Shown here piece by piece: positions 1 to 40,901 of a DNA stretch of 40,901 nucleotides. The position numbers were made by a program, and so were the translations under genes. How positions within the stretch are numbered: the stretch's first letter is position 1; the number at the start of each line of letters is the position of its first letter. Source of the stretch: a virus (Duplodnaviria; Heunggongvirae; Uroviricota; Caudoviricetes); IMG/VR virus record IMGVR_UViG_2563366888_000019, positions 1 through 40,901 of that record; one strand, written 5' to 3'. Under the pieces are notes generated by a model. It was not told the DNA's origin. It did no database searches and saw only the letters and a program-made list of their open reading frames with translations.

Positions 1-516
1 ATGAAATTTAAAAAATGTCTTCTGCCTGTGGCAATGTTAGCGTCATTCACTCTGGCAGGATGCCAGTCAAATGCTGACGATCATGCTGCCGATGTTTATC
101 AAACCGATCAACTGAATACCAAACAAGAAACTAAAACCGTTAATATTATTTCCATTCTTCCCGCAAAAGTTGCCGTAGACAACTCCCAAAATAAACGGAA
201 CGCACAAGCCTTCGGCGCGCTTATTGGCGCAGTCGCTGGCGGTGTTATCGGCCACAACGTCGGGTCTGGCAGCAATTCCGGAACGACGGCAGGTGCAGTT
301 GGCGGCGGAGCTGTAGGCGCGGCAGCGGGTTCTATGGTGAATGATAAAACCTTAGTGGAAGGTGTTTCTTTAACCTATAAGGAAGGCACCAAAGTGTATA
401 CCTCTACCCAGGTGGGTAAAGAGTGCCAGTTTACGACAGGTTTAGCCGTTGTTATTACCACGACGTATAACGAAACGCGTATTCAGCCAAATACCAAATG
501 TCCTGAAAAGAGCTAA
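1..516 (+). CDS. glycine-zipper lipoprotein (171 aa)
   Basis: ATG at position 1; signal peptide ending in lipobox LAGC; Gly/Ala-rich AVAGGVIGHNVGSG zipper segment; lies outside the phage late block. Confidence 0.6.
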   Translation: MKFKKCLLPVAMLASFTLAGCQSNADDHAADVYQTDQLNTKQETKTVNIISILPAKVAVDNSQNKRNAQAFGALIGAVAGGVIGHNVGSGSNSGTTAGAVGGGAVGAAAGSMVNDKTLVEGVSLTYKEGTKVYTSTQVGKECQFTTGLAVVITTTYNETRIQPNTKCPEKS

Positions 517-531
517 TAATCAGGAGGAGTC

Positions 532-1071
532 ATGAAGAAAGTTTTTCTTTGCGCCATCTTAGCCTCCTTAAGCTATCCGGCTATCGCCTCATCATTGCAG
601 GATCAACTCTCTGCTGTCGCAGAAGCGGAACAGCAAGGTAAAAATGAAGAGCAAAGGCAGCATGACGAATGGGTCGCGGAGCGCAACAGGGAAATCCAGC
701 AAGAGAAGCAACGTCGCGCAAATGCCCAGGCCGCCGCTAACAAAAGAGCGGCAACGGCAGCGGCAAATAAGAAAGCTCGTCAGGATAAACTGGACGCCGA
801 AGCCTCTGCGGACAAAAAACGCGATCAAAGTTATGAAGATGAGCTACGCAGCTTAGAGATTCAGAAACAAAAACTGGCGCTGGCGAAAGAAGAAGCCCGC
901 GTTAAGCGAGAAAACGAATTTATCGATCAGGAACTGAAGCACAAAGCTGCGCAAACCGATGTGGTGCAATCTGAAGCTGACGCCAACAGAAATATGACTG
1001 AAGGCGGTCGCGATCTGATGAAAAGCGTGGGCAAAGCAGAAGAGAACAAATCGGACAGCTGGTTTAATTAA
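532..1071 (+). CDS. secreted Ala/Lys/Glu/Gln-rich coiled-coil protein (179 aa), function unknown
   Basis: AGGAGG 6 nt upstream of ATG; N-terminal signal peptide; highly charged helical body. Confidence 0.55.
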   Translation: MKKVFLCAILASLSYPAIASSLQDQLSAVAEAEQQGKNEEQRQHDEWVAERNREIQQEKQRRANAQAAANKRAATAAANKKARQDKLDAEASADKKRDQSYEDELRSLEIQKQKLALAKEEARVKRENEFIDQELKHKAAQTDVVQSEADANRNMTEGGRDLMKSVGKAEENKSDSWFN

Positions 1072-1110
1072 TCGATGTTAGTAACTTCAATCCTATAATT
1101 CTTGAAGATA

Positions 1111-1142
1111 AAAAACCCTCTGTAGTAACAGAGGGTTTTGTT
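1111..1142. terminator. rho-independent terminator, bidirectional type
   Basis: A-run, stem CCCTCTG/CAGAGGG with 6-nt loop, then TTTTGTT. Confidence 0.6.
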
Positions 1143-1288
1143 CATTCATAGTGCAGGGTCAAATCATTCCCACTCAATTATTTACGATAACCATAACCAA
1201 TTGAGTGATAACATTTTTCCAAATCTCAATTTTTATCGTACCGTTTTATATACCGTCACCGGAAATCAGTACCATGAAAAATGCCATG

Positions 1289-1771
1289 CTATCTGGTCAG
1301 GGTGTCGTACTGTTTTTCACAGACTCTTCCGGCTTCGGCTGCCCGGTCAGCATACTCTGCCAGTTGTCTGTTTCTCTCGAGAGATTTACTGAGCACGTCG
1401 GCAAGCAAAACTCCGGTGTCTGCGGCTGACGTCCCAGCGCCGACAATGGCGTTATACTGCCTGAGCTGCTCACGGATGGCAACGAGCTGTTGCTGCAACC
1501 GGCCAGCGCGAGCGGCAGCATCAAGAGCATCATTGCGCGCCTGGTCGATCCTCTGCTGCGCTTCACGTTCATTGATCGCTTTCTCCTGTTCGTAGTGCTG
1601 ACGAATTCTCTCATCTTCGGTTTTGCGGTCTTCTTTCGCCTGCGCATACCCGGCGTCGTACTGACGACTGCCGTGTACACTCCAGGCAACAACTCCTGAT
1701 ATGACCAGAACAGCAAGCACCGCCATGATAATCAACTGTTTCCGGTATGCTTTTACGAATGCCCAGATCAT
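1289..1771 (-). CDS. Rz-like i-spanin (160 aa)
   Basis: N-terminal TM helix then Gln/Arg/Ala-rich coiled coil; ATG overlaps endolysin stop (ATGA); last gene of lysis cassette. Confidence 0.7.
1297..1533 (-). CDS. Rz1-like o-spanin lipoprotein embedded in +1 frame of Rz (78 aa)
   Basis: ATG-ATG start, lipobox LALAGC, Ser/Pro-rich mature part, wholly inside Rz and nearly co-terminal with it. Confidence 0.5.
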   Translation of the reverse strand: MMLLMLPLALAGCSNSSLPSVSSSGSITPLSALGRQPQTPEFCLPTCSVNLSRETDNWQSMLTGQPKPEESVKNSTTP

Positions 1772-2397
1772 ACCGCCAGCACCTTACTGGCATTGATGTA
1801 TCGCGCGCGCCGGTCGTCGATGCCGTTCCGGCCACCATTGATAATCAGAGTTACACGTGCAATATCGCCGGTATACTTCATGCATCCTTTGCTGGCAAAG
1901 AACCACGCCGCGCTACGAGCCGCGTATTCGTCCTGCGCCAGCAGTTCAGGACTCTCCAGCAGGTCAACCTTAAGACCGTTTCCACAGTCACGATAGTTAT
2001 TCAAACCGGTAACCTGGATAAGCCCGCGCCCACGGTAGTTCCAGCCATCACCAGGGGCATTGTTCCCCATGCGTTTGCTGTACACCAGATTGGCAATCGC
2101 TCTCTGGCGCTCAAGTGGCAATGGTGGTTCGCCTGCACGTCGCCCCAATGCGTTGGCCTGTCCCTGAGTGAGACGCCCAGCCCGAACAAAGTTAGCCAGT
2201 CCGCTGACGCTGTAGTTGAAATTCTCCTGCAACCGGGTGAAGCCTCCAGACTCATGCCCGACCTGAGCAATAAACATAGCCTGATCTTCTGGTTTGCTGA
2301 TACCAAACTCTTTCATCGCAGAAGTTATATGCGAGAACCAGCGTGCGGCCAGTGCCTCGCTGATACCAGCAGCTCGCTGGAATTGTTTAATCTCCAT
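1768..2397 (-). CDS. endolysin, glycoside hydrolase family 19 type (209 aa)
   Basis: [12 protein letters not shown] and [15 protein letters not shown] match GH19 signatures; GAGGT 6 nt upstream of ATG; no signal peptide. Confidence 0.85.
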
Positions 2398-2695
2398 GTT
2401 TAGACCTCGATACTTTAAAAATTTGAACGACGTTACCGCGCGTTTTAATAACCGCAGCCAGCATGACAGCGTTGATAATGACCTCAGATAAATCCACAGC
2501 CATTGGCGTACGTAACCAGATTGCATAGGCGACACGAACAGGAATACTGGCCGCAGCAACAATCAGGAAATAAGCAAGCCATCCTCCCCACCTTCGGTGT
2601 TGAGAGCCGTTACGCCGGAATGTGACAACGCGAATTGCTATGCCAGTGCAAATAACTGCATTGGTGATAAGCAAAAAAAACTCATGCGTTACCAT
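2387..2695 (-). CDS. holin-like small membrane protein (102 aa)
   Basis: 2-3 hydrophobic helices and charged C-terminus; immediately upstream of and overlapping endolysin start. Confidence 0.5.
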
Positions 2696-3086
2696 CGTCT
2701 TTTCTCCCCGGAATTAACTCGCGTGGATTATCGGAACGGTGATAGAGCCATATACCAATACGCACAGCGACAATTGCTGACACGAATGCGCCTGCAGAGA
2801 AAACAATCCCTTTTTCAAAAGAGTCCTGCGTGATGGTAGGGATCAGGCTGGCTATGCCGATAAGAATTGATGCTGCTGGTTTGTAAAAGAGAAGGCCGCA
2901 AAGAAAGCTGAGCATCGACAGGAGCACCCGGCGACGGATGGGGTACTCTACTGCAGAGGTAACAAAAATTACCGCTCCAGCCAAAGCACCCAAAGCAACC
3001 TCAGGAGGAACTCCTGCTATCACCGCCGCCAGAGAACTCATGCTAAGCCACTGATTTAAAGTTTCACTGGTTAGTTGAGCTGACAT
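2682..3086 (-). CDS. holin-like membrane protein (134 aa)
   Basis: 3-4 TM helices, charged tail [19 protein letters not shown]; GGTGG before ATG at 3086 (track start at 3095 is GTG). Confidence 0.55.
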   Translation of the reverse strand: MSAQLTSETLNQWLSMSSLAAVIAGVPPEVALGALAGAVIFVTSAVEYPIRRRVLLSMLSFLCGLLFYKPAASILIGIASLIPTITQDSFEKGIVFSAGAFVSAIVAVRIGIWLYHRSDNPRELIPGRKDDGNA

Positions 3087-3288
3087 GTTTTCCACCGTTT
3101 ATATGCATAACAACCTCCTGAACAGTAAAGCATTACGCATAATAAACCATTTATGGTTTTTTGTTACTTTAACATCGTCAATTCCCTGTTTTTCATGCCG
3201 AGAATAAAGCTCACCTTTTACATGACTCTGAAGAAACAAACAGTGAAGAGCAGGTTGAATACCGCACCATTTAATGGCGCGGTAGCAG

Positions 3289-3585
3289 TCAAATAGAGAA
3301 ATAAACACAAAAACAAAAAACAACAGGAACAGCAAAATCCAACAGACTTCCCACATCCCACACGCGTGGATCAAAACCTCCCCACCACGGCATGTTGATA
3401 CGTTTCCCTTTCCCAAACTTTTCTATCCAGCGATATTCTGCCTGGGTGTGTTCACGCGCAATGAAGAACGTACAACCGGCTATCGCACCGTAAGCCCAGT
3501 TTCCGGTAAAAATACCAACCAGTACCTGAGCCGCAAAAGCGCAAAGCGAGTGAAGAAATGGAGTGACATCAATGCTCTTAATCAT
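3289..3585 (-). CDS. small membrane protein translationally coupled to tailspike (98 aa)
   Basis: ATG overlaps tailspike stop (ATGA); hydrophobic helices. Confidence 0.45.
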   Translation of the reverse strand: MIKSIDVTPFLHSLCAFAAQVLVGIFTGNWAYGAIAGCTFFIAREHTQAEYRWIEKFGKGKRINMPWWGGFDPRVWDVGSLLDFAVPVVFCFCVYFSI

Positions 3586-5771
3586 GAAACTTCCCCATTG
3601 GTTGAAAATATGGCTCCTCCAACGCCAAGTGTATTTCGTGTTGTGCTCAACCTCAGAGGGCTGGAGTCAGAATTAGAATATCCTGTAGCAGAAATAAAAG
3701 ATCCTCCACTAATAGTCAACTGCGGAACATCGGCTATATCTGAATAAGTTCTGTCAGCAACAGTATTATTTATAGCCACATATGATCCAAAAAAACTTCT
3801 TATTGTTTGGTTTTTAACTTTACTTCCTTCAATGGTTATCCTACTACCACAGTCGGCAATAAATCCTGAATCTGCATCCAGCGTTGCATTCATAAAAGAA
3901 GCTTCAGATCTCTCTACATCAATCCATCTAATATCTTTTGTGGGATTTGCACCAAATACATGACAAATATTAGAGTTAAACCTTACACCATCTTGGAGGT
4001 GCATTAATTTTTTTATATCTGTACCCCATAGCCTTGGAAAATTAACAGATGCTCCTGCATGGCAATCAAATCCCAGCTCAGCCCCTGAGATATCTACAGC
4101 CTTTCCTGAAATAACAGCACCAGTGTCTGCATTAACGGCTGTTCCACAATTGCGCATATCATTACCAGCAACATCAACGCAACCCGCACCATCAATACGC
4201 ACACCAAGTGCACATCCATAAAAACCTTTTTCAATATTTGGTTCAAGGACTTTACCACTTGTTTCTGCATCACTTTCTTCAACGTCATGTCGTCTTGCAT
4301 CAACATATGCTGTATGAATGCAGGTTAATCCACGATATGAGCAATGTATAGTTTTATGGTCGCGTATATTAACATTTGAACCATCTCTTACATTCCATCC
4401 TATATAACAATAGATTGCACTTGACCCCTGAAAATCTGCTTTAACATTATAAATACAATTAACTGACGCAACCGTACTCTCTGTGCACCGTTCAAACTTG
4501 CTTACAGGCATTGATGCCTTGACATTATTTACCAGTTGCAGGGAAGAGTATCTGCTATAAGAAAAATCACATACGTAATATCCTTCTGGCATATATGCAG
4601 CAACACTTTCCTCATCAGGAGCACATCCGGTATGATATGCACTAATTTTTGCACCAAAACTACCATGAATTCCAACGTAGAACTTTCGAGCACCTGAATA
4701 CGGATAGAAATTAAGTTCAGCTTTTTGAGTTACAATAAATGCACAAACATCGCTATCATCTCTATTTTCTTCGATCTGAATAGCAAATACAGGACTTTTT
4801 GCTGCATCGCAAATGTAAAATAAATACTTGTATTCGTAATACGTTCTAACGATTTTAGTAAACAAACGAGTGTCAGAGAAAACCACTGAGTCTTCTGATG
4901 TTATTTTAATCCAAGACAAATCAACACCTGAACTGAATTCAATTTGATAGTTGATAATATGCCCGGTCTTAATTCTTATTTCGCAGAAAGCATTACCACC
5001 ATCCCACATAGGTCTCATTGACTGGGCTGCAATGATTGCATCTTTGAGTGTAGGGTAATCACCCCATTCGCCAACAGTAATAACAAAAGTATAATATGAG
5101 TTAAAAACAGCGGCATTTTTGCCTTTGGATATCAACTCCTTAATCATAAAAATATTATCTTCGTAATCACAAGGAGAAATTATATCCCTCATTTTGCTTT
5201 GAAATGTTCGTTGTCTTGCCCCGCTTCCTGACGGTATAAACCAACCAAAACCACCAACAACCCCGGCGATTGCAGCATCGACATAATTACGCATTGAGCG
5301 ATTATTTACAGCGTCCTGCTCAAATGATGGATCTGCAAGGTTAGAAATTTTGTTTTGCTTTGCATCGTAATATTTTGCAAGCAAAGATGGTTTCATCAAT
5401 GCACGTCTGAACCACCCAAAACATCGCTGGATCAGCATCGTCAGGTAGTCAAATGCATCTTCATGAACTTCGGGGAAAAATTTTCCCTGATTGCGAAGAT
5501 CAGTCTCCTGCACCACATCAAGCACACGCTCTATCGTAATTCGCCAGCCAGCAGCAAGCGGCGACGGGAGAACCACTTCACCGCCACTATAAGTGCCCGC
5601 TCCAGTTACCTTATAACCGGTATCCAGAACCAATTCTGTTACGTTCCCGTTCAGGTCAGACACCTGAACAACCAGGTCTGATTTTTTGAAAATACGGAAG
5701 GTATACGGAAACGATGTCGTAACGCCGTTACCGGTGTATTCGTTGTGGTCAACTTCGGTTGAGACCGTCAT
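3582..5771 (-). CDS. tailspike / tail fibre with T7-type N-terminal adaptor and beta-helix-like C-terminal domain (729 aa)
   Basis: N-terminal ~120 aa resemble the conserved podovirus tail-fibre adaptor domain; C-terminal part AT-rich, Gly/Asn/Ser/Cys-rich. Confidence 0.8.
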   Translation of the reverse strand: MTVSTEVDHNEYTGNGVTTSFPYTFRIFKKSDLVVQVSDLNGNVTELVLDTGYKVTGAGTYSGGEVVLPSPLAAGWRITIERVLDVVQETDLRNQGKFFPEVHEDAFDYLTMLIQRCFGWFRRALMKPSLLAKYYDAKQNKISNLADPSFEQDAVNNRSMRNYVDAAIAGVVGGFGWFIPSGSGARQRTFQSKMRDIISPCDYEDNIFMIKELISKGKNAAVFNSYYTFVITVGEWGDYPTLKDAIIAAQSMRPMWDGGNAFCEIRIKTGHIINYQIEFSSGVDLSWIKITSEDSVVFSDTRLFTKIVRTYYEYKYLFYICDAAKSPVFAIQIEENRDDSDVCAFIVTQKAELNFYPYSGARKFYVGIHGSFGAKISAYHTGCAPDEESVAAYMPEGYYVCDFSYSRYSSLQLVNNVKASMPVSKFERCTESTVASVNCIYNVKADFQGSSAIYCYIGWNVRDGSNVNIRDHKTIHCSYRGLTCIHTAYVDARRHDVEESDAETSGKVLEPNIEKGFYGCALGVRIDGAGCVDVAGNDMRNCGTAVNADTGAVISGKAVDISGAELGFDCHAGASVNFPRLWGTDIKKLMHLQDGVRFNSNICHVFGANPTKDIRWIDVERSEASFMNATLDADSGFIADCGSRITIEGSKVKNQTIRSFFGSYVAINNTVADRTYSDIADVPQLTISGGSFISATGYSNSDSSPLRLSTTRNTLGVGGAIFSTNGEVS

Positions 5772-5874
5772 GTTAAATCTCCAGATAGTCGCAGCACCCG
5801 TTGCGCCGCATATCTGGCTATTCTATTACCTGAAAAACCACATATGGATAGAAAGACTGTGAATACGAATAGAT

Positions 5875-5891
5875 ATTACCTTTCAGGTAAT
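5875..5891. promoter_or_regulatory. operator-like 17-bp palindrome ATTACCTTTCAGGTAAT (site 1, perfect)
   Basis: perfect 7-3-7 inverted repeat in divergent intergenic region between tailspike and antirepressor-like gene. Confidence 0.6.
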
Positions 5892-5927
5892 TTGCAAAAC
5901 GTGCTGGATAGCAAACAAATTATTTGC

Positions 5928-5947
5928 TACTGTATAAATATACAGTT
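5928..5947. promoter_or_regulatory. LexA (SOS) box TACTGTATAAATATACAGTT
   Basis: CTGT-N8-ACAG, 18/20 match to the E. coli consensus as recalled; ends 20 bp upstream of ATG 5967. Confidence 0.7.
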
Positions 5948-5966
5948 ATTGCATGGAGAAGATAAG

Positions 5967-6224
5967 ATGCAGCAGTATCACTATCCACTGGAAGACGGAT
6001 TTACCGAAAGGATTCACACGCCGGGAGGCGTCAGGTCACTGGTGGAGGGATCGCATTTGATGAAATTACTCCGGGATCTCGATAAGGATGGATTTAATGT
6101 CGATGGCCCACTTGCCGAACTGACTGCACTGATTAACTACGTCACCAGCTCACAGATGTCTATGCAGGATCTGCAAACACATCTCGACTATTGTGCCGAA
6201 CAATTACGAAAACAAACCACATAA
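5967..6224 (+). CDS. small antirepressor-like protein (85 aa), probably SOS-controlled
   Basis: GGAGAAG SD; LexA box in its promoter; ~40% identity by eye to the C-terminal domain of the Bro-N protein at 7693..8388. Confidence 0.55.
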   Translation: MQQYHYPLEDGFTERIHTPGGVRSLVEGSHLMKLLRDLDKDGFNVDGPLAELTALINYVTSSQMSMQDLQTHLDYCAEQLRKQTT

Positions 6225-6230
6225 AGAAAA

Positions 6231-6246
6231 GGCCGCGAAAGCGGCC
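6231..6246. terminator. hairpin GGCCGCGAAAGCGGCC (copy 1 of 2)
   Basis: perfect 6-bp stem with GAAA loop between convergent genes; T-run on minus strand; identical copy at 9289..9304. Confidence 0.55.
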
Positions 6247-6247
6247 A

Positions 6248-6754
6248 TTAACAGTCGTAAAATTCTGGGTCCCACAAACTTGCATCGCGCGGCATGGATT
6301 CTAACTTTTTCAGCCGCAAAATTCTGTCACACTCGACAACTAATTTTTGCTTCTGCTCGTCAATTTCTACTGTCTTATGCGCTGGTTCATCCCAATAATC
6401 CAGAAGGAAGGCATGGCGTTCAGATGTGACCAGATAAATCACATACACGTCACTGGTTGGGATCTTTTTATGCTTGTTAGTGGTCTTGTCTTTCTTCCCA
6501 GACGCCCAGTTTTTCCAGCATTGTTCCGTACCGCTCTCACCAAACTTGTCAGTATAGTTTCCGATGTTTAAGTGAACGTGGCGTATGTGATATTCCAGCA
6601 TCTCTTTCGGTGGATCTCGAAACAGAGTGTCCTTTCCGAAATCCTTATGATGACCGTAGCGCCAGTGATCTATGAACGCGTTTTTGATAGGTATTAGCTC
6701 AGGGTCCTTCCCAAAAATTCCAGGGTGAACCAACCCCTGGAATTTATTCGGCAT
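6248..6754 (-). CDS. YafO-toxin-like protein, candidate toxin/abortive-infection effector (168 aa)
   Basis: IFGKD, YHIRHVHL and DEPAHK segments resemble the YafO mRNA interferase family as recalled from memory; overlaps upstream gene by 11 bp. Confidence 0.45.
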   Translation of the reverse strand: MPNKFQGLVHPGIFGKDPELIPIKNAFIDHWRYGHHKDFGKDTLFRDPPKEMLEYHIRHVHLNIGNYTDKFGESGTEQCWKNWASGKKDKTTNKHKKIPTSDVYVIYLVTSERHAFLLDYWDEPAHKTVEIDEQKQKLVVECDRILRLKKLESMPRDASLWDPEFYDC

Positions 6755-7271
6755 CGTCGTAGAGCTCCTGAGCCATGTCTTCAGCAGTGCGTGCAAACAT
6801 CCTGCGCGAGATTGCATGGGATTTCTCTACGGACATCTTTGGGACCTCATGCATAACAAGTTGATGAGTTTTCTCATCAACTTGAAGTGGCTTGTATAAA
6901 CGTTGCCACCTTTCGTTAATTTTATCCTTAAAGCCAGCGAAACCACTTTCCTGACTCTTGTATCCAAAATGAGATAAAGCCAAATTCCTTTCCATTTCAT
7001 TCCTAATGTACTCAGCAAGGTTGCAGTGGAATACTTCCCCTTGTTTTTTTAGGCATGCTTCATGGTCTGTAACACTGTGACGGCTCTCATATAAGTAAAT
7101 GCGATAGGAATTTTTATTATCCTCTTCTTCATAATTTCTAATCGCATCAGCAGTTGCCATAGCTGCAGCATAAGCGGCTGCTTCAATCACCATCTCTTGC
7201 TCTTTTTCTTTTTCAGGCCTTTTCAAGGCAAAGCGTCTATGCCTCATCGCTGTAACTCTCTTCGTGTTCAT
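6744..7271 (-). CDS. hypothetical protein, upstream partner of YafO-like gene (175 aa)
   Basis: AT-rich ORF, ATG at 7271 preceded by palindrome site 2; no recognisable motif. Confidence 0.5.
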   Translation of the reverse strand: MNTKRVTAMRHRRFALKRPEKEKEQEMVIEAAAYAAAMATADAIRNYEEEDNKNSYRIYLYESRHSVTDHEACLKKQGEVFHCNLAEYIRNEMERNLALSHFGYKSQESGFAGFKDKINERWQRLYKPLQVDEKTHQLVMHEVPKMSVEKSHAISRRMFARTAEDMAQELYDDAE

Positions 7272-7282
7272 GGGCACCCCCA

Positions 7283-7299
7283 ACTACCTTTAGGGTAAA
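7283..7299. promoter_or_regulatory. operator-like palindrome ACTACCTTTAGGGTAAA (site 2, degenerate)
   Basis: 12 bp upstream of ATG of 6744..7271. Confidence 0.45.
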
Positions 7300-7454
7300 C
7301 ATTCTATCGAAAGTATACGCTCACTGGCAAAAAAATAGGCAGGTATTTTCTGAAATGGGATCAATCAAACCACATAGGGTTGAAATGACGTGAGTTATGC
7401 ATTTATCATTACCTTTGCGGTAAATTTACATTGCACTCCTCTTGTGCCATAGTA

Positions 7455-7540
7455 ATCGGGCACTGGCAAAATCCAGTGCCGGGATTGGCGTTCCGGATTA
7501 CTAAAAGGCGCATTCACCGCGCAAGCGGTTTTTTTATGCG
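7455..7540 (+). ncRNA. candidate structured RNA / leader element with terminator
   Basis: 10-bp-stem hairpin CGGGCACTGG-N6-CCAGTGCCGG followed by ACCGC-GCAA-GCGGT plus T7 terminator; no credible ORF. Confidence 0.3.
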
Positions 7541-7692
7541 TATAGCACGGCCACATTCGTATTATGGTGGGCTGTGTGGGGGCACCGAAAGGTGCGCCGG
7601 GTCCTTTTAGCCGGTTACGCCAACCCTGCACAGTTCACCACCAACCGATTGGCGTCGGTAGTGGTGATTAACCAGACTAAAAGGTAACCACT

Positions 7693-8388
7693 ATGACAGC
7701 TACAAAAAGCACGTCCATTTTTTCTTTCGAATCCCAAGCCGATATACGAGTAATCGTCATAAATGGTGAGCCATGGTTTATCGCTTCAGATGTTTGTCGG
7801 GCTATAGGCATAGCAAACCATCGAGATGCTGTTCGAAAACTTGATGATGATGAGAAGGGCGTCGCTTCAACCGACACCCCTGGCGGTGAGCAAGAATCGA
7901 TCATCATCTCCGAGTCAGGCCTCTACACACTGATCCTCCGCTGCCGCGACGCAGTGACACCAGGCACTATCCCCTACCGCTTTCGTAAATGGGTTACAGG
8001 TGAGGTTCTTCCTCAGATCCGCCGCACCGGAAGTTACATTAAAAACTCGCTCCCGCAGGAAGAACGCATAAAGATGGTTGCCGACCAGGTAGCCAACGCC
8101 ACAGCATCAGCAGTGATGCAGGCAATGAAGATAGAGAACAAAACCTACAGCGCCCCACTGAAGCCCGGCTACCGCAGTTTGATTCACTCGCCGTCTGGTG
8201 TTCTCGGCCTGACGGAGAACTCACTGCTGATGAATCTGCTGAACCAGTTACAGGAAGACGGGCACGACGTATCGGGCGCGGCGGCGGAGCTGACCACCAT
8301 GTTCTGCTACATCGTCGGTGTGAGTAAATGCCTGCGTGATATCCAGACCCACGCGGAATACATCAACGACAAAGCAGGGTTCTTCTGA
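7693..8388 (+). CDS. Bro-N domain antirepressor-type protein (231 aa)
   Basis: N-terminal region matches BRO-N pattern; C-terminal domain paralogous to 5967..6224; AAAAGG SD. Confidence 0.7.
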   Translation: MTATKSTSIFSFESQADIRVIVINGEPWFIASDVCRAIGIANHRDAVRKLDDDEKGVASTDTPGGEQESIIISESGLYTLILRCRDAVTPGTIPYRFRKWVTGEVLPQIRRTGSYIKNSLPQEERIKMVADQVANATASAVMQAMKIENKTYSAPLKPGYRSLIHSPSGVLGLTENSLLMNLLNQLQEDGHDVSGAAAELTTMFCYIVGVSKCLRDIQTHAEYINDKAGFF

Positions 8389-8458
8389 CAGCGGCGGCAC
8401 AGGGATGTGCCTTTAAATAATTCGGTACAGATTGCAGACAGGGGGTGAATAGAGTACT

Positions 8459-8475
8459 ATTACCCCAAAGGTAAA
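8459..8475. promoter_or_regulatory. operator-like palindrome ATTACCCCAAAGGTAAA (site 3)
   Basis: 26 bp upstream of ATG 8501. Confidence 0.5.
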
Positions 8476-8500
8476 CCGAGAGTTTACATGAGGGGGAAAC

Positions 8501-8689
8501 ATGGAAATCAACATCATTACATTGCTGAAGGCCATTATTGGCGGAGCGGGCTTAGGCTTTGCCCTACCAGGCGGATTATCTTTCCTGCTTCCTGCTTTTA
8601 CTGTTACAGCTGGGATAGCCTATGCATTTGCTGTGGCTGGTGCTGTTGCACTCCCTGCTATCTATGCCGCAAAGAAGTTAGCCAACTAA
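8501..8689 (+). CDS. small Gly/Ala-rich hydrophobic peptide (62 aa), possible membrane-active peptide or toxin
   Basis: GGGGG SD; N-terminal 15 aa end in GG (double-glycine-leader-like), rest is GxxxG-rich hydrophobic with KKLAN tail. Confidence 0.45.
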   Translation: MEINIITLLKAIIGGAGLGFALPGGLSFLLPAFTVTAGIAYAFAVAGAVALPAIYAAKKLAN

Positions 8690-8690
8690 A

Positions 8691-9023
8691 ATGCCTGATT
8701 TATCTTGGCTTGCGCCCAGAGATGCACAGCAATTGACAAGGTTTTATTTCATACTGTGCATTGCTTATCTTGCTGTTCATCTGATATGGGATGCCGTTTG
8801 CAAAGATACGCCTCCTTTTTCTTTGGATAAGTTGCAATACAAGATGAATGAGGTTTATTCATCATCTACTTTTGCAACCAGCGCATTCTTCATTGTTATT
8901 CTGTTCGATATGAAGAATCCACTGAGAACTTCAGATGCTTTCATATTCCCATTAATTATTGCTGCTCTAACTGGCTTTATGATCTCATTATCAGCAATAG
9001 TGCCAAAGAAAGTAAATAACTGA
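8691..9023 (+). CDS. 3-TM membrane protein (110 aa), possible immunity or partner protein
   Basis: start 2 nt after stop of 8501..8689; three hydrophobic helices; terminator follows. Confidence 0.5.
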   Translation: MPDLSWLAPRDAQQLTRFYFILCIAYLAVHLIWDAVCKDTPPFSLDKLQYKMNEVYSSSTFATSAFFIVILFDMKNPLRTSDAFIFPLIIAALTGFMISLSAIVPKKVNN

Positions 9024-9026
9024 ATA

Positions 9027-9049
9027 AGCCCGCGTTGCGGGCTTTTTTA
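9027..9049 (+). terminator. rho-independent terminator
   Basis: AAGCCCGC-GTTG-GCGGGCTT stem-loop plus T6. Confidence 0.7.
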
Positions 9050-9120
9050 TGGACGAAACAAAAGTCAGTGCTACACTCATTGACGCCACATTGAGGTGGT
9101 TTATAGATGGAAATTTCACA

Positions 9121-9282
9121 ATGAAAAAAGCATTTGCTGCACTGTTCGTTTTGTTGTCTCTGGTAGCTTCAACTCAGGCCTTTGCCGGTCGTTGTCAGCA
9201 CGACAGCGACACTGCTGCTGACGGCTCCCGCTGCGGTGGGCGTTCTGCGGATTCCCGCCCAGGCGGCGGTGGCATTCGTTAA
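9121..9282 (+). CDS. small secreted Gly/Arg-rich peptide precursor (53 aa)
   Basis: Sec-type signal peptide ending AFA; mature ~31 aa with 2 Cys; TTGACG-N16-TATAGA promoter-like upstream; weak SD. Confidence 0.35.
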   Translation: MKKAFAALFVLLSLVASTQAFAGRCQHDSDTAADGSRCGGRSADSRPGGGGIR

Positions 9283-9288
9283 AAACAA

Positions 9289-9304
9289 GGCCGCGAAAGC
9301 GGCC
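9289..9304. terminator. hairpin GGCCGCGAAAGCGGCC (copy 2 of 2)
   Basis: identical to 6231..6246; between convergent 9121..9282 and 9319..9768. Confidence 0.55.
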
Positions 9305-9318
9305 TGTGACATGTCACG

Positions 9319-9768
9319 CTACTTGCGAAATCTTTCTTTACCCTTCCAGCCAGTAGATGTTAGTTCAGGATGAATGGTTCCCAATATAAAGCCAACCATA
9401 GCGGAGCGAGGATCTTCTATTTTATCCGTTAATTCTTCGGCATAACTCACAGGCAACCAAGCAACAAGATCACCAATCCTCAGCTTTGGTCCTTTGCTGT
9501 AAGATGAATCGGCAATAACAAAAAATCCACCATCAGCTGAGCACACCTTCAGCATTGCCCTTTGTCTTCCAGAATCTAGCAAAACTGGCTGTTCCCCACT
9601 TGGACCAGGTATGATGATGGCTGGCATTGGTTTATTGGCTGAAAGGCTTGTGTCAAGATACTTACACGCATACTCAAAAGCTGAAAAGTTATCCTTAAAG
9701 ATAAGAGGTTGAATTTTATTGCTAACCTCCTTACCACCGATTAATCTGTTGATCATCTTCTTGAACAT
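9319..9768 (-). CDS. hypothetical protein (149 aa)
   Basis: AGGTGA SD before ATG 9768; no recognisable motif; part of cargo island. Confidence 0.5.
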   Translation of the reverse strand: MFKKMINRLIGGKEVSNKIQPLIFKDNFSAFEYACKYLDTSLSANKPMPAIIIPGPSGEQPVLLDSGRQRAMLKVCSADGGFFVIADSSYSKGPKLRIGDLVAWLPVSYAEELTDKIEDPRSAMVGFILGTIHPELTSTGWKGKERFRK

Positions 9769-9780
9769 AAAGGTCACCTA

Positions 9781-10221
9781 ATGATTAAGCCGATGCACGC
9801 TATTACAGCTACCGTTTTGTTTATCCTACCAATTTTTTCGTTTGCAAACGACATATGTTTTAAGAATTTAATAAATGAGGATATGTGTGCACATGCAAAC
9901 AAAATTGCATCAGAAGCAGGAAAGTCACTTCCCATAAAATTGAATGATAATATGTCTATTGTTTCAATAAATGCAATACTAAACAAACTTTTAGTTGTAG
10001 CGCATCTTAATTACAACAACAGCTATTTATCAAAAGTTTATAACGGTGATGTAACCTTAGAAAATAAATTAAAGAGTGTAATGCGAAATTATTCAAAATC
10101 GAGCATTTGCTCCAACAGGCAAATGAAAGCATTTATTCACCTTGGCGGAGAGATTGAATATAGATATGTATTTAGTGATGGCAATATATTTGATACATAC
10201 GCCATCACTAATTGTGAATAG
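9781..10221 (+). CDS. secreted hypothetical protein (146 aa), very AT-rich
   Basis: N-terminal signal peptide; Asn/Ile/Lys-rich; composition unlike the flanking structural genes. Confidence 0.5.
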   Translation: MIKPMHAITATVLFILPIFSFANDICFKNLINEDMCAHANKIASEAGKSLPIKLNDNMSIVSINAILNKLLVVAHLNYNNSYLSKVYNGDVTLENKLKSVMRNYSKSSICSNRQMKAFIHLGGEIEYRYVFSDGNIFDTYAITNCE

Positions 10222-13200
10222 CTATTTCATCTGCTCTTCAACTTTATTTAGTAACGGTGATATCGCCCACAGGTTCTGAAAAGGTAGCATTTTACGGACC
10301 GCGTGGGTTTGCTGGCTGTCAAATTCTCCGTTAAGTACACCATTCGCAACCGTCGCGGCATCACCGCCAAGATCAAAGGTAGGACCAAGTAAAGCACCAA
10401 TAGCATTACGACTCTGAAACCTTGATACCGGAGGCGCACCAAACATCGCGCCAAGACCAAACCTACCGCCGCTTATGTTCTCAACGGTATTCAGCGGCTC
10501 AGAGAGCCAGCCAAGCATTCCGCCCCGGTCGATCCCCTCTTTCACAAGGTTATTCCAGCTGTAGTCGATATCGCGACCGCTTAACTTCTGTTTCATCATA
10601 TAGACCATTGAGCCAAGCGCAATCGTGCCAAGCGCACCAAGATAGAATGCAGCATCGCCCTGCTGGATACCAGATACTAGCACCCTGTTATGCTGTGCGA
10701 AGATAAACGTTTTGAACTGCGTGATCATCTTCCAGCCTTCTTTACTAAAAAACAGCGGTGTATCACCTACGCCAGGCGTTACAATCACTGAGTCTACATC
10801 TTTCAGCACTGCAGACTGGAAAATCTCTCTAGCGAAACGGTCATCCCACAGATGACTATGCCCGGTTAACAGCCCGTCCATATCCTCTCCGTGCTTCCCG
10901 AATTGCTCCCCGATTCGGCGCAGAACATCTTCATTGATGCCGACCTGTGCCATCTTCCGCATTTCACTTTTGGAGAGCGTGCCACCAGCAGAAACTTGGC
11001 GAGCCGCGTCAAGTATCCTCGACTGCACTATCATCCCGGACCATGATTTAAGTGCGCTGTTCCACTGATTCATCAGCGTCCAGTTACCGAATTTCTGCGT
11101 CATCCAGTTCAGACCTCGCTCAGCGGCGCTTCTCCGGCTATAGGGGTCAGTAAGATCCGCTATAGCCTTTGTACGCGTAGACAGGACATAATCAAGCCCA
11201 ACGGCCATTTCTCGCAAATCCCTGGTTGCAATTTTCACTGAGTCCATATTTTTAAGCATGCTTACCATTGGTCCGAGAGATTTTCTCAGGCCATGCTGCA
11301 TCATCGGTCGCATCAGATCAGTTGCAGCGGAGACAGTCATTCCACCAAGCAAACGGAGGAAGTTAATATTCCTAGCAACTCGCCCGGCACGAACAAAGAA
11401 ACTGCGTGGATCTTGAGGTGCACCGTAAGTACCAAGCAGTCGATCACGCATAGCCGTAATATCCCTAATATCAGCCTCCCGTTGCTTCTCAAGAACTGCA
11501 CGTCGTTTAGGTGTTTTAGCCTCTTTTATTAGCCGGGTATATTCCTCACTAACCTGACGGATTTGCTCCCCCATATCTTTACGGCCAAACTGCGCAGTCA
11601 GCTCAATTTCTGGTGCCACCTGCCGGAGATAACTTTCCATGATGTAGTTAACATCTGATTCAAGAAAATCTTCTATACGCTCATCAGGAATAAGCAGCGT
11701 TCTGCTTTTAGTGAAACCAGCCCGACCAACGAGTCTCTCTGGGATAATATCGGCTGGTACAAGCCCGGAAGGTGCGCCTATTATTTTATTCACGATCTCG
11801 TCAGCAGCGTCCTCTGCTTCCTCTCGGGATAGAGGCTCCATCTGCTTCAGTGCTCGTTCGCGGCTTGCATTCAGCCTTGTGGTTGAATTTGCCCGTTTTT
11901 GCAGTCGGCGAAGCTCAGAACGATATTTCCGTGGATTATCCAGCAACTCCATATGGCGCTGATAGACAGGAAGCTCACTCTTTGCCTGCGCTATATCATC
12001 AAGGCGTGTTTTAAGGTCAGAGCTTTCTTTCATCATTCTTGCCTGAAGTTTTTCTGATGAAGTCTCGGCCAACTCTTTTTCTATTCTTGTAAGACGCGCC
12101 TGTGTGTCAGTCTCCTGAGATATAAGCTTATTTCGTTTATCCAGTTCTTCCATGAGTAGAATTTTTTTACCAGACCATTTCTCCGCTTCAGCGATTTCAC
12201 TAGCGAGAGCATCAGCGCGCGGTGCCGATTCCTCTGCAGTTTTTAGCAATGAATTTATCCTTTCAATTCGCTGACCTGCTTTGTCAGCACCTTTGGCACT
12301 AATCCCTTGTATCCAGTTGGCAATTCGCCCTCTGAATTCAGTGCGGTCGGAAAGTATCTTATCGAACTTATAAATGCGGGGAAGATAACTTTTCGCCGTC
12401 ACGACATCGATATCCTCAGGAAGGATCCCCAGTTCCTGCATACGGGCTTTTGTGGTCTCGAAAATGGGGCGGATTCTGGCGGCTGCTTGTGAAACCTCAG
12501 GAATATCACTCTGATCACCACGGCGCATAGCCATGCCAACAGCTTCATTGAAATCAATAAAGTTCATCCTCTTCACGCCGCGGGCGCTAACAGATTTGCT
12601 GTACTGCTGGTAAGCATCACGAGTGGCTTCCATCTGCTTATAAAGCATGGCGTCGTATTGCTTAATCTTAGTCTCGACTGCCGTAAACGTAGCCAACCCC
12701 TCATCATTTTTGGCGAAGAAATAGTTATTTTCGGCAAGCTGCTGGTTAATCTGACGGGAGACAAGAGATGGTGATTGAGCCAAGCGGCCAGCAGGAGTGA
12801 CACTCAACGTTTTGTTAGCAAGTCCAAGTCCAGCGAGCTGTTCCTGATCGAGTGTGGTATTGAAAACCTGAGCTGCACCAATGCTTTGAGGAGAATCCAT
12901 ACCTCGCAAATGATTACCTACTGAGTTAACCACTGCCTCGCGCGCGCTAGGTCCAGCAAGTAGCTGTGCACCAGCACCAAGGATCCCACCAACGAGAGCA
13001 TCAACAACAACGTTCGATACGCTCTCCATCGGTGAGCGAGCTTCCTGAGTGGCCTGTAATGCGGCTTCTGATACTCCCCCACCAGCAGCATTCGCCAGGG
13101 CAAAACGCCCTGCCGTCTCAGCAATACTTCCTCCACGCGCTACCGCCCCTACAGGGATAAACATTGCAGCCACATTAACCGGGTCTATCATTCCCATTGC

Positions 13201-13611
13201 TAAGCTTGAAATAGTACCAGCACCACCCATTTCAGATAGATATTCTCTATCTGTTCTTTGCTTATCGATTCGATGTTTAATTGCCATTGTTTCTTCATGC
13301 GAACCGGAGTTGATAAACGAATCTGCAAAATCTTCATAGCCTTTAATATCTGCTGCATCGTTATCAAATGGGTTATATCCTTCAACCCTGTCAAACTGAC
13401 TGAAAGGAGCACTGGCAATAAAGCTACCCAGCGTGTTATCTATACGAAATGCTGCTTGTCTAGACCTTTGAACGCGTTGATCACTGGTAAATGGGTTCAC
13501 AGCAGAAAGCAAAGAAGGTGTTTCCATATAGAAATTACTGTCATCAGGTGCTGCTATTTGCTGAATATCCTCGCCAAGCAACTCTTTAGGATCCTGTTCA
13601 TATATCGGCAT
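10222..13611 (-). CDS. large internal virion / ejection protein, gp16-like by position (1129 aa)
   Basis: size and position downstream of gp15-like gene; ATG overlaps upstream stop; coiled-coil-rich. Confidence 0.55.
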   Translation of the reverse strand: MPIYEQDPKELLGEDIQQIAAPDDSNFYMETPSLLSAVNPFTSDQRVQRSRQAAFRIDNTLGSFIASAPFSQFDRVEGYNPFDNDAADIKGYEDFADSFINSGSHEETMAIKHRIDKQRTDREYLSEMGGAGTISSLAMGMIDPVNVAAMFIPVGAVARGGSIAETAGRFALANAAGGGVSEAALQATQEARSPMESVSNVVVDALVGGILGAGAQLLAGPSAREAVVNSVGNHLRGMDSPQSIGAAQVFNTTLDQEQLAGLGLANKTLSVTPAGRLAQSPSLVSRQINQQLAENNYFFAKNDEGLATFTAVETKIKQYDAMLYKQMEATRDAYQQYSKSVSARGVKRMNFIDFNEAVGMAMRRGDQSDIPEVSQAAARIRPIFETTKARMQELGILPEDIDVVTAKSYLPRIYKFDKILSDRTEFRGRIANWIQGISAKGADKAGQRIERINSLLKTAEESAPRADALASEIAEAEKWSGKKILLMEELDKRNKLISQETDTQARLTRIEKELAETSSEKLQARMMKESSDLKTRLDDIAQAKSELPVYQRHMELLDNPRKYRSELRRLQKRANSTTRLNASRERALKQMEPLSREEAEDAADEIVNKIIGAPSGLVPADIIPERLVGRAGFTKSRTLLIPDERIEDFLESDVNYIMESYLRQVAPEIELTAQFGRKDMGEQIRQVSEEYTRLIKEAKTPKRRAVLEKQREADIRDITAMRDRLLGTYGAPQDPRSFFVRAGRVARNINFLRLLGGMTVSAATDLMRPMMQHGLRKSLGPMVSMLKNMDSVKIATRDLREMAVGLDYVLSTRTKAIADLTDPYSRRSAAERGLNWMTQKFGNWTLMNQWNSALKSWSGMIVQSRILDAARQVSAGGTLSKSEMRKMAQVGINEDVLRRIGEQFGKHGEDMDGLLTGHSHLWDDRFAREIFQSAVLKDVDSVIVTPGVGDTPLFFSKEGWKMITQFKTFIFAQHNRVLVSGIQQGDAAFYLGALGTIALGSMVYMMKQKLSGRDIDYSWNNLVKEGIDRGGMLGWLSEPLNTVENISGGRFGLGAMFGAPPVSRFQSRNAIGALLGPTFDLGGDAATVANGVLNGEFDSQQTHAVRKMLPFQNLWAISPLLNKVEEQMK

Positions 13612-16358
13612 TATTTGCCCCCTGCGTATATATTGCTCGGAAGGTAATTGGCTGAACCATAACCGAATGGTTTGGTCAGATCTGGAGGAGTATATCCATC
13701 TTTATTGCTGAACTGCGGCAGCGGATTGCCTTCTCTCCGCACTCTAGCCTCATCAACACGCTGTTGCTGGAACTGAATGGTTTGCCTGTACATTGGAGAT
13801 GTCAGCTGATCCGGCTTGAAACGAACAGGGAGACCATTTTCTCCAATATAATTTCTCGGTTCTATCGCTCCGTTTGCGTCAGGCTGTAAAACCATAACAG
13901 CATAACTCCTATCCCTTGCCGTAAGGCCATCAGAAACAAGTATTAAGTCCGTATCACTGCGAGGACCGCCAAAGGATTTTGATTTAAGCTCGCGTTTTTC
14001 CTGCTCCCACTGCCCCTGTATCCAGTTACCAGCACCATTATTTACTCCGTACAATGCCTCAGGTGCATACTTCATAACCTCTGCTTTGCCATTAACCGTA
14101 GAAACTCCCCAGGTGGTTCTGATCATGGCATTGGTCATTTTCTCAGCCTGTTCTGCATCGCCACCTGTCTGTACAAAGTTAGCATCGTAAATTGTCTGGT
14201 AATCTCGCTGATAGGCCGCATTTGATTTTCCTGGATCGGTAATATCCGGAGACCACGAACCAAAGGAAGTCAGACTGCTGGCGTTATTTTGTGCAGCAGT
14301 TGCCCTCGCCGCGACATATTTTTTGTCTCGCATGGCAGTGGAAAGCATCTGTTTCATTCGGTCATCCTGTTGGAACACCTGGCTGTAAGCCATATCAACA
14401 GCCTTATCCTCCGGCACGCCAGCGCGGGAATAATCGTAAACCTTGCCGTAAAATGCCATCGTACTTTTATCAAGTGTTGCCGCTGCCGCCGGATTATTAT
14501 CGAATAACTGACCGTAGAATTTTGCCATCGGGACAACCAGCGCAGGATCTCTTGATGTTGCTCCACTGTTAAGCATTGTTTTAACCTGAGTTGGTATCAT
14601 GCCGCTTTTAGTTGTGACGGTGACCAGTGTATTGATGCTCTGCGGATCAGATATGGAAAACGAAGGCGCGATATCCTGCGCGAAATAACGGTCTACCGCT
14701 GCCTGATTGTTTTTGTCGTTCGGGTCCAGCGGGAAGTTATTTTGCATTGAAGACACGAACCTGTTTCTTCCCTGCTGAATCTCCCACTCCCTATCCATCT
14801 CTTTAAATTTGGCCTGCATTTTCTCCCAGCGTTGCTGGTTAGCTGCAAATCCAGGAGCATTTGGATCCTGTGGACGTAAACGTTCAAGAATGTCTTGTCG
14901 TCCTTCTGGAGTGAGGTCTTTAGCGGCACCAATGACACCTCCATATTGTATCTGCGCCTGCATATCCTTCCACTTCATAGCGCCAATGCGCGGACCATTG
15001 GCCCGGATAAAATCGTCCTCAGAAGGTAACTTCTCAGGTTTCAATCCTTCATCAAGGGCTGAATATGCATCTTTAACTACGGTGCTAAGCTGGTCCGCAT
15101 ACTGCTGGCGGTACTGATTTCTCAGCTCATTAGCCTGCCTCAATGCCTGTATTTGCATTTGAGGGCTCATAGCATCAAATGCCGCATTGCCCGTATAACG
15201 CTTAGGTGAATCAAGGTTAGTTAGACCAAGGGCTGCCGAGATACCAGTTTCAAGCTGTTCGGTGCTATAAGGCATACTGCCATTTTCGTGTTTAATAATC
15301 CCAGCACATAAAGCAGCTAGTGTCTTTGGGCTAGAGATATCAAGCTGATCATTCTCCCCAACACCAAGCTCACCACACAATGCCCTAATATAAGCATCAG
15401 TATTATTACCATCACTAGCCGGAGCATAGCGATTAACAATCTCGCTAACGGTGTCATAGCCTTGACGCTGGTAAGACAACATATTTTTACCCAACGCGCG
15501 GATTCCATGCTCAGGGGTAGCAAACGTTGCAAAACGTCCATCGCTACCGATCTGACCTTCCCACGGGTTAGATTTGCTCGCTTCAATATTACCAGGGTTA
15601 TTATTACGTAAACCACGAGCATCCAATGAATTACCATGTGATATTGCACGACTCACACCATCAAGATCCCCTGGCTCTCCATTAACCTGAAGAAACTCGT
15701 TGTATTTTTGAGCGATATTTCCTATCCATGCTTGCTGCCCCATTTGTTCCTTGAGCTGAGTTTTCTGCTGAACACGCCACTCATCAGGAAGCCCATGCGC
15801 ATCAGCGTATTGATCAATAGATTCAAATCGCTGCTTGGCTAAATCGACAAATGCTTGGTTATCGCTATATAGCCCCGCAGACTGAGTGACAGCCAATGCA
15901 TTTCCTGACAAATACGTTTGATCTTGGAATTGCTGAAACTGCCCAACTTCATATCGACGTGCCTGATTGTAATAAGACTGCATAGACTGCTGGAGTTGAA
16001 AGGATAATTTATTCCTTTCCTCACTTTCAGGAATTGAGCCTAATAATGCCTGAGCCCTTTCCTGCATATTTTTCATAACAGCGTCACTCTGACCAAGAGC
16101 GTTTTTACCCTGTTTAGAAATCAGCCCACTTTCAGGGTTGTTAATCTGGTCATCTGCAAATTGGTTAAATTGCAGTAACGCCTCCTGGGACATAGCAACA
16201 TTCGCTTTCTGCCTGGCTTCACCATATGCCACCGCATACTGATCTGCGACATTCGCCAGCACCTGACCTGCTTGAGGAACATCGAAGATCTGAAAACCAC
16301 CGGTTTGCACACCACGACTTTGCACCTGACGTCCGGATACTGTTGGTACGACTGGCAT
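13611..16358 (-). CDS. internal virion / ejection protein, gp15-like by position (915 aa)
   Basis: ATG at 16358 overlaps upstream stop (TAATG) with GGAGG SD; track start at 16433 is an upstream extension. Confidence 0.55.
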   Translation of the reverse strand: MPVVPTVSGRQVQSRGVQTGGFQIFDVPQAGQVLANVADQYAVAYGEARQKANVAMSQEALLQFNQFADDQINNPESGLISKQGKNALGQSDAVMKNMQERAQALLGSIPESEERNKLSFQLQQSMQSYYNQARRYEVGQFQQFQDQTYLSGNALAVTQSAGLYSDNQAFVDLAKQRFESIDQYADAHGLPDEWRVQQKTQLKEQMGQQAWIGNIAQKYNEFLQVNGEPGDLDGVSRAISHGNSLDARGLRNNNPGNIEASKSNPWEGQIGSDGRFATFATPEHGIRALGKNMLSYQRQGYDTVSEIVNRYAPASDGNNTDAYIRALCGELGVGENDQLDISSPKTLAALCAGIIKHENGSMPYSTEQLETGISAALGLTNLDSPKRYTGNAAFDAMSPQMQIQALRQANELRNQYRQQYADQLSTVVKDAYSALDEGLKPEKLPSEDDFIRANGPRIGAMKWKDMQAQIQYGGVIGAAKDLTPEGRQDILERLRPQDPNAPGFAANQQRWEKMQAKFKEMDREWEIQQGRNRFVSSMQNNFPLDPNDKNNQAAVDRYFAQDIAPSFSISDPQSINTLVTVTTKSGMIPTQVKTMLNSGATSRDPALVVPMAKFYGQLFDNNPAAAATLDKSTMAFYGKVYDYSRAGVPEDKAVDMAYSQVFQQDDRMKQMLSTAMRDKKYVAARATAAQNNASSLTSFGSWSPDITDPGKSNAAYQRDYQTIYDANFVQTGGDAEQAEKMTNAMIRTTWGVSTVNGKAEVMKYAPEALYGVNNGAGNWIQGQWEQEKRELKSKSFGGPRSDTDLILVSDGLTARDRSYAVMVLQPDANGAIEPRNYIGENGLPVRFKPDQLTSPMYRQTIQFQQQRVDEARVRREGNPLPQFSNKDGYTPPDLTKPFGYGSANYLPSNIYAGGK

Positions 16359-16903
16359 TATAATCCTCCGGGTAATCTGGTTCCTGCTGCTGCCCCGATT
16401 GGCGCAGGAGTGCTTTGAGTAAACGGACTCCACGTCCCACCAAACATCTGGTACGCACCGTATGCCTTCAGAGGCGCAGTGAGCAATGTTGTTGCTGCTC
16501 CCACATTCCCCTGTTTACGGGCTGAACTGGCTTCTGCTTTATAGTTGGCAGCCTGAACCTGATAACCGTAAGCCTCGCGTTGCGCGTTATTCACCGTCGT
16601 CAGCGAATCAAGAGCGCCAAACTGGGCAGTGTCGCCAAATATATCCAGCGCGTTACCTGTAGATAAATCAGCGCCGGTAGCCCCCATTGTCGCCGCCTGT
16701 GTACCAAGCCGCTGTCGGGTCTCTCTGCGTCGTTGCTCAGCTTCAGCGTTACCTCTGTTTATTGCATCATTTGCCTGAGCTGTGGCTATATCTGCGTTCG
16801 CTTCTGCAACCTTCGAGGCATACTTTCCCTGTTGGTACTGGGTGTATGCCTGAATGCCACTCATGGCGAGCATTGCGCCACCAGCAATAACCGGATCGCA
16901 CAT
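16358..16903 (-). CDS. internal virion protein, gp14-like by position (181 aa)
   Basis: Ala/Gln/Gly-rich; translationally coupled chain. Confidence 0.45.
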   Translation of the reverse strand: MCDPVIAGGAMLAMSGIQAYTQYQQGKYASKVAEANADIATAQANDAINRGNAEAEQRRRETRQRLGTQAATMGATGADLSTGNALDIFGDTAQFGALDSLTTVNNAQREAYGYQVQAANYKAEASSARKQGNVGAATTLLTAPLKAYGAYQMFGGTWSPFTQSTPAPIGAAAGTRLPGGL

Positions 16904-17367
16904 TATTTTCTCTCCATGTGAAATCTGTGGAAATTAAGACCAAGAGCACCATAAGGCGCGGCTTCTTCAAGCCTGAACCCAAGCCAGTGCAGCCATGCTT
17001 TGGCAACATGGTTTCGCTCGTCGACGTAGTTTTCCAGGCGCGGATAAACTGCCAGCATCTGCTGCAATACAGGGCGGCAGTGGCGCAGAAATGTCTTCTG
17101 ATATTTTTCAATACGGCTGGTTCCTACCAGCCAGGGCGTACCATTGCCACCGATCATTGACGCCGGAGATACACCAAACATGGTTACCAGTTCTCCGTTC
17201 GCGAACCCTGACCAGGCCATAGTCGCAGTGCGAAGACCAACGCGCAGCGCATCTTCGGTAGTCATCAGCGATACCGCATACAGTTCGTCAATATCAGCCT
17301 GACGAACATCCGGCAAAATCATCTGAAGATGCTCTTCGGTAGCGGGAATAATTTGAACATCGATCAT
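16903..17367 (-). CDS. virion-module protein (154 aa)
   Basis: ATGA overlap with upstream gene. Confidence 0.45.
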   Translation of the reverse strand: MIDVQIIPATEEHLQMILPDVRQADIDELYAVSLMTTEDALRVGLRTATMAWSGFANGELVTMFGVSPASMIGGNGTPWLVGTSRIEKYQKTFLRHCRPVLQQMLAVYPRLENYVDERNHVAKAWLHWLGFRLEEAAPYGALGLNFHRFHMERK

Positions 17368-19838
17368 CAGAATCCCCCAACAGTAAGGCGAGGAATAACG
17401 GCAAGAACAGACAGCGGCAACGGGTCAAGCTGACGGATTTTTACACGCCCGTTTTTGCCCCAGTTACTGTCCAGTTTCACTTCTACTTTTCCGGTAGCAT
17501 CATCAACAGGATCATCGTAGAACTCGAATTCACGCTGTGGATATTCGTACCATTTACCGCCGGGCGTAGTCGCCCAGATGCCGCGACTGGCATTCACAAC
17601 CAGAGTAACGGACGGGATCACCTGTTTTTTGTCCAGCAGCGTTTCCTGTCCGTTAATGTTGATATCCAGTGTTTCGAATTCAGCAGTTATTGGCAGGCCG
17701 ATGTGCACAACAGCCCCCGGTGATTCCAGCGTGACGGCACCTCCGGAAACCACTTTTTGTGGTTCCACGTTCGCATCAGAGAGGATGTTTACGGTCTGGC
17801 CTTCAAGATGAGACAAGCCGCCAAATGTCCGGCGCGCCATCTGCCAGTTCGTGGTGGCCGCATTCCTGAGGGGTGGCGGGACGTTCCTGTTGGCACGAAC
17901 CACTACAGCGGTATTGCTGGTTACAGAAATAATGTCGCAACGTAATTCTTTTGACACTTCATCGCCAGCATCAGGAACAGTTCCGGTATAAGGGAACTGT
18001 AGTTGTGCGCCGACATCACTACTGGTGAAGTACGCACCACCAGAAACACTGATTGTATATTCCGCACGGTAATCCCATTCACCAGAACCACCAGTGATGG
18101 TCATCGTTCTGTCAGACGTATTTCTTCCATCATAGCTAAGGCCAGAATCAACAAAGAAAGCATCTTCATCGCTGGTAAATAAACGGCTGGACAGCCGCTC
18201 GATGTATCTCACTGTTTGCCCGTTAACGGTTCGGTTAACGACGAAATACACCGCATCTTCATTTCCTTCGCTGATACTGCATGTGCTTTCATATTTTCCG
18301 GTACTGGACTGTGGTGCCCATGCAAAAACCTGCTGATCACGCAAATAGGTCATCACGAGTAATTTACCGTCATCACGAATGCAGAAGGCACTGGAGTAAG
18401 GGACAATCGAGAAGCACCAGTCAACAATGCTGTGCTTCTGAAAAAGATGATTGGCAAGGATGGTCAGGTCGTTCCCCTGATAGCCGTCAACATCGAATGA
18501 GTAGGCCAGATCACGGACAACGCTGCCTTTCTCCTGGACGAACAAAGCAATATTCGCCACGGCAATTGGCGGGACGTTGCTTGAGCCATTTGATCCCTGA
18601 GAGCTGAATGCAAATGATGATGGGGTTAACACTTTGTTCTGGTCGCCGGTGATGACGTACTCACCTCCGGAAGTCAGCGCCACCAGCGAACCAACATCAA
18701 TCAGGTGACGGATCTCATTAACCTGACGCCCGGCATAGGTGTAGATAATTCTGTCATCATCCTGCGTAGGATTGCTTTTGCCAAAATCCTTATAATCCCC
18801 AGTACGGCTGGCCCAGATAGTCTGAGGGAACGCAGTCGATGCGGCGAAGTAAAGACGTTGTTGATAATAAACAACAGTGCCAGGATAACCATTAACACTG
18901 TTCCAGGCATATTTAGCCCATTTATAGCTGGCATTATCCTCGCCAACGACCTGCGAAGGGATATAGGAAATCACCTCAGCTGTTGCAGTAGTGCCATTTA
19001 CAGCAGTTATACGGGCAATGCCAAAACCACTGTGCAGATACTCCCACTCAATGCCAGTATCATCATCACCCGATCCACCCCAGCCATCCCATGATGTGCC
19101 TTCTGTATGCGAAGGGCGCAAAGTGCCTGTTTTGCCTGCTGTAACGGCGCGATAGTAGTTACTGTCTGCACGGCGAATATCGCCAATCGACGTACTCTTA
19201 CTGGTTTCCCATACCGGCACTGAATCCACTGCAGGCTGTTCCAGATAGAACAATTTGCCTACCTGCTCCGCGCCAAAAATAGAGGCGCTTGCCGTTAACG
19301 TAATTGTCCCGGTGCTGGCGCTGGCATAAACCGTCACTGACTCGTCAATATTGATATCTTCAAATGGCCCGTTCTTCGTTACCACATCAACCAGTTGCCA
19401 GTTGTCATGCGCATAGCGACGCAACTCTTTCGGCGGGTATGCCGGATGAACAAGCGTAAGCACGTCTGCGCTTTGCGTGAATTTAATTCGGAACAGATCG
19501 GCTTCAGTATATGGCGTGGCAATTTCATAAATAACATTGCTGCTGTTCAGCACCAACGCACCATCTTTGATAACGCGCATGTACTGGTGTCCGAACTCCA
19601 GAGCATAAGTCTGAACCGTCGAGAACTGGAACGGTATCAGGCGGCATTTCCGATTTGGGTATTTGGCGGCACCGACAAAACGCGTACCAGGTCGATTCTC
19701 AACGCCGCCATACTGCCGCACGATAAAGTTATCGCACTTGCGCAATGCCACCTGGTACTTCGCCATGTCGATACGACCGTACAACGACGGTCCAATCTCA
19801 CCACCGGCAAAGCTGGGCTGGATCCAACTGATAGCCAT
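17367..19838 (-). CDS. tail tubular protein B-like (gp12-like) (823 aa)
   Basis: size and order match T7 gp12; ATGA overlap with upstream gene. Confidence 0.5.
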   Translation of the reverse strand: MAISWIQPSFAGGEIGPSLYGRIDMAKYQVALRKCDNFIVRQYGGVENRPGTRFVGAAKYPNRKCRLIPFQFSTVQTYALEFGHQYMRVIKDGALVLNSSNVIYEIATPYTEADLFRIKFTQSADVLTLVHPAYPPKELRRYAHDNWQLVDVVTKNGPFEDINIDESVTVYASASTGTITLTASASIFGAEQVGKLFYLEQPAVDSVPVWETSKSTSIGDIRRADSNYYRAVTAGKTGTLRPSHTEGTSWDGWGGSGDDDTGIEWEYLHSGFGIARITAVNGTTATAEVISYIPSQVVGEDNASYKWAKYAWNSVNGYPGTVVYYQQRLYFAASTAFPQTIWASRTGDYKDFGKSNPTQDDDRIIYTYAGRQVNEIRHLIDVGSLVALTSGGEYVITGDQNKVLTPSSFAFSSQGSNGSSNVPPIAVANIALFVQEKGSVVRDLAYSFDVDGYQGNDLTILANHLFQKHSIVDWCFSIVPYSSAFCIRDDGKLLVMTYLRDQQVFAWAPQSSTGKYESTCSISEGNEDAVYFVVNRTVNGQTVRYIERLSSRLFTSDEDAFFVDSGLSYDGRNTSDRTMTITGGSGEWDYRAEYTISVSGGAYFTSSDVGAQLQFPYTGTVPDAGDEVSKELRCDIISVTSNTAVVVRANRNVPPPLRNAATTNWQMARRTFGGLSHLEGQTVNILSDANVEPQKVVSGGAVTLESPGAVVHIGLPITAEFETLDININGQETLLDKKQVIPSVTLVVNASRGIWATTPGGKWYEYPQREFEFYDDPVDDATGKVEVKLDSNWGKNGRVKIRQLDPLPLSVLAVIPRLTVGGF

Positions 19839-20443
19839 CAGGACAACCTCGCAATGGTAAACTCGTCAACCGGTGGCTGTGGTTCCTGTGATTCATTCTG
19901 GCTATGCGAGCCAGCACTAAGAATCACGCGATTGTACATATTGAGGGCAAACGTACCGAGGTCTGCATTCCCAGTCAGCGCCATGTTAATAGCTGCCGCA
20001 AGACGCCAGGCCAACGCCTCCATAAAAATGGCATCAAACATGTTCACATCTGAAACGCGAGAGACATACTTGAGCCATGCCTGCGGCTGGTCTGTGTAGA
20101 TCAACTTTCCTGTTCCGTTGGTGTCTGCACCAACTTCGTACTGAACGCGCATTGCTGCTGTTGGATTGCGTACACCAGGAAGCATAATTTCAGTAATGCG
20201 CAGACAATCGGACGGGTACTGGTACGCATATTCCCAGTCAGGCGGTGGATTGTTCGTATCTGCAAGCGCCACGCGTTTGGTAGCAAAGTTCCAGTCAAAA
20301 TCAGAAAGCACAGCATCACGGCAGGCCTCAAAGTGCAGCGAACATTCCCCTGCTTCCTTGCTGGCTTCCGTCAGGCTGTTAATGCTGCGGCTGTTGCCAA
20401 TATTGGACAGCGCACGATTACAGATCTCTACTACAGAGGACAT
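19838..20443 (-). CDS. tail tubular protein A-like (gp11-like) (201 aa)
   Basis: size and order match T7 gp11; ATG at 20443 overlaps upstream stop. Confidence 0.45.
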   Translation of the reverse strand: MSSVVEICNRALSNIGNSRSINSLTEASKEAGECSLHFEACRDAVLSDFDWNFATKRVALADTNNPPPDWEYAYQYPSDCLRITEIMLPGVRNPTAAMRVQYEVGADTNGTGKLIYTDQPQAWLKYVSRVSDVNMFDAIFMEALAWRLAAAINMALTGNADLGTFALNMYNRVILSAGSHSQNESQEPQPPVDEFTIARLS

Positions 20444-20766
20444 CACTCACCCCCGTTACCGTAGAGGGTTTCAGCCGCTGATTTTTCTACATCACCGGAA
20501 ACAGGAGCGATTGCCATATCAGTGATCTGCAGATCGGCGCTGCGATTAACACCATCGTCAGTTTCTCTGGCAGACAGGCCTCGAATAACAGCCTTTGCAG
20601 TTATCATCACTTCTGTTCCGACGCCCTGAGGTTGCGCCTTCAGCTTATTCAATGTGTCGTTATTCAGCGTGATGCACAGCCCCCACGGGTATTCATCGCG
20701 AGTTCTGGTTTCTCCGCTCTCATCCTGGTAGCTGTCAGTGCCGGTTTTGAGGTTTACGAGTTCCAT
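20443..20766 (-). CDS. virion-module protein (107 aa)
   Basis: GGAG SD before ATG 20766. Confidence 0.45.
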   Translation of the reverse strand: MELVNLKTGTDSYQDESGETRTRDEYPWGLCITLNNDTLNKLKAQPQGVGTEVMITAKAVIRGLSARETDDGVNRSADLQITDMAIAPVSGDVEKSAAETLYGNGGE

Positions 20767-20776
20767 ATACACTCCT

Positions 20777-20800
20777 GCAATAAAGGGGCCGAAGCCCCTT
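20777..20800 (-). terminator. intra-operon terminator/attenuator hairpin
   Basis: GGGGC-CGAA-GCCCC then T-rich on minus strand, between 20817..21152 and 20443..20766. Confidence 0.45.
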
Positions 20801-20816
20801 GTCTGATTCGCGAGGC

Positions 20817-21152
20817 TTACACGCCCAGTTCTTTACGCTTATCTGCGATCTTCTCGCGGAGCGTTTCGGCTTTGGCGTTATGGTGTGGCTTCTCGTTAAA
20901 GAGCAATTCGTACTCTTCACGGAGCTTATCCAGTTCACCATCATCTGACACATCGTTGATGATTTTGGTGCTGGTTGCTGCCATTGACACCTTTCCTGCA
21001 ACTTTTGCTTTTTCCTGTCTGGCTGCATCGTTAACAGGTTCCAGTGCGCTACCAGGCTCACCTTCGTATTCGATTTCTGCCCCCTCCGGCCACAGAGTGT
21101 TATGGATATGAGAGAGGCGCAGAACGCGGTATCTTGGTTTCTCACCTGACAT
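20817..21152 (-). CDS. virion-module protein (111 aa)
   Basis: AAGGTGA SD before ATG 21152. Confidence 0.45.
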   Translation of the reverse strand: MSGEKPRYRVLRLSHIHNTLWPEGAEIEYEGEPGSALEPVNDAARQEKAKVAGKVSMAATSTKIINDVSDDGELDKLREEYELLFNEKPHHNAKAETLREKIADKRKELGV

Positions 21153-21162
21153 CGATATCACC

Positions 21163-21600
21163 TTAACCAGTTACTTTTGAGCGGATCGGATACGGCGTAT
21201 TGGCATCAACATCAAGACTGATACCAGCAGTGAATTCGCCAGCCGTTAGTGGGCCAGTTGCGACGGAGTAGTTAACACGCAGATATCGCTGAACACCGGC
21301 AGGCACCTTTGCAGAAACAACTCGTTTACCTGCTGTCAGGGTGGTCTTTGCCAGTGCACCACTATCATAAATAGTGGTCCATGAGCTGTTATCCTCACTC
21401 GTCTGCAACTGGATGTTTACAGTTGCATCACCGCTTGCTGCGGCGGCTGTGTTAACCAGCGCCCAAAACTCAAGCGGGTAACCCACGCCGATATCACGAC
21501 GTTTTCCGTCAATTGGACCGAGATCGATTACGTCAGTAGAAGCCGCGGTATCAGTTACCGCCTGTGCTTCGGAGAACATCAACAGTTTGTCGGTGATCAT
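21163..21600 (-). CDS. virion-module protein, possible head decoration or accessory (145 aa)
   Basis: directly downstream of capsid gene; Thr/Ala/Gly-rich. Confidence 0.45.
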   Translation of the reverse strand: MITDKLLMFSEAQAVTDTAASTDVIDLGPIDGKRRDIGVGYPLEFWALVNTAAAASGDATVNIQLQTSEDNSSWTTIYDSGALAKTTLTAGKRVVSAKVPAGVQRYLRVNYSVATGPLTAGEFTAGISLDVDANTPYPIRSKVTG

Positions 21601-21651
21601 CTTCTTTCTCCATTAGTGGGTCTGTTACGACCCACAGGTTAATAACAGGCG

Positions 21652-22635
21652 TTACACCACGCGGGCTTCTGTTTCCAGAAGCGCATCAGTTTCACGGATT
21701 GGTACACCACGGAATGACGTCCACCACTCGCCTTCAGTCTCTTTTACGCTGATCGCCAGAGATGTTTTCTCCAGAGACTGCAAATCAAGAGCCTGGCCTA
21801 CAGTGCGGTTCATGTAGAACACCGGGCGCCCCATGCCACGGTTCGGAATGCGATGCAGTGCTTTAACCATCAACTTCGCAATATTTGCGGCAGAGGAAGG
21901 TTCTGAAAGATTGCTGACATCGATGTTTGCAATGCGAACAACATAACGCCAGTCACGCAGAGCAAGTCCGTTATCCCATTTGTAATGGGTGCGATAGCCT
22001 TCGTACTTGCCGCCATTAGCATCTTCCAGTGTCACCTGGCCTTTATCTTCCATCTGGATGCCAGCCTTCTGCCCTTTCGGGAAGATGCCATGCACGGTGT
22101 TTTCGCCCCACACCACTAACCAGATTGAGGTGTTATCTGTACCCGTGCCACCAGCATCAATGATGTTCTGAGCATTACCCGCAGACAGGCTGGAATAGCG
22201 GGAGGACAGTCCCATAAACTGCTGAGGGTTAACGCTGGAATCACCATAAAACAGCGTCTGCGCCATCTGCTGATTCATCGCTTCAATAAATGCGCGGTCT
22301 TCAGACAGGCGGAATTCGGCGGTATTGCCGTTCAGATCAGCCAGTGACTTATCGACTTCAGCATAGGTTTCCAGCATGCCAACGGAATCGGTGACCTGCA
22401 CCGTGGTTGATTTGCTTGGCTGTACGCCATAGTTCAGCAAACGCCAGGTAGCAGAAGGTAAACCAGAACGAATGGTGGTTCGGTGTCCGGTAGGAAGGTT
22501 TCCTTCAACAAAAGGCATATCCTGAAGAATTGGGTTAGTTTGATTGAGAAGCTCGATAATCTTATCGACTTTCCCATTTGGATCGACGCGCTTACCCCAG
22601 TCAGCCAGCGTTAGCGCAGTTAAGCCTTTAACCAT
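21652..22635 (-). CDS. major capsid protein (327 aa)
   Basis: position after scaffold, size, strong GGAG SD, hairpin immediately downstream. Confidence 0.7.
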   Translation of the reverse strand: MVKGLTALTLADWGKRVDPNGKVDKIIELLNQTNPILQDMPFVEGNLPTGHRTTIRSGLPSATWRLLNYGVQPSKSTTVQVTDSVGMLETYAEVDKSLADLNGNTAEFRLSEDRAFIEAMNQQMAQTLFYGDSSVNPQQFMGLSSRYSSLSAGNAQNIIDAGGTGTDNTSIWLVVWGENTVHGIFPKGQKAGIQMEDKGQVTLEDANGGKYEGYRTHYKWDNGLALRDWRYVVRIANIDVSNLSEPSSAANIAKLMVKALHRIPNRGMGRPVFYMNRTVGQALDLQSLEKTSLAISVKETEGEWWTSFRGVPIRETDALLETEARVV

Positions 22636-22649
22636 TGTTATCTCCTCTC

Positions 22650-23345
22650 TTATTTGCCATAGAGCACTTCGGCCGCACTACGCTGGCCTTCATTACCACC
22701 GGTGACCATGCCATCTTCAGACATCGCCTTTCCGATTTTCACGAACGTTTTGACCAGATCAGGGTGATTACCCAGCCCGGTGGTGTTCAGATATTCTTTG
22801 AGTTCAGGTGTCCCGAACTGGTCAAGCGCACGCTGTGCGGAGCTAAGGTTAGAAATCAACTTGTCGCCACCGATTTCTTTGTCAGCTTTTACATCCGCAG
22901 CCCACTGCTCGGTTGTTTTCTGCCAGGCTTCTGCCTGGCGCTGCTGAACACCTGCCAGAATCTTCGGATAAGCATCAACCAGCTTTTGCGCTTGCTCGTT
23001 GGTCAGGTTTAGTTCTCGCGCCACCGGCTCGAATTCCTTTAACGCTTCTGTATCCAGCTCTACGCCTTCGGCAGCCTGAAACTCGTACTTCTCCGGCGCA
23101 CCATCCGGTTTATCGCCGTCCTTTTTTTCACCCTGCTTATCGCTTTCAGGCTTTTTGTCATCAGCAGGTTTATCGCCATCAGCAACAGGTTGCGGCTTAT
23201 CACCTTCTTGTTGTGATGGATCACCAACTGGAGCAGGGTTATCACCTGCAGGCGCTGACGGTTCTGACGCAGCCGGAGCTGCTCCACCATCGACTGGTTG
23301 CTCATTGCAAAGACGGCGATACAGCAAACGCTCAAATAAATTCAT
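22650..23345 (-). CDS. scaffolding protein (231 aa)
   Basis: acidic Pro/Asp/Lys-rich low-complexity N-half; between portal and capsid; AGGAG SD. Confidence 0.55.
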   Translation of the reverse strand: MNLFERLLYRRLCNEQPVDGGAAPAASEPSAPAGDNPAPVGDPSQQEGDKPQPVADGDKPADDKKPESDKQGEKKDGDKPDGAPEKYEFQAAEGVELDTEALKEFEPVARELNLTNEQAQKLVDAYPKILAGVQQRQAEAWQKTTEQWAADVKADKEIGGDKLISNLSSAQRALDQFGTPELKEYLNTTGLGNHPDLVKTFVKIGKAMSEDGMVTGGNEGQRSAAEVLYGK

Positions 23346-23347
23346 GA

Positions 23348-23644
23348 TCACTCCTGTTCACTGGCCTCTTTGGCCATCTTCAAATACTGTTCAGGGCAAT
23401 GCGCCATAACGCGCTGAAACAGTTCCAGCGCCAGATTGCGTTGCCCCTCATTAAATGCCATTGCCATAGCGTCCATCGGTGAGATAGCGGAAAACACACG
23501 GCCTTTCTCCAGCACCGACCAGACAACGCGACGCCCCTGTTCACTGCTCATGACAAAGCGAATGTCATCAATTTCACGCTGTGCCATGTCACGTTGCTTA
23601 CGGGCGTTTTCTTCTTTCAGTTGATCATCTTCGTAATCTGTCAT
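23348..23644 (-). CDS. hypothetical head-module protein (98 aa)
   Basis: ATG overlaps portal stop. Confidence 0.45.
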   Translation of the reverse strand: MTDYEDDQLKEENARKQRDMAQREIDDIRFVMSSEQGRRVVWSVLEKGRVFSAISPMDAMAMAFNEGQRNLALELFQRVMAHCPEQYLKMAKEASEQE

Positions 23645-25320
23645 TGTGATTGCCCACCCTGACCACTAACTGCATTCGCCATAGCTGACAAAACACTCGG
23701 ATCCGAAGTTTTAGCTTCGCTTAGCGTCTTGGCACCCTGTGCCGCCGCCATCCCCATCGCCATCATTTGTTGCTGCTGTTGTTGCTGTGCCCGTTGCTGG
23801 CGAGCCTGCTCAACCTGTTCCTGCGGAACAATGACGGTTGGAGACACTCCGGACATATCAGCGAATGCATCGATCGCCTGATCAACGTTGAGTTTGTCGA
23901 GAGCTTCTGGTTTCGCTTGCGCAAGTTGACCAATGAAGTTAACCGTGGACGCCAGACTGGACAGGCCGATAGACTTCTGCGCCTGAGCCATGACGGAAAT
24001 GTATTCGACCTTCAGGGGCATACCTTCCATCGCGTCAGGCGGTGGCGGCAGCATGTTTTTACGCACCATCATCGAGAAAGCGCGGTCAATGAGAGGGTTA
24101 AGACATTCGTCGTTCAGACGCTCCAGAACCGGCCCCAACATCAGAAGTTTTTCTTCTTTCATTTCGATCACCGCTTCAACAGGCATCGAGCGGGTATTGA
24201 TGTTCTGCAACATCATGAACAGATCGACAAAGTAGGCGCTGTTAATGATTTGACGAGTGTCCTGAATGTCTGCTACCAGATCTGCTGTACTGGGGTTAAC
24301 CAGATAAGCAGGCCTGAAACCATCCTGACCAGTAATCTGATCGATATACGTGATGTCGCCAGGAAGAAGGGAGGCGCGCTGATTCTTGAGGGAATTCGGA
24401 GCAACCATCGGCGGATTGGTGGCTTTATCAATCAACTGCGACTTGCGCTTCTGGAGAAGCTGCAATGCCTTAACAGGTCCAAGCGCCAGCATACCCGGGC
24501 ATGATGATCCATAAACATCTTCGCCATTAACTTCCCAGCGCGGAGCCATAATTGGAAACTCATCAAATCCGGACTCACGCAACAACTTGTCGTTATCGCC
24601 ACCAACCTCGTAATAAACCGATTTGAATGGCTTGTTCTTGCTATCCAGCTTCGATGTATCGCGGTCAATGTTCGGGTAAACCGAATGCATCACGTCAATC
24701 CACTTCTCGTAGGTGCCGCTTTCCCACATGCTTTTTACGGATTCGCTGACGTTATTTAGCCCGAACTCCTGAACAAGCTGACGAACAGTCATAGAGAACT
24801 TGCGAAAACAGGTGTCCACACTGCCACGAGGTGAGTTAGCCAGGTAGTAACTGCCTATCGGGAATGGCATTGTGCGAATGATGTCCTCGTCATCCTCCAG
24901 CACCGCCATTGCACCAGTGCTGTATGTGCCGAGGCTTCCGTATAACTGCGGAAGAGACTGGTAGAGATTCGACTTATTGAACATATCGTTCATGCGGTTC
25001 TGCACCGCCTCAAGCCACAACTTAACAGGGCCATAATCCATCATTTCAGGATCTGGCGTAGCCAGGCGAAACCACGGACGCGCTGGGCTTGTGATGCCTG
25101 ACATCATGCCGCTGGCGAGAGTGCGCGCCGCCATAGTCCCGGTCGAATCAATAATGCGTGTATTGCGTCGATCGTTACGGTTGACCTCAGAAGTCAGAAA
25201 GCGGGAACCACGCGGGTTGATGTAATCACTCAACTCGCGCCAGTGCGGCTCGAACGACTGACGCTCGCTTTCAAGTTGTGCGAACTGTTTGTTCAATCGC
25301 TCTTTAGTTGTTTCCGCCAT
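23641..25320 (-). CDS. portal protein (559 aa)
   Basis: size and position as first large head gene after terminase; GGAG SD; acidic Gln-rich C-terminus. Confidence 0.75.
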   Translation of the reverse strand: MAETTKERLNKQFAQLESERQSFEPHWRELSDYINPRGSRFLTSEVNRNDRRNTRIIDSTGTMAARTLASGMMSGITSPARPWFRLATPDPEMMDYGPVKLWLEAVQNRMNDMFNKSNLYQSLPQLYGSLGTYSTGAMAVLEDDEDIIRTMPFPIGSYYLANSPRGSVDTCFRKFSMTVRQLVQEFGLNNVSESVKSMWESGTYEKWIDVMHSVYPNIDRDTSKLDSKNKPFKSVYYEVGGDNDKLLRESGFDEFPIMAPRWEVNGEDVYGSSCPGMLALGPVKALQLLQKRKSQLIDKATNPPMVAPNSLKNQRASLLPGDITYIDQITGQDGFRPAYLVNPSTADLVADIQDTRQIINSAYFVDLFMMLQNINTRSMPVEAVIEMKEEKLLMLGPVLERLNDECLNPLIDRAFSMMVRKNMLPPPPDAMEGMPLKVEYISVMAQAQKSIGLSSLASTVNFIGQLAQAKPEALDKLNVDQAIDAFADMSGVSPTVIVPQEQVEQARQQRAQQQQQQQMMAMGMAAAQGAKTLSEAKTSDPSVLSAMANAVSGQGGQSQ

Positions 25321-25334
25321 TTCAATGACTCCGG

Positions 25335-25541
25335 TTACTGACCAAGCAGCGTTTTACCGCTGGTATTAGCGGTTGATGTGTCACCCTGAGAACCGGTAAG
25401 CAGCGTAGAACTACGACCAGCAGCAGCGCGACGGCGACGAGTTTCTTCGTCGCGGGCATCAACAACGGCGGCATCCTGCTCCTGTGGTGCTGCCTGAACT
25501 TCTGGTGTTGCAGGCACTGATGGTGAGCTACCCATGCACAT
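25335..25541 (-). CDS. small acidic low-complexity protein (68 aa)
   Basis: initiation region CGGAGTCATTGA-ATG almost identical to that of the portal gene. Confidence 0.35.
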   Translation of the reverse strand: MCMGSSPSVPATPEVQAAPQEQDAAVVDARDEETRRRRAAAGRSSTLLTGSQGDTSTANTSGKTLLGQ

Positions 25542-25609
25542 ATCAATGACTCCGTACGCAATTAAATTATTACCAATTTAACCACATATGATTTATTTAT
25601 CGTAGATGG

Positions 25610-25638
25610 TTGACATTTAACGCACAAATTATTACCTT
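25610..25638 (+). promoter_or_regulatory. candidate promoter (-35 TTGACA) facing the tRNA
   Basis: TTGACA at 25610-25615; poor -10 (TACCTT) overlapping palindrome site 4. Confidence 0.3.
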
Positions 25639-25647
25639 TCAGGTAAC
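25631..25647. promoter_or_regulatory. operator-like palindrome ATTACCTTTCAGGTAAC (site 4)
   Basis: same core as site 1; between head operon start and tRNA. Confidence 0.55.
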
Positions 25648-25968
25648 CAAAGAGTTCATTCCGGTTACTAACCTGACTGGCTTGTCGTTAAATTGAACAG
25701 GTGGAGTGAGCTTTTATTTTGAGCAGTACGGCGTATGGCACATGCGCCGATAGCGGTCTGGATACGTTTAAGGGGCACCCTCCCTTGCTCGGGCAAACGA
25801 ACCAGGTAGCCGGAATGTGCAAGTCGAGCGGTTTTATTCCGCGCACGGGGATTCACCATCCCGGCGATTCGGTGTGACGCCTCGGAAGAGACGAGGGTAC
25901 AACGATGAGAGCATTTATGGAGCCGCGACAAAGTGTGGCGCCTTAACAGGCTAAGTGCTCTCAGCGTT

Positions 25969-26045
25969 GTGGCATTAGCTCAGTTGGACAGAGCAACCGC
26001 CTTCTAAGCGGTTGGTCGCAGGTTCGAATCCTGCATGCCACGCCA
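25969..26045 (+). tRNA. tRNA-Arg (anticodon UCU)
   Basis: 77 nt; acceptor stem GTGGCAT/ATGCCAC, T-loop GGTTCGAATCC, anticodon loop CTTCTAA, discriminator G and encoded CCA; close to host argU-type tRNA as recalled. Confidence 0.85.
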
Positions 26046-26088
26046 GAATCACGCCTAAGGACCGTGATGCCAGAAGTTCCAGGGGCTT

Positions 26089-26131
26089 GGCGGTGATGGT
26101 TTCCCTTGAAGGACTATCACCGCCCTTTTTA
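26089..26131 (+). terminator. rho-independent terminator after tRNA
   Basis: GGCGGTGAT...ATCACCGCC stem then CTTTTTA. Confidence 0.55.
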
Positions 26132-26208
26132 CAGCAGGACGCCATTGCGATGACTTCATGCTGTAAACCAGTACAGCCACGGAAGGCATAACTCATTGCT
26201 TCCAGTTC

Positions 26209-26232
26209 GCCCGGTTCGCCGGGCATTTTTTT
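26209..26232 (+). terminator. second rho-independent terminator
   Basis: GCCCGG-TTCG-CCGGGC then ATTTTTTT. Confidence 0.65.
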
Positions 26233-26243
26233 AAGGTGAGATT

Positions 26244-26615
26244 ATGAACGACCAGTAAATCGAAAAAGAAATCGCAGCCAAGGGTAAGACGGCGGCTCGC
26301 GTTACTCCTGAACACATTGCCAGCATAATCGCCAGCGAACATTACTTTACGGCCGCTGATGGTGCTCGCTTTGCTCATGTGCAGAGAAGCGAAACATACA
26401 GCGTAAAAATCCCAGACCAGCCTGACGAGCTGGAGCTGCTGACATTCTGCGTACTGGTGCTGAAGAATGGCTTCACTGTCACCGGAGAGAGTGCCTGTGC
26501 AAGTCCGGAAAATTTTGATGCAGAAATTGGTCGGAAGATTGCCCGGCAGAATGCTGTAAACAAAATCTGGATGCTTGAAGGTTACTTGCTGAAGCAGAAG
26601 TTAAGCGAGCAATAA
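26244..26615 (+). pseudogene. 123-codon ORF interrupted by in-frame TAA at codon 5 (alternatively a 78-aa CDS from GTG 26379)
   Basis: AAGGTGAG SD then ATG AAC GAC CAG TAA; same frame stays open and protein-like for 119 codons. Confidence 0.4.
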
Positions 26616-26635
26616 CACATTGACATGTCACAAAC

Positions 26636-26663
26636 AGCCAGCCGATGAGCTGGCTTTGTTTTA
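26636..26663 (+). terminator. rho-independent terminator
   Basis: AGCCAGC-CGATGA-GCTGGCT then TTGTTTT. Confidence 0.6.
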
Positions 26664-26705
26664 TCCTCATCAGAGGATATCAACGACATTATCCCCACCA
26701 GCGGA

Positions 26706-28181
26706 TTAAGCATACGGGTCATAATCTGTGATGGCCTTGCCTTGCTGGTTCTGCTGCCAGGGAAGTCGCAGGCGCTTCGACACCGGGAAAGCAAACGTCA
26801 GCAGCAGCGCATCGCCTTTACCCGGCGAACGCCCAAGTCGCTCTTTGATATCTTCCTTCGGTTCGATAACGATTTTACCGTCCACTCGAACTTTGTACTC
26901 TGCCGCCGACAGGTCGTCTGCAGTTTCCTGGTCATCCAGCATGCCGCCCAGCCTCAGCCATGTCTTACATGAGTTGAACATCTCCCCACGCTTGTTGAGC
27001 ATCTGCGGGTCAGTAGACGCGCCACCGAACGGAACAAGTTGCCATGTACGACCCCAGCCGTCACCGATTGACTTCAGACCAGTTCCGTAACCGAAGTCGA
27101 TGAACACTGCGTCAGCCTGGTACTGGTCTTCAAAGTCAGCGATACGCTTCGCCATAATCAGATCGTCAGTGGTCTTGTTGCCAGTCCACAGCACCTTACT
27201 GTGCAGCCCCTGCCGCAGGTATATCACAGCGTCATCAACGCCTGAGTATGCCGGGTCAACGCCGATTATCACCGGAGCATGTGCAACCTGCGCAGCGGTG
27301 ACCACCCGTTTCATTGCCTCGTCAGTAAGTCCGGTAGGGATAAACTGCAATTCAGATGCATCCGGGAATATGCCGCGCACACGGATTTTAACGAAGTCGC
27401 TGTCTTCCCCGTAGTCATCAACCCATTTCTGCAACTGCTGTTTGTTGGTGCCTTCCACCGTCCGGCTGTCAATCTGCGCAGTTTTCCAGCGGTGTTTATA
27501 TTTGCGGAAACATTCGCGGAAACGTCCGGTATTACGCGTCGGGTTTCCGAACGCCACCCAGATAATCTCAGTGTCTTCGTCCGTTAGCGCACCCTCGGCA
27601 ACTTCCCACACCAGATCCGCAATGTTCGACGCTTCATCGAATACCACGATGATGCGTTTGCGCTCGTTGTGTAGTCCGGCGAATGCCTCAGTGTTGTGCT
27701 CAGACCAGGGTATTGCGTCAGCTCGCCACCGCTTGTCGTGTCCAGGATCATTGCTGTACATCGCGGTAGCGGTACAGGTAAACCAGTCTTTCGTGATAGC
27801 AAGGTTCGACCACTTGATAATTTCCGGCCAGGTCTTCGTTCGTAGCTGGTTGTCGGTGTTGGCGGTCACCACAACCTTACAATCCTCGCAAGTGGACATG
27901 CCCCAGTTGATCAGCATTGAGATGAATGCGGATTTACCAATACCGTGACCCGAAGCGCGTGCCAGCATAAGCGGCTGATAGCGCGTCTCTGGATTCTGCA
28001 GGTGATCACGTATCTCTCGGAACGCATCAGCCTGCCACTGACGTGGACCGGTGGCATGTGCCAGTTCAGTCCCATCTTCCCCCCACGGGAACGCATAGAG
28101 GGCATAGCCAAGCGGATCGTGAGTGAACCCTGCAATATCCTCGATTAACTGCTCTTCAGGAGATAACGCTGTATCTGTCAC
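26706..28181 (-). CDS. terminase large subunit (491 aa)
   Basis: Walker A-like SGHGIGKS; GTG start overlapping TerS stop; position before portal. Confidence 0.8.
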   Translation of the reverse strand: MTDTALSPEEQLIEDIAGFTHDPLGYALYAFPWGEDGTELAHATGPRQWQADAFREIRDHLQNPETRYQPLMLARASGHGIGKSAFISMLINWGMSTCEDCKVVVTANTDNQLRTKTWPEIIKWSNLAITKDWFTCTATAMYSNDPGHDKRWRADAIPWSEHNTEAFAGLHNERKRIIVVFDEASNIADLVWEVAEGALTDEDTEIIWVAFGNPTRNTGRFRECFRKYKHRWKTAQIDSRTVEGTNKQQLQKWVDDYGEDSDFVKIRVRGIFPDASELQFIPTGLTDEAMKRVVTAAQVAHAPVIIGVDPAYSGVDDAVIYLRQGLHSKVLWTGNKTTDDLIMAKRIADFEDQYQADAVFIDFGYGTGLKSIGDGWGRTWQLVPFGGASTDPQMLNKRGEMFNSCKTWLRLGGMLDDQETADDLSAAEYKVRVDGKIVIEPKEDIKERLGRSPGKGDALLLTFAFPVSKRLRLPWQQNQQGKAITDYDPYA

Positions 28182-28774
28182 TGATTACCATCCTGACGTT
28201 CTTTGAGTCGCTTCCTGGCTGCTGCTATGCGATCAGCAATTGTCACATTCACATTAACATCCAGACGTTCTTTGAATGCGTTGACATCAACATGCTTACC
28301 AATCAGCTCAAGGTTCTTCACCTTGTCAGGCCATTTAATTTTTTTGAGGATTGTCTCTATCGAATCCTCGTTCATGTTCATGATGGTCGATGACAGATCA
28401 AAGCCGCTAAGCGTAGTGCGCCAGATTTTCGGCCACTCGCGGATTGGCTTAAGGCTCCCATCGTCGTTGAGGATGTCGATCACGTCCATCTGGTCGATCT
28501 CCACCAGGCGCATGAGAACGTAATCAGCACTGACGCGCATTCGTTTGTTGCGCTCCTCCATCAACTCGGCAATCCGTTTCTGAATGCGTTCATCGCGCAT
28601 CATGACACTGGCTTTAACTGCCGCTGTATTTGGGGAGAATCCTGCGTTAATCGCAGCCTGAGTCTGATTTTCAGGCGTTTTGATGTATGACTGGCAATAA
28701 GCCTCCTGCATTGCTGTTAGTGGCTTAAATTGCGTTGATTTGCGTTTATAGGTTTTAGGTTCAGCAGGCATCAT
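28178..28774 (-). CDS. terminase small subunit (198 aa)
   Basis: HTH segment LTAMQEAYCQSYI...TQAAINAGFS typical of small terminases; ATG-ATG at 28774 after GGTGG SD; track start 28852 is a TTG extension through a terminator. Confidence 0.7.
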   Translation of the reverse strand: MMPAEPKTYKRKSTQFKPLTAMQEAYCQSYIKTPENQTQAAINAGFSPNTAAVKASVMMRDERIQKRIAELMEERNKRMRVSADYVLMRLVEIDQMDVIDILNDDGSLKPIREWPKIWRTTLSGFDLSSTIMNMNEDSIETILKKIKWPDKVKNLELIGKHVDVNAFKERLDVNVNVTIADRIAAARKRLKERQDGNQ

Positions 28775-28789
28775 AACCACCGTGGTAAT
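28773..28789. promoter_or_regulatory. operator-like palindrome ATAACCACCGTGGTAAT (site 5a)
   Basis: overlaps TerS start codon and SD. Confidence 0.45.
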
Positions 28790-28790
28790 A

Positions 28791-28807
28791 GTTACCGTTG
28801 TGGTAAT
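28791..28807. promoter_or_regulatory. operator-like palindrome GTTACCGTTGTGGTAAT (site 5b)
   Basis: adjacent to 5a; near-identical to site 13 in reverse. Confidence 0.5.
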
Positions 28808-28816
28808 AGTACCATG

Positions 28817-28843
28817 CAAAATAAAGCCGCCATAGTTGGCGGC
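28817..28843 (-). terminator. rho-independent terminator upstream of terminase genes
   Basis: GCCGCC-AACTAT-GGCGGC then TTTATTTTG on minus strand. Confidence 0.65.
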
Positions 28844-28848
28844 AGTAT

Positions 28849-29061
28849 TCAAAGTCCATCAAATTCATCGTAAAAACTCTCGTCAAGATACCCTTTCCAT
28901 TTACCGCGAATGAAAATTACATCCTCGCCGCAAGGGTGCTGACTGTCGATAACTATATCCCTCCTGGCGCAACCATACTTATGCATGAGAAATTTAACCT
29001 CTTTCGGAAAATTAGCTGAGTTATCTCTCATATCTTCAAGGTCGTAGCGTATTTTTGGCAT
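28849..29061 (-). CDS. hypothetical protein (70 aa)
   Basis: GAAGGTG SD before ATG 29061. Confidence 0.4.
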   Translation of the reverse strand: MPKIRYDLEDMRDNSANFPKEVKFLMHKYGCARRDIVIDSQHPCGEDVIFIRGKWKGYLDESFYDEFDGL

Positions 29062-29078
29062 AACACCTTCGTGACATG

Positions 29079-29417
29079 TCACACTATTAATTTCGTTTCA
29101 TGCCAGCCTTTGGTCACCCAGCATTGCGAGTCACCATTACACGGGCATGAATTAACTGGAACTCTCTCGCCGCACTTACCGCAACGTTTTCTGCTGATCG
29201 ATTTTATACGCCCGCGCACCCGGGCATCATCCTGGCGGATCAGCAGCGCGATGTACTCGGCCATTTCATAGGGATCTCGACCAGGGCGCCGGGCGGCGCA
29301 GTTCCGCTCCAGCATTTCAATTTCCTGAGCATCAAGCACAATCTCCAGCTTACGCACACCAGATGCAGCTTGTCTGGCTCTCTGAGCGGCTTTGCGCTCT
29401 GCTGCTGATTTAGCCAT
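29079..29417 (-). CDS. hypothetical protein with C-terminal Cys-rich zinc-ribbon-like motif (112 aa)
   Basis: basic Ala/Arg-rich N-terminus; CGKCGERVPVNSCPCNG. Confidence 0.45.
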   Translation of the reverse strand: MAKSAAERKAAQRARQAASGVRKLEIVLDAQEIEMLERNCAARRPGRDPYEMAEYIALLIRQDDARVRGRIKSISRKRCGKCGERVPVNSCPCNGDSQCWVTKGWHETKLIV

Positions 29418-29691
29418 CAATATTTACCTTTATCGCGTATACCTTTACCGGTTTATCACCGAAGTGTGGATGTATGATTGTCTTGATTTCATACCCTTCA
29501 TACGGGACGTCTATTCTGCGACTGGAATCGTCGCGCTTCGGATATCCCTTTGTGATAATCAGTCGGTCATACTCCCGGAACATAATTCGCTTATTCCAGT
29601 AGTCATTACACAGGCGATACTCTTCCGTTTTATCTCCGCGAATCATGGCATCGAAGTATTCACCTTTGAGGATAAGTTGCAGGTTAGCCAC
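29410..29691 (-). CDS. hypothetical protein (93 aa)
   Basis: GTG start 7 nt after AAGGAG. Confidence 0.45.
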   Translation of the reverse strand: MANLQLILKGEYFDAMIRGDKTEEYRLCNDYWNKRIMFREYDRLIITKGYPKRDDSSRRIDVPYEGYEIKTIIHPHFGDKPVKVYAIKVNIDG

Positions 29692-30424
29692 GGTTAACTC
29701 CTTGCTGTGTGGCGTCGAGTAATAAATCCCACAACCGCTGAGAGCAATTTCCGCATGTACAGCGTTGACCCACAACGTTTATCGCGTTGCTGATTTCCGG
29801 CGTTACCTGTTTAGGAACCATAACCCAACCATCCGGAGTTACCGGAAGCGAGAACGGCAGCACATCTCTGTGAACAAGTTTTTGCTGTGACAGGTTATCC
29901 AGAACTTTCTGTACTGCTACATCACCGAATACACCAAGCGCATCTGCCATAACTCCTACAACCTGATAAGCCTCAGCGCATACCGTGGATAAACCATCCG
30001 GAATTACCGGAGAGTTGCCGGGTTCTTTAATGTGCAAGCGAGGCTCACCATCTTTTGGCTCAGGCCACTGGCGCTCCATGTTGATCTTCAATTTATCTTC
30101 CATAGCAACGTTAATTTCAGCATCGCTGATGCCAGCACGGCGCTGTGCATCCCACAACAGAAACTGCATATCAGCCCACTCGCTAAGATCGTCTGGTTCG
30201 GCTGCGGCTTCCAGTGCCTCTTTTGAGAGGTGTTTCAGTGGACCAATGGGGCCAACGCAGCCAAATGTGGAGTCAGACCATTTGGCATGCTCGTGGCGAA
30301 TCTGTTCGCGTTCCAGTGATGCCAGTGCAATTCGTGCCAGTTCCATTTGTTCGCCACGAGTAAGCCCGTTTTCAAGCGGATTTTTAATGAACAATTCAAT
30401 ACGTTCTTTGGTAATAGTGGTCAT
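29684..30424 (-). CDS. nin-region-type phage protein (246 aa), possibly DUF550/DUF551-like
   Basis: ATG overlaps upstream stop; family assignment from memory, tentative. Confidence 0.5.
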   Translation of the reverse strand: MTTITKERIELFIKNPLENGLTRGEQMELARIALASLEREQIRHEHAKWSDSTFGCVGPIGPLKHLSKEALEAAAEPDDLSEWADMQFLLWDAQRRAGISDAEINVAMEDKLKINMERQWPEPKDGEPRLHIKEPGNSPVIPDGLSTVCAEAYQVVGVMADALGVFGDVAVQKVLDNLSQQKLVHRDVLPFSLPVTPDGWVMVPKQVTPEISNAINVVGQRCTCGNCSQRLWDLLLDATQQGVNRG

Positions 30425-30630
30425 GTGTTAATCCTCAAAACTTTATGCCCGGGCGCAAAAGTACGTGTTTTGTCTTTGCTTATTCGCCACCCGTCTTTAC
30501 GGGCCTCTTTTGCACAACCAGACCATGACGTACCGATATACTCACCGAAGTCTGGCACTGGATATACACCTTCCGTACACTGGCGACAATCACAATAGAG
30601 ATGCATGGTGTAACTTGCGGCAATAGCCAT
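30421..30630 (-). CDS. small Cys-rich protein (69 aa)
   Basis: ATG 30630 two nt after upstream stop; CDCRQC motif. Confidence 0.4.
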   Translation of the reverse strand: MAIAASYTMHLYCDCRQCTEGVYPVPDFGEYIGTSWSGCAKEARKDGWRISKDKTRTFAPGHKVLRINT

Positions 30631-30631
30631 A

Positions 30632-31240
30632 TCAGTCTCCTTTGATGCGAATGCCAGTAGCGCGGATTGCATCGATGACTTCAGAAACTTTGTATGCCAT
30701 TACCGTTTGGTAATCATCGTGAAAATCTGTTCGATGAAGCATGCTGCTACGTTCTGGGAGCGATATTTCCCGTGCTTCCAGTTCTGCAATGCGCTTCTCT
30801 GCGGCTTCCAGCTTCTCGCGCATATCGTCAACGTACTCGACCAGAGAACCGCCAGCAGGAATTTCGCACTCCTCGACTAGTTGGAAGTAGATATCCGCTG
30901 CGGCCCGTGTGTTGCTATGCCTAGCGTCGCCCATCTCACCTTCACGAAGAGCATCGCGTTCGGCGGTAAGATTGGCTATTTTGCTGTCTTTGCCTTCCAG
31001 CTCAACGCGCAACTTCCCTACCGTTAGCGCAATATCCTCGTTCTCCTGATCGCGGCTTTTGATGTATTGCAGGTTTCTTTCCCGTTCATCCAACAATGCC
31101 AGCGCGATATCTGGCGAAAAGTGCTTCATAAAATCGTTAAGCGCATTAATTCGCTGATCGAAAGGCATTACAGGTGCTTCACCAGCAATTTTTGTTTTTT
31201 CAGCGATTTCACGAAGCTTTTGATAATCAATCTTGCTCAT
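30632..31240 (-). CDS. Ead/Ea22-like protein (202 aa)
   Basis: N-terminus MSKIDYQKLREIAEK resembles Ea22-like family; coiled-coil centre. Confidence 0.55.
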   Translation of the reverse strand: MSKIDYQKLREIAEKTKIAGEAPVMPFDQRINALNDFMKHFSPDIALALLDERERNLQYIKSRDQENEDIALTVGKLRVELEGKDSKIANLTAERDALREGEMGDARHSNTRAAADIYFQLVEECEIPAGGSLVEYVDDMREKLEAAEKRIAELEAREISLPERSSMLHRTDFHDDYQTVMAYKVSEVIDAIRATGIRIKGD

Positions 31241-31812
31241 TGGATGACTCCTTTACGAAGCTGTTCGGCGATATCTTCGAGAACGCCATCAGAGAATGAA
31301 CGGTCAAAATCGCCTTCCGGCGCATTAGCCATAAACTCAGTAGAGGTAAGAATCATCCGGGCAATATCCGCGGCGTTCTTCGCAGTATCATCAATAAAAC
31401 CAGCTTCCCAGGCAGCCAGCATTCTGTTCGCCACAAAGTAAGCGCCCTCCTTGCGTGCTTCAGTCTTCACTTCAGCCAGGAAAGCATCGGTGGCTGGGGT
31501 GTCTGATTGCAGAGACTTTGCGCGATAGTCATTCCACCCTCTTGCATACATGGGATTAACTTGCACTCCATCTTTTACGCAATATGCCTGCCCTCCACGG
31601 TTGATAACCTTGATTTCGTCCATAGCGCCAGACTTCATCCCCGCATTCTCCGCAGCCAGCGCATTAGCACGCACCAGTTGCACTTCCAGTTGCGTTGCCA
31701 AATCGCTGATCAGTTTTGCCACACTACGCATATCAACGGCACCACATTCTGCTTTCAGTTCCGAAGCCATCTCATGCCCGGCGGCAACTAACCCTTTGAT
31801 ATTACTTTCCAT
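31237..31812 (-). CDS. hypothetical early protein (191 aa)
   Basis: ORF with ATG start; stop overlaps the downstream start (ATGA). Confidence 0.5.
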   Translation of the reverse strand: MESNIKGLVAAGHEMASELKAECGAVDMRSVAKLISDLATQLEVQLVRANALAAENAGMKSGAMDEIKVINRGGQAYCVKDGVQVNPMYARGWNDYRAKSLQSDTPATDAFLAEVKTEARKEGAYFVANRMLAAWEAGFIDDTAKNAADIARMILTSTEFMANAPEGDFDRSFSDGVLEDIAEQLRKGVIQ

Positions 31813-31873
31813 CTTTACCCTCGCTTATCCACATAACTTATTGATTACATTGATAACTAAAAAGATCGTCGAT

Positions 31874-32221
31874 TCAGAACTCTTCGATGTTCCAGCCACC
31901 ACCTGCTTTCTTTGGCTTAACCGTTACCCCGATGATTCGGAACGGATACTGATCTGCGGCGACTTTGGTTTTCACTCTGGCGTCATCGGTCCAGAATCCC
32001 CCTTTCACTTCGTGCAGTTCCATCTCGCCGGTGGCGAGCATCACAGCAAAATCTGGCGTATAGAACGTGTTGTCAGCTAACCGCAGCTTGATACCCTCAA
32101 ATCGATACCAGACGATTTCTCCTGCACGTTTACGCAACTCAAGGTGCTGGCAATACGCAGATTCTGTTTTGTTCATCTGGCCTGTTTTGAGTCGACCAAG
32201 AGCCTGCATCTGTTTTCTCAT
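31874..32221 (-). CDS. DUF1064-type phage protein (115 aa)
   Basis: family assignment from memory; GAGG SD inside palindrome site 6. Confidence 0.5.
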   Translation of the reverse strand: MRKQMQALGRLKTGQMNKTESAYCQHLELRKRAGEIVWYRFEGIKLRLADNTFYTPDFAVMLATGEMELHEVKGGFWTDDARVKTKVAADQYPFRIIGVTVKPKKAGGGWNIEEF

Positions 32222-32223
32222 GA

Positions 32224-32240
32224 TTTACCTCTGAGGTAAT
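32224..32240. promoter_or_regulatory. operator-like palindrome TTTACCTCTGAGGTAAT (site 6)
   Basis: 3 bp upstream of ATG 32221; candidate minus-strand promoter (TTGATT-N17-TTTAAT) just upstream. Confidence 0.55.
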
Positions 32241-32285
32241 TAAAAACCACATAAGACACGAAATCAATAGAGTTTAGAATATTTT

Positions 32286-32302
32286 ATTACCTGATGGGTA
32301 AT
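32286..32302. promoter_or_regulatory. operator-like palindrome ATTACCTGATGGGTAAT (site 7)
   Basis: centre exactly 62 bp from site 6. Confidence 0.55.
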
Positions 32303-32338
32303 TATTTGAGCGTAAAAAAATGCGCTATCGCGCTGGTA

Positions 32339-33139
32339 TTACTTGATAAATCCTGCCGCCTTTCCCCGCCTGTATTCCTCCATCAGCCACTGCGCCGGTG
32401 TTATTCCCCCAAGGGTGGCGGCGTTAGGCATGCACCCGAAACTTCGCCCAGGTGGATGGTAAACGTCTCTCCCTGTGTCCGGAGGTGTACTCATGGGCTC
32501 TGGCTTTGCCTGTATGCTGATCACCGGATCGGGTATCTGCTGTCCGGAAGCCACCTTTTTCGCCCAATCATCGAGCAGCCTGCGCGCGTGTTTCTCAACC
32601 TCAATCTCGCTAAGCTGGCGCTGATACATTGCACGGCGGGTATCACATACGACCCAGTACATAACCGGATGTCGCCACGGGAATCTTTCGGGACCACCAG
32701 GATATAAACTTTTTTCCTTGCTGTACCGGTGAAACTCCGCCATCACATCGTCAATGGTGACGCCAAGAACCATCTTGCTGTCTTTACACCACTTGATGAA
32801 TTGCCCTGGCGACGGCCAGAACGGAGACTCACTGGCGCGGGCGTGGCGCATACCAGCAGAAACCTGTTCACGGGTTCGGATCCCCCCTTCGGCAAACGCA
32901 GCAATCCACTGCTGTTTTGCAGCAACTTCCTGCTCTGGCGTCTTCAGGTTGGTTACCACTGCCGCCGGAAACAGTTGTTTCAGCTGTTTGAAAAGGGCAT
33001 CAACAAGCCTCTCTGCTGACATGTTCACCACGTTGTCATTGTTGGTGTACTGATGCTCATAACCTGACATGCGAGAAAGGGCTTCTCCGTCACGGTTTTG
33101 TATCGCGGTAAAAACGTTGTTCACAAGAAATCCTCCCAT
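32339..33139 (-). CDS. replication protein P-like helicase loader (266 aa, start uncertain)
   Basis: SPFWPSPGQFIKWC matches the lambda P PFLPSPGQFVAWC region as recalled; follows O-like gene. Confidence 0.7.
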   Translation of the reverse strand: MGGFLVNNVFTAIQNRDGEALSRMSGYEHQYTNNDNVVNMSAERLVDALFKQLKQLFPAAVVTNLKTPEQEVAAKQQWIAAFAEGGIRTREQVSAGMRHARASESPFWPSPGQFIKWCKDSKMVLGVTIDDVMAEFHRYSKEKSLYPGGPERFPWRHPVMYWVVCDTRRAMYQRQLSEIEVEKHARRLLDDWAKKVASGQQIPDPVISIQAKPEPMSTPPDTGRDVYHPPGRSFGCMPNAATLGGITPAQWLMEEYRRGKAAGFIK

Positions 33140-33936
33140 GCTTCAGGGCTGTTCCAGTGCGGAACGTTGTTATCAGGTAATGTTGATTGCTTCTGTCTGC
33201 TAATCTGCAGCCGCCTTGCCAGCTTCTGCTCCCACTGTGCCTGATGGTATGCCTTACCCTCAGCCATCCAGTAAATTCTGAACTCTGCAAGTTCCTGTGC
33301 CGTTGGCAGACTGTCCAGGTAGATCCCCTGCAATGAGCTTTTCCGAAGAAAGTCATCTGATGGTTGCCATTGTTCATGCATGACAAATTTGCCTAATTGC
33401 CCTAGCCCACCAGGAGGAATAAAGTTATTCATCACGGCGTTGTTTGCGCCGGGGTCATGAGGCACAGAATCCCCGTTTTTTGTCCTGCTCTCCCTCTCTT
33501 GGTTAAATGACTGGTTATATGACTGGTTCTGGATCCCGTTTTTGGGATCATTCAACATCCCGTTTTTGGGATCATTCAACATCCCGTTTTTGGGTATATT
33601 CCCTTTTTCGGTAACATTACCGTTTTCGGGTTCATTGCCACCCTCACGGTTGCCTTTAATGTTCCCGTTTTTGGTTATATTAAGAGAGAAAACCCGCACT
33701 CTTTTTGTCGCTCCCTTTCTCTCTCCGGTATCTGAAATAAGCCCCATTTTCATGAGCGATATAAGCCCGGCCTGCACGGTTTTTTTATTCAGGCAAGTGT
33801 CTTTAACGAGGCGTTCTATGCTGGGGTAGCAGAGGTTATATTCATCGGCTCTGTCAGCCATCGAGAGCAGTATGAGCTTTAATGATGAGCTACCTGGATC
33901 TGTCTCCCAGGCCCAATCTGTTGCATGTCTGCTCAT
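33121..33936 (-). CDS. replication initiator O-like protein with internal origin (271 aa)
   Basis: N-terminal HTH-type domain; iteron array inside the CDS encodes PKNGMLND repeats; GGAG SD. Confidence 0.7.
   Translation of the reverse strand: MSRHATDWAWETDPGSSSLKLILLSMADRADEYNLCYPSIERLVKDTCLNKKTVQAGLISLMKMGLISDTGERKGATKRVRVFSLNITKNGNIKGNREGGNEPENGNVTEKGNIPKNGMLNDPKNGMLNDPKNGIQNQSYNQSFNQERESRTKNGDSVPHDPGANNAVMNNFIPPGGLGQLGKFVMHEQWQPSDDFLRKSSLQGIYLDSLPTAQELAEFRIYWMAEGKAYHQAQWEQKLARRLQISRQKQSTLPDNNVPHWNSPEAWEDFL
33533..33680. repeat. origin iterons (3 near-perfect 24-bp repeats plus about 3 degenerate copies)
   Basis: ATCCCGTTTTTGGGATCATTCAAC x2, ATCCCGTTTTTGGGTA, then degenerate CCGTTTT-containing copies; each has internal dyad ATCCC-N6-GGGAT. 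Confidence 0.7.
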
Positions 33937-33951
33937 GATTAATCTCCGCTA

Positions 33952-34152
33952 TCAGCTTGAGTGTTGTGGGGAGGAATTAATCATGATCTGCTTAATCTCT
34001 GCCCTGATGCGACGGTTTGATTCCATGGTGCACTCAACACAGTGTCCGTTGTAAACCCAGCGTTCACTGTCATGTCCGTGCTTACATGTTTTTCCGGTGT
34101 AGTAGCGTTTAAGTCCGCGCTTTGCGGCATCAATACGTGTAATGATTTCCAT
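33952..34152 (-). CDS. small basic Cys/His-rich protein (66 aa)
   Basis: ATG at 34152; CKHGHDSERWVYNGHCVEC motif; between Cro-like and O-like genes. Confidence 0.4.
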   Translation of the reverse strand: MEIITRIDAAKRGLKRYYTGKTCKHGHDSERWVYNGHCVECTMESNRRIRAEIKQIMINSSPQHSS

Positions 34153-34231
34153 GGTAAGCCCTGTTATTAGTATTGGGATTACGGTTATTTTGTGCTGACA
34201 CAAAAAAAAGATCAACCATATTTGGTTTTTT

Positions 34232-34248
34232 ATTACCTTTGAGGTACG
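34232..34248. promoter_or_regulatory. operator-like palindrome ATTACCTTTGAGGTACG (site 8)
   Basis: between Cro-like gene stop and the 33952..34152 gene. Confidence 0.45.
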
Positions 34249-34302
34249 AATAGATATGAAAAGACCGCCGGATGGCGGTCTACAGAGGGTTGTGGCTGGA
34301 TA

Positions 34303-34533
34303 TCATGAGTAGAAGAAGTATGCCAGTTCTGCTTTTGAGCGCAGCCATTGTCTTGTTTTACAGGCTTTAAAAAGCCCATTCATCAATACCTTACCTGGCA
34401 TTTTGCGCTTACCTGTTAAGTGAGTCTGGATATAGTGACTCGTCGTTCCGGCTTCCTGTGCGAAGGCTTCACGCTCATCCGGAGTAAGTGCAAGCCAGTG
34501 CTTTTTGAAATCGAAATGTCCGTTATCGCTCAT
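34303..34533 (-). CDS. Cro-like HTH regulator (76 aa)
   Basis: first gene of minus-strand early operon, divergent from repressor; HTH-like EAFAQEAGTTSHYIQTHL. Confidence 0.5.
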   Translation of the reverse strand: MSDNGHFDFKKHWLALTPDEREAFAQEAGTTSHYIQTHLTGKRKMPGKVLMNGLFKACKTRQWLRSKAELAYFFYS

Positions 34534-34545
34534 AGCTATTGCCTG

Positions 34546-34569
34546 ATATTTATTTCAGATAATAAATAT
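34546..34569. promoter_or_regulatory. AT-rich inverted repeat ATATTTATT-N6-AATAAATAT
   Basis: perfect 9-bp arms adjacent to Cro-like start; not a LexA box. Confidence 0.35.
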
Positions 34570-34585
34570 TCACCTATAAGGTAAC
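34569..34585. promoter_or_regulatory. operator-like palindrome TTCACCTATAAGGTAAC (site 9)
   Basis: divergent immunity region. Confidence 0.45.
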
Positions 34586-34599
34586 AAAAATCAAGGATA

Positions 34600-34616
34600 G
34601 TTACCCATGAGGTGCA
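34600..34616. promoter_or_regulatory. operator-like palindrome GTTACCCATGAGGTGCA (site 10, degenerate)
   Basis: divergent immunity region, abuts site 11. Confidence 0.4.
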
Positions 34617-34633
34617 TTTACCTGTTGGGTAAT
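34617..34633. promoter_or_regulatory. operator-like palindrome TTTACCTGTTGGGTAAT (site 11)
   Basis: divergent immunity region, ~55 bp upstream of repressor ATG. Confidence 0.55.
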
Positions 34634-34687
34634 ATTGCTTTAAATTGAATCATCTTCTGATTCAGATATGAGGCGATTTTCCAGAAA

Positions 34688-35272
34688 ATGAAAAGTATCC
34701 AGGACGTCCGCAGGCAAAATCTCAACGACTTGATCGACCGTGAATTCAATGGTGTTCAGACGCGGATGGCTGAAAAACTTGGAACTCAGGCAAATCTGGT
34801 AAACCGCTGGGCTCTTGGCAAGAAGGTTATCGGCGACCAGGTTGCGCGAAAAATTGAAGCTGCCGCCAATAAACCCCGTAACTGGCTTGATATCGATCGC
34901 TCGCTTTCTCAGGAAGGTTTTCAGCCTGTCGGACCAAGCGACATTGGTCAACTGGCGGCTCACAACCTGGAACGCTGGATGAGCGAAAGCCGCGACCTTT
35001 CAACGCAGGGAAAACTTCACCGCGCATCCGGCGTCGCCCAGGTGACAATCAGCCGCCTGTTAAACAATGAGGTCAGCGTTTCCATTTCCACCCTGGAGAA
35101 TGTTGCATCCGCATTCGGGCGTCACGGCTATGAATTACTGATTCACCCGCACGACCCTGCGACTATCAACTATGACCGCTCGCGCTACGCTTTGTTACCC
35201 GAAACCGAGAAAGCAAAGATCGAAAGTTACATTGAATTTGTCATCAACCAGAACGAAAAAAACAAACAATAA
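34688..35272 (+). CDS. prophage repressor candidate, tandem HTH, no S24 peptidase domain (194 aa)
   Basis: two HTH-like segments (QTRMAEKLGTQANLVNRWALG and ASGVAQVTISRLLNNEVSVS); no Ser-Lys autocleavage motifs; divergent from Cro-like; weak SD; terminator follows. Confidence 0.55.
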   Translation: MKSIQDVRRQNLNDLIDREFNGVQTRMAEKLGTQANLVNRWALGKKVIGDQVARKIEAAANKPRNWLDIDRSLSQEGFQPVGPSDIGQLAAHNLERWMSESRDLSTQGKLHRASGVAQVTISRLLNNEVSVSISTLENVASAFGRHGYELLIHPHDPATINYDRSRYALLPETEKAKIESYIEFVINQNEKNKQ

Positions 35273-35292
35273 AATCATATTTTTCAGTAAGT

Positions 35293-35318
35293 AAGCCGCC
35301 TTATGGCGGCTTTTTTAT
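35293..35318 (+). terminator. rho-independent terminator
   Basis: GCCGCC-TTAT-GGCGGC then T7. Confidence 0.7.
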
Positions 35319-35328
35319 TGCCTATTCT

Positions 35329-35345
35329 ATTACCTAACGGGTAAT
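35329..35345. promoter_or_regulatory. operator-like palindrome ATTACCTAACGGGTAAT (site 12, perfect half-sites)
   Basis: 19 bp upstream of -35 TTGACA. Confidence 0.6.
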
Positions 35346-35363
35346 TTTTTTAACTCATATCTA

Positions 35364-35392
35364 TTGACACCAAACCAGATACGCATAATTAT
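35364..35392 (+). promoter_or_regulatory. early-left promoter candidate
   Basis: -35 TTGACA at 35364-35369, AT-rich -10 region about 17 bp later, flanked by sites 12 and 13. Confidence 0.45.
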
Positions 35393-35407
35393 TACCTCAA
35401 CGGTAAC
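35391..35407. promoter_or_regulatory. operator-like palindrome ATTACCTCAACGGTAAC (site 13)
   Basis: overlaps -10/+1 of the early-left promoter; centre 62 bp from site 12. Confidence 0.6.
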
Positions 35408-35425
35408 AGACCGAGGTAACAAGTT

Positions 35426-35578
35426 ATGCAGTGGAAAATCATCAACGGTTGGTACTGCGTTACTGCATGCGGATTCATGAGCTGGAAGTTCCGCACCTTA
35501 CAGGAAGGCATTAAGTGGGCTTTCGTCAGCAAAGAAGCTCGCGATGTAGCCAACGATAACGAGATATGGGAGGGCTGA
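35426..35578 (+). CDS. small hypothetical protein (50 aa)
   Basis: GAGGT SD 8 nt upstream of ATG; first gene of plus-strand early operon. Confidence 0.4.
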   Translation: MQWKIINGWYCVTACGFMSWKFRTLQEGIKWAFVSKEARDVANDNEIWEG

Positions 35579-35580
35579 TA

Positions 35581-35880
35581 ATGAACGTTAATCAGCAGAA
35601 AAATCTTCAAAAAATCATGCTGGCATTCGACAAGGACTACCGCCTGTCAGAACAGCTATATGACCGACAAGTTGAACTGATTGAGAGCATCCGACTTCAT
35701 CAACTGTCCTCAACTTTTGACGTTGTAACAGGCAAAGGCGTTCGTCAGGAAGTACTGGAGGCTGCTAAAGACAGCCCTGAGTTCGAAGAACTGATGGATG
35801 CCTATCGGCGAGAGGCAATGGCAATTATCGCCCGCTGGGATCTGGCGGATCAGCTTGATGGACAGAGGGACGCGGCATGA
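35581..35880 (+). CDS. hypothetical early protein (99 aa)
   Basis: GGGAGGG SD; stop overlaps next start (ATGA). Confidence 0.5.
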   Translation: MNVNQQKNLQKIMLAFDKDYRLSEQLYDRQVELIESIRLHQLSSTFDVVTGKGVRQEVLEAAKDSPEFEELMDAYRREAMAIIARWDLADQLDGQRDAA

Positions 35881-36698
35881 AACCGGGAATTTATTTCGAC
35901 ATCAGCAACGAAGACTACCACGCCGGTGACGGCGTGAGTAAGTCGCAACTGGACATGGTTGCCAAGAATCCGGCGCTTCTTAAATGGGTCCAGGCAGCAC
36001 CAGAAGACGAAGAGAAAAAGTCTGCACTGGATATGGGAACCGCATTGCACTGTCTGCTTCTGGAGCCTGGAGAGTTCGACAAACGCTTCATTGTTTCACC
36101 GAAATTCGATCGTCGGACGAAACAAGGTAAAGCTGACGAAGAGGAATTTCTTCGTGATGTGGCGGATATGGGGATTACGGTACTTGATGCCGAGCAGTGG
36201 CGGAAACTGGAGCTGATGCGTGATAGCGCAATGGCTCACCCGGCGGCACGCTGGATGCTGGAAGCACCTGGTTACTGCGAAGCATCAATGTACTGGAACG
36301 ATGAAGAGACGGGGGAGTTGTGCCGAATTCGTCCAGACAAATGGCTGAACGAGCACAACGTGATCGTCGACGTGAAAAAGGTTGCAGATATGGACCGTTT
36401 TGCACGCCACATCGAGGAATTCCGCTACCACGTGCAGGACGCAATGTACCGCGAAGGCGCAATGAGGGTTACTGGTCAGCCGCATGGTTTTTTCTTTCTT
36501 GCCGTGAGCGAAAGCATTGATTGTGGTCGGTATCCGGTACGCGTGTTCGAGCTGGATGCGCCGGATGTCGATGCCGGGCACGCTCTGTTCCGCCGGGATC
36601 TGAATACCTATCACGAATGCCGCATAAATGATGAATGGGGCGGTGTGGAAATCATTAAACGCCCTGAGTGGGCACGCAAACAGGATATGTACATATGA
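35877..36698 (+). CDS. PD-(D/E)XK-type exonuclease, partner of annealing protein (273 aa)
   Basis: RPDKW...IVDVKKV resembles a PD...(D/E)xK nuclease core; immediately upstream of and overlapping Bet/RecT gene. Confidence 0.6.
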   Translation: MKPGIYFDISNEDYHAGDGVSKSQLDMVAKNPALLKWVQAAPEDEEKKSALDMGTALHCLLLEPGEFDKRFIVSPKFDRRTKQGKADEEEFLRDVADMGITVLDAEQWRKLELMRDSAMAHPAARWMLEAPGYCEASMYWNDEETGELCRIRPDKWLNEHNVIVDVKKVADMDRFARHIEEFRYHVQDAMYREGAMRVTGQPHGFFFLAVSESIDCGRYPVRVFELDAPDVDAGHALFRRDLNTYHECRINDEWGGVEIIKRPEWARKQDMYI

Positions 36699-37636
36699 GC
36701 AACGACATCGCAAACATCAACGCACCAGTAGACACAGCAATCGCTGGAACTGCTGCAACTATTTTCAGCCCAGACGGCTTGAACCAACTGATGAAATTCG
36801 CCGAGGTAATGGCGCAAAGCCGCGTAACGGTACCGGCGCACCTCGCCGGGAAACCAGCTGATTGCATGGCCGTGGCAATGCAGGCTGCGCAGTGGGGAAT
36901 GAACCCGTTTGCCGTGGCTCAGAAAACCCATGTTGTGAACGGCACGCTAGGTTATGAAGCCCAATTAGTAAACGCAGTTATCTCAACGATGTCGCCAACA
37001 AAAGATCGCATCAACTACGAGTGGTTCGGGCCGTGGGAACGCGTGATCGGTAAGTTTGTTGAGAAAACATCCAAAAACGGCAATCCATATATCGCACCAG
37101 GCTGGACTCTAAAAGACGAAGAAGGCTGCGGTGTTCGCGTATGGGCAACCATGAAGGGCGAGGATCAACCTCGAGTGCTTGAGTTAATGCTGTCTCAAGC
37201 ACAGGTAAGAAACTCCACACTTTGGGCCAGTGATCCGAAACAACAACTCGCATACCTTGCGACAAAACGCTGGTCTCGCTTGCACTGTCCTGACGTAATC
37301 ATGGGCGTCTACACACCAGACGAATTACAGGAAACGGCACCGCGCGTTGAGCGAGACATTACTCCGCAAACGACCACTGCTGCGGGAATGAACAGTCTGA
37401 TCAACGCTAAACCAGTGAAAAAGCCTGATGAGCAAACTCGTAAAGCGGATAGCCGTGATCCAGAAGAAATGCTGATGGCCTTTACCAGCGCAGCGATGAA
37501 TTACAGCACTGTCTCCGAACTGAATAAGGCTTACAAATACATTGCACAAAAACTTTCAGATGATGACGAACTGCTGGCAAAAGCCACCGACGTTTACAGC
37601 GTTCGTCGGGAAGAATTAAACGAAACATCTATGTAA
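36695..37636 (+). CDS. Bet/RecT-family single-strand annealing protein (313 aa)
   Basis: ERDITP segment and overall resemblance to lambda Bet as recalled; exo-SSAP gene pair. Confidence 0.7.
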   Translation: MSNDIANINAPVDTAIAGTAATIFSPDGLNQLMKFAEVMAQSRVTVPAHLAGKPADCMAVAMQAAQWGMNPFAVAQKTHVVNGTLGYEAQLVNAVISTMSPTKDRINYEWFGPWERVIGKFVEKTSKNGNPYIAPGWTLKDEEGCGVRVWATMKGEDQPRVLELMLSQAQVRNSTLWASDPKQQLAYLATKRWSRLHCPDVIMGVYTPDELQETAPRVERDITPQTTTAAGMNSLINAKPVKKPDEQTRKADSRDPEEMLMAFTSAAMNYSTVSELNKAYKYIAQKLSDDDELLAKATDVYSVRREELNETSM

Positions 37637-37644
37637 CCACCACC

Positions 37645-37663
37645 GCGGCGCCACACGCGCCGC
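37645..37663. other. GC-rich hairpin GCGGCGC-N5-GCGCCGC
   Basis: perfect 7-bp stem between RecT-like and AlpA-like genes; no T-run. Confidence 0.4.
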
Positions 37664-37685
37664 ACTGCAACCAAGAGAGGTATTT

Positions 37686-37934
37686 ATGAAAGGTGCATTA
37701 GGTAAGAAGGAACTCCTGGCGGTGGTGCCACTGTCATGGAGCACTATCGACCGTATGGAGCGCGCAGGGGAATTTCCTAAACGCTGGTATATCACTGACA
37801 AACGCTGCGCATGGAACCGTGACGAAGTTGAGCGTTGGCTTGATGAACGTCAGGCAGCAAGCCCGGCAGAGTTCCAGGGTAAAAAACCTCCTGTTCAGCA
37901 ACGTGTATATCGTCCCGTGAGCAACGCTGCATGA
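37686..37934 (+). CDS. AlpA-family DNA-binding protein (excisionase/regulator type) (82 aa)
   Basis: VPLSWSTIDRMERAGEFPKRW...WNRDEVERWL matches AlpA/Xis HTH pattern. Confidence 0.6.
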   Translation: MKGALGKKELLAVVPLSWSTIDRMERAGEFPKRWYITDKRCAWNRDEVERWLDERQAASPAEFQGKKPPVQQRVYRPVSNAA

Positions 37935-38091
37935 GTGCGCTGCTAAGGCACTGGAGCAAATGGTCAGGATGGTACTTATTCCTGGCCTCTGTTTCAGCAT
38001 GGCTTTATCTGCTGGCATTAATTTTCAGAGAGGGTTGGATTAAGTGAGAAAGTTAAGCCGACTTGAAAAATATCACATGAATAAGGTTTCA

Positions 38092-38343
38092 ATGCGCAGT
38101 CCGTCAAAGATTGTCGCCGTTACTCCTGCGGCGATAGAGATCGAAAAACGCGCGATTGAAAGAGAGAAAAAAGGGCAGTTCCGCATTGCCGCTCACCTTT
38201 GGCTTCAGTGTATGGATGTTGCTTCTGGTGATGTTGAACGTGCAAGGATCGCGGTTCGCAGGGACCAATGTATCACAAAAGGTAACGGCCTTCGCCGTGG
38301 CGACTATAGCGGCATAGGATGTTGTGGGGTGGTTTATGACTAA
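38092..38343 (+). CDS. PerC-family transcriptional regulator-like protein (83 aa, start uncertain)
   Basis: GQFRIAAHLWLQCMDV...RDQC resembles PerC pattern; AAGG SD before ATG 38092. Confidence 0.5.
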   Translation: MRSPSKIVAVTPAAIEIEKRAIEREKKGQFRIAAHLWLQCMDVASGDVERARIAVRRDQCITKGNGLRRGDYSGIGCCGVVYD

Positions 38344-38986
38344 GAAATACACACTAATCTATGCAGATCCACCCTGGGTATACCGTGACAAAGCCGCAGA
38401 TGGTAATCGCGGTGCCGGTTTTAAATATCCGGTTATGAGTGTGCTGGATATCTGCCGCCTTCCTGTGTGGGATTTGGCCGATGAAAACTGTCTGTTGGCC
38501 ATGTGGTGGGTGCCAACACAACCACTCGAAGCACTAAAAGTTGTTGAAGCCTGGGGATTCCGTCTGATGACCATGAAGGGCTTCACGTGGATAAAATGTG
38601 GTAGTCGACAACCAGATAAACTGGTTATGGGTATGGGACACATGACTCGCGCCAATAGTGAAGATTGCCTGTTTGCAGTAAAGGGAAAACTACCTCCACG
38701 CATTAATGCAGGGATCGTTCAGTCATTTACCGCACCGCGGCTTGAGCATTCAAGAAAACCAGATGTCGTTCGTGAAAAACTTGTGCAATTGTTAGGCGAT
38801 GTTTCTCGCATTGAACTGTTCGCCCGCCAGACGTCTCATGGCTTCGATGTTTGGGGTAATCAGTGCGAAGACCCGGCAGTGCAACTACACCCTGGATACG
38901 CGTTGGATATTGGCGGATTAACAAATGCATTCAGCAATGCTCCGCTGTCACCAACAGACAACCAGGGGCGGGAGCGTGCAGCATGA
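38336..38986 (+). CDS. MT-A70-family N6-adenine DNA methyltransferase (216 aa)
   Basis: DPPW motif in IYADPPWVY; ATGA overlap with next gene. Confidence 0.8.
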
Positions 38987-39642
38987 ACCTATATCAACGC
39001 ATCAATGGCGCTGACTGGTGCAATATCTTCGTCGTCGGCGATCTGCATGGGTGCTACACGCTGCTGATGAACGAACTCGACAAAGTTTCATTCGACCCGG
39101 CGCGCGATTTGCTTATTTCCGTTGGTGACCTTGTTGACCGCGGCGCTGAAAACGTCGAATGCCTGGATTTGATTACTATGCCGTGGTTCCGAGCTGTTCG
39201 TGGCAACCATGAGCAGATGATGCTGGATGCACTGGTCAACGGCGGAAGTTTCGGACATTGGATGTCAAACGGCGGTGGATGGTGGCACCAACTTGATTCT
39301 GAGCAGGATGTGCAACTCAAATACCTTCTGCCAAAGGTTACCAACCTCCCGATGATTATCGAACTGGTTACCGGCAATAAGAAGGTCGTCATCTGCCACG
39401 CAGACTACCCGCACAACGAATACGCATTCGATAAGCCAGTACCGGAAGAAATGGTGATATGGAATCGTGAGCGGGTTAGCGACGCGCAGGACGGTATTGT
39501 CTCGGAGATAACCGGTGCCGATTTGTTCATCTTCGGTCATACGCCAGCACATCACCCACTAGTGTATGCAAACCAGATGTACATCGACACCGGCGCAGTG
39601 TTCTGCGGAAATCTGACGCTTACCAAAGTCCAGGAAGGATAG
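38983..39642 (+). CDS. lambda-type Ser/Thr protein phosphatase (219 aa)
   Basis: metallophosphatase motifs GDLHG, GDLVDRG, RGNHE. Confidence 0.8.
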
Positions 39643-39644
39643 AA

Positions 39645-40901
39645 TTATTTATTACTGTCTTCCATCCACCTCTCAAACTTCGACGGGGAGAACGGAATCA
39701 GATCCGTATGCTCCCCATTAATCCAGGAATCAATCATATCGGCCCACTGCTGCAACATGTAGGCGCGCTGTCTGGCGTATTCCGCTTTGTTATATACGGC
39801 GCGCACACCTTTCTGCTCATGTGCCAGAGCCTTTTCAATCCAGTCTGAAGGATAACCAGCCTCATGCAACAACGTACTTGCTGTACGGCGCATATCGTGT
39901 ACGGTGAAGCCCTGAATATGCTCACCATCTTCATTTATTATTTTCACCGTTCTGTCGATCAGAGAGTTCAGCGCGGCATTAGATAATGGCTTCCGGAAAT
40001 TGTAACGACCAGGAACCAGATATTCACTTCCACCAGCGCACATCTGCAACCCGACCAATATATCCTGAGCCTGTTTAGGCAGGTAAATAACGTGCGCCCG
40101 GCTTCCCTTCATGCGGTCTGAAGGAATTGTCCATGTCCATTTTTTAAAATCTATTTCATCCCACGTTGCGTTGGTGAATTCGCCTTTACGAACCATAGTG
40201 ATAAGCACCAGCTTTAAAGCCATTTTCATAGTGCCCATAGCACCAATGGCATCCAGCGTGCGGAAGAACAGGCCAATTTCTTCTGGTGTCAGTGTTCGCT
40301 CTCGTGGTTTAAATATGGCGATAGACGAAGGTTTAATGTCAGCCGCAGGATTAAACAAACCATGACCACGGTCATTGGCGTGACGGTATACGCTGCTGAT
40401 GATCTCCCTGGCCTGTACTGCTGTTGCCCGACCACCGCGTTCGACAATCCGGTCACACAAATCACGAACCATCGATGTGGTAATTTCAGCCATCATTTTG
40501 TTGCCAAGAACCGGAAGTATGTCACGGTCGATCACCGCCTGCTTCATTGCGCGGGTACTGTCAGCCAGGATGACGTGTTTCATATAACTGTCGGTATGTA
40601 CCGCAAACGTCTCAGCACCACGAATCTTTTTGATACCGTCACGTTTAGCCGCAGCCGGTGACTGGCCTGCTTTAAGCAGCTTCTTTGCAGCAATCAGTTC
40701 TTCCCGCGCTTCTGCCAGGCTGATACCGTCACGCCCATACTGCCCGATTACCAGTGTTTCGCGGCGACCGTTGATACGGTAGTCATAGCGAAACGAGACC
40801 GTGCCTGACGTAAGTACAGCTACATACAGCCCGTCACGATCGGAGACCTTGTACAGTTTGTCCTGCGGCTTGAGGTTTTTTAATTTTGTATCGGTAAGCA
40901 C
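39645..40901 (-). CDS. int: tyrosine integrase, 5' end at or beyond window edge (at least 418 aa)
   Basis: C-terminal H-x-x-R (HDMRRTAST) and catalytic Tyr region (VRAVYNKAEY); first codon in window is GTG at the edge; convergent with phosphatase gene. Confidence 0.85.
   Translation of the reverse strand: MLTDTKLKNLKPQDKLYKVSDRDGLYVAVLTSGTVSFRYDYRINGRRETLVIGQYGRDGISLAEAREELIAAKKLLKAGQSPAAAKRDGIKKIRGAETFAVHTDSYMKHVILADSTRAMKQAVIDRDILPVLGNKMMAEITTSMVRDLCDRIVERGGRATAVQAREIISSVYRHANDRGHGLFNPAADIKPSSIAIFKPRERTLTPEEIGLFFRTLDAIGAMGTMKMALKLVLITMVRKGEFTNATWDEIDFKKWTWTIPSDRMKGSRAHVIYLPKQAQDILVGLQMCAGGSEYLVPGRYNFRKPLSNAALNSLIDRTVKIINEDGEHIQGFTVHDMRRTASTLLHEAGYPSDWIEKALAHEQKGVRAVYNKAEYARQRAYMLQQWADMIDSWINGEHTDLIPFSPSKFERWMEDSNK

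What the first reader, a model, noticed from the sequence alone, without database searches (positions are those of the whole stretch)
9319..10221. Back-to-back pair of unknown genes at the edge of the cargo island, one secreted and very AT-rich
The start codons are 12 bp apart on opposite strands, so the promoters must lie inside each other's coding sequence. The plus-strand product has a signal peptide and Asn/Ile/Lys-rich composition unlike neighbouring genes, suggesting foreign origin. Neither protein shows a motif I can assign.
Basis: seen in the sequence. Interest (0 to 1): 0.4.

Follow-up and report, generated by a model that had tools for sequence, protein, structure and literature searches.

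The report
Two independent prophage accessory genes, head-to-head
The two back-to-back genes are real but unrelated prophage accessory genes; the AT-rich one encodes a periplasmic protein with the fold of secretin-binding "pilotin" proteins and sits where phage P22 keeps its superinfection-exclusion gene, so it may block entry of rival phages, though nothing here tests that.

Summary
Gene A (9319-9768, minus strand, 149 aa) and gene B (9781-10221, plus strand, 146 aa) start 12 nt apart. Both are conserved and under purifying selection (Ka/Ks 0.08-0.22).

- **Setting.** The window is an Epsilon15/phiV10-like podovirus prophage.
- **Gene A.** It belongs to a large uncharacterised family (308 clusters at 50% identity, across Proteobacteria). 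Some relatives carry transmembrane N-terminal extensions. Its function is unknown.
- **Not a unit.** A and B occur separately, or split by an arc/ant/mnt module. Only 14 of 120 near-identical E. coli prophages carry them; the four others examined carry a different secreted 283-aa protein.

My best guess is that B is a prophage-expressed periplasmic exclusion factor (about 0.3). Interest is moderate.

The parts
9781..10221 (+). Gene B: 146-aa secreted protein (WP_000595048.1, phrog_8772). The mature domain is predicted to have the AspS/EpsS/PA3611 fold. Four cysteines are invariant: C26, C36, C110 and C145.
9781..9846 (+). Signal peptide of B (residues 1-22; predicted signal peptidase I cleavage SFA|ND; no lipobox).
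   Evidence: Read directly from the sequence. pLDDT is below 50 only for residues 1-25. The same signal peptide is reused on a very divergent mature domain in L013.
9319..9768 (-). Gene A: 149-aa cytoplasmic protein (WP_000473936.1, phrog_9944). It is a member of a large uncharacterised domain family.
9769..9780 (.). 12-nt spacer AAAGGTCACCTA between the two start codons. It contains both Shine-Dalgarno sequences, arranged as an imperfect palindrome.
   Evidence: The junction is conserved in L025 and L013 (12 nt) and is similar in Cedecea L009 (19 nt).
9288..9305 (-). Intrinsic terminator following gene A: GGCCGC-UUUC-GCGGCC followed by UUGUUUUUA. On the plus strand the same hairpin has no U-tail.
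   Evidence: The same stretch is annotated as 'terminator' in phage phiV10.
10222..13611 (-). Neighbouring gene for the 1129-aa T7 gp16-like internal virion (ejection) protein. Its stop codon directly abuts the stop codon of B. This linkage is conserved in every lineage found that carries a B-family gene.
   Evidence: phrog_342, E 2.9e-235

Best explanation
The two ORFs are two independent accessory genes of an Epsilon15/phiV10-like temperate podovirus. They happen to abut here because this lineage lacks the arc-ant/mnt (immI-like) module that separates them in Klebsiella relatives.

**Gene B**
- It is an AT-rich, horizontally acquired gene embedded antisense at the very end of the late (virion) transcription unit.
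- Its product is exported by a signal-peptidase-I signal peptide. It is predicted to fold in the periplasm into the disulfide-stabilised alpha/beta fold of PA3611 and of the AspS/EpsS pilotins, proteins whose groove clamps the C-terminal helical S-domain of an outer-membrane channel protein.
- B is soluble (no lipid anchor), like PA3611.
- The mechanism I commit to is inferred, at roughly 0.3 probability. B would be expressed from the prophage and act as a periplasmic superinfection-exclusion factor. It would bind a helical segment of the ejected internal-virion proteins (the gp14/15/16-like conduit) of incoming related podoviruses, stop the trans-envelope channel from forming, and so block DNA entry after adsorption. 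This would make it a functional analogue of P22 SieA, not a homologue.

**Gene A**
- It is the last gene of the late or ant-side transcription unit and ends at its own terminator.
- It belongs to a widespread uncharacterised cytoplasmic domain family. The aromatic and basic N-termini of its members, and the transmembrane-anchored relatives, suggest action at the cytoplasmic face of the inner membrane. Its role is not known.

**Shown versus inferred**
- Shown from sequence and genome comparison: gene reality, composition, conserved linkage to the ejection-protein gene, the sieA-equivalent position, and independent occurrence of A and B.
- Predicted, not measured: B's signal peptide (read from the sequence) and its fold (AlphaFold model).
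- Inferred: periplasmic disulfides, expression in the lysogen, the target of B, and the exclusion phenotype.
For: **Reality and selection**
-.

**Fold of B**
- The model has pLDDT above 90 across the mature domain.
- Foldseek gives PA3611 E 4.8e-8 (TM 0.80), EpsS 6i2v E 5.6e-7 and AspS E 3.3e-6, with the next hit at E 0.14.
- The order of secondary-structure elements, including an extra helix after beta3, matches the description of PA3611 in PMC3542185.
- The invariant C110...C145 pair (35 residues apart, the second at the C-terminus) parallels the conserved AspS Cys74-Cys111 disulfide.

**Conserved linkage**
- In E. coli, Klebsiella, Providencia, Cedecea, Salmonella, Morganella and metagenomic or viral contigs, the B-family gene is convergent with the last internal-virion-protein gene. 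The gap is 0-86 nt in the called loci and larger by tblastn in L026.
- This holds even where the other flank is a terminase gene.
- That neighbouring protein matches phrog_342, 'internal virion protein'.

**sieA-equivalent position**
- In Klebsiella L006-L008 the order is: virion gene | B, preceded on its own strand by an Mnt-like Arc-family gene (11-nt gap) | arc, ant, A.
- A promoter-like site lies in the arc/mnt intergenic region.
- The P22 record shows 16 | sieA, orf59a, mnt | arc, ant, 9.
- SieA blocks DNA entry through ejection proteins gp16 and gp20 (PMC10883804).

**Signs of an arms race**
- The family is narrow and fast-diverging, with pairwise identities from 26% to 82%.
- A very divergent mature domain sits behind an identical signal peptide in L013.
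- The slot is polymorphic. Only 14 of 120 E. coli prophages with a virion gene at least 98.7% identical (119 of them 99% or more) carry A+B. The other four examined carry a different 283-aa protein with a signal peptide.

**Independence of A and B**
-.

**Transcription layout**
-.
Against: - No experiment or expression data bears on any of this, and the exclusion role rests on position and analogy.
- The closest structural relatives bind secretins, not phage proteins.
- The function of PA3611 itself is unsettled.
- B shows no sequence-level membership in T2SSS_2 or DUF4146. The best result is E 0.12 in 1 of 16 members, and a profile search against PDB sequences found nothing.
- B is soluble and unrelated to SieA, which is an inner-membrane protein.
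- Linkage to the virion gene could simply reflect a favoured moron insertion site at the end of the late operon.
- The slot content varies among prophages with identical virion genes, so B does not co-vary with its proposed target at short range.
- No convincing promoter for B was found in this window.
- For A, nothing beyond family size and architecture is known, and its structure model was unusable (pLDDT 52).
Confidence: 0.4

Rival explanations
1. B is a soluble pilotin mimic that acts on a host secretin. It would bind the S-domain of GspD-type, type IV pilus or filamentous-phage secretins without delivering them to the outer membrane. That would alter type II secretion or piliation (lysogenic conversion), or exclude secretin- or pilus-dependent phages.
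For: - The only confident structural relatives are secretin pilotins and PA3611.
- AspS binds the secretin S-domain, and PA3611 was proposed to bind lipoprotein secretins (PMC3542185).
- E. coli has an AspS-dependent type II system (same paper).
- One B-family member gives a weak T2SSS_2 hit, E 0.12.
Against: - The B family is found only in podovirus prophages, never next to gsp genes.
- From general knowledge, not tested here: it occurs in Salmonella, Providencia and Morganella hosts, which generally lack AspS-type type II systems.
- This reading does not explain the invariant linkage to the ejection-protein gene.
- There is no lipobox and no sequence membership in the pilotin family.
Confidence: 0.15
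2. B is a generic periplasmic or secreted fitness or virulence moron that benefits the host in its niche. Examples would be envelope stress tolerance or interaction with the animal host, as has been reported for secreted PA3611. It would have no role in phage-phage conflict.
For: - AT-rich composition and presence/absence polymorphism are typical of morons.
- The carrier strains are mostly clinical or animal E. coli isolates.
- PA3611 is reported to be a secreted effector acting on epithelial cells (PMC8860233, listed).
Against: - Strict positional linkage to the ejection-protein gene persists across different genome architectures and hosts.
- B shares an operon with an Mnt-like maintenance repressor in Klebsiella.
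- The alternative cassette in the same slot is also a secreted protein.
Confidence: 0.2
3. A and B form one two-gene module (toxin-antitoxin, toxin-immunity or a defence system) controlled by overlapping divergent promoters inside each other's coding sequences.
For: - The head-to-head junction (12-19 nt) is conserved in four lineages in which A has diverged to 57% and B to about 30% identity.
- Minus-strand promoter-like sites exist inside B.
Against: - Each gene occurs without the other, and in Klebsiella a separate regulatory module splits them.
- The two products are destined for different compartments.
- The wider A family (308 clusters) has no conserved neighbour.
- Neither protein hits PADLOC or any toxin-antitoxin family.
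- Promoter-like matches are no more frequent than chance.
Confidence: 0.05
4. One or both ORFs are spurious and non-coding.
For: None beyond the unusual geometry and the low GC of B.
Against: - Full-length homologues exist in several genera, with invariant cysteines and motifs.
- Ka/Ks is 0.08-0.22.
- B gives a confident fold.
- Both genes have Shine-Dalgarno sequences at correct spacing.
Confidence: 0.01

Closest known systems
PA3611 of Pseudomonas aeruginosa (PDB 3NPD; DUF4146 according to the title of Das et al. 2014, cited)
   Same: - It is periplasmic, with a signal peptide and no lipobox.
- It has an extra helix after beta3.
- It has a conserved disulfide tying helix alpha2 to the C-terminal end.
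   Different: - Only about 14-15% identity, with no HMM-level match.
- B is phage-borne and confined to Enterobacterales, whereas PA3611 is a chromosomal gene specific to Pseudomonas.
- B has a second, N-terminal cysteine pair.
- B ends right after beta5 and lacks helix alpha4.
AspS/EpsS/YghG type II secretion pilotins (PDB 4FTF, 6I2V, 5ZDH; Pfam T2SSS_2, PF16549)
   Same: - Same small size.
- Same periplasmic location.
   Different: - B has no lipobox, so it is not an outer-membrane lipoprotein.
- B is not encoded near gsp genes.
- Its sequence match is below threshold (E 0.12 in 1 of 16 members).
- Whether it binds a secretin is unknown.
P22 SieA superinfection-exclusion protein
   Same: - Same genomic position and orientation: convergent with the last ejection-protein gene and downstream of mnt on the prophage-expressed strand.
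- Similar size (164 aa against 146 aa).
- SieA is known to act on the ejection proteins encoded next door (PMC10883804).
   Different: - No homology (hhalign probability 0.1%).
- SieA is an integral inner-membrane protein, whereas B is predicted to be a soluble periplasmic protein.
- An exclusion phenotype for B has not been tested.
Other envelope-located exclusion proteins encoded as prophage morons (from general knowledge: T5 Llp, phi80 Cor, HK97 gp15, Streptococcus TP-J34 Ltp)
   Same: - Small, exported, prophage- or early-expressed proteins.
- Often AT-rich and embedded among virion genes.
- They block receptor use or DNA entry.
   Different: - Unrelated folds and targets.
- Most are lipoproteins or membrane proteins rather than soluble periplasmic proteins.

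Membership tests
AspS/EpsS pilotins (Pfam T2SSS_2, PF16549) | Alpha/beta fold alpha1-beta1-3-alpha2-alpha3-beta4-5 | tested here: met
   [not shown]
AspS/EpsS pilotins (Pfam T2SSS_2, PF16549) | Sequence match to the family HMM above its gathering score | tested here: not met
   The window protein gave no hit. One of 16 family members scored E 0.12. A profile search against PDB sequences did not find AspS or EpsS.
AspS/EpsS pilotins (Pfam T2SSS_2, PF16549) | Lipoprotein signal peptide (lipobox with Cys at +1) for Lol-dependent outer-membrane targeting | tested here: not met
   The N-terminus reads ...PIFSFA|NDIC. There is no L-[AS]-[GA]-C lipobox, and the first Cys is the 4th mature residue and is invariant as part of a cysteine pair.
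AspS/EpsS pilotins (Pfam T2SSS_2, PF16549) | Encoded with, or acting on, a type II secretin by binding its S-domain | not testable with these tools
   The genomic context is always a podovirus prophage, never a gsp cluster.
AspS/EpsS pilotins and PA3611 | Conserved disulfide linking helix alpha2 to the C-terminal segment (AspS Cys74-Cys111) | tested here: inconclusive
   C110 (end of the long helix H91-111) and C145 (C-terminus) are invariant and 35 residues apart, compared with 37 in AspS. Model coordinates were not inspected.
PA3611 / DUF4146 | Periplasmic, non-lipoprotein version of the fold with an extra helix after beta3 | tested here: met
   [not shown]
PA3611 / DUF4146 | Sequence membership in a family described as Pseudomonas-specific | tested here: not met
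   No Pfam hit for any of 16 members. All homologues are from Enterobacterales or metagenomes.
P22 SieA-type exclusion proteins | Sequence homology and inner-membrane topology | tested here: not met
   hhalign probability 0.1% against P22 SieA. After its signal peptide, B has no hydrophobic segment.
P22 SieA-type exclusion proteins | Gene convergent with the last ejection-protein gene, on the mnt side of an arc-ant/mnt module | tested here: met
   P22 record. Klebsiella loci L006-L008. Stop-to-stop adjacency in the window.
P22 SieA-type exclusion proteins | Blocks DNA entry of superinfecting phage after adsorption | not testable with these tools
   This needs plating and potassium-efflux assays.
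Two-gene toxin-antitoxin or defence module (A+B) | Obligate co-occurrence and co-regulation of the two genes | tested here: not met
   B occurs alone in L003-5 and L014-18. A occurs alone in L010-12. The two are split by three genes in L006-8. No PADLOC or toxin-antitoxin family hits.
Prophage moron | Deviant base composition and presence/absence polymorphism among close relatives | tested here: met
   B has 31.5% GC against 48.5% for the window. The pair is present in 14 of 120 E. coli prophages that share the flanking virion gene at 98.7% identity or more.
Prophage moron | Own promoter and terminator | tested here: inconclusive
   In this window no promoter stands out above chance and there is no plus-strand terminator after B. 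A promoter-like site lies upstream of mnt-B in Klebsiella. A hairpin lies between B and the virion gene in Providencia.

The most novel reading that the evidence does not exclude
B defines a new class of superinfection-exclusion protein: a soluble, phage-encoded derivative of the secretin-pilotin fold. It would wait in the periplasm of the lysogen and clamp a helical segment of the ejected gp15/gp16-like conduit proteins of incoming podoviruses, aborting genome delivery. The neighbouring 283-aa and L013-type secreted proteins would then be alternative alleles of the same exclusion slot, and A might be a membrane-proximal cytoplasmic partner in the same conflict.
Probability: 0.25. Interest if true: 0.65.

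Novelty: new variant of a known kind. Interest (0 to 1): 0.38.

Why it matters
If B does exclude phages, it would be the first soluble periplasmic exclusion factor built on the pilotin fold. It would also give a handle on how podovirus ejection proteins assemble their trans-envelope conduit, a step that is hard to study. The slot next to the gp16-like gene would then be a predictable place to mine exclusion genes in Epsilon15-like and T7-like prophages of clinical Enterobacterales, which matters when choosing therapeutic phages.

Separately, gene A flags a 300-cluster domain family with no Pfam entry and no solved structure. As the evidence stands, these are two ordinary uncharacterised prophage accessory genes, one of which has an informative predicted fold.

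Tried and rejected
- **Sequence libraries.** Pfam, NCBIfam and PADLOC gave nothing for A or B. PHROGs gave only families of unknown function.
- **Profiles against PDB sequences.** Nothing for B, and nothing for A with either a shallow or a deep profile.
- **Viral structure library (BFVD).** No significant match for B.
- **afdb50 fold library.** Not available.
- **Structure of A.** The model built from 11 close sequences had pLDDT 52, so no fold search was attempted.
- **Neighbourhood analysis of A.** Seventeen bacterial genomes showed no recurrent partner; 54 different Pfam families appeared, nearly all only once. Guilt by association therefore failed.
- **Homology to P22.** I tested B against SieA and the 1129-aa virion protein against gp16. 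Neither is related.
- **Promoters.** Searches around the junction gave only weak matches at chance frequency (plus reading by hand).
- **Literature.** No paper mentions either protein accession.

Full report
**1. What is there**

The window is a prophage of the Epsilon15/phiV10 type.
- The cargo region between the tailspike and the virion genes matches pieces of phages EC.W1-9, TL-2011b, phiV10 and vB_EcoP_ZX5.
- The minus-strand genes to the right of the finding are T7-like internal virion proteins:
  - 154 aa, phrog_308;
  - 940 aa, with transglycosylase-type matches (phrog_1044 and phrog_7182);
  - 1129 aa, phrog_342 'internal virion protein', E 2.9e-235.
- The 729-aa tailspike lies at 3582-5771.

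The finding's coordinates hold.
- Gene A is on the minus strand at 9319-9768. Gene B is on the plus strand at 9781-10221.
- The 12-nt spacer AAAGGTCACCTA carries both Shine-Dalgarno sequences as an imperfect palindrome.
- B's stop codon directly touches the stop codon of the 1129-aa gene (10219-10221 and 10222-10224).

**2. Both are real genes**

- PGAP annotates both as hypothetical proteins.
- They match phrog_9944 and phrog_8772 end to end.
- Homologues exist in several genera.
- Ka/Ks is 0.10-0.22 for B and 0.08-0.15 for A.
- B has four invariant cysteines and an invariant LGGE motif across 16 sequences that are 26-82% identical.

**3. Gene B**

Composition and export:
- GC is 31.5% against 48.5% for the window. 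The B-family gene is AT-rich in every host examined (32-38% against 39-53%).
- The N-terminus is a signal-peptidase-I type signal peptide (SFA|ND) with no lipobox.

Predicted fold:
- The AlphaFold model is confident for the mature domain (pLDDT above 90).
- Foldseek independently gives PA3611 (E 4.8e-8, TM 0.80), EpsS (5.6e-7) and AspS (3.3e-6), then nothing better than E 0.14.
- The AspS paper (PMC3542185) describes the same order of elements. It also reports a disulfide conserved in AspS and PA3611, and describes PA3611 as periplasmic, lacking a lipobox and having an extra helix after beta3. B's model and cysteine pattern fit that description.
- At the sequence level B does not belong to either family.

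**4. Where B lives**

Every B-family gene recovered is convergent with the 3' end of the last large internal-virion-protein gene. The sources are E. coli, Klebsiella, Providencia, Cedecea, Salmonella, Morganella, metagenomes and IMG/VR contigs. The gap is 0-86 nt in the called loci and larger by tblastn in L026. This holds even in prophages where the other flank is the terminase genes (L014, L017, L018).

In Klebsiella (L006-L008) the order is:
- the virion gene (minus strand);
- B (plus strand), preceded on the same strand, 11 nt upstream, by a 77-aa Arc-family (Mnt-like) gene;
- then Arc, a P22_AR_N antirepressor and an A homologue, all on the minus strand.

A promoter-like site lies in the arc/mnt intergenic region.

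The annotated P22 record shows the same layout with sieA in B's place: 16 | sieA, orf59a, mnt | arc, ant, 9. SieA is a prophage-expressed protein that blocks DNA entry through ejection proteins gp16 and gp20 (PMC10883804). B is not homologous to SieA, so the resemblance is positional only.

**5. Gene A**

- Close homologues are few. A profile search of 1.84 billion representatives, however, finds 308 clusters with E of 0.001 or better, 171 of them at 1e-10 or better.
- A pattern scan of genomes recovers members in Alpha-, Beta- and Gammaproteobacteria and in one Gemmatimonadota genome.
- About a quarter carry N-terminal extensions. Of 42 domain hits with such extensions, 28 have predicted transmembrane helices.
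- Single examples are fused to a Zeta-toxin/AAA_33 kinase domain or to a zinc ribbon plus transmembrane segments, and one is a tandem duplication.
- Stand-alone members typically begin with an aromatic and basic motif (MFxFxKKKK-like). Of 95, 71 have F or W at residues 2-7 and 44 have a net charge of +3 or more in the first 16 residues. Together with the transmembrane-anchored relatives, this suggests action at the membrane. That is an inference only.
- No Pfam, PDB, PADLOC or NCBIfam relationship was found.
- Neighbourhoods in 17 genomes share nothing.
- The structure model was unusable.

**6. Are they a pair?**

No.
- B occurs without A in Providencia, Morganella and Salmonella-type prophages.
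- A occurs without B in L010-L012, where it directly follows the virion genes on the same strand.
- In Klebsiella the immI-like module separates the two.

The tight junction is nevertheless conserved in the window, L025, L013 (12 nt) and Cedecea L009 (19 nt). In Cedecea, A is 57% and B about 30% identical to the window versions.

In L013 the signal peptide and junction are kept, but the mature domain is so divergent that only a profile comparison hints at homology.

**7. Transcription**

- No terminator lies between the 1129-aa gene and A on the minus strand.
- The GC hairpin at 9305-9288 followed by UUGUUUUUA is a canonical terminator just after A. On the plus strand the same hairpin lacks a U-tail.
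- The simplest reading is that late transcription runs antisense through B into A and stops there. B would be transcribed from the other strand, either from a weak internal promoter or by read-through from the 53-aa gene upstream.
- Promoter-like matches are at chance frequency.

**8. Population view**

- The 3' part of the 1129-aa gene is present in 120 of 5426 complete E. coli genomes. In 119 of them it is at least 99% identical, and in the last 98.7%. Only 14 carry A+B.
- Three sampled others, and phage EC.W1-9, carry one 283-aa gene on the late strand between the same flanks. That protein has an N-terminal signal peptide and belongs to phrog_6118, of unknown function.
- The slot therefore holds interchangeable genes for exported proteins.

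**9. Interpretation**

- Established by sequence and genome comparison: two independent accessory genes, and for B the conserved linkage to the ejection-protein gene and the sieA-equivalent position.
- Predicted, not measured: B's export (read from the signal peptide) and its pilotin/PA3611 fold (AlphaFold model).
- Inferred: B is expressed in the lysogen and interferes with the ejected conduit proteins of superinfecting relatives. I put this at about 0.3.
- The main rivals are a soluble pilotin mimic acting on host secretins (0.15) and a generic host-benefit moron (0.2). A joint A+B module is unlikely (0.05).
- A's role is unknown.

**10. Novelty and score**

- No paper mentions either protein.
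- B is a new, phage-borne, non-lipidated variant of a known fold family, in a suggestive position.
- A is a member of a sizeable domain family that has not been described.
- Nothing here is mechanistically strange, and the 'back-to-back pair' is an accident of module loss or exchange rather than a system. Interest is moderate at 0.38.

Noticed in passing
window 9288-9768 and 10222; loci L001, L048-L050: In most close E. coli relatives the same slot, with the same flanks, holds one 283-aa gene on the late strand instead of A+B. Of 120 prophages sharing the flanking virion gene, 106 lack A+B, and all 4 examined carry this gene. The protein has a signal peptide and belongs to phrog_6118, of unknown function with no Pfam match. 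It looks like an alternative allele of the slot.
   Followed up: partly
L013 4545-4988 (minus strand): A 147-aa protein with the same signal peptide and the same 12-nt junction as B, but a mature domain that diverges immediately after the cleavage site. It keeps a C...C-D C-terminus but lacks the N-terminal cysteine pair. hhalign probability to the B family is 86%, mostly from the signal peptide.
   Followed up: partly
window 9306-9317: A perfect 12-bp palindrome, GTGACATGTCAC, lies between the terminator hairpin and the stop codon of gene A. It lies inside window 9262-9320, the segment that matches phiV10 at 96.6% identity. It could be a protein-binding site or part of the terminator structure.
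   Followed up: no
window 9123-9282 (plus strand; long ORF from 9049): A small secreted Gly/Cys/Asp-rich protein (53 aa from MKKAFAALFVLL...; phrog_14503 'membrane associated protein', and phrog_3117). It is preceded by a TTGACG-16-TATAGA promoter-like site at 9080-9107. Its transcript could read through the tail-less hairpin into antisense A and then B.
   Followed up: no
window 8501-8689 and 8691-9023 (plus strand), terminator 9026-9044: Two adjacent small hydrophobic membrane proteins (phrog_13406 and phrog_36716, unknown function) followed by a strong intrinsic terminator. This pair is replaced by a YafO-family toxin pair in strain 2/0 (L002) and in L050, and by a DUF2335 protein in L049, so the cargo region is mosaic even among prophages that share A+B.
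   Followed up: no
window 6248-6817 and 6744-7283 (minus strand): Two overlapping ORFs that correspond in position to the YafO-family toxin and its upstream partner annotated in the related strain 2/0. They probably form a toxin-antitoxin pair within the cargo region.
   Followed up: no
window 10222-13611 (minus strand): PGAP names this 1129-aa protein 'DUF919 family protein'. The name rests on a 46-residue match (E 5.4e-5, residues 530-575) to a nucleopolyhedrovirus family. The protein is really a T7 gp16-like internal virion protein (phrog_342, E 2.9e-235), so the DUF919 label looks like an annotation artefact.
   Followed up: partly
P0034, P0056, P0064 and others; L028 4405-4896: The gene A domain family includes a tandem duplication (P0034), a zinc-ribbon plus transmembrane fusion (P0056) and a Zeta-toxin/AAA_33 kinase fusion (P0064). 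In Scandinavium (L028) a 53%-identical homologue lies about 1.1 kb from a Tlde1-domain (type VI effector-like) gene. These are hints of a role in conflict systems, but no pattern recurs.
   Followed up: partly
L003 6546-6566: In Providencia prophages a GC-rich hairpin (AATCCCGC-TTTTG-GCGGGATT) sits in the 46-nt gap between the B-family gene and the virion gene, where it could terminate both convergent transcripts. The E. coli window has no such element. The Providencia B protein also carries a 33-residue Lys/Asn/Pro-rich C-terminal extension.
   Followed up: no

Follow-up and report, generated by a model that had tools for sequence, protein, structure and literature searches.

A tRNA-Arg(UCU) gene within a conserved structured leader RNA of enterobacterial phages

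A tRNA cassette between terminase and portal genes

The window, that is, the whole 40,901-nucleotide stretch of DNA that was analysed, comes from an epsilon15/phiV10-like podophage (Uetakevirus). Between its large terminase gene (TerL) and the gp3-like and portal genes, all on the minus strand, lies a tRNA-Arg(UCU) gene on the plus strand, in the following setting.

23641-25320, minus: portal gene (Pfam Head-tail_con, E = 2.7e-187; annotated in relatives)
25335-25541, minus: gp3-like small gene (annotations in relatives)
25610-25638, plus: promoter-like element read from the sequence, with -35 TTGACA (25610-25615), a 17-nt spacer and -10-like TACCTT (25633-25638)
25631-25647, unstranded: repressor operator, the palindrome ATTACCTTTCAGGTAAC; the -10 and the expected start of transcription overlap it
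25969-26045, plus: tRNA-Arg, anticodon UCU, argU-like, with encoded CCA (ARAGORN, Rfam)
26089-26131, plus: terminator t1, a 14-bp stem GGCGGTGATGG.../...CTATCACCGCC followed by CTTTTTAC
26209-26232, plus: terminator t2, GCCCGGTTCGCCGGGC followed by seven T, 12 nt upstream of the cargo start codon
26244-26615, plus: cargo gene, PF13876 (N4 Gp49 / Sf6 gp66; Pfam E = 1e-36 for the sequence beyond the stop)
26636-26655, unstranded: terminator t3, between the convergent cargo gene (plus) and TerL (minus); -12.1 kcal/mol
26706-28181, minus: TerL, a 491-aa ORF (TerL annotated at the same position in epsilon15 and phiV10)
28178-28852, minus: small terminase gene, TerS (Pfam Terminase_2)

A first-pass annotation had described a complete 77-nt tRNA with anticodon UCU, opposite the late-gene strand and splitting terminase from portal. 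The coordinates, together with Pfam matches and the annotations of relatives, agree with this arrangement, the TerL ORF (26706-28181) itself having no match in the Pfam search. The tRNA also passes cloverleaf scoring with both programs: ARAGORN finds a single tRNA in the window, at 25969-26045 (plus strand, anticodon TCT), and the Rfam model RF00005 scores it at 73.3 bits against a gathering score of 29. The position had been called atypical, which is wrong. The same tRNA is annotated at the same place in O157 typing phages 9 and 10, SPN9TCW, SPC32H, phiv142-3 and Klebsiella ST512-KPC3phi13.3, so that this is its standard place in the genus; gene, strand and position are shared and nothing essential differs, the 1.4-kb region being 92.7% identical to that of typing phage 9. 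The phiV10 record has an antisense ORF, PhiV10p04, annotated over the tRNA instead, and the tRNA is absent from epsilon15, Tyrion and PAT1. The tRNA gene is thus genuine but already annotated in sister phages and, taken alone, routine.

This tRNA carries the ArgRS identity elements A20 (GGAC D-loop) and C35 and, as in argU, the discriminator G73. It is identical to E. coli K-12 argU, also of 77 nt, at 64 of 77 positions, including the anticodon loop, D-arm, T-arm, G73 and CCA, and differs by compensatory changes in three acceptor-stem pairs and two anticodon-stem pairs, at position 20a and in the variable loop. Of the phage's codons (55 crude ORFs), AGA and AGG together make up 13.9 per 1000, and of its Arg codons 22.5%, against about 3 per 1000 and about 6% in E. 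coli. The first-pass annotation had named a lack of such enrichment in phage genes as a reason to reject its reading; the enrichment is there, but not in the adjoining head and packaging genes, which have zero or one such codon each; it is concentrated in large tail proteins and accessory genes. The tRNA would add decoding capacity for codons roughly four times commoner than in E. coli, mostly in those genes. A remnant of an integration site was also considered and rejected, the tRNA being full length and the att site lying elsewhere: in this phage group the attachment site adjoins the integrase and targets guaA (PMC9782041).

Upstream, TTGACA does face the tRNA as the first-pass annotation had noted, but it is the -10-like TACCTT, not the -35, that overlaps the palindrome. 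The latter (TTACCTTTCAGGTAA, 25632-25646) belongs to a set of 14 TTACC-N5-GGTAA sites in the window, where 0.53 would be expected by chance, and in epsilon15 the homologous site carries a protein_bind annotation for a repressor, with an IHF site beside it. The promoter-like element of the first-pass annotation is thus indeed overlapped by an operator of a multi-site repressor system. Typing phage 9, epsilon15 and Tyrion all retain TTGACA at the same distance from the operator, whereas the spacer between the two diverges (alignment). A consensus scanner does not call a promoter at 25610-25638 because the -10 matches the consensus at just three of six positions. Judging from position, the operator may control the cassette: with its -10 and start site inside a repressor operator, the cassette would be silent in a lysogen and switched on at induction or infection.

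Two terminators had also been reported after the tRNA, and both are predicted as plus-strand hairpins, at 26089-26124 (t1; -22.8 kcal/mol, z = -5.8) and 26209-26224 (t2; -12.7 kcal/mol, kept in epsilon15, Tyrion and Klebsiella relatives). The region holds, besides, the plus-strand gene at 26244-26615 and the third terminator at 26636-26655, neither of which figured in that annotation; the t3 hairpin is annotated as a terminator on the opposite strand in phiV10. No sigma-70-like promoter was found by consensus scan from t1 to the cargo start codon.

The cargo gene matches PF13876 over profile positions 1-82 of 82 (125.7 bits against a gathering score of 27), a family that represents the Acb4 anti-CBASS sponges founded by SPO1 Acb4 (PMC11722364). 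Its product also has a weak PDB match to Acb4 (9e4w, E = 0.011). In the window, codon 5 (26256-26258) is an in-frame stop, TAA, whereas it reads CAA in five close relatives; the window's frame is thus broken. In a Klebsiella relative, a Tad2-like gene fills the same slot.

The first-pass annotation had seen in the tRNA a self-contained cargo unit under the same operator control. It does have its own promoter-like element and terminators; however, the unit does not stop at these terminators but runs on into the Acb4-family gene, and the tRNA is itself one module of a long conserved RNA.

A structured RNA upstream of the tRNA

The approximately 360 nt from promoter to tRNA are no mere spacer. 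Positions 25727-25968 form a structured RNA with five covarying helices, which we describe with its neighbours on the plus strand as follows.

25655-25726, plus: upstream leader segment, which looks like a degenerate P6-type hairpin module, GTCGTTAAAT ... GGAGTGAGCT (alignments)
25727-25904, plus: conserved structured core RNA (covariance model R1, covariation)
25729-25749, plus: helix P1, part of the core
25757-25761 with 25802-25806, plus: helix P2, part of the core
25806-25823, plus: ultra-conserved 18-mer GTAGCCGGAATGTGCAAG, part of the core
25828-25842, plus: variable P3, part of the core
25848-25862, plus: helix P4 with loop TTCACCA, part of the core
25854-25857 (CACC) with 25871-25874 (GGTG), plus: candidate pseudoknot, part of the core
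25880-25896, plus: helix P5 with loop GAAGAGA, part of the core
25901-25968, plus: helix P6, AACGATGAGAGCATT (25901-25915) with AAGTGCTCTCAGCGTT (25953-25968), enclosing a variable insert
26048-26068, plus: P8 hairpin ATCACGCCTAAGGACCGTGAT, conserved 3' of the tRNA or P7 domain in relatives

The core is the sole match to covariance model R1 in the window (142 bits, E = 1.8e-42). Its proposed pairs are formed in 95.5% of alignment cells, where slid controls reach 30-51%, and both partners vary in 13 of 26 pairs; on 76 distinct sequences, 95.0% of cells are paired and both partners vary in 11 of 22 pairs. Helices P1, P2, P4 and P5 covary, as does the candidate pseudoknot, in the latter case through one pair in four related sequences. 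For P6, 17 sequences give 92.3% paired cells (slid controls, 33-62%), with two-sided changes in 5 of 16 pairs. Of the 22 loci recovered with a different seed, 21 carry the 18-mer GTAGCCGGAATGTGCAAG without a mismatch. P8 alone is a weak hairpin (-5.9 kcal/mol, z = -1.8), and the fold of 25655-25726 is no better than that of shuffled sequences (z = -1.2), for which reason we have low confidence in a hairpin module there. The epsilon15 counterpart of this segment is annotated as an 'RNaseIII' site.

A search of 25610-25968 against Rfam 15 returned nothing at E <= 10 except weak, chance-level matches on the opposite strand, and the elements of six relatives gave nothing at E <= 0.5 except a sub-threshold RprA match in the 3' module of one locus, L043. 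A full-text literature search for the 18-mer yielded no relevant paper, and we found no description of the leader RNA.

Two other accounts of the leader were rejected. A small ORF is contradicted by the ATG of 'ATGAGAGCATT', which becomes CAGGTAAGAGC, CACGAGAGC and the like in many copies; in the window this ORF would have 13 codons, frames vary among copies, and the stretch is one strand of P6. The antisense ORFs annotated over the tRNA or the RNA in phiV10 (p04), mEp460 (037) and Ayreon (0037) are probably spurious. A T-box-like pairing of UGGN type, between UGGC in the P1 loop and GCCA at the tRNA 3' end, is unsupported because the loop is invariant whatever tRNA, or none, adjoins it.

Distribution of the RNA and exchange of its tRNA domain

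The element is present, always unannotated, in 1840 of 5426 complete E. coli genomes as well as in other Enterobacterales. It spans lambdoid, P1/P7-like and Uetakevirus phage types in more than 10 enterobacterial genera, and its carriers include Stx-converting phages, P1-like plasmids and O157-typing phages. Pattern matches outside Enterobacterales (Pirellulaceae, Clostridia, Bacteroidota, Acidovorax and others) had no R1 match and were rejected; the pattern itself had an expectation of about nine chance matches.

Among 129 loci, 34 have a tRNA-Arg directly 3' of the element, 20 have a tRNA with a CAT anticodon 5' of it (annotated as tRNA-Ile in phage P7), and the remainder have no tRNA. In most copies, a variable, stem-closed domain, P7 (GTGG...CCAC), occupies exactly the slot that the tRNA takes in the window (alignments), so the tRNA amounts to a domain swap within a non-coding leader. 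We asked whether the P7 domain could be a decayed tRNA-Arg and rejected this, since its local alignment to the tRNA interior is no better than that of shuffles (z <= 1.8). The tRNA is therefore an interchangeable domain of a widespread, unannotated structured leader RNA that heads an early anti-defence cassette, and it is this that is new at the locus. The last base of P6 (25968) directly abuts tRNA +1, so that RNase P cleavage at +1 would release both the tRNA and an RNA of about 245 nt (core and P6) with a defined 3' end.

Terminator t1 forms the conserved 3' boundary of the RNA module in every phage context, with a homologous GGCGGT...ACCGCC CTTTTTACA in lambdoid and other loci, and Uetakevirus and lambdoid copies alike have a strong terminator behind the element. 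Lambdoid phages offer at least seven contexts, with different repressors, in which the element comes directly after cI, the cI terminator and a promoter and heads the co-directional early-left genes; at locus L038, a 10/12 promoter ends 6 nt upstream of the element. Pfam searches with a set of early-left proteins gave no N-like family, and the early-left regions of mEp460 and cdtI have no annotated N gene. In phage P7, the element lies between tRNA-Ile and ban, about 2.4 kb from an annotated operator, and there is no terminator between element and ban. Epsilon15 keeps the cassette with a truncated element only (R1 37.5 bits), so the element is dispensable there. In all annotated contexts, it lies at the operon head, upstream of co-directional genes.

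Possible functions and relation to known systems

How might such an RNA act? We propose that the region is an early accessory cassette read against the late genes. Its transcript would open with some 600 nt of non-coding RNA, comprising the core (25727-25904), P6 (25901-25968), tRNA-Arg(UCU), P8, t1, a conserved spacer and t2, and would continue through the Acb4-family gene to t3. The position of the core suggests that it could act in cis on its own RNA polymerase, in the manner of HK022 put, and that t1 and t2 would then no longer stop transcription short of the cargo gene; where a lambdoid phage has no N, the core would carry transcription into the early-left operon. The whole reading, a repressor-controlled cis antiterminator leader that is put-like but unrelated to put, joined to an AGA/AGG-decoding tRNA, has in our judgement an even chance of being right, its antitermination part being suggested by position and architecture. 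Several points run against it: the weak -10, the placement in phage P7, the truncated epsilon15 element, the lack of put homology, the RprA-like string discussed below, the scarcity of AGA and AGG in the head genes beside the tRNA, the single covarying pair behind the pseudoknot and the broken cargo gene. More tentatively, the element may be a new class of regulatory RNA: a pseudoknotted, modular, RNA-only antiterminator of about 180-250 nt, unrelated to put and working with no dedicated protein, which would carry E. coli RNA polymerase through terminators, substitute for N/nut in a sizeable group of temperate enterobacterial phages and take in whole tRNAs as interchangeable domains, RNase P both maturing the tRNA and setting the RNA end. 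This broader claim is possible, though we would not yet lean towards it.

The conserved RNA may instead be a stable trans-acting non-coding RNA, most transcripts ending at t1, with the tRNA a passenger in an early, highly transcribed RNA gene. Core and P6 would be freed by RNase P at the tRNA or by processing at the P7 domain, and the 3' part would be an Hfq-type sRNA. An own promoter with a strong conserved terminator in every context would suit such a gene, the long unpaired stretches that do not vary may be a binding surface, and the end of P6 exactly at tRNA +1 would define a 3' end. In many relatives, moreover, the segment just before t1 is identical, over up to 24 nt, to nt 59-82 of the Hfq-dependent sRNA RprA, the Rfam RprA model giving a sub-threshold 49.7 bits at L043; this segment would fit a terminated trans-acting sRNA at least as well as an antiterminator. 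However, the window's own copy has no RprA-like string, a free-standing sRNA gene has no need to head operons as the element does in all annotated contexts, and in the lambdoid phages t1 stands before early-left genes that have no other visible means of antitermination. We consider this alternative a tentative one, plausible enough to be kept in mind but on balance doubtful.

Is the tRNA rather an anti-defence device, replenishing or replacing a host tRNA-Arg(UCU) cut by a nuclease of the host or of a competitor? Cleavage of tRNA-Arg is known from colicin D, and phages can use tRNAs of their own against anticodon nucleases. Acb4-family or Tad2-like genes in the same cassette would be apt company for such a device, as would the apparently early expression from a repressor-controlled promoter and the remodelling of acceptor and anticodon stems relative to argU. 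Against this, the phage anticodon loop is the same as that of host argU, so a loop-recognising nuclease would cut the phage tRNA too; this analysis came across no defence system specific to tRNA-Arg(UCU), and the AGA/AGG enrichment offers a simpler reason for the tRNA. We find this explanation improbable. That the tRNA is an ordinary moron, its upstream 360 nt a functionless precursor leader conserved by close kinship of the phages, would account for the 97-99% leader identity within E. coli Uetakeviruses, as expected from recent common descent, but is already contradicted by the occurrence of the RNA without any tRNA in most loci, in unrelated phage types and more than 10 enterobacterial genera, and by compensatory changes in five helices and an 18-nt invariant block, and we give it hardly any credence.

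Whatever its mode of action, a covarying structured RNA that is not in Rfam lies, unmarked by annotation pipelines, in roughly one in three complete E. coli genomes. It sits where nutL of lambda and putL of HK022 lie, in phages without N or put, and may therefore explain how their early operons are driven; it may also be a second means, of another structure than put, by which RNA alone reprograms RNA polymerase. The locus also shows that a larger RNA can have a tRNA swapped in as one of its structural domains. Finally, it marks a probably early-expressed slot in which anti-CBASS and anti-Thoeris genes replace one another, a useful starting point in the search for further anti-defence genes.

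The closest functional comparison is with the put sites of HK022 and HK639, which likewise stand at the 5' terminus of early transcripts under repressor control, again in phages lacking N, with terminators downstream. In HK022, putL lies just downstream of PL (PMC9378689), and a putL-like RNA is annotated after the putative pL of HK639. The element shares this location, just past an early repressor-controlled promoter in phages without N, in the lambdoid contexts and in the window; the other hallmark of HK022-type put is terminator read-through via the zinc-binding domain of the RNA polymerase beta' subunit. Homology to put was rejected: an R1 search of the HK022 and HK639 genomes gave nothing significant, and BLAST against put found only 7-8-mers. 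Short strings common to both (CGGCG...CATGCGTCG, and GGAAGAG with HK639 only) are kept as a lead. While put has about 70 nt and two stem-loops, the leader RNA is about three times as large, from some 180 nt (core) to 245 nt (with P6), with at least five helices, a likely pseudoknot and swappable domains.

The nutL site of lambda also lies right after PL. The 3' strand of P6 reads TGCTCTTT or TGCTCTCA followed by GTTGTGG, recalling the boxA consensus (TGCTCTTT) of lambda nut and rrn antitermination and the GU-rich boxC. This string is base-paired in a covarying helix, which argues against single-stranded binding of NusB/NusE, and a boxA/Nus site in P6 was set aside except as a weak lead; for a nut site of lambda type, there is no boxB hairpin and no N-like Pfam family in the early-left operon.

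GOLLD and ROOL are said, after Weinberg et al. (2009, 2017), to be large, ornate, prophage-borne structured non-coding RNAs of unknown function often found beside tRNA genes. The leader RNA has no Rfam match to either and differs in being smaller, restricted to Enterobacterales and promoter-proximal. In the C4 RNA precursor of P1/P7 and in eukaryotic MALAT1-mascRNA, a functional RNA is likewise abutted by a tRNA or tRNA-like helix. Here, an end made by RNase P would be predicted from the way P6 abuts tRNA +1, and the P7 domains of tRNA-less copies have no sequence similarity to tRNA.

The cargo gene matches the family of Acb4 (PF13876), which with Tad2 (PF11195) makes up the nucleotide sponges compared here, but the window's copy stops at codon 5. 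As in morons, which are autonomous units of promoter, gene and terminator set among the late genes of temperate phages, the cassette has its own promoter-like element and terminators and lies antisense to late genes amid the packaging/head module, with content that varies among relatives: the tRNA may be present or absent, and the genes may be PF13876, Tad2-like or others. Unlike morons, it appears to be under repressor control rather than expressed in the lysogen, and its cargo is a composite of a non-coding RNA, a tRNA and an anti-defence gene.

The tRNA-Arg gene and its place in the genus

The first-pass annotation had reported a complete tRNA-Arg reading AGA and AGG, and we confirm it: a 77-nt gene with encoded CCA and anticodon TCT (25969-26045, + strand) is the sole tRNA called by ARAGORN in the 40.9 kb, and scores 73.3 bits with the Rfam tRNA model. 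It shares 64 of its 77 positions with argU of E. coli K-12. The anticodon loop, D-arm and T-arm are the same throughout, and where the two genes differ, in the acceptor and anticodon stems, the exchanges are compensatory.

Over the surrounding 1.4 kb, identity is 92.7% with Escherichia phage phiV10 and with O157 typing phages 9 and 10, and parts show 98% identity with vB_EcoP_ZX5 and TL-2011b. All are members of Uetakevirus, the genus of epsilon15-like temperate podophages. On the - strand lie the structural genes:

28178-28852, -, TerS (Pfam Terminase_2)
26706-28181, -, TerL, 491-aa ORF (annotation of the epsilon15 and phiV10 counterparts)
25335-25541, -, gp3-like gene, 68 aa
23641-25320, -, portal (Pfam Head-tail_con)
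21652-22635, -, capsid

The position of the tRNA had been called atypical. It is in fact normal for the genus, and this phage tRNA is already annotated at the matching site in O157 typing phages 9 and 10, SPN9TCW, SPC32H, phiv142-3 and one Klebsiella phage. The phiV10 record has an antisense ORF drawn across it, and epsilon15, Tyrion and PAT1 carry the cassette without a tRNA.

AGA and AGG occur at 7.0 and 6.9 per 1000 codons in 55 crude ORFs of the window and make up 22.5% of their Arg codons, against roughly 3 per 1000 for both together and about 6% in E. coli (standard codon tables). The enrichment that had been proposed as a check on the tRNA is thus present, and the tRNA reading stands. 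Its distribution is uneven: capsid, portal, TerL and TerS have 0-1 such codons each, and three large proteins are rich in them:

10222-13611, 24 of 86 Arg codons
13611-16433, 20 of 53 Arg codons
3582-5771, 18 of 36 Arg codons

The tRNA would aid decoding of AGA and AGG.

A covarying leader RNA and its modular 3' part

The 360 nt from promoter to tRNA gave no Rfam match. We found, however, that 25728-25968 is about 82% identical to unannotated DNA of lambdoid phages (mEp460, cdtI, Ayreon, 2H10, many Stx2c and some Stx2a) and 70-75% identical to Uetakeviruses of Salmonella, Enterobacter and Klebsiella, while its first 165 nt are about 80% identical to phage P7. An IMG/VR search with an exact 18-mer from this element returned at least 120 loci in 40 clusters at 90% identity, and a model of four helices and a pseudoknot was defined on 32 representatives. 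With a further long helix, P6, the features of the RNA are:

25729-25749, +, helix P1
25757-61 with 25802-06, +, helix P2
25848-62, +, helix P4
25880-96, +, helix P5
P4 loop CACC with GGTG at 25871-74, +, tentative pseudoknot
25901-15 with 25953-68, +, helix P6, round a variable insert

Among the 32 representatives, 95.5% of cells are paired, against 30-51% when partners are slid, and 13 of 26 pairs are changed on both sides. R1, the covariance model of the core built from this alignment, found 101 copies in 100 sources; the 76 distinct sequences, in an alignment fitted to the model, are 95.0% paired, with 11 of 22 pairs changed on both sides. P6 is 92.3% paired in 17 sequences (double changes in 5 of 16 pairs), and tRNA position 1 directly abuts its last base. 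The pseudoknot is tentative, since one pair only covaries, in four related sequences. The leader is shown to be a covarying RNA family, occurring with or without the tRNA. No description of it turned up in Rfam 15, in RefSeq annotation or in the literature that could be searched, with incomplete coverage; the put RNA of phage HK022 is also missing from Rfam, so that absence there is no proof of novelty. Hypothetical-protein ORFs are annotated antisense to or inside the tRNA or RNA in phiV10 (L003 3676-3927), mEp460 (L004 2443-2811) and Ayreon (L163 4061-4180); these are probably not genes.

Among 129 loci, tRNA-Arg(TCT) lies directly 3' of the element in 34 and a CAT-anticodon tRNA directly 5' in 20 (P1/P7-like phages; tRNA-Ile in the phage P7 annotation), the remainder having no adjacent tRNA. 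Read side by side, the loci have a common 3' order, core, P6, P7, P8, t1, whose last three modules are:

P7, variable 70-150-nt domain of tRNA-less relatives, closed by GTTGTGG...CCACAAC
P8, hairpin ATCACGCCTWAGGACCGTGAT, at 26048-26068 in the window
t1, terminator GGCGGT...ACCGCC CTTTTTACA, last module

The window's tRNA (GTGGCAT...ATGCCAC GCCA) stands in the precise place of domain P7, with GTGG and CCAC ends common to both, and is a precise domain swap for it. RNase P would free the tRNA, thereby fixing the 3' end of the core and P6 RNA. Descent of P7 from a decayed tRNA copy was rejected (z <= 1.8 against shuffles). T-arm-like hairpins (e.g. GGTTCGATTCC, GGTTCAATTCC) are frequent in P6/P7 inserts (L010, L011, L015, L078, L099, L101, L105) and may be T-loop modules or tRNA fragments; the L105 insert also has a stretch resembling a tRNA, not called by ARAGORN.

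By BLAST, the element is present in 1840 of 5426 complete E. coli genomes (1473 of these at >= 80% coverage), with 1920 chromosomal and 554 plasmid placements; none of the 40 matches listed bears a RefSeq annotation of it. When one genome per species was scanned with a different seed, helix P1 together with the junction after it, R1 confirmed 22 loci, from Kosakonia, Phytobacter, Citrobacter, Klebsiella, Kluyvera, Enterobacter, Superficieibacter, Pseudescherichia, Escherichia and Candidatus Erwinia dacicola. Within this independent-seed set, 21 of the 22 loci contain the 18-mer GTAGCCGGAATGTGCAAG without a mismatch. Six further matches outside Enterobacterales, a number expected by chance, had no R1 match. 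A full-scoring copy (162.8 bits) that the scan also gave, in a 1753-bp contig of a 'Bacillota' MAG (L156, JAIIAN010000430.1), is probably contamination, from a mis-binned enterobacterial phage contig. L028 has two full core copies on the same strand (3992-4154 and 4799-4959, -), about 650 nt apart, as does L123; the AT-rich insert between the L028 copies appears to occupy the P6 loop of the first. In epsilon15 (L002 3546-3651), t1 comes straight after helix P1 and the beginning of P2, and the GenBank record places an 'RNaseIII' site on a hairpin upstream of the element.

Operator, terminators and cargo

TTGACA at 25610-25615 is followed 17 nt on by TACCTT, inside the palindrome TTACCTTTCAGGTAA (25632-25646). 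The promoter-like element proposed to face the tRNA is retained, but it is the -10, not the -35, that overlaps the palindrome. A consensus scanner does not call this promoter because the -10 matches at 3 of 6 positions only. Typing phage 9, epsilon15 and Tyrion nevertheless all retain TTGACA at this distance from the operator, with a variable spacer between. Fourteen TTACC-N5-GGTAA sites, this palindrome among them, occur in the window, where 0.53 are expected by chance (5876, 7284, 7409, 8460, 25632, 28774, 28792, 32225, 32287, 34233, 34570, 34618, 35330 and 35392). Several are paired, and their genome-wide scatter resembles the dispersed C1 operators of phage P1. The epsilon15 record marks the counterpart of the 25632 palindrome as a repressor-binding site and has an IHF site beside it. 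At 7460-7645, Rfam isrK (72.3 bits) and C4 antisense RNA (77.7 bits) lie side by side and form a P1/P7-type immI antirepressor control module; in mEp460 (L004 206-394) the pair adjoins the Rha antirepressor.

Two + strand terminators do follow the tRNA, t1 at 26089-26124 (-22.8 kcal/mol) and t2 at 26209-26224 (-12.7 kcal/mol). The cargo gene beyond them (26244-26615, +) matches PF13876 (E = 1e-36), the family of Acb4 anti-CBASS nucleotide sponges (Chang et al., PMC11722364), in agreement with a weak direct match to Acb4 structure 9e4w (E = 0.011). Its codon 5 (26256-26258) reads TAA in frame. CAA stands there in five close IMG/VR relatives, GAC in typing phage 9 and GAT in epsilon15, so that either a C-to-T nonsense mutation has broken the gene or the base was misread in sequencing. 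Starting instead at the following in-frame start codon, GTG at 26379, would cost 45 residues. In a Klebsiella relative this slot is taken by a Tad2-like (PF11195) gene. In the Tyrion cassette, Rfam int-alpA RNA (44 bits; gathering score 35.8) matches at L007 2708-2772, with the accessory gene on one side and a DUF551 gene on the other.

Between t1 and the first codon of the cargo gene we found no sigma-70-like promoter, and 12 nt separate that codon from the end of t2. Cargo expression therefore seems to need read-through of two terminators. The cassette had been described as a self-contained unit under operator control, which is partly right. An operator lies over the -10, the promoter-proximal RNA recurs in several phage types, terminators stand between RNA and downstream genes, and the cargo is anti-defence. 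Such a cassette would be repressed in lysogens and fire early.

Candidate antitermination and the put comparison

We examined mEp460, cdtI, Ayreon, Stx2a_1447, L015, L026, L038, L043 and L078, whose repressors differ. The lambdoid order is cro (opposite strand), cI-type repressor (HTH and Peptidase_S24 where tested), its terminator, a promoter with operator-like repeats, the element, terminator(s), and co-directional early-left genes, reaching xis in cdtI. A 10-of-12 promoter in L038 ends 6 nt ahead of the first model position, and in L017 and L047 the element begins, by eye, about 10 nt past a TATCTT -10. In phage P7 it lies between tRNA-Ile and ban, within the C1-controlled ban operon.

The core may act in cis as a processive antiterminator. 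Against this count phage P7, with no terminator between element and ban, and epsilon15, which keeps a truncated element only (37.5 bits). The main alternative is that most transcripts end at t1 and the RNA acts in trans: in many relatives, the sequence immediately ahead of t1 is the same as RprA nt 59-82. This string is missing from the window's copy. It (TTGCTGTGTGTAGTCTTTGCCC) occurs just before t1 in L121, L057, L078, L065, L122, L111 and L123, about 200-760 nt after the 18-mer. The Rfam RprA model gives a sub-threshold 49.7 bits at L043 7558-7677, and the L078 terminator also resembles that of RprA.

In lambdoid phages the element occupies the site of lambda nutL and HK022 putL. No N-like family appeared among the Pfam-tested early-left proteins, and the early-left regions of mEp460 and cdtI have no annotated N gene. 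The put RNA is sited after PL, needs no protein factor and binds the beta' zinc-binding domain (PMC9378689). HK639 has an annotated putL-like RNA that is homologous to HK022 putL (79% over 63 nt; the two are about 70-126 nt). R1 finds no match in the HK022 and HK639 put RNAs, which have only 7-8-nt strings in common with the element. What the element shares with put is its position and context; the two do not belong to one family.

Follow-up and report, generated by a model that had tools for sequence, protein, structure and literature searches.

A recurring nonsense allele very probably makes a temperate Uetakevirus lineage a natural Acb4-null

Acb4 proteins, which constitute the family PF13876, are small and assemble into pinwheel tetramers, and the pockets between their protomers sequester cyclic dinucleotide signals, e.g., 3'3'-cGAMP, whereby CBASS is blocked (bioRxiv 10.1101/2024.12.30.630793). 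All eight purified Acb4 homologues (8/8) bound 3'3'-cGAMP, and only those of phages with Gram-negative hosts bound 3'3'-c-di-AMP too (bioRxiv 10.1101/2024.12.30.630793). In Acb4 of the Bacillus phage SPO1, the dimer interface is a three-stranded sheet, and the ligand is contacted by residues K36, F48, E49, V56, Y57, F62, N63, I66, T70, and K81 (bioRxiv 10.1101/2024.12.30.630793). Acb4 can also set off host defence. The PanDA system of E. coli includes the mini-diadenylate cyclase PanS, whose constitutively produced c-di-AMP restrains the pore-forming effector PanE; Acb4 of phage Bas69 or N4 alone sequesters c-di-AMP and thereby triggers the PanDA effector, with a Kd of 111 nM for N4 Acb4 (bioRxiv 10.64898/2026.08.10.743972). 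The majority of Bas69 mutants that escape PanDA carry mutations in acb4, most commonly premature-stop SNPs (bioRxiv 10.64898/2026.08.10.743972). Furthermore, SPO1 Acb4 triggers a system called 'Panoptoo' (10.64898/2026.08.10.743927), phage Ab09 is rescued from Panoptes when its acb4-sequestin fusion is deleted (10.64898/2026.06.04.730250), and N4 acb4 activates Panoptes, as cited in the latter preprint (10.64898/2026.06.04.730250).

Here, we describe an acb4-family gene that is interrupted at its fifth codon in a 40,901-nt sequence (IMG/VR record IMGVR_UViG_2563366888_000019; hereafter the window, i.e., the whole stretch of DNA that was analyzed). The window represents a phiV10/epsilon15-like temperate podovirus (Uetakevirus). 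Its structural half is 97% identical to phage EC.W1-9, and the acb4 region is 88% identical to phiV10 and, in parts, 96-98% identical to other Uetakeviruses. The frame reads TTTAAGGTGAGATT, ATG(26244)-AAC-GAC-CAG, TAA (26256-26258), and then ATC GAA and onwards. A first-pass annotation made from the letters of this DNA had described an ORF downstream of a tRNA, with a good Shine-Dalgarno site before ATG-AAC-GAC-CAG-TAA, a frame that stays open and protein-like past the stop, and no ATG ahead of a GTG at 26379. Each of these observations was borne out. The tRNA is tRNA-Arg(TCT) at 25969-26045 (+; ARAGORN; Rfam tRNA model, 73.3 bits) and is not a suppressor. The Shine-Dalgarno site AAGGTGAG of the acb4-family gene (26233-26240, +) has an anti-SD pairing energy of -4.8 kcal/mol, lies 4 nt from ATG 26244, and is kept in phiV10, ZX5, PH444, and phiv142-3. 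Positions 26244-26258 (+) run from the start codon through three sense codons to the premature stop, and the frame then continues for 118 open codons up to the TAA at 26613-26615. From TAA 26256 to GTG 26379, it contains neither ATG nor GTG nor TTG, only ATC, ACG, ATT, and ATA.

The translation of the frame past the stop matched PF13876 (Phage_gp49_66), which Pfam names 'Phage protein, N4 Gp49 / phage Sf6 gene 66 family', over the entire model (positions 1-82 of 82; E 1e-36; 125.7 bits versus a cut-off of 27), and the frame is therefore no chance ORF. It also matched phrog_322 (E 1e-58), and a sequence search of the PDB returned one relevant match, 9E4W, 'anti-CBASS 4 (Acb4)' of Bacillus phage SPO1. 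An AlphaFold2 monomer model built on an alignment of 40 homologues (mean pLDDT 85, pTM 0.74) has the succession of elements H,H,E,H,H,E,E,H, i.e., in full-length numbering, helices 7-12 and 22-28, strand beta1 29-36, helices 37-48 and 61-64, and, in the C-terminal part, strands 66-73 and 78-84 and helix 93-122. In a Foldseek search against the PDB, chains of 9E4W were the best 13 matches (probability 1.00, E 2.5e-3 to 9e-3), with target-normalized TM scores of 0.54-0.69 that indicate moderate and not high similarity. By Pfam, PHROGs, AlphaFold2/Foldseek, and end-to-end alignment of homologues, positions 26259-26615 (+) thus comprise the remaining 118 codons and the natural TAA stop of an Acb4 (PF13876, Gp49/Sf6 gp66) gene, and the interrupted locus is a member of this family by descent, as shown by both the HMM match and the predicted fold.

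SPO1 Acb4 (9E4W) is accordingly the closest structure, sharing PF13876, a helical N-terminus, the three-stranded sheet, and a long C-terminal helix, as well as being the best fold match in the PDB. The two differ in that the gene in the window has a stop at codon 5, such that its protein is presumably not made, in a sequence identity of only ~22%, and in an extra conserved N-terminal segment of ~25 residues plus a hypervariable linker in the enterobacterial proteins. In a phmmer alignment, the SPO1 ligand-contact residues F48, F62, and I66 are kept as F77, F91, and I95, along with a G-R motif, whereas others are changed (E49 to T78, V56 to C, Y57 to A86, N63 to D92, and T70 to I). By analogy with the characterized relatives, the 123-aa protein would act as an Acb4-type sponge for cyclic dinucleotides.

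Intact relatives within the Gp49 family are found in phiV10 (PhiV10p03), vB_EcoP_ZX5, mEpX1 (mEpX1_063), and Sf6 (gene 66), and as E. coli protein WP_126875155.1. They resemble the interrupted gene in using the same start codon and Shine-Dalgarno site and in length (123 aa in phiV10 and mEpX1, 113 aa in ZX5), and the phiV10 and ZX5 genes also follow a tRNA-Arg and two hairpins and converge with terL. They differ in having a sense codon at position 5, namely CAA (Gln) or, in phiV10 and ZX5, GAC (Asp), and in that the allele in the window is a mosaic. The DNA alignment reads CAG-CAA-ATC in mEpX1 and PH444 versus CAG-TAA-ATC in the window. For a wider survey, IMG/VR was scanned with the pattern ATTATGAACGACCAGNAAATCGAAAAAGAAATC, which matched at least 120 contigs; in the tally that includes other sampled loci, 121 have C at the N position and one has T. 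Codon 5 is thus CAA (Gln) in 121 of the 122 IMG/VR contigs sharing the 5' end, and TAA in one. All of the other complete loci with this 5' end (114/114) are uninterrupted and encode 112-135 aa, and 107 of the 114 end in EGYLLKQKLSEQ. The best 120 homologues listed in the protein database are all at least 112 aa long (most 118-130 aa) with a query coverage of at least 96%, and homologues of 112-135 aa align end to end with the interrupted frame. Comparison of codon 5 with intact homologues had been proposed in the first-pass annotation as one check, and the answer is a sense codon elsewhere. A pattern that would have spoken against an interruption, i.e., homologues starting at the equivalent of 26379, did not appear; intact homologues use the same ATG.

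An alignment of 41 sequences, including the 40 homologues, divides the protein into conserved residues 1-40 (invariant at I6, E7, I10, R19, T21, I29, E32, F35, and G40), a hypervariable linker at residues 41-64, and a very conserved core at residues 65-123. Position 5 is variable across the 40 homologues and always a sense codon (Q, D, K, or E in the rows displayed). When Gln is restored at this position, the protein of the window is identical to E. coli WP_126875155.1 over all 123 residues. An intact DNA twin, i.e., a sequence with CAA and the window-specific 5' end that differs only at 26256, was not found in IMG/VR or the JGI metagenomes, and the evidence for an ancestral CAA is therefore the identical protein record together with the near relatives. 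Intact alleles have C at 26256, where the window has T, and these comparisons identify the lesion as a single C>T transition at this base that turned the CAA of Gln-5 into TAA. There is no second lesion in the acb4 gene. As the gene is otherwise undamaged, the mutation is recent, and the alignments characterize it as a lineage-specific CAA>TAA nonsense mutation. The sharing of the ATG by intact homologues and the CAA in 121/122 contigs, mEpX1, and PH444 support a recent nonsense pseudogene, the first of three alternatives put forward in the first-pass annotation.

The first 209 nt of the allele differ from those of the siphovirus mEpX1 at only two sites, one of them being the nonsense change, and its last ~160 nt match PH444 and phiV10 and show 24 differences from mEpX1. 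This mosaic pattern indicates recombination inside acb4, around the hypervariable linker.

The gene is oriented opposite to the packaging and head genes and converges with terL via a shared hairpin. Between tRNA-Arg and the Shine-Dalgarno site lie two terminator-like hairpins, the first with a 14-bp stem and a T-run (26089-26124, +) and the second consisting of GCCCGG-TTCG-CCGGGC followed by ATTTTTTT (26209-26224, +). The latter ends 9 nt before the Shine-Dalgarno site and is kept in phiV10, ZX5, PH444, and phiv142-3. The hairpin between the convergent acb4 and terL (26636-26655, no strand assigned) has an A-rich stretch and a T-run on its flanks and closes the slot; the phiV10 annotation lists it as a rho-independent terminator, and it is kept in phiv142-3 and TL-2011b. 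No sigma-70-like promoter was found between the hairpin at 26209-26224 and acb4. Candidates for the transcription of acb4 are terminator readthrough, antitermination, and a promoter of another type. Upstream of tRNA-Arg, ~430 nt (25542-25968) separate it from a small gene at 25335-25541 and show no convincing ORF, Rfam match, or consensus promoter, and the promoter of a tRNA plus acb4 unit is presumably located within this interval. An 83-aa ORF on the minus strand (25975-26226) lies opposite tRNA-Arg and the first hairpin. Its counterparts in phiV10 (PhiV10p04), ZX5, TL-2011b, and EC.W1-9 are annotated as 'hypothetical protein', and it is most likely an annotation artefact over an unannotated tRNA.

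The content of the slot (26225-26660 in the window) changes from phage to phage. Intact Gp49-family genes occupy the same place in the same orientation in phiV10 and ZX5. In phiv142-3, the slot is empty, and all that follows the Shine-Dalgarno site is a remnant of 8 codons; TL-2011b and EC.W1-9 carry unrelated genes of 115 aa and 201 aa, respectively. From this comparison of gene content, the tRNA-Arg-terL slot is clearly a variable cargo site in Uetakeviruses. That the slot is empty in phiv142-3 and filled with other genes in TL-2011b and EC.W1-9 also argues that acb4 is dispensable. The slot ORFs of TL-2011b and EC.W1-9 had no Pfam match and might be other anti-defence genes. A PADLOC search gave no match.

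The rest of the phage is intact. All 45 annotated EC.W1-9 proteins with counterparts in the window (45/45), among them terminase, portal, head, tail, lysis, integrase, recombination, and repressor proteins, are without internal stop there, and nearly all are full length. General prophage decay was considered and rejected on the absence of internal stops from these 45 other genes. By its gene complement, the window resembles a viable phage in which a single cargo gene has been knocked out.

We propose that this lineage is very probably a natural Acb4-null, in which an acb4-family cargo gene was broken by C>T at 26256. The gene, situated between tRNA-Arg and terL of a Uetakevirus, would have lost its Gln-5 codon (CAA) to TAA; translation initiated at the strong ATG 26244 would then end with release of the tetrapeptide MNDQ, and the 123-aa sponge would not be made at a useful level. 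Loss of the protein in this lineage is the most likely outcome. With its coding sequence interrupted, the locus is best read as a null allele or a very young pseudogene, and it does not qualify as a recoding site, a coupled upstream ORF, or a gene dependent on suppression, since the features that define these are missing. The mechanism is ordinary, namely a point-mutation knockout of an accessory phage gene. Some biological value, if modest, comes from the 2026 preprints, according to which premature stops in acb4 are the main escape route of E. coli phages from PanDA.

It is intriguing to ask whether the knockout was selected. The TAA could be a natural escape mutation that shed the Acb4 sponge, provided that E. 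coli hosts of this phage carry a PanDA/Panoptoo or Panoptes guard that fires on sequestration of its constitutive cyclic dinucleotide. This proposal would refine and not contradict the interpretation as an Acb4-null, and we regard it as tentative and, on present evidence, rather unlikely. It is plausible because Acb4 triggers PanDA, Panoptoo, and Panoptes, and, with PanDA escapers being mostly acb4 premature stops, the allele of the window is exactly the genotype that such defences select. It also fits that, in a phage intact elsewhere, acb4 alone is broken, that the lesion is an early stop, and that the allele circulates in several samples. The Bas69 escape mutants (bioRxiv 10.64898/2026.08.10.743972) offer the nearest comparison, with a single premature-stop SNP in the same gene family in an E. 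coli phage. Those mutants, however, were selected in the laboratory against a known defence and arose in an N4-like lytic phage, whereas the allele described here is natural and resides in a temperate Uetakevirus. Moreover, it is one allele in one closely related lineage, which drift in a dispensable cargo gene explains equally well. Independent recurrent nonsense alleles were not seen among the 114 related loci, and a capacity of this Uetakevirus Acb4 to bind c-di-AMP or cUA is putative. If the proposal is true, the locus would be a field example of bacterial counter-counter-defence, so far shown only with laboratory escapers. In any case, a natural null in an intact temperate phage is a ready-made test of whether sponge-sensing defences shape the gene content of wild phages.

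An Acb4-null would be too strong a description if some protein were still made, and low-level UAA readthrough or near-cognate initiation may occur on the TAA allele. A strong Shine-Dalgarno site and ATG bring ribosomes to the TAA, the remaining ORF is undamaged, and the stop is followed by A, a context (TAA-A) in which termination is not at its strongest. Of the three stop codons, UAA leaks the least in E. coli. Across the four assemblies in which it was sampled, the allele has acquired no second disabling mutation, as would be expected if it arose very recently but also if some function remains. Yet we consider it improbable that readthrough, or restart at a near-cognate codon just past the stop, supplies low but functional amounts of near-full-length Acb4. 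The stop is not conserved, the RNA shows no stabilizing structure around or after it (the fold of 26195-26330 is no stabler than shuffled sequence; z 0.18), and the only in-frame near-cognates close to it (ATC 26259, ATC 26271, and ACG 26289) have no well-spaced Shine-Dalgarno site. Because a sponge binds its ligand stoichiometrically, trace amounts should be ineffective.

Three further routes past the stop were considered and rejected. Programmed recoding or readthrough, the third of the alternatives raised at first pass, found no support in a stop that is CAA in 121/122 contigs and absent from the 114/114 open loci, or in the sequence 3' of it, which has no significant fold. Suppression by the neighboring tRNA is precluded by its TCT anticodon, which reads AGA/AGG; it is the sole tRNA of the window, which hence encodes none that reads UAA. 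Bypass by frameshift is prevented by TGA at 26245 in the +1 frame and by TGA at 26237 in the +2 frame, with no start thereafter.

Even less probable is restart at GTG 26379 after a short upstream ORF, giving a functional 78-aa C-terminal Acb4 fragment (26379-26615, +), which is the product that gene callers report for the TAA allele. GTG 26379 is the first canonical in-frame start, and the fragment would keep strands beta2-beta3, the long C-terminal helix, and the positions aligned with the SPO1 ligand-contact residues. In addition, phrog_16684 has exactly the same extent, its 78 positions matching the GTG-start product end to end (E 1.4e-46). The site is, however, poorly equipped for initiation, lying 120 nt past the stop with a weak and badly spaced Shine-Dalgarno pairing (-2.8 kcal/mol, 14 nt spacing), and the lack of any nearer start with a ribosome-binding site leaves non-canonical restart, the second first-pass alternative, unsupported. 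The product would begin at residue 46, inside the hypervariable linker, without the conserved residues 1-40. In the model, it is devoid of helix 22-28, beta1 (29-36), which belongs to the three-stranded sheet of the dimer interface, and most of helix 37-48. It is thus probably not functional, and again the best 120 homologues listed, none under 112 aa, include no protein of this length. Calls of the 78-aa gene are present in ENA assemblies (proteins P0001 and P0002), P0002 being a variant with two further substitutions (C>G and N>D) at otherwise invariant positions. These proteins and phrog_16684 are most simply gene calls on the broken allele, and phrog_16684 probably derives from this pseudogene fragment. 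The ENA calls, and probably phrog_16684, are consequently to be read as pseudogene fragments, though stored as protein.

The TAA allele itself is real and recurs. Apart from the window, the exact allele was present in three further assemblies, namely one IMG/VR contig and two ENA metagenome contigs. The IMG/VR contig (IMGVR_UViG_3300045988_055866) is 99.3% identical to the window over an 8-kb locus, with 58 differing aligned positions (55 mismatches and a 3-base insertion), only three of which fall within 23.2-27.2 kb. The ENA contigs are k141_15605 of ERZ27278337 (100% identity over 1,127 nt) and scaffold_6619 of ERZ28626985 (99.9% identity over 902 nt). An exact (100%) match to 26225-26420, as expected of the TAA allele, occurred in none of 5,426 complete E. 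coli genomes (best match, 98.3%), the allele was absent from JGI metagenome contigs, and a 33-nt pattern in either allelic form had no match in GTDB species-representative genomes. The distribution points to a circulating and rare allele of single recent origin in one phage lineage. A sequencing or assembly error in a phage that truly has CAA, as its one-base difference from intact alleles might suggest, is scarcely credible and is ruled out by the identical TAA in three independently assembled contigs from different projects, one of them with 58 differing positions over 8 kb.

Other features of the window concern its regulation and its ends. An isrK RNA (7460-7535, +; Rfam, 72.3 bits) adjoins a C4 antisense RNA (7560-7645, +; 77.7 bits), and the pair is a P1/P7-type antisense RNA immunity module beside an anti-repressor-like region. 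At the start of the window (1-1071, +), two ORFs of 171 aa (1-516) and 179 aa (532-1071) encode signal-peptide/lipoprotein-like proteins. They have no counterpart in EC.W1-9 and belong either to the host, as flanking DNA on the far side of the attachment site, or to the phage, as morons. At the other end, the last base of the window coincides exactly with the start codon of the integrase gene (39663-40901, -), and the window has the appearance of a provirus prediction trimmed to gene boundaries.

Follow-up and report, generated by a model that had tools for sequence, protein, structure and literature searches.

How the packaging genes of this prophage are switched on is a question raised by the DNA directly before its small terminase gene, where a preliminary description of the sequence had noted operator-like palindromes lying over the TerS start codon and had recognised no gene for a Q-type antiterminator. 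In the window, by which we mean the whole 40,901-nucleotide stretch that was analysed, the interval from 28762 to 28852 is the border at which the early-right operon of a Uetakevirus (epsilon15/phiV10/SPC32H-like) prophage gives way to its TerS-TerL packaging unit, and it holds, in order, a terminator, a promoter-like element and two adjacent operators. The interval is probably a promoter region as well as a terminator with operators, and a role as a barrier alone would be too narrow a description of it. The reading that we favour, with a probability of about 0.6, is that the prophage repressor Rep would directly shut the TerS promoter and block read-through, that Ant would release Rep, and that a Q-type antiterminator would have no part in the process. 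The locus is mostly ordinary, in that the epsilon15 RefSeq record already has the same arrangement among its annotations; what is new is a predicted extended -10 element (TGnTAnnAT) that overlaps the first operator with the same geometry as at the PL-like promoter, and the placing of TerS-TerL, judged from the layout of sites, as one of several units with sites upstream, not as the head of a single late operon. The features of the border are these:

28849 to 29061, minus strand: accessory ORF of about 70 aa (phrog_1541, function unknown, E = 4.5e-39), between the regulator gene and the terminator
28817 to 28843, minus strand: intrinsic terminator of the early-right operon, with a 7-bp stem (6 G-C), a 4-nt loop and a U tract
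28806 to 28814, minus strand: predicted extended -10 element TGgTACTAT (P_terS)
28791 to 28807, minus strand: putative Rep operator A, ATTACCACAACGGTAAC, with 1 mismatch to ATTACC-N5-GGTAAT
28773 to 28789, minus strand: putative Rep operator B, ATTACCACGGTGGTTAT, with 1 mismatch to the same consensus
28178 to 28771, minus strand: TerS, 197 aa from the conserved ATG (Pfam Terminase_2, E = 1e-29; phrog_51)

The terminator is the top minus-strand match in the terminator scan and falls within the minimum-energy fold of the region. Its G+C-rich hairpin, GCCGCCA-ACTA-TGGCGGC (28843 to 28826, minus strand; folding energy -13.8 kcal/mol), starts 6 nt past the TGA stop (28851 to 28849) that closes the last upstream ORF, at the 3' end of the unit, and runs into a 9-nt U-rich tract, TTTATTTTG (28825 to 28817), which ends 43 nt short of the first ATG of TerS (28774) and 46 nt short of the conserved one (28771). 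It is kept in 39 of 42 distinct relatives, and its stem is free of compensatory changes, so that this conservation brings no support from covariation. The epsilon15 genome (NC_004775.2), which shares the genus-level genome plan, has the same element where its gp49 gene ends, a position at which the record marks a rho-independent terminator, with only about 30 nt between the gene stop and the terminator. Scan, fold and conservation thus agree with the preliminary description of a strong minus-strand terminator closing the early/nin-like operon shortly before TerS. The three variants that have no terminator keep both the TGnTAnnAT element and the two operators, and in one phage, BUCT554, the missing terminator is accompanied by an annotated LexA-box moron upstream, an arrangement in which the operators would be the sole barrier. 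Morons with LexA boxes stand in place of the accessory ORF of about 70 aa in both BUCT554 and Klebsiella ST512-KPC3phi13.3, and this ORF, an addition of the present E. coli prophage relative to epsilon15, is also absent from Tyrion and PAT1 and survives in TL-2011b/phiV10-type phages only as a remnant of 8 codons.

The two operators are adjacent 17-bp palindromes separated by 1 nt. Operator A takes in the final two bases of the -10 element and the predicted transcription start, while operator B covers the TerS Shine-Dalgarno (SD) sequence GGTGG (28781 to 28777) and the AT of the first ATG and abuts the start codon. The earlier claim that palindromes overlap both the SD and the ATG of TerS holds in full for the SD and needs adjusting for the start codon, since the conserved start is most likely the second ATG, which lines up with the starts annotated for epsilon15 and TL-2011b. 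The consensus, derived from six annotated epsilon15 sites, is found 11 times in the window (at most 1 mismatch, spacer 5) against an expectation of 0.08 from 200 dinucleotide shuffles of the window, among which the largest value was 2, and the enrichment of about 100-fold is specific to a spacer of 5, other spacers giving 0 to 1 sites each. We rejected GGTA-N4/5-TACC as the palindrome unit, which has only 3 matches per spacing, in favour of the ATTACC-N5-GGTAAT register, which accounts for all of the sites; a literature search for the motif strings returned nothing relevant. Among the 42 distinct relatives the half-sites are fixed and the N5 spacer is variable, a pattern that fits operators, and operator B is present in every one, at a distance from A of 1 nt in 39 of them and of 3 nt in the other 3; in a Klebsiella phage operator B is degenerate. 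The epsilon15 site homologous to operator A (12 to 27) carries the annotation 'protein_bind: repressor', and whereas that record annotates one site before TerS, a second adjacent site lies over the SD here and, on inspection, in epsilon15 as well. The regions of the epsilon15 record that we examined annotate no promoter.

A cognate repressor for these sites is encoded on the same element, as is an antirepressor:

34688 to 35272, plus strand: prophage repressor Rep (SPC32H repressor chain 5D50_A, E = 4e-42, residues 1-190)
5930 to 5945, plus strand: LexA box CTGTATAAATATACAG, preceding ant
about 5964 to 6224, plus strand: antirepressor gene ant (SPC32H anti-repressor chain 5D50_E, E = 8.7e-47)

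Both proteins are clearly homologous to those of SPC32H (PDB 5D50), whose Rep is reported to bind palindromic DNA as a tetramer that Ant takes apart (PMC9638917), and a perfect operator lies at 5875 to 5891, near the LexA box that precedes ant here. The best reading of the palindromes is that they are operator sites and that the factor bound to them would be Rep, with Ant as the expected inducer that removes it. The preliminary description had suggested that late switching may depend on the release of a palindrome-binding factor; this has become the best-supported reading, and the factor can now be identified as Rep. The paper on phage ZX5 reports that overexpression of the repressor abolishes the holin and endolysin transcripts, a result that does not separate direct from indirect control. 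We infer that Rep binds both sites before TerS, and one feature counts against this arrangement, namely that A and B are spaced by 18 bp, as against 62 bp in the site pairs flanking the PL-like and 32224 promoters.

Direct repeats placed directly upstream of a TerS gene could also be recognition sites for the terminase itself (pac or cosB-like), bound by TerS and positioned like the lambda R sites, and the GenBank records of phiV10, epsilon15, Tyrion and SPN1S do start within 100 bp of the pre-TerS point. We hold this extremely improbable and have set it aside, because the repeats fit the genome-wide operator consensus, whose mapped copies are intergenic, with copies in the immunity region beside rep and ant, and because the record starts are inconsistent, being equivalent to window positions 28892, 28872, 28853 and 28817, which suggests a convention of annotation more than a mapped end. 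In epsilon15, moreover, the annotators linked TerL to the headful-packaging Sf6 terminase and labelled the site a repressor site.

The extended -10 element is predicted to belong to a sigma-70 promoter starting near 28799. None of the 42 distinct upstream sequences departs from its TG, TA and AT (TG at -15/-14, T at -12, A at -11 and T at -7), and the element is also present in epsilon15, Tyrion, and the Klebsiella and BUCT554 phages. The 'n' position is free among the relatives (G in 24, T in 13, A in 5), a pattern that fits an extended -10 and argues against taking GGTA for half of an operator; the AT of the -10, for its part, also belongs to the operator, so that its conservation is partly not independent evidence. 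An identical overlap of -10 and operator occurs at the PL-like (TTGACA-17-AATTAT), 32224 (TTGATT-17-TTTAAT) and 7408 plus-strand (TTGAAA-18-TATCAT) promoters, and in a Samsonia prophage the order is operator, TGgTATGAT, ATTACC half-sites and TerS. The -35 of the TerS promoter, ATGGCG, is poor (3/6) and lies within the terminator stem, which suggests that the promoter may need an activator. We also considered the recurrent 9-mer TATGTGGTT as a -35 substitute, a -10, or a sigma-54, IHF or DnaA site; none of these fits, and its distance to -10-like hexamers is inconsistent.

The lack of a canonical -35, together with a standard promoter scan that reported nothing at the pre-TerS element, could be taken to mean that no promoter exists here and that the sites, which lie downstream of the terminator and are scattered through the genome, are roadblocks only (stoperator-like), with TerS-TerL expressed through partial read-through of the terminator once Rep has gone. 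We find this highly doubtful. The extended -10 keeps its TG unchanged beside a free neighbouring base, bona fide-looking promoters at other places in the window share the geometry, and the hairpin with its U-rich tract should terminate efficiently. Read-through RNA is furthermore predicted to bury the SD and AUG in a possible hairpin of -20.7 kcal/mol, where RNA from the predicted +1 reaches only -9.3 kcal/mol.

A conventional late activator was looked for throughout the early genes. Pfam, PHROGs and NCBIfam scans of the ORFs in 28849 to 32221 and of the 87-aa ORF at 33952 to 34215 gave no Q, other antiterminator or known late activator among the sizeable ORFs from the P-like gene to TerS, in keeping with the first-pass statement on Q; nor did a Pfam-only scan of the cro-like, O-like and P-like ORFs (32339 to 34533) and the left operon give an antiterminator or late activator. 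The same three collections revealed no N, Ogr/Delta, Mor, RinA/ArpU or sigma factor among the early proteins, and the first ORFs after the PL-like promoter are without the arginine-rich N-terminus of an N-like protein. A scan with Rfam at gathering thresholds returned only C4, isrK and one tRNA, with no put-type RNA, and PADLOC found no defence genes. On the minus strand from 29420 to 28843, where a Q-module promoter upstream of the terminator would lie, there is no promoter-like site. The discovery that would have overturned the earlier view, a canonical Q homologue with its site upstream of TerS, was thus sought and gave neither a Q homologue nor a promoter or pause element before the terminator.

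Comparison with the lambda arrangement (PR' - qut - tR', with Q) makes the difference clear. As in lambda, a strong terminator separates the end of the early-right operon from the late genes, and the last early gene here encodes a candidate small Cys-containing DNA-binding protein. Unlike lambda, the prophage has no Q homologue of any family and no promoter or pause element that we could find upstream of the terminator, its promoter-like element instead follows the terminator, with prophage-repressor operators overlapping it, and its late genes form several units, each guarded separately. We know of no such overlap of the lambda late promoters by prophage-repressor operators.

One reason to doubt that Rep would suffice is that gene at the border and a site at its end:

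29079 to 29417, minus strand: 112-aa 'transcriptional regulator' like epsilon15 gp49 and N15 gp46 (phrog_536, E = 5.6e-55)
29071 to 29082, no strand assigned: candidate binding site of the 112-aa protein, a perfect 12-bp palindrome, GTGACATGTCAC, that overlaps the stop codon (TGA) of its gene

The protein has four Cys (C79, C82, C91, C99) that are invariant across distant homologues, and it is predicted to combine a ribbon-helix-helix (RHH)-like N-terminus with a four-Cys C-terminus, on the basis of an AlphaFold model with a mean pLDDT of 69 for which Foldseek gave only weak, non-significant RHH matches (E > 1). It has no Pfam match, and no PDB match either by sequence or by alignment profile. 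Its gene is last or penultimate before TerS in all Uetakevirus relatives examined. Exact copies of GTGACATGTCAC occur at 29071 to 29082 and at 9306 to 9317, and the form GTGAC-N2-GTCAC lies at the homologue's stop codon, or within 5 nt of it, in epsilon15, TL-2011b, PAT1, Tyrion and a Klebsiella phage, in N15, phiKO2, ZF40 and Yersinia vB_YenM_31.17, and in prophages of Pseudocitrobacter, Rosenbergiella, Pectobacterium and Pantoea; the search for related loci from a single ZF40 homologue gave 7 loci. The N15 variant of the palindrome is GTGACTGGTCAC. Two small Cys-rich proteins had been proposed as possible late regulators in the preliminary description, and the model and candidate site make this one a plausible DNA-binding regulator, while the other (30421 to 30672; phrog_926, unknown function) has gained no supporting evidence.

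If an additional late-stage regulator exists, the 112-aa protein is in our view the best candidate. It may even be the missing late regulator, binding GTGACATGTCAC and either modifying RNA polymerase for read-through of the terminator into TerS, a Q-like logic with unrelated sequence, or activating the weak TerS promoter from upstream, in which case Rep would only add a lysogenic lock; on balance we judge this unlikely. The gene is the last conserved early gene, at the late-gene border, in the Uetakeviruses examined, its predicted fold suggests DNA binding, and the palindrome is linked to its stop codon in most of the phage lineages examined. In epsilon15 the terminator follows the palindrome by 29 nt, and the palindrome's centre lies about 73 bp upstream of the predicted TerS start. 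The poor -35 of the TerS promoter also speaks for the idea. The distance from palindrome to promoter varies, from about -73 in epsilon15 to about -91 in TL-2011b and to more than 260 bp, with an intervening ORF, in the window and BUCT554, which argues against an activator working from a fixed position. All three copies in the window, and that of epsilon15, lie directly before intrinsic terminators in the direction of transcription; two of the three palindrome-terminator modules (9306 to 9317 and 26620 to 26631) are at junctions of convergent genes, where antitermination would give antisense transcription and a roadblock or insulator role fits better. N15 has the homologue and the palindrome and yet has its own Q-like late activator, with promoter and terminator, elsewhere; homologues in Serratia, Symbiopectobacterium and Samsonia are without the palindrome; and the structure model is of moderate confidence only. 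In Gram-positive phages, late activators of the RinA/ArpU/LtrC type are encoded just upstream of terS, and the 112-aa gene resembles them as a small regulator gene at the early/late boundary, but we found no sequence relationship to them, and its candidate palindrome coincides with its own stop codon, with a distance to terS that varies.

A broader proposal, which we put forward as distinctly unlikely, is that the phrog_536 family would be an uncharacterised class of regulators that recognise GTGAC-N2-GTCAC and load onto or block RNA polymerase just before intrinsic terminators, where transcription units end; in Uetakeviruses it would be the missing late switch or insulator, controlling the passage of early transcription into the packaging genes. 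If so, the placing of the site on the regulator's own stop codon would lead to autoregulation through truncation of its own mRNA.

The border was originally described as the entry to the late operon, a description that the gene order does not bear out, as TerS-TerL is a unit of only two genes followed by a convergent gene and terminators, and the portal/structural genes, the tailspike gene and other units have their own consensus sites upstream. In epsilon15, too, the consensus lies upstream of TerS, the portal operon, the tailspike gene, the PL region and a replication-region gene. A comparable dispersal is seen in mycobacteriophage L5, where the gp71 stoperators are about 30 asymmetric 13-mers, dispersed in the genome with an orientation bias. 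The present prophage is similar to L5 in having many dispersed repressor sites, also within or before late genes, some of which could block elongating polymerase; it differs in that its sites are symmetric 17-mers, number about 11-13, and in several cases overlap recognisable -10 elements, an overlap that makes them look like classical promoter operators.

Returning to direct control by Rep, the preferred reading, the intrinsic terminator would halt early transcription, and the extended -10 promoter TGgTACTAT, despite its poor -35, would serve TerS. In the lysogen Rep would sit on both operators, where it would occlude the promoter and form a roadblock against transcription passing the terminator or arriving from inserted accessory genes upstream. 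Upon SOS induction the LexA-controlled Ant would strip Rep from the DNA, and the TerS promoter would be freed together with the other promoters bearing sites; the scheme has no Q-type antiterminator, and we infer that no additional late activator is required. Two further considerations count against it. With Rep as sole control, packaging and early genes would come on simultaneously, which is unusual for temperate phages, and the conserved gene for a candidate DNA-binding protein, with its candidate site, just upstream could be that of a required co-regulator.

What seemed an oddity on first reading, operator-like palindromes over a terminase start codon in a phage with no Q gene, is thereby explained as the normal design of epsilon15/phiV10/SPC32H-like phages, in which repressor sites lie upstream of each transcription unit, beyond the immunity region. 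Phages of the phiV10 type modify O antigen. The design bears on how common prophages of E. coli and Salmonella are kept silent and how they are woken through SOS-driven antirepression. The analysis also makes two predictions, a Rep-controlled extended -10 promoter before TerS and a DNA site for a widespread uncharacterised family of regulators, and both make the timing of late-gene expression in epsilon15/phiV10-like phages directly approachable.

We assign the window to the epsilon15/phiV10 group of prophages, genus Uetakevirus; in the aligned parts of the 1.1 kb around the feature it is 94–96% identical to phiV10, TL-2011b, vB_EcoP_ZX5, PAS61 and the O157 typing phages 9 and 10, with Tyrion, epsilon15, SPN1S and SPC32H as more distant relatives over the same 1.1 kb. 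The genes and sites that matter here, all on the minus strand, are as follows.

34533..34303, minus strand: cro-like gene of the early-right operon
early-right operon, minus strand: O-like gene with DnaT/HTH_36 domains
early-right operon, minus strand: lambda-P-like gene (PF06992)
early-right operon, minus strand: nin-like set with DUF1064 resolvase-like, Ead/Ea22-like and dATP/dGTP pyrophosphohydrolase-domain genes
29417..29079 and 29061..28849, minus strand: 112-aa gene, then ~70-aa accessory ORF, closing the operon
28814..28806, minus strand: predicted extended -10 element TGgTACTAT, directly upstream of operator A
28807..28791, minus strand: operator A, palindrome ATTACCACAACGGTAAC
28789..28773, minus strand: operator B, palindrome ATTACCACGGTGGTTAT, covering the SD GGTGG (28781..28777) and abutting the start codon
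28771 to 28178, minus strand: TerS (Pfam Terminase_2, E = 1e-29)
28181 to 26706, minus strand: TerL
start 25320, minus strand: portal gene

On the minus strand, the TGA at 28851..28849 is followed by atact, the hairpin GCCGCCA-ACTA-TGGCGGC (28843..28826), TTTATTTTG, ca and TGG TACTAT, and then by TACCACAACGGTAAC, t, ATTACCACGGTGGTTAT, G and ATG. The hairpin (-13.8 kcal/mol) is the top minus-strand candidate of a terminator scan of 26-34 kb and also lies within the minimum-energy fold of the region. TerS most likely starts at the second ATG (28771), which is conserved and agrees with the annotated starts of epsilon15 and TL-2011b. Strand reading, terminator scan and folding thus bear out the terminator and palindromes of the preliminary description, coordinates included, and the identities of these elements are shown by their sequence. 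Sites labelled "protein_bind: repressor" are annotated in the epsilon15 RefSeq record; the six examined all read (A)TTACC-N5-GGTAAT, and one of them (12..27) lies just upstream of TerS (start 47). The record also places a rho-independent terminator in the last 27 bases, directly after the gp49 gene; the arrangement had therefore already been annotated in a relative.

The operator consensus, at one mismatch or fewer and a spacer of 5, finds 11 sites in the window against a mean of 0.08 in dinucleotide shuffles, with 0-1 hits at other spacers. Eighty related loci in viral contigs gave 42 distinct upstream sequences, in which the half-sites of operator A are fixed as ATTACC and GGTAA(C/T) and those of operator B read ATTAC(C/T) and GGT(T/A)A(T/C), each with seven different N5 spacers, and in which the A-B gap is 1 nt in 39 and 3 nt in 3. 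Half-sites kept around a variable N5 are what one expects where a protein binds. Homologues of the SPC32H repressor and antirepressor are encoded in the window as well, and the operators recur well beyond TerS.

34688..35272: Rep homologue, matching SPC32H repressor chain 5D50_A (E = 4e-42)
about 5964..6224: Ant homologue, matching SPC32H antirepressor chain 5D50_E (E = 9e-47)
5930..5945: perfect LexA box upstream of ant
5875..5891: perfect Rep operator upstream of ant and of the tailspike gene (start 5771)
25631..25647: operator upstream of the portal/structural genes
7408, 8459, 32224/32286, 34617 and 35329/35391: further Rep operators

According to a later paper's summary, SPC32H Rep is a tetramer on palindromic DNA that is disassembled by Ant (PMC9638917). 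From their positions, the sites stand upstream of each unit mapped, and the epsilon15 annotation is alike, with repressor sites before TerS, gp3, gp20 and gp43 and in the PL region. The view of the TerS region as the entry to one late operon does not hold, given that the gene beyond TerL (26379..26615, Phage_gp49_66 family) is convergent, on the plus strand like the terminators that accompany it, and that other units have their own operators. The TerS pair differs from the sites of the other mapped units only in being adjacent, at 18 bp centre to centre against 62 bp at the PL-like and 32224 promoters. The pairs in 35329..35407 and 32224..32302 lie exactly 62 bp apart, and each flanks a sigma-70-like promoter. 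The two promoters have the same layout to the base: an operator, 18 nt to the -35, a spacer of 17 nt, and a -10 that runs into the second operator. This arrangement suggests looping by tetrameric Rep. A tRNA gene (25969..26042, plus strand) lies in the TerL-portal gap, opposite to the late genes, and the left operon has a PerC-family "transcriptional activator" homologue (38044..38343, plus strand; Pfam E = 6e-7) whose epsilon15 counterpart is annotated as gp31.

In the predicted extended -10 element, TG, TA and the closing AT are the same in 42/42 distinct relatives; the base between TG and TA is free (G 24, T 13, A 5), as the hexamer middle also differs from one to another (TACTAT, TAGTAT, TATTAT, TACCAT). 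This is the signature of an extended -10 (TGnTAnnnT). A reading as a GGTA operator half-site was rejected, since its second G would be conserved, yet that base varies freely. The element is also kept in epsilon15, PAT1, Tyrion and a Klebsiella phage; three terminator-less variants still carry it, among them BUCT554, where a LexA-box umuD-like moron reaches up to this point; and in a Samsonia prophage the order is operator, TGgTATGAT, further ATTACC half-sites, TerS. At three other sites, each with a recognisable -35, -10 and operator overlap in the same way, the last two -10 bases forming the AT of ATTACC.

downstream of rep: PL-like promoter, TTGACA-17-AATTAT, operator 35391
before the resolvase-like gene: promoter TTGATT-17-TTTAAT, operator 32224
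7380..7409, plus strand: sigma-70-like promoter, TTGAAA-18-TATCAT, operator 7408

The TerS -35 is poor (ATGGCG, 3/6, inside the terminator stem), which is why a generic promoter scan missed this putative promoter; we put the probability of a real promoter at TerS at roughly 0.65-0.7.

The preliminary description had recognised no Q or known late activator, and this stands. Pfam, PHROGs and NCBIfam scans of the ORFs from 28849 to 32221 and of the 87-aa ORF at 33952..34215 found no Q, N, Ogr/Delta, Mor, RinA/ArpU or sigma-like protein, and Pfam found none among the cro-like, O-like, P-like and left-operon ORFs; there is no put-like RNA in an Rfam scan, no arginine-rich N-like protein after the PL-like promoter and no promoter upstream of the terminator able to yield a lambda-like short RNA. 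In the mechanism that we propose, early-right transcription would stop at the 28843..28826 terminator and TerS-TerL would be transcribed from their own extended -10 promoter. In the lysogen, Rep on operators A and B would occlude the -10 and start region and would also block polymerase leaking through the terminator or arriving from inserted morons; SOS induction would free ant from LexA, Ant would remove Rep, and all Rep-guarded promoters would open. We infer Rep binding at operators A and B, promoter activity and no need for a further activator. Because both operators are palindromes, read-through RNA (28822..28769, minus strand) can form a -20.7 kcal/mol hairpin burying the TerS SD and AUG, whereas RNA that begins at the predicted +1 reaches no more than -9.3 kcal/mol and should therefore translate better, which fits the proposed mechanism. 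Its main weakness is timing, as control by Rep alone would release the packaging genes together with the early genes.

The last conserved early gene encodes the 112-aa protein; its epsilon15 homologue gp49 is annotated "similar to N15 gp46", and it falls in phrog_536 ("transcriptional regulator"). The protein has no Pfam or PDB relatives, a strand-less RHH-like helix pair is predicted for its N-terminal two-thirds, four Cys are invariant at its C-terminus, and its model gave only weak Foldseek matches to RHH proteins (TTHA0139, AtaR; E > 1). A perfect 12-bp palindrome, GTGACATGTCAC (29071..29082), contains the TGA stop of the gene; a second exact copy (9306..9317) lies 1 nt past the stop of the structural unit's last gene and abuts a terminator, and a one-mismatch copy (26620..26631) lies between the convergent gene's stop and its terminator, 4 nt from each. 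Epsilon15, too, carries exactly three, at record positions 2142, 19517 and 39612, in the three equivalent places, so that three modules of stop codon, GTGACATGTCAC and intrinsic terminator, conserved between window and epsilon15, end transcription units. Most of the lineages examined, though otherwise unrelated, also have a GTGAC-N2-GTCAC palindrome at the homologous gene's stop, either overlapping it or at most 5 nt away: N15 and phiKO2 (GTGACTGGTCAC), Pectobacterium phage ZF40, the P2-like Yersinia phage vB_YenM_31.17 (GTGACGCGTCAC), and prophages of Pseudocitrobacter, Rosenbergiella, Pectobacterium polonicum and a Pantoea (stop-linked positions in related-locus records: L009 4267, L010 3785, L011 3797, L094 1767, L100 1824, L101 1824, L102 1686, L103 1788). 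Vibrio K233 and Aeromonas A051 have a copy elsewhere in the neighbourhood, with TerS 30 nt downstream of one K233 copy; near-matches only are seen in Aeromonas phage 13AhydR10PP, and the Serratia, Symbiopectobacterium and Samsonia homologues lack GTGAC-N2-GTCAC. In 8 kb, a pattern with 10 specified bases should turn up about 0.008 times, so chance does not explain its association with the gene, and the palindrome is a probable binding site of the 112-aa family. Its distance to the TerS promoter varies from about -73 in epsilon15 and about -91 in TL-2011b to >260 bp in the window, which argues against a fixed-position activator; two of its copies sit where convergent genes meet, which speaks for a roadblock or insulator rather than an antiterminator, and N15 has its own Q-like late activator. 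We therefore consider it unlikely that the 112-aa protein is the late switch.

The interval from the palindrome of the 112-aa gene to the terminator is a hot spot for insertions (window 28849..29061; related loci L005 1080..1500, L006 1160..1500 and L100 after 1827), holding the ~70-aa ORF in the window, an 8-codon remnant in phiV10/TL-2011b, and LexA-box morons elsewhere: BUCT554 and Pseudocitrobacter carry a umuD-like gene there, and Klebsiella ST512-KPC3phi13.3 an 85-aa ORF. Since phages of the BUCT554 type lack the terminator, Rep operators alone stand between their SOS-induced moron and TerS.

Two further elements were seen. The 9-mer TATGTGGTT has 5 exact copies in the window against about 0.3 expected, all on the late-gene (minus) strand (5836..5844, 6215..6223, 7368..7376, 25580..25588, 32245..32253), and lies at record positions 2990 and 24753 in epsilon15; most copies are intergenic, usually 29-41 nt downstream of a Rep operator, and the one at 6215..6223 lies opposite ant, at the 3' end of that gene. 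The copy ahead of the portal operon opens a ~27-nt block, TATGTGGTTAAATTGGTAATAATTTAA, nearly invariant in the window, epsilon15 and a Klebsiella phage and close in BUCT554, with diverging flanks. The 9-mer does not fit a -35, -10, sigma-54, IHF or DnaA site, and could be a late-promoter or leader element. Rfam places isrK (72 bits) and C4 antisense RNA (78 bits) in tandem at 7460..7535 and 7560..7645 (plus strand), before a Bro-N domain gene (7693..8388, plus strand) and behind the Rep operator 7408..7424 and the 7380..7409 promoter; the module looks like a second antirepressor module of P1 immI-like or Gifsy-1-like type.

The feature is a further case of the arrangement already annotated in epsilon15, with an SPC32H-type Rep/Ant pair, and so is not of a new kind. 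This analysis adds a second operator, which covers the SD, a conserved extended -10 element, the view of late control as spread over several units, and a connection of the regulator family with its palindrome. The finding is an ordinary one, yet it borders on the question of late timing in Uetakeviruses and gives a concrete, testable lead.

Follow-up and report, generated by a model that had tools for sequence, protein, structure and literature searches.

The window analysed here (the whole stretch of 40,901 nucleotides) comes from a phiV10-like (Uetakevirus) temperate phage of E. coli, and carries a cluster of short repeats inside a gene of its early operon. Such a locus raises the question of whether these repeats form the replication origin of the phage, lying within the gene of its own initiator, or whether they are to be explained by regulation, by the encoded peptide or by the RNA.

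The repeat array and the gene that contains it

The array lies in the part of a minus-strand gene (33936..33121) that encodes a linker (Table 1). Six copies of an iteron core, CC-RAAAAC-GG, are present at 33533-33677 and, in the sense of the gene, the array reads ...NIPKNGMLNDPKNGMLNDPKNGIQ... When the 40.9 kb were searched with the core CCCAAAAACGGGAT, allowing <=3 mismatches, eight matches were found, six of them inside 33533-33675. The expectation was 3.4 window-wide, eight matches were reached in 0 of 100 shuffles, and the clustering is far above the chance level. Apart from the array, the search of the window yielded two isolated 3-mismatch sites and no further iteron cluster.

The tandem-repeat search suggested in the initial annotation (TRF) returned 33533-33594 with a period of 24, 2.6 copies, 100% matches and a score of 124; together with the six of eight core matches, this established that the annotated repeats were real and correctly positioned. 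Three near-perfect 24-bp repeats plus degenerate copies had been described. Two units are indeed perfect and degenerate copies are present, but the third unit is only 75% identical over 24 nt, its 14-nt core being conserved. Likewise, the dyad ATCCC-N6-GGGAT, attributed to each repeat, is exact in two copies only (33533-33548 and 33557-33572), and the remaining cores retain just CC(C)-N6-GG(G). As the full dyad is restricted to two copies, dimer binding at every site is uncertain.

The successive cores are spaced by 45, 18, 18, 24 and 24 bp. All the copies of the window share one reading frame, which results in a peptide repeat, read as PKNG in agreement with the annotation. They are encoded by residues 88-134, past the HTH_36 domain (residues 18-67) and before the DnaT-like domain (residue 181 onwards). 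Within core 3, the window has an A at position 33604, where 56 of 57 related alleles have a C (AAC). The central codon of the seventh core-like site, at 33470-33485, is polymorphic among the 57 alleles (second position A in 22, G in 21 and C in 14), and this site is probably non-functional.

Three 12-bp boxes, absent from the initial annotation, directly follow the last iteron and were detected by TRF as a period of 12 at 33500-33528. On their 3' side, a purine-rich run extends to about 33470, a 61-nt stretch being 70% purine on the gene-sense strand. The boxes (33495-33530) and this run are a candidate unwinding or second binding element; phiV10 possesses one box more than the window. No strongly AT-rich block was found beside the iterons, none of the flanking 40-mers being among the 15 least stable of the window. 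The best of them reached 57% AT downstream (90th percentile of the window) and 68% AT upstream (95th percentile). The search for DnaA boxes in the 32.8-34.7 kb region gave zero matches, as did the scan for the IHF consensus.

Table 1. Coordinates of the repeats, genes and control elements at the locus
Feature	Position	Strand	Description and source
Perfect tandem part of array	33533..33594		Two identical 24-bp units, gene-sense AATGATCCCAAAAACGGGATGTTG register, then 14-nt core of third; TRF and repeat search
Iteron core 6, last in gene sense	33533..33548		ATCCCAAAAACGGGAT, full 5+5 dyad
Iteron core 5	33557..33572		ATCCCAAAAACGGGAT, full 5+5 dyad
Iteron core 4	33581..33596		TACCCAAAAACGGGAT; core intact, outer dyad broken
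Degenerate iteron core 3	33599..33614		TTACCGAAAAAGGGAA
Degenerate iteron core 2	33617..33632		AACCCGAAAACGGTAA
Degenerate iteron core 1, first in gene sense	33662..33677		TAACCAAAAACGGGAA; starts approximately at end of folded N-domain
Seventh core-like site	33470..33485		GGACAAAAAACGGGGA; 63 bp off array; exact A AAA AAC heptamer
Three 12-bp boxes	33495..33530		Gene sense AGAACCAGTCAT / ATAACCAGTCAT / TTAACCAAGAGA; abut last iteron
Stretch without synonymous polymorphism	33487..33600		Codons 113-150; spans iterons 4-6 and 12-bp boxes
Replication initiator gene, 271 aa	33121..33936	minus	ORF listing, Pfam, PDB, AlphaFold2
Initiator winged helix, N-terminal	~aa 1-89, 33670-33936	minus	AlphaFold2, Pfam
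Initiator disordered linker	~aa 90-180	minus	AlphaFold2 pLDDT <32
Initiator DnaT-like C-terminal domain	~aa 181-265, 33142-33396	minus	Pfam, PDB matches
Lambda P homologue (helicase loader)	32339..33124	minus	Pfam Phage_lambda_P 1.5e-56
Early-right control region upstream	34262..34587	minus	Promoter and terminator scan
Promoter-like site	34587-34559	minus	Promoter scan
cro-position gene	34533-34303	minus	Within early-right control region
Terminator	34281-34262	minus	Scan; phiV10 annotation has a terminator at same place
Divergent repressor gene	34688-35272	divergent	ORF listing, Pfam, phiV10 annotation

Analysis of the gene product by Pfam gave an HTH_36 domain at residues 18-67 (1.8e-10) and a DnaT DNA-binding domain at residues 184-252 (1.1e-15), and the C-terminal domains of DnaT in the PDB matched residues 181-264 (7e-21). 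In the AlphaFold2 model, residues 1-89 are folded as a single winged helix, four helices followed by two strands (pLDDT 74-91), and the C-terminal domain was poorly modelled (mean pLDDT 48.6). The underlying alignment was shallow because the protein search made with the family alignment gave almost only E. coli variants. A fold search carried out with this predicted model, which cannot tell families apart, retrieved generic winged-helix proteins, all at E>1e-3, with plasmid RepA N-domains at ranks 28-43.

The gene had been called O-like. This designation suits its role and its layout but not its domains, since Pfam gives HTH_36 and DnaT instead of Phage_rep_O. With Phage_rep_O (PF04492), nothing was obtained at E<=0.01 for the initiator, compared with 5.7e-36 for lambda O itself, and no significant similarity to lambda O was found by BLASTP. 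Upon alignment of a 60-member family profile with lambda O by hhalign, the E value was 0.038 and the probability 1.4%; the lambda O relatives found were 100% identical only. With all three methods non-significant, the initiator was not retained as a detectable member of the lambda O family. A remote HTH_36 relation of lambda O has been claimed from HHpred (PMC5509034).

The product of the downstream gene (32339..33124) is 31% identical to lambda P (1e-35). Its start is likely the GTG at 33124, which overlaps the stop codon of the initiator (GTGA) and is preceded by GGGAGGA, the alternative being the ATG at 33139; in the phiV10 annotation, the initiator and P overlap by 4 nt. Locally, the arrangement of the genes is similar to pR / cro / terminator / small ORF / O / P, and transcription from the 34262-34587 region is predicted to enter the initiator gene and to cross the repeats.

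Conservation of the repeats in the initiator family

The initiator belongs to a family of 567 clusters at 50% identity (E<=1e-10), and at least two hallmark peptides of the N-x-P-K-N-G-x-L type are present in 98 of 123 full-length 50%-cluster representatives. The core recurs at the same linker position (residues 100-160) in about 80 distant homologues. The initial annotation would have been refuted by homologous O genes that replicate although they have no repeats, and the outcome was in its favour: at least two in-frame copies were carried by 68 of the 79 homologues of the N-domain, and the relatives SPN1S and Tyrion, whose proteins have only the C-terminal domain in common with the window initiator, are devoid of repeats. 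The number of copies is variable: relatives contain 1 to 5 of the 24-bp units, and up to 8 PKNG cores were counted per protein (in the 311-residue protein P0001).

At the nucleotide level, the proline of the linker PxxG motifs is encoded by CCC in 153 of 181 cases (85%), against 188 of 1053 (18%) for the other prolines of the same genes. The codon that follows this proline is predominantly AAA (78) or GAA (26), AAG and GAG being absent among the 12 commonest codons listed. Where threonine or serine replaces the proline, xCC is retained, and the amino acids encoded by the centre of the core vary (N/I/F/Y) while CC...GG is kept. Furthermore, the core DNA is read in all three frames (PKNG, SQKRN and PKTE types), with 123 occurrences of the PKNG type, 29 of [ST]QKR[ND] and 11 of PKT[EG], and it occurs in at least two frames at 27 of 45 loci.

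The boxes behave in the same way. In 43 of 52 distinct distant homologues, the last iteron is succeeded by three or more RAAYC boxes. Their spacing is 12 bp in 44 instances and 13 bp in 39, at 8-fold enrichment, so that the boxes change frame too, and more than one reading frame is used in 44 of the 52 homologue segments.

Polymorphism was followed in 57 distinct E. coli alleles of the same length, with the N- and C-terminal domains as baseline (0.21 synonymous variable sites per codon). Between 33487 and 33600, zero synonymous variable sites were counted in 38 codons where about 8 were expected (Poisson P ~3e-4), a deficit that could partly stem from homogenisation among the repeats. Repeat copies within one gene are not independent counts, because duplication generates them. 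The argument for a function of the DNA rests on the evidence across taxa and across frames. Near-perfect palindromic cores exist in relatives (GF-2 ATCCCAAAATTGGGAT, AP22 ACCCAAATTTGGGT); in the motif lists, the pairing of the outer dyad arms (ACC/GGT, CCC/GGG) was inconsistent and covariation is not claimed. Both types of repeat were shown to be conserved as DNA in a large family of initiators, at synonymous positions and whatever the reading frame.

HTH_36 was present in 60 of 60 family members scanned, and the C-terminal domains among them varied, with DnaT (6), Phg_2220_C (3) and DnaA_N (2). A helicase-loader or DnaB family was matched by at least 16 of 54 downstream genes (P 13, DnaB_C 3, IstB 2 and AAA_25 5, with possible overlap). 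In Edwardsiella phage GF-2, the N-domain and the repeat module are fused to a C-terminal half with 62% identity to lambda O, and P comes next. The motif co-occurs with the N-terminal DNA-binding domain; it does so with none of the C-terminal domains or downstream genes.

Comparison with lambda, DopC and iteron plasmids

In lambda, iterons and an AT-rich tract, both located midway in gene O, make up the origin (PMC7466680). As in lambda and the Stx phages 933W and P27, the repeats of the window are situated in the middle of the initiator gene, right after the N-terminal DNA-binding domain, with a P gene after the initiator and a promoter, a cro-position gene and a terminator upstream. The units measure about 16-19 bp in both cases, with A-tracts and with internal dyads, which in the window are complete in two copies. 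Their spacing is 20-24 bp in lambda and 18-24 bp in the main array of the window, from which the first core is set apart by 45 bp. The number of copies also varies among relatives on both sides (4 vs 6 in lambda and Stx phages, 1-8 in the family of the window). The iteron sequence, annotated as distinct from that of lambda, is so in part: the dyad is 3 bp shorter, but the core TCCC-AAAAAC-GGGA resembles TCCCTC-AAAAC-GAGGGA of lambda. The 20/24/23-bp spacing of lambda puts its iterons in different frames, whereas those of the window are all in one. The 75-80% AT block of the lambda type is missing, and three 12/13-bp boxes occupy its position. Finally, the C-terminal domain is Phg_2220_C in lambda and DnaT-like in the window initiator. 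On the whole, the analogy proposed in the initial annotation, origin iterons within an initiator gene that would mirror lambda ori-within-O, was supported by every indirect test run.

The C-terminal ssDNA-binding domain of E. coli DnaT matches the last ~85 residues of the initiator (PDB 6AEP, 4OU6, 2RU8; E ~1e-20), residues 180-265 alone being aligned to DnaT residues 85-170. A full-length DnaT orthologue was ruled out: the N-terminal two-thirds differ (HTH_36) and the gene stands in a phage early operon beside P. Initiators of this type bear misleading names in the databases, for example 'primosomal protein I' or 'DnaT'.

A further comparison is with DopC/DopE of Cellvibrionales and Oceanospirillales, in which HTH_36 and a DnaT C-terminal motif precede a lambda-P-like gene (Brezellec et al. 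2017, PMC5509034). The window has exactly this arrangement of two genes. DopC is, however, chromosomal and domesticated, and was reported without iterons and as not acting as an origin (PMC5509034), whereas the gene of the window is borne by a phage and carries an array of iterons and boxes. The window gene has the appearance of a free-living, phage-borne version of the DopC architecture, and DopC, with the same HTH_36 and DnaT_C layout by a P-like gene and iterons reported absent, is a negative control from the literature.

The initiators of iteron plasmids (RK2 oriV/TrfA, pPS10/RepA, F/RepE) are winged-helix proteins that act on direct repeats about two helical turns apart, next to which lies a 13-mer unwinding element. 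The direct repeats of the window are spaced likewise, and its 12/13-bp boxes occupy the position of this element. Plasmid Rep proteins have a WH1-WH2 pair and their origins DnaA boxes; in the window, a single winged helix is present, with no DnaA box within 32.8-34.7 kb. Unlike in these plasmids, the putative origin is inside the initiator coding sequence and the helicase loader is encoded by the phage.

The repeats as a probable replication origin

From the sequence and by analogy with these systems, it is likely that the repeats constitute the replication origin of this phage, within that part of its own initiator gene which encodes the linker; it is this origin activity that we infer. In the literature searched, no experiment on binding, unwinding or autonomous replication was found for the phage of the window or any family member, nor an origin described for phiV10, epsilon15 or this initiator family, an earlier mention in the epsilon15 genome paper or the phiV10 paper being possible. 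An origin inside an initiator gene is a familiar arrangement; the large family considered here was not annotated for such an origin before.

As binding sites of the initiator, the repeats could serve chiefly in autoregulation, in copy control (handcuffing) or in excluding related phages, the true start being elsewhere in the genome. Plasmid iterons also have control roles, the conservation of binding sites fits regulation equally well and a strong AT-rich block beside the array was not found. This explanation nevertheless appears unlikely in view of the three-box element that most homologues conserve immediately past the last iteron, of GF-2, which swaps the whole module with the N-domain-plus-ori of lambda O, and of the window itself, where two isolated 3-mismatch sites are all that exists outside the array.

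Far less credit can be given to the view that the repeats are slippage-prone, low-complexity coding DNA for a flexible N/G/K/P-rich linker, in which the peptide is what is selected and the DNA itself is without function. It would account for the wide conservation of the N-x-P-K-N-G-x-L peptide, for changes of copy number by whole units and for the single frame of the window copies. But the rare CCC codon at 85% of the motif prolines (18% elsewhere), the unrelated peptides read from one DNA core in three frames, the frame shift caused by 13-bp box spacing, the N/I/F/Y variation within a constant CC...GG and a dyad symmetry that is meaningless for a peptide are all contrary to it, and the codon, box-frame and three-frame data have already largely refuted it. 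It is equally improbable that the conserved DNA acts as RNA or by way of some other factor, for example as a signal for translational pausing or frameshifting, an mRNA structure or a site for a host protein unrelated to the initiator. CCC AAA AAC runs do look slippery, the 33470-33485 site contains an exact A AAA AAC heptamer, and the plus strand gives terminator-like scores for the hairpins between iterons that are followed by T5. A frameshift signal at this heptamer was rejected because the site is polymorphic in relatives, and motif copies in three frames would be intolerable for such a signal; the plus-strand terminator-like matches (33543-33586) are by-products of adjacent dyads. In addition, the motif goes with the N-terminal DNA-binding domain, and not with the C-terminal domain or the downstream gene.

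For the array as an origin, a mechanism can be drawn by analogy with lambda O/ori and iteron plasmids. The N-terminal winged helix would bind the iterons, probably as a dimer on the dyad sites, and the bound initiator would form an O-some-like nucleoprotein complex on DNA bent by the A-tracts. The 12/13-bp boxes and the purine-rich stretch may then serve for duplex opening or for holding the single strand. The C-terminal domain (DnaT-like here, lambda-O-type or DnaA-domain-I-like in relatives) would in turn recruit the helicase-loader/DnaB complex, here P-DnaB, and rightward early transcription through the initiator gene may help firing, as in lambda. The PKNGMLND peptide repeat would be largely a by-product of DNA sites in a tolerant, disordered linker, in which slippage could shift the copy number (1-8) and leave the protein intact.

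More tentatively, the winged-helix region, the CC-RAAAAC-GG iterons and the three RAAYC boxes (12/13 bp) might represent a portable, frame-independent origin cassette. It would define a large undescribed family of phage initiators in Gammaproteobacteria and some Betaproteobacteria, and would swap DnaT-like, lambda-O-type and DnaA domain I C-termini. The RAAYC boxes would be a new unwinding or single-strand-binding element in place of the lambda AT-rich tract, and the family the phage source of the domesticated DopC/DopE pair.

Phages related to phiV10 serve as O157 reporter phages. Prophages of this type were present in 424 of 5426 complete E. coli genomes, and the phiV10 reference record contains only CDS and terminator features across the putative origin region; 'primosomal protein DnaT' is a frequent misnomer for the initiator gene. 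Origins inside initiator genes are a classical principle, so that the location would come as no surprise to a specialist. Since the same sites are read in three frames, the locus is a clean natural case of a DNA element that constrains a coding sequence. For phiV10-like phages, the array gives a likely position of the origin, and it supplies a phage counterpart of the domesticated DopC/DopE helicase-loading pair. The resulting simple sequence rule for origins, CC-RAAAAC-GG cores and three RAAYC boxes after an HTH_36 domain, would be applicable to the many phages and prophages of Acinetobacter, Vibrio, Pseudoalteromonas and Enterobacterales that are unannotated.

Repeats within the initiator gene

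When the window was analyzed with Tandem Repeats Finder, a direct repeat was detected inside the initiator gene at 33533-33594 (period 24, 2.6 copies, 100% matches), its 24-bp unit reading AATGATCCCAAAAACGGGATGTTG on the minus strand, in gene sense. On the same strand, the iteron array reads NIPKNGMLNDPKNGMLNDPKNGIQ. A search for the 14-nt core with at most three mismatches gave eight sites in the window, six of them within 33533-33675; 3.4 are expected window-wide, and none of the shuffles got to eight. From core 1 to core 6, the core-to-core spacing is 45, 18, 18, 24 and 24 bp. The repeats described in the initial annotation are thus real, with the number of perfect copies corrected, and the ATCCC-N6-GGGAT dyad attributed to each of them is exact in only two of the six cores. 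The box element that follows the array was absent from that annotation. Together with the neighbouring stretch, these boxes are 70% purine on the sense strand.

Repeat features of the window (numbered in gene sense) and the chimeric initiator of Edwardsiella phage GF-2
Feature	Position	Sequence	Remark
Iteron core 1	33662-33677		
Iteron core 2	33617-33632		
Iteron core 3	33599-33614		
Iteron core 4	33581-33596		
Iteron core 5	33557-33572		exact ATCCC-N6-GGGAT dyad
Iteron core 6	33533-33548		exact ATCCC-N6-GGGAT dyad
Three 12-bp boxes	33495-33530	AGAACCAGTCAT / ATAACCAGTCAT / TTAACCAAGAGA	directly 3' of last iteron
GF-2 chimeric initiator	1801-2643 of GF-2 sequence		natural chimera: family N-domain, iterons and lambda O-type C-terminal half

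At 33604, the window has AAA (Lys) where 56/57 related alleles have AAC (Asn), which adds one more departure of the degenerate core 3 from the consensus CC-RAAAAC-GG. On the plus strand, antisense to the gene, terminator-like hairpins followed by T5 are present at 33543-33562 and 33567-33586. They pair the right arm of one iteron with the left arm of the next and are probably incidental to the dyads; they could cause pausing of antisense transcription or favour slippage. A seventh iteron-like site (33470-33485) holds an in-frame A AAA AAC heptamer, the classical -1 slippery pattern. Its central codon is polymorphic in relatives (second position A 22, G 21, C 14), which makes a conserved function unlikely.

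Selection on the DNA or on the peptide

Among close relatives (n=83: 80 viral contigs, the window, phiV10 and Escherichia phage BP9), the gene measures 792 to 888 nt and contains one to five perfect 24-mers, with a mode of two. BP9 has one 24-bp unit fewer and phiV10 one additional 12-bp box; the longest forms in the protein databases reach 311 aa, with eight PKNG cores. In the 57 distinct alleles that equal the window allele in length, no synonymous variable site was observed in codons 113-150 (33487-33600), a stretch which spans iterons 4-6 and the boxes. About eight would be expected there, since the folded domains show 0.21 such sites per codon. The spacers separating the degenerate cores are variable among these alleles.

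The distant homologues of the N-domain (n=80, different species) come from Acinetobacter, Vibrio, Pseudoalteromonas, Marinomonas, several Enterobacterales and a few Betaproteobacteria, and four phages were added to them (PPompW, Edwardsiella GF-2, Vibrio H20 and Acinetobacter AP22). These four phages, which have the N-domain in common with the window, carry related repeats at the matching position, mostly with a 24-bp period (ATCCCAAAATTGGGAT in GF-2, ACCCAAATTTGGGT in AP22, for example). No repeats were found in SPN1S and Tyrion, which have only the C-terminal domain in common with the initiator. The core CCRAnnnnGG is concentrated at aa 100-160, where at least two in-frame copies occur in 68/79 loci.

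The motif proline is encoded by CCC in 153/181 cases, versus 188/1053 elsewhere in the same genes; the codon after it is mostly AAA and GAA, and where Thr or Ser replaces the proline the codon is still xCC. Furthermore, the same core sequence is translated in each of the three frames (PKNG-type 123, [ST]QKR[ND] 29, PKT[EG] 11), with more than one frame used in 27/45 loci. As for the RAAYC boxes, the counterparts of the window boxes, at least three lie 3' of the last iteron in 43/52 distinct segments, with 44 intervals of 12 bp and 39 of 13 bp. They are 8-fold denser there than in the rest of the genes and occur in more than one frame in 44/52 segments; in Vibrio H20, AGAACCAGTCAT is translated as QNQS, then as EPV. 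Selection on the peptide is hard to reconcile with this codon bias, the use of three frames and the frame changes of the boxes. At the sequence level, these patterns show two conserved double-stranded DNA elements, the cores and the boxes, within coding sequence. In this reading, the peptide repeat mostly rides along with DNA sites in a disordered linker.

The initiator, its neighbourhood and its family

The initiator (271 aa) matches Pfam HTH_36 at aa 18-67 and the DnaT DNA-binding domain at aa 184-252. No match to Phage_rep_O was obtained in this Pfam scan; lambda O, the positive control, matches that family at 5.7e-36. The label 'O-like' given previously holds for role and layout only. The DnaT resemblance is limited to the last roughly 85 residues, aa 181-264 aligning with PDB DnaT C-terminal domains at about 1e-20. 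Public records name the gene (33121-33936) 'primosomal protein I', 'DnaT' or even 'pyocin large subunit-like protein'. In an AlphaFold2 model built from a shallow alignment, the winged helix is confident for aa 1-89 and confidence falls below 32 for aa 90-180; according to this model, the iterons would be encoded exactly at the start of the disordered linker. Foldseek with the model retrieved generic winged helices only.

The region comes from a temperate phage or prophage of E. coli, phiV10-like (Uetakevirus, epsilon15-like). The gene (816 bp) shows 96-99% identity to those of phages EC.W1-9, phiv142-3, PAS61 and phiV10, which also match most of the first 25 kb of the window, and it is present in 424/5426 complete E. 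coli genomes. A tRNA-Arg (anticodon tct; 25969-26045, plus strand) was also observed within the phage genome, and an imperfect 21-bp tandem repeat (27235-27275, two copies, 80% matches, Tandem Repeats Finder) in the window. On its 5' side, the initiator is preceded by a promoter-like site, a gene in cro position, a terminator and a small ORF, and a repressor gene is oriented divergently; this is the early-right layout of lambda. The gene on its 3' side is a lambda P homologue (Pfam 1.5e-56; 31% identity to lambda P). The start of the latter is ambiguous (33121-33139), ATG at 33139 competing with GTG at 33124. The GTG, which GGGAGGA precedes, shares bases with the initiator stop (GTGA) and is probably the start; the phiV10 annotation takes this overlapping start, which suggests translational coupling. 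A phiV10-type repressor/initiator/P module also lies near the end of the 138-kb BP9 record (PP488543.1, 133.4-137.2 kb), classified as Vequintavirus, and in the unannotated 115-kb record of phage PH444 (114.9 kb). In both, mis-assembly or co-assembly of a prophage seems likelier than genuine membership of the genome.

The N-domain family comprises 567 clusters (50% identity, E<=1e-10), and hallmark linker peptides are found in 98/123 full-length cluster representatives. HTH_36 is constant (60/60 members scanned) and the C-terminal domains differ (DnaT 6, Phg_2220_C 3, DnaA_N 2). The gene 3' of the initiator (n=54) frequently encodes a helicase or a loader for one (lambda P 13, DnaB_C 3, AAA_25 5, IstB 2; the DnaB_C and AAA_25 counts possibly overlap). 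In two homologues, a DnaA N-terminal (domain I) module replaces the DnaT-like domain at the C-terminus, and DnaA_N occurs in one downstream gene, suggesting a further route of host helicase recruitment. The GF-2 'O' protein has the N-domain and repeats of the family (aa 1-139, 52% identical to the window protein), including three copies of ATCCCAAAATTGGGAT, a near-perfect 16-bp palindrome. Over the last 144 residues, its identity to the C-terminal half of lambda O is 62% (2e-67), and a P gene comes next. The N-domain-plus-repeat block of the family has thus been naturally exchanged for the N-domain-plus-ori block of lambda.

A predicted origin of the lambda type

In lambda, the origin lies in the middle of gene O and combines O-binding iterons with an AT-rich tract; the iterons number four, versus six in Stx phages (PMC7466680). 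The window array occupies the same place, with similar spacing and a dyad with an A-tract, and even the core is similar to that of lambda (TCCC-AAAAAC-GGGA versus TCCCTC-AAAAC-GAGGGA in lambda). However, homology of the initiator to lambda O is undetectable, its C-terminal domain is DnaT-like, a strong AT-rich block is absent at the array, and three 12/13-bp boxes are present. The HTH_36 and DnaT_C architecture adjoining a P-like gene is also that of DopC/DopE, a domesticated chromosomal pair in which iterons were explicitly not found (Brezellec et al. 2017, PMC5509034). The form found in the window is phage-borne and has iterons, consistent with repeats that accompany origin function and not the protein.

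By analogy with lambda and iteron plasmids, the winged helix would bind the cores in an O-some-like complex, the strands would separate or be held at the boxes and purine-rich stretch, and the DnaT-like domain and P would bring in DnaB; early transcription across the initiator gene may help. The initial proposal of origin iterons within the initiator gene, as in the ori-within-O arrangement of lambda, was essentially right, and the segment is a predicted origin. No description of the origin of phiV10, epsilon15 or the initiator family was found in the openly searchable literature, and the annotated features of the phiV10 reference record over 6.8 kb around the gene are limited to the CDS and terminator types.

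The anatomy and the DNA-level conservation of both repeat types are established; it is also shown that the repeats are coupled to the N-terminal winged helix and that modules were exchanged with lambda O. Judged from sequence, the array is a putative, unannotated new case of a classical kind of origin, for which frame-independent conservation across the family comes as a welcome extra and not as a surprise.

Follow-up and report, generated by a model that had tools for sequence, protein, structure and literature searches.

The stretch of DNA analysed here (the window, 40,901 nucleotides) is 98.7% identical at the DNA level to phage phiV10 and very probably represents a phiV10-type (Uetakevirus) temperate podophage prophage in E. 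coli, with the region described below as its primary immunity switch. The genes and sites in and around this region are the following:

34233-34247, no strand: Rep operator TTACC-TTTGA-GGTAC, one mismatch, at the restart of rightward transcription
34262-34281, minus strand: intrinsic terminator directly after the Cro-like gene (8 pairs, 6 of them G-C, loop of 4, tail TTTCAT, -15 kcal/mol)
34303-34533, minus strand: Cro-like gene for a 76-aa single-domain XRE-type HTH protein, assigned from the ORF and the predicted fold
34546-34554 and 34561-34569, no strand: AT-rich perfect inverted repeat ATATTTATT-N6-AATAAATAT, covering the Cro-side -10 and start region
34587-34582 and 34564-34559, minus strand: candidate Cro-side (PR-like) promoter, -35 TTGTTA and -10 TATTAT, from consensus and PWM scans
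34594-34589 and 34571-34566, minus strand: alternative candidate Cro-side promoter, -35 TTGATT and -10 GAATAT, from the same scans
34570-34584, no strand: operator O1, TCACC-TATAA-GGTAA, one mismatch, its weak outer half-site kept in relatives
34601-34615, no strand: operator O2, TTACC-CATGA-GGTGC, two mismatches, its weak right half-site conserved
34618-34632, no strand: operator O3, TTACC-TGTTG-GGTAA, perfect, its half-sites invariant in 13 of 13 aligned loci
34617-34645, plus strand: best candidate for the rep promoter (P_rep), -35 TTTACC (34617-22), 17-bp spacer, -10 TTAAAT (34640-45), proposed by inference
34646-34664, no strand: perfect inverted repeat TGAATCA-N5-TGATTCA, covering the start predicted for P_rep
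34688-35272, plus strand: rep, a 194-aa SPC32H-type prophage repressor, from the ORF list and homology
35293-35318, plus strand: intrinsic terminator of rep (stem 35293-35312, 8 pairs, 6 of them G-C, T6 tail)
35330-35406, plus strand: predicted early-left promoter TTGACA-17-AATTAT (35364-35392), downstream of the rep terminator

The first-pass annotation had described this region as a repressor gene diverging from a Cro-like gene across 154 bp, with three operators and an AT-rich 9-N6-9 inverted repeat between the genes and a strong terminator isolating the repressor from an early-left promoter, and all of these elements are indeed present, at the given positions or a few bases off. The spacer between the two open reading frames (34534-34687) measures exactly 154 bp with 32% GC, the inverted repeat is perfect, and the predicted early-left promoter lies beyond the rep terminator, which has a folded energy of -21 kcal/mol and is annotated in phiV10, as is the terminator behind the Cro-like gene. 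For comparison, related loci were collected from a genome scan and contig look-ups, giving 13 aligned loci including the window and 14 in the PWM scan; Rep identity across the other 12 loci ranges from 41 to 81%, and the positions of O1, O2 and O3 are retained in all of them. Of 5426 complete E. coli genomes, 541 (about 1 in 10) contain the same type of prophage, and an IMG/VR scan returned 80 loci, every one encoding an identical Rep protein.

Rep is 100% identical to p40 of phiV10, which is labelled in the phiV10 record as a "putative transcriptional repressor, two HTH motifs", and to ORF21 of phage ZX5, whose overexpression abolished free phage and lowered the endolysin and holin mRNAs by 99.97-99.99% (PMC9782041). 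A phmmer search of the PDB aligned its amino acids 1-190 to amino acids 2-197 of the SPC32H Rep protein (5D50_A, E=4e-42), and the global identity of 41% is distributed over the N-terminal domain (54%), the middle domain (34%) and the C-terminal part (43%). Because of this rather low overall value, the oligomeric state of Rep and the mechanism of its antirepression by Ant should be regarded as extrapolated from SPC32H. Structure prediction had been proposed as a check on the 194-aa protein, and the resulting AlphaFold2 model shows two five-helix bundles and a C-terminal helix (pTM 0.40), with low confidence in the linker and in amino acids 157-162 and without reproducing the C-terminal beta-hairpin of the tetramerisation motif; the top 12 Foldseek matches of this model are all entries of 5D50 or 5D4Z. 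Pfam HTH_3 matches amino acids 106-147 (1e-9), and a YdaS/Cro-type Pfam match at amino acids 21-61 stays below threshold. No Peptidase_S24 domain was found in Rep by Pfam at E<=0.1, its C-terminal half consisting of the HTH_3-like segment and a helix. As judged from these data, Rep would be composed of an N-terminal DNA-binding HTH module (amino acids 1-60), an HTH_3-like middle module (about 85-152) and a C-terminal module for tetramerisation and Ant binding (about 153-194). The recognition helix NLVNRW in the N-terminal module is invariant across the Rep family and common to SPC32H Rep. An internal duplication as the source of the two HTH domains was considered and rejected, BLASTP showing no similarity between the halves.

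The description of Rep as a tandem-HTH protein holds for the fold, which does contain two HTH-like domains, but probably not for the way it reads DNA: in SPC32H Rep, as described in PMC9986798, an N-terminal DNA-binding domain is followed by a dimerisation domain, equivalent to the second HTH-like domain here, and by a C-terminal domain for tetramerisation and Ant binding. On these grounds, DNA recognition by Rep most likely does not involve its two HTH units working in tandem. A true tandem binder of the POU type, in which one polypeptide would read a whole operator or an operator and its flank, might be argued from the second domain giving the stronger Pfam match (the HTH_3 one), from its invariant residues Q118 and R123, which are of the recognition-helix type, and from its Foldseek alignment to DNA-binding XRE proteins. 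We regard it as very unlikely, as both half-sites of the two-fold palindromic operator are identical and the sequences of the two domains are unrelated, with NLVNRW and QVTISR as their respective helices. Moreover, PMC9638917 describes SPC32H Rep as binding DNA as a tetramer that is broken by Ant, operator binding requiring this tetramer with pairs of DNA-binding domains coming from different dimers. The second alternative, namely that the 194-aa protein is not the master repressor but an antitoxin of the HigA/VapI type or some generic XRE regulator, goes back to the record of phage BP9, which names it "plasmid maintenance system antidote protein VapI", and it might also draw on a weak TIGR02607 (HigA) match and on HigA structures among the distant Foldseek matches. 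However, the TIGR02607 score of 18.7 bits is far under the family cutoff of 47.7, no toxin gene adjoins rep, which has the Cro-like gene and a recET-like operon as neighbours, and the protein is homologous over its full length to a characterised phage repressor, with the cognate antirepressor encoded in the same genome. Together with the block of lytic growth on overexpression of the identical protein (PMC9782041) and with the 11 exact cognate palindromes of the window, of which the 10 with regular spacing are intergenic or promoter-proximal, this effectively refutes the antitoxin reading.

The Rep operators are predicted from the sequence to follow the palindrome (A)TTACC-N5-GGTAA(T) and to occur at many promoters. 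Exact matches to TTACC-N4-7-GGTAA number 11 in the window, compared with 0.13 expected from shuffles, and the same consensus is marked in the GenBank record of epsilon15 as "repressor" protein_bind sites; the window differs from phiV10 and ZX5 at operator spacers, leaving the half-sites untouched. Within the divergent region, the centre of O2 lies 31 bp from that of O1 and 17 bp from that of O3. A perfect operator flanks the predicted early-left promoter on either side (35330-35344 and 35392-35406), the two centres being 62 bp apart, a spacing shared by 11 of the 13 loci. The operator at 34233-34247, located upstream of a 66-aa gene (33952-34152) and the replication genes, has counterparts in 8 of the 13 at roughly -442 to -455 relative to the rep ATG. 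The conserved operator spacings of 17, 31, 48 and 62 bp would fit a single Rep tetramer bridging two operators.

The absence of a convincing Shine-Dalgarno sequence before rep, noted in the first-pass annotation, is borne out by the calculated anti-SD duplex at positions -15 to -4, which amounts to +0.3 kcal/mol and ranks 53rd among the 53 genes of a closely related annotated prophage with an identical rep upstream sequence (median -6.4). The sole purine-rich element before rep is GAGG at 34670-34673, 14 nt ahead of the ATG. The three weakest ribosome-binding sites among the genes checked in the phage belong to rep, to the Cro-like gene and to the next gene, and this points to expression being kept low deliberately. 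No promoter-like element except the candidate P_rep keeps its position in as many as 12 of the 14 loci, in which the -10 has the form TnnAAT; the P_rep hexamers are weak (4 of 6 positions each), and the consensus scan did not list it because only 8 of 12 consensus positions match. Judging from these hexamers, transcription is predicted to start near 34652, so that the rep transcript most likely carries a leader of about 36 nt, while a leaderless transcript is neither shown nor favoured. Because O3 overlaps P_rep, autorepression of rep is predicted. With the strongest operator at the promoter of the repressor gene itself, this layout inverts the lambda OR3 logic, and P_rep could be misplaced. 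A mini-ORF (ATG34668...TGA34691, encoding MRRFSRK) has an ATGA overlap with the rep start; translational coupling by this element was rejected, since the upstream ATG is confined to some of the relatives. Finally, an Rfam search of 34150-35450 returned only sub-threshold, terminator-driven matches, so no known RNA element explains the rep leader.

Two further elements of the spacer are not Rep operators. When the 154-bp spacer was dinucleotide-shuffled, 1.75% of the shuffles reached a perfect arm of at least 9, as in the AT-rich repeat at 34546-34569, and no second copy of this repeat exists elsewhere in the window. Its sequence is conserved in relatives, where substitutions break the pairing without compensation, so that an RNA hairpin is unlikely; the element may be bound by the Cro-like protein or by some host factor. 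The repeat TGAATCA-N5-TGATTCA (34646-34664) was not among the features named in the first-pass annotation. Its right arm ATTCA is kept in 10 of the 13 loci, a 7-bp arm alone is not unusual (reached in 17% of spacer shuffles), and the window contains no further copy. An RNA hairpin was rejected here as well, given a predicted start inside the left arm, a weak leader fold of -3.6 kcal/mol and the lack of compensatory changes; the repeat may serve as a binding site for the Cro-like protein.

The 76-aa protein encoded on the opposite strand is called "hypothetical" in phiV10 (p41), epsilon15 (gp39) and SPC32H (042) and by PGAP. It is predicted to adopt a five-helix fold of the lambda-repressor/Cro type with an HTH and matches PHROG 35, a "transcriptional repressor" family, at 5.6e-13; no Pfam or NCBIfam family match was obtained, and HTH_31 is matched by just 6 of 23 homologues (best E 0.0035). 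O1 lies within either of the two Cro-side promoter candidates, whose predicted positions derive from a consensus scan and a PWM scan over 14 loci, and the terminator directly behind the gene makes it a transcription unit of its own.

Two rival views of the switch itself have to be weighed against this picture. The rep mRNA might be leaderless from A34688 and be produced from a weak, activator-dependent promoter with GATTTT (34675-34680) as -10, and this promoter would be activated in class-I fashion by Rep bound at O3 (centred near -63), much like PRM by lambda CI. In favour of this reading, rep has no SD at all in the canonical window, the SD is missing in all 13 loci, the first four Rep codons (MKSI) are invariant in the family, and the distance from O3 to the ATG stays within 1 bp in 11 of the 13 loci, which suits a promoter geometry better than a free leader. 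Furthermore, a TACAAT in epsilon15 and SPC32H ends 5 nt before the ATG, with an operator half-site in its -35; only this lineage has a TACAAT near enough to the ATG for a leaderless mRNA. In the lineage of the window, however, a good -10 is absent from the place 6-8 nt ahead of ATG 34688, where GATTTT matches at 3 of 6 positions and has no recognisable -35 (ATCTTC), roughly 40% of AT-rich sequences are estimated to contain an nAnnnT near the right distance by chance, and the element is replaced in relatives by GATTCA (L004) or AAAATA (L005), both without the final T. With the better-conserved -35/-10 pair of P_rep located 42 nt further upstream, we consider a leaderless rep mRNA rather improbable. 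The other view holds that the 76-aa protein is not a Cro but a CII-like establishment activator or a co-repressor or modulator of Rep, similar to MOR of TP901-1, leaving the switch without a Cro function. It would account for the lack of a Pfam or NCBIfam family claiming the protein, for its "hypothetical" status in all records, for a terminator of its own that is unusual for cro, and for the absence from the rest of the window of any repeated operator-like site distinct from that of Rep. The gene nevertheless occupies the canonical cro position, opening the rightward unit and diverging from the repressor gene, its product belongs to a repressor family according to PHROG, and two conserved palindromes cover both promoter start regions, where a Cro would act, which makes this view unlikely.

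Induction would depend on a module in a distant part of the window:

5876-6224, plus strand: induction module with a Rep operator (5876-5890), a LexA box CTGTATAAATATACAG (5930-5945) and ant (5967-6224)

The 85-aa product of ant matches 5D50_E at E=9e-47, and the same arrangement of operator and LexA box is found upstream of SPC32H ant. An additional Ant of the BRO type (7693-8388) is encoded in the prophage behind a C4 RNA (Rfam RF01695, 77.7 bits) and isrK (RF01394); the ZX5 study took the BRO-type ORF4 as antirepressor in its test (PMC9782041).

The scheme that we infer from these features, including the promoter positions, the autoregulation, the looping, and what the Cro-like protein does and where it acts, would operate as follows. 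The N-terminal HTH of Rep would recognise (A)TTACC-N5-GGTAA(T), while its middle HTH_3-like domain and C-terminal segment would assemble dimers and tetramers. In a lysogen, Rep at O1 would block the Cro-side promoter, Rep at O2 and O3, which overlap its own promoter, would limit its own synthesis, and Rep would also sit on operator pairs or single operators of every other early and late unit, including the early-left promoter. Translation of rep without a usable SD, most likely from the leader of about 36 nt, would keep the repressor low. As Rep has no self-cleavage domain, induction should proceed via the small antirepressor: DNA damage would remove LexA, and the Ant then made would bind the C-terminal part of Rep and take it off the DNA. 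The derepressed rightward promoter would yield the 76-aa Cro-type protein, which presumably shuts down rep expression. Going beyond this scheme, one may combine an SD-less, possibly leaderless rep that is switched by Rep at O3, about 63 bp from the ATG, with tetramers clamping operator pairs of 62 or 17/31 bp in tiny repression loops around promoters and with a Cro-like protein using palindromes of its own at 34546-34569 and/or 34646-34664. Such a combination is improbable as a whole; if true, each of the two regulators in this lysis-lysogeny switch would have an operator set of its own.

The immunity region is the lysis-lysogeny control of a common prophage type of E. coli, that of phiV10 and epsilon15, and as such already known; since its repressor family has already been structurally solved and experimentally tested, the switch should be regarded as real but ordinary. 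The current picture of phage switches stays unchanged, the mechanism being already established for SPC32H and epsilon15, and the value of the analysis lies chiefly in annotation, as the 76-aa gene, the operators and the small LexA-controlled ant are unannotated or "hypothetical" in public records. Read correctly, the prophage would be SOS-inducible via an antirepressor and not via repressor cleavage, and essentially all of its transcription units appear to carry operators for one and the same repressor.

The closest known system is the Rep-Ant antirepression of Salmonella phage SPC32H (PDB 5D50 and 5D4Z), reportedly described by Kim and Ryu in 2013 (J Virol) and by Kim et al. in 2016 (PNAS); gp38 of epsilon15 is 97% identical to SPC32H Rep. 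The window shares with these two phages the full-length homology of Rep and Ant at the E values given above, the gene order with ant divergent from the tailspike gene and a recET-like operon downstream of rep, the divergence of rep from a 76/77-aa gene, the ATTACC-N5-GGTAAT consensus with three sites in the divergent region, the LexA box and Rep operator upstream of ant, and the lack of an S24 cleavage domain. It differs from them in the 55-bp stretch from O3 to the ATG, which contains the TGAATCA-N5-TGATTCA palindrome here and the TACAAT by the ATG there, and in the extra BRO-type Ant behind the C4 and isrK RNAs. Even closer in sequence are phiV10 (DQ126339, genes 40 and 41) and vB_EcoP_ZX5, whose Rep and Cro-like proteins are 100% identical to those of the window and whose divergent regions match it at 149-150 of 154 positions; their records and the ZX5 paper (PMC9782041) annotate no operators, no promoters in the divergent region, no Cro-like function and no small LexA-controlled ant.

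Compared with the CI-Cro switches of lambda, P22 and 434, the common features are divergent repressor and cro-type genes with three intergenic operators overlapping both promoters (predicted ones in our case), a repressor gene without an SD, and an early-left promoter that has operators of its own and lies beyond a repressor unit bounded by a terminator. In contrast to those systems, the repressor described here has no S24 autocleavage domain and, by analogy to SPC32H, would be a tetramer-forming, three-module protein inactivated by an antirepressor; the perfect operator is on the repressor-promoter side instead of the cro side, the operators extend over about 10 transcription units instead of two, and cro is followed by a terminator of its own. 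The logic of an uncleavable repressor combined with a LexA-repressed antirepressor is shared with the Gifsy-type phages and with phage 186 (Tum), and the second ant behind a C4 antisense RNA and isrK resembles the arrangements in P1 immI (the c4 antisense RNA-ant system of P1 and P7) and Gifsy-1. The repressors P1 C1 and 186 CI, however, belong to unrelated families that have neither the fold arrangement nor the operator in common with Rep.

The window is a temperate podophage of the phiV10 type (genus Uetakevirus, epsilon15-like) integrated in E. coli. Its segment 34200-35450 is 98.7% identical to phiV10; of 5426 complete E. coli genomes, 541 carry this segment, as do 19 phage records. The immunity region proposed in the first-pass annotation, with a repressor gene (rep) diverging from a Cro-like gene, is correctly recognised and real, yet already known, because the exact repressor has been annotated and functionally tested, the family has been crystallised, and the operator consensus stands in a public record. 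In the phiV10 record, the 194-aa product is a 'putative transcriptional repressor; two helix-turn-helix motifs', and the terminators 3' of both rep and the Cro-like gene are already annotated. Rep, the product of rep, has the same amino-acid sequence (100% identity) as phiV10 p40 and ORF21 of phage vB_EcoP_ZX5; overexpression of this repressor in ZX5 resulted in zero free phage and lowered the endolysin and holin transcripts by >99.9% (PMC9782041). The spacer between the divergent genes matches those of phiV10 and ZX5 at 149-150 of 154 positions. The 4-5 differences affect operator N5 spacers, the loop of the TGAATCA palindrome, or the first base past its right arm, and none falls inside half-sites or palindrome arms in this 154-bp comparison. 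The three operators (O1, O2, and O3), the AT-rich 9-N6-9 inverted repeat, and the strong terminator separating rep from the early-left promoter, all claimed before, are indeed present in the following layout.

34303-34533, minus strand: Cro-like ORF, 76 aa
34534-34687: divergent spacer, exactly 154 bp, 32% GC
34546-34554 and 34561-34569: arms of the AT-rich inverted repeat
34570-34584: O1, TCACC-N5-GGTAA
34601-34615: O2, TTACC-N5-GGTGC
34618-34632: O3, perfect match
Cro side: overlapping candidate promoters TTGTTA-17-TATTAT and TTGATT-17-GAATAT, with O1 inside either
34617-34622 and 34640-34645: candidate rep promoter, -35 TTTACC, 17-bp spacer, -10 TTAAAT
34646-34664: palindrome TGAATCA-N5-TGATTCA, over the predicted rep start region
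34688-35272, plus strand: rep ORF, 194 aa
3' of rep: terminator, -21 kcal/mol followed by U6
35364-35392: early-left promoter-like site TTGACA-17-AATTAT, after the rep terminator, with one perfect operator on each side

In the AlphaFold2 model of Rep (pLDDT 77), two five-helix bundles (aa 4-59 and 85-151) precede a long C-terminal helix; Foldseek places only 5D50 and 5D4Z among its first 12 matches, with XRE proteins such as NHTF, SinR, and HigA coming next. A phmmer search of the PDB gave a match over the full length to the repressor of SPC32H, a Salmonella phage (5D50_A, E=4e-42), and one to its crystallised fragment 92-198 (5D4Z). Published descriptions present SPC32H Rep as composed of an N-terminal DNA-binding, a middle dimerisation, and a C-terminal tetramerisation/Ant-binding module with a p53-like fold (PMC9986798), and as a tetramer on DNA, in which the DNA-binding domains paired at one palindrome come from different dimers and which is taken apart by the tetrameric antirepressor Ant (PMC9638917). 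By subtraction, the Pfam HTH_3 match in Rep (aa 106-147) would represent the middle, dimerising domain of this scheme. The earlier designation as a tandem-HTH protein is apt for the fold, but probably not for how the DNA is read, because the operator is a symmetric palindrome, a comparison of the two domains with each other gave no sequence relationship, and their recognition helices differ. NLVNRW, the N-terminal recognition helix, does not vary within the Rep family and is found in SPC32H Rep too, which fits the common operator consensus. An S24 self-cleavage domain was not found in Rep.

The exact operator palindrome (TTACC-N4-7-GGTAA) occurs 11 times in the window versus 0.13 expected, and 14 sites are present at N5 spacing with ≤1 mismatch (5876, 7284, 7409, 8460, 25632, 28774, 28792, 32225, 32287, 34233, 34570, 34618, 35330, and 35392). 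Counting 34601 as well, the ~15 Rep operators are intergenic or promoter-proximal at nearly every transcription unit, the terminase and portal operons among them, which have such sites upstream, and thus Rep seems to silence late genes directly as well as the early promoters. Some sites are paired, either 62 bp (32225/32287 and 35330/35392) or 17-18 bp apart (28774/28792 and 34601/34618). A further palindrome with a 4-bp spacer (TTACC-GTTT-GGTAA, 30700-30713), inside or beside ORF 30632-31240 on the minus strand, is probably non-functional as an operator. Late-gene control aside, the terminase and portal operons flank a further feature. The region between these two operons contains a tRNA gene (25969-26042; Rfam tRNA, 73 bits), whose counterpart is annotated as tRNA-Arg in SPC32H and in a prophage of E. 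coli GF43.

The comparison covered the window, epsilon15, SPC32H, Tyrion, six genome loci, and four contigs, with 13 loci in the spacer alignment and 14 in the promoter scan; their Rep proteins share 41 to 81% identity with that of the window. O3 is invariant across the 13 aligned loci, and O1 and O2 keep both their positions and their weak half-sites. The centre-to-centre distances recur at 31 (30) bp for O1-O2, 17 bp for O2-O3, and 48 bp for O1-O3, and the early-left pair keeps a distance of exactly 62 bp in 11 of 13 loci. Such fixed spacings would fit two operators being gripped by one Rep tetramer.

The weak Shine-Dalgarno sequence previously ascribed to rep is borne out by the absence of anti-SD pairing at -15 to -4 (+0.3 kcal/mol), the sole purine-rich element being GAGG, 14 nt upstream. 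In a closely related annotated prophage, which has an identical rep upstream sequence, rep ranks 53rd of 53 genes in predicted anti-SD pairing, the Cro-like gene 51st, and the next rightward gene (33952-34152) 49th; the entire immunity region seems to be built for weak translation. A leaderless rep mRNA, as suggested in the first-pass annotation, would agree with the conserved SD absence and the tightly conserved distance between O3 and the ATG, but requires a -10 element at ~34675-80, where the hexamer is GATTTT (3/6), unconserved and without a -35; only the epsilon15/SPC32H lineage offers a good TACAAT near the ATG. In the rep-ward scan of 14 loci, TTTACC/TTAAAT was the only promoter-like element of constant position, its -10 reading TTTAAT, TCTAAT, or GATAAT in relatives. 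From this candidate promoter, transcription would begin near 34652 and yield a leader of ~36 nt, and we lean toward a leadered, poorly translated rep mRNA. The overlap of O3 with the candidate promoter implies negative autoregulation of rep. A seven-codon mini-ORF (34668-34691; ATG AGG CGA TTT TCC AGA AAA TGA), whose stop overlaps the rep start as ATGA, is probably incidental because its ATG exists in only some relatives.

The 76-aa protein is 'hypothetical' in all records examined and has no Pfam or NCBIfam family, but matches PHROG 35 'transcriptional repressor' (5.6e-13). AF2 models it confidently with five helices (pLDDT 86.5), and its HTH aligns with that of the immunity repressor 8BNY in a profile search (E=0.02); the term 'Cro-like' is supported by predicted fold and position. 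The palindromes 34546-69, for which a perfect arm of at least 9 occurs in 1.75% of spacer shuffles, and 34646-64 are conserved, are not Rep operators, and lie over the two predicted start regions, making them candidate targets of the Cro-like protein. Neither has a second copy elsewhere in the window, which would resemble the Cro of telomere phage PY54, reportedly acting with a single operator. A terminator (34262-34281) directly follows the Cro-like gene, which forms a transcription unit of its own, and a separate region with an operator (34233-34247) appears to be where transcription toward the replication genes starts again. This region lies upstream of the gene for a Cys/His-rich protein of 66 aa (33952-34152; phrog_1081, a family with no assigned function).

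Two further modules carry Rep operators, the second of them being another immunity module, similar to P1 immI (7284-8474).

5876-5890: Rep operator upstream of ant
5930-5945: near-consensus LexA box upstream of ant, CTGTATAAATATACAG
5967-6224: ant, 85 aa, matching SPC32H Ant (5D50_E, E=9e-47)
7284 (1 mismatch), 7409, and 8460: Rep operators of the P1 immI-like module
7460-7535: isrK RNA, 72 bits, upstream of the BRO-N/AntA gene
7560-7645: C4 antisense RNA, 78 bits, upstream of the BRO-N/AntA gene
7693-8388: BRO-N/AntA antirepressor gene, 231 aa

The 231-aa protein has a C-terminal domain homologous to the small Ant (phrog_450) and is the counterpart of the ZX5 protein that was tested as 'ORF4 anti-repressor'. 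The ant gene, divergent from a 729-aa ORF (3582-5771), is annotated as 'hypothetical protein' in related records; the module 5876-6224 connects the switch to the SOS response. Control of ant by LexA, and release of Rep from DNA when Ant binds its C-terminal domain, are reported by Kim & Ryu 2013 and Kim et al. 2016. The epsilon15 GenBank record lists seven 'repressor' binding sites with the consensus ATTACC-N5-GGTAAT, as for the window, and its divergent region also has three operators, though the record leaves them unannotated. In SPC32H, the operator and LexA box upstream of ant are laid out as in the window, and the gene order is the same.
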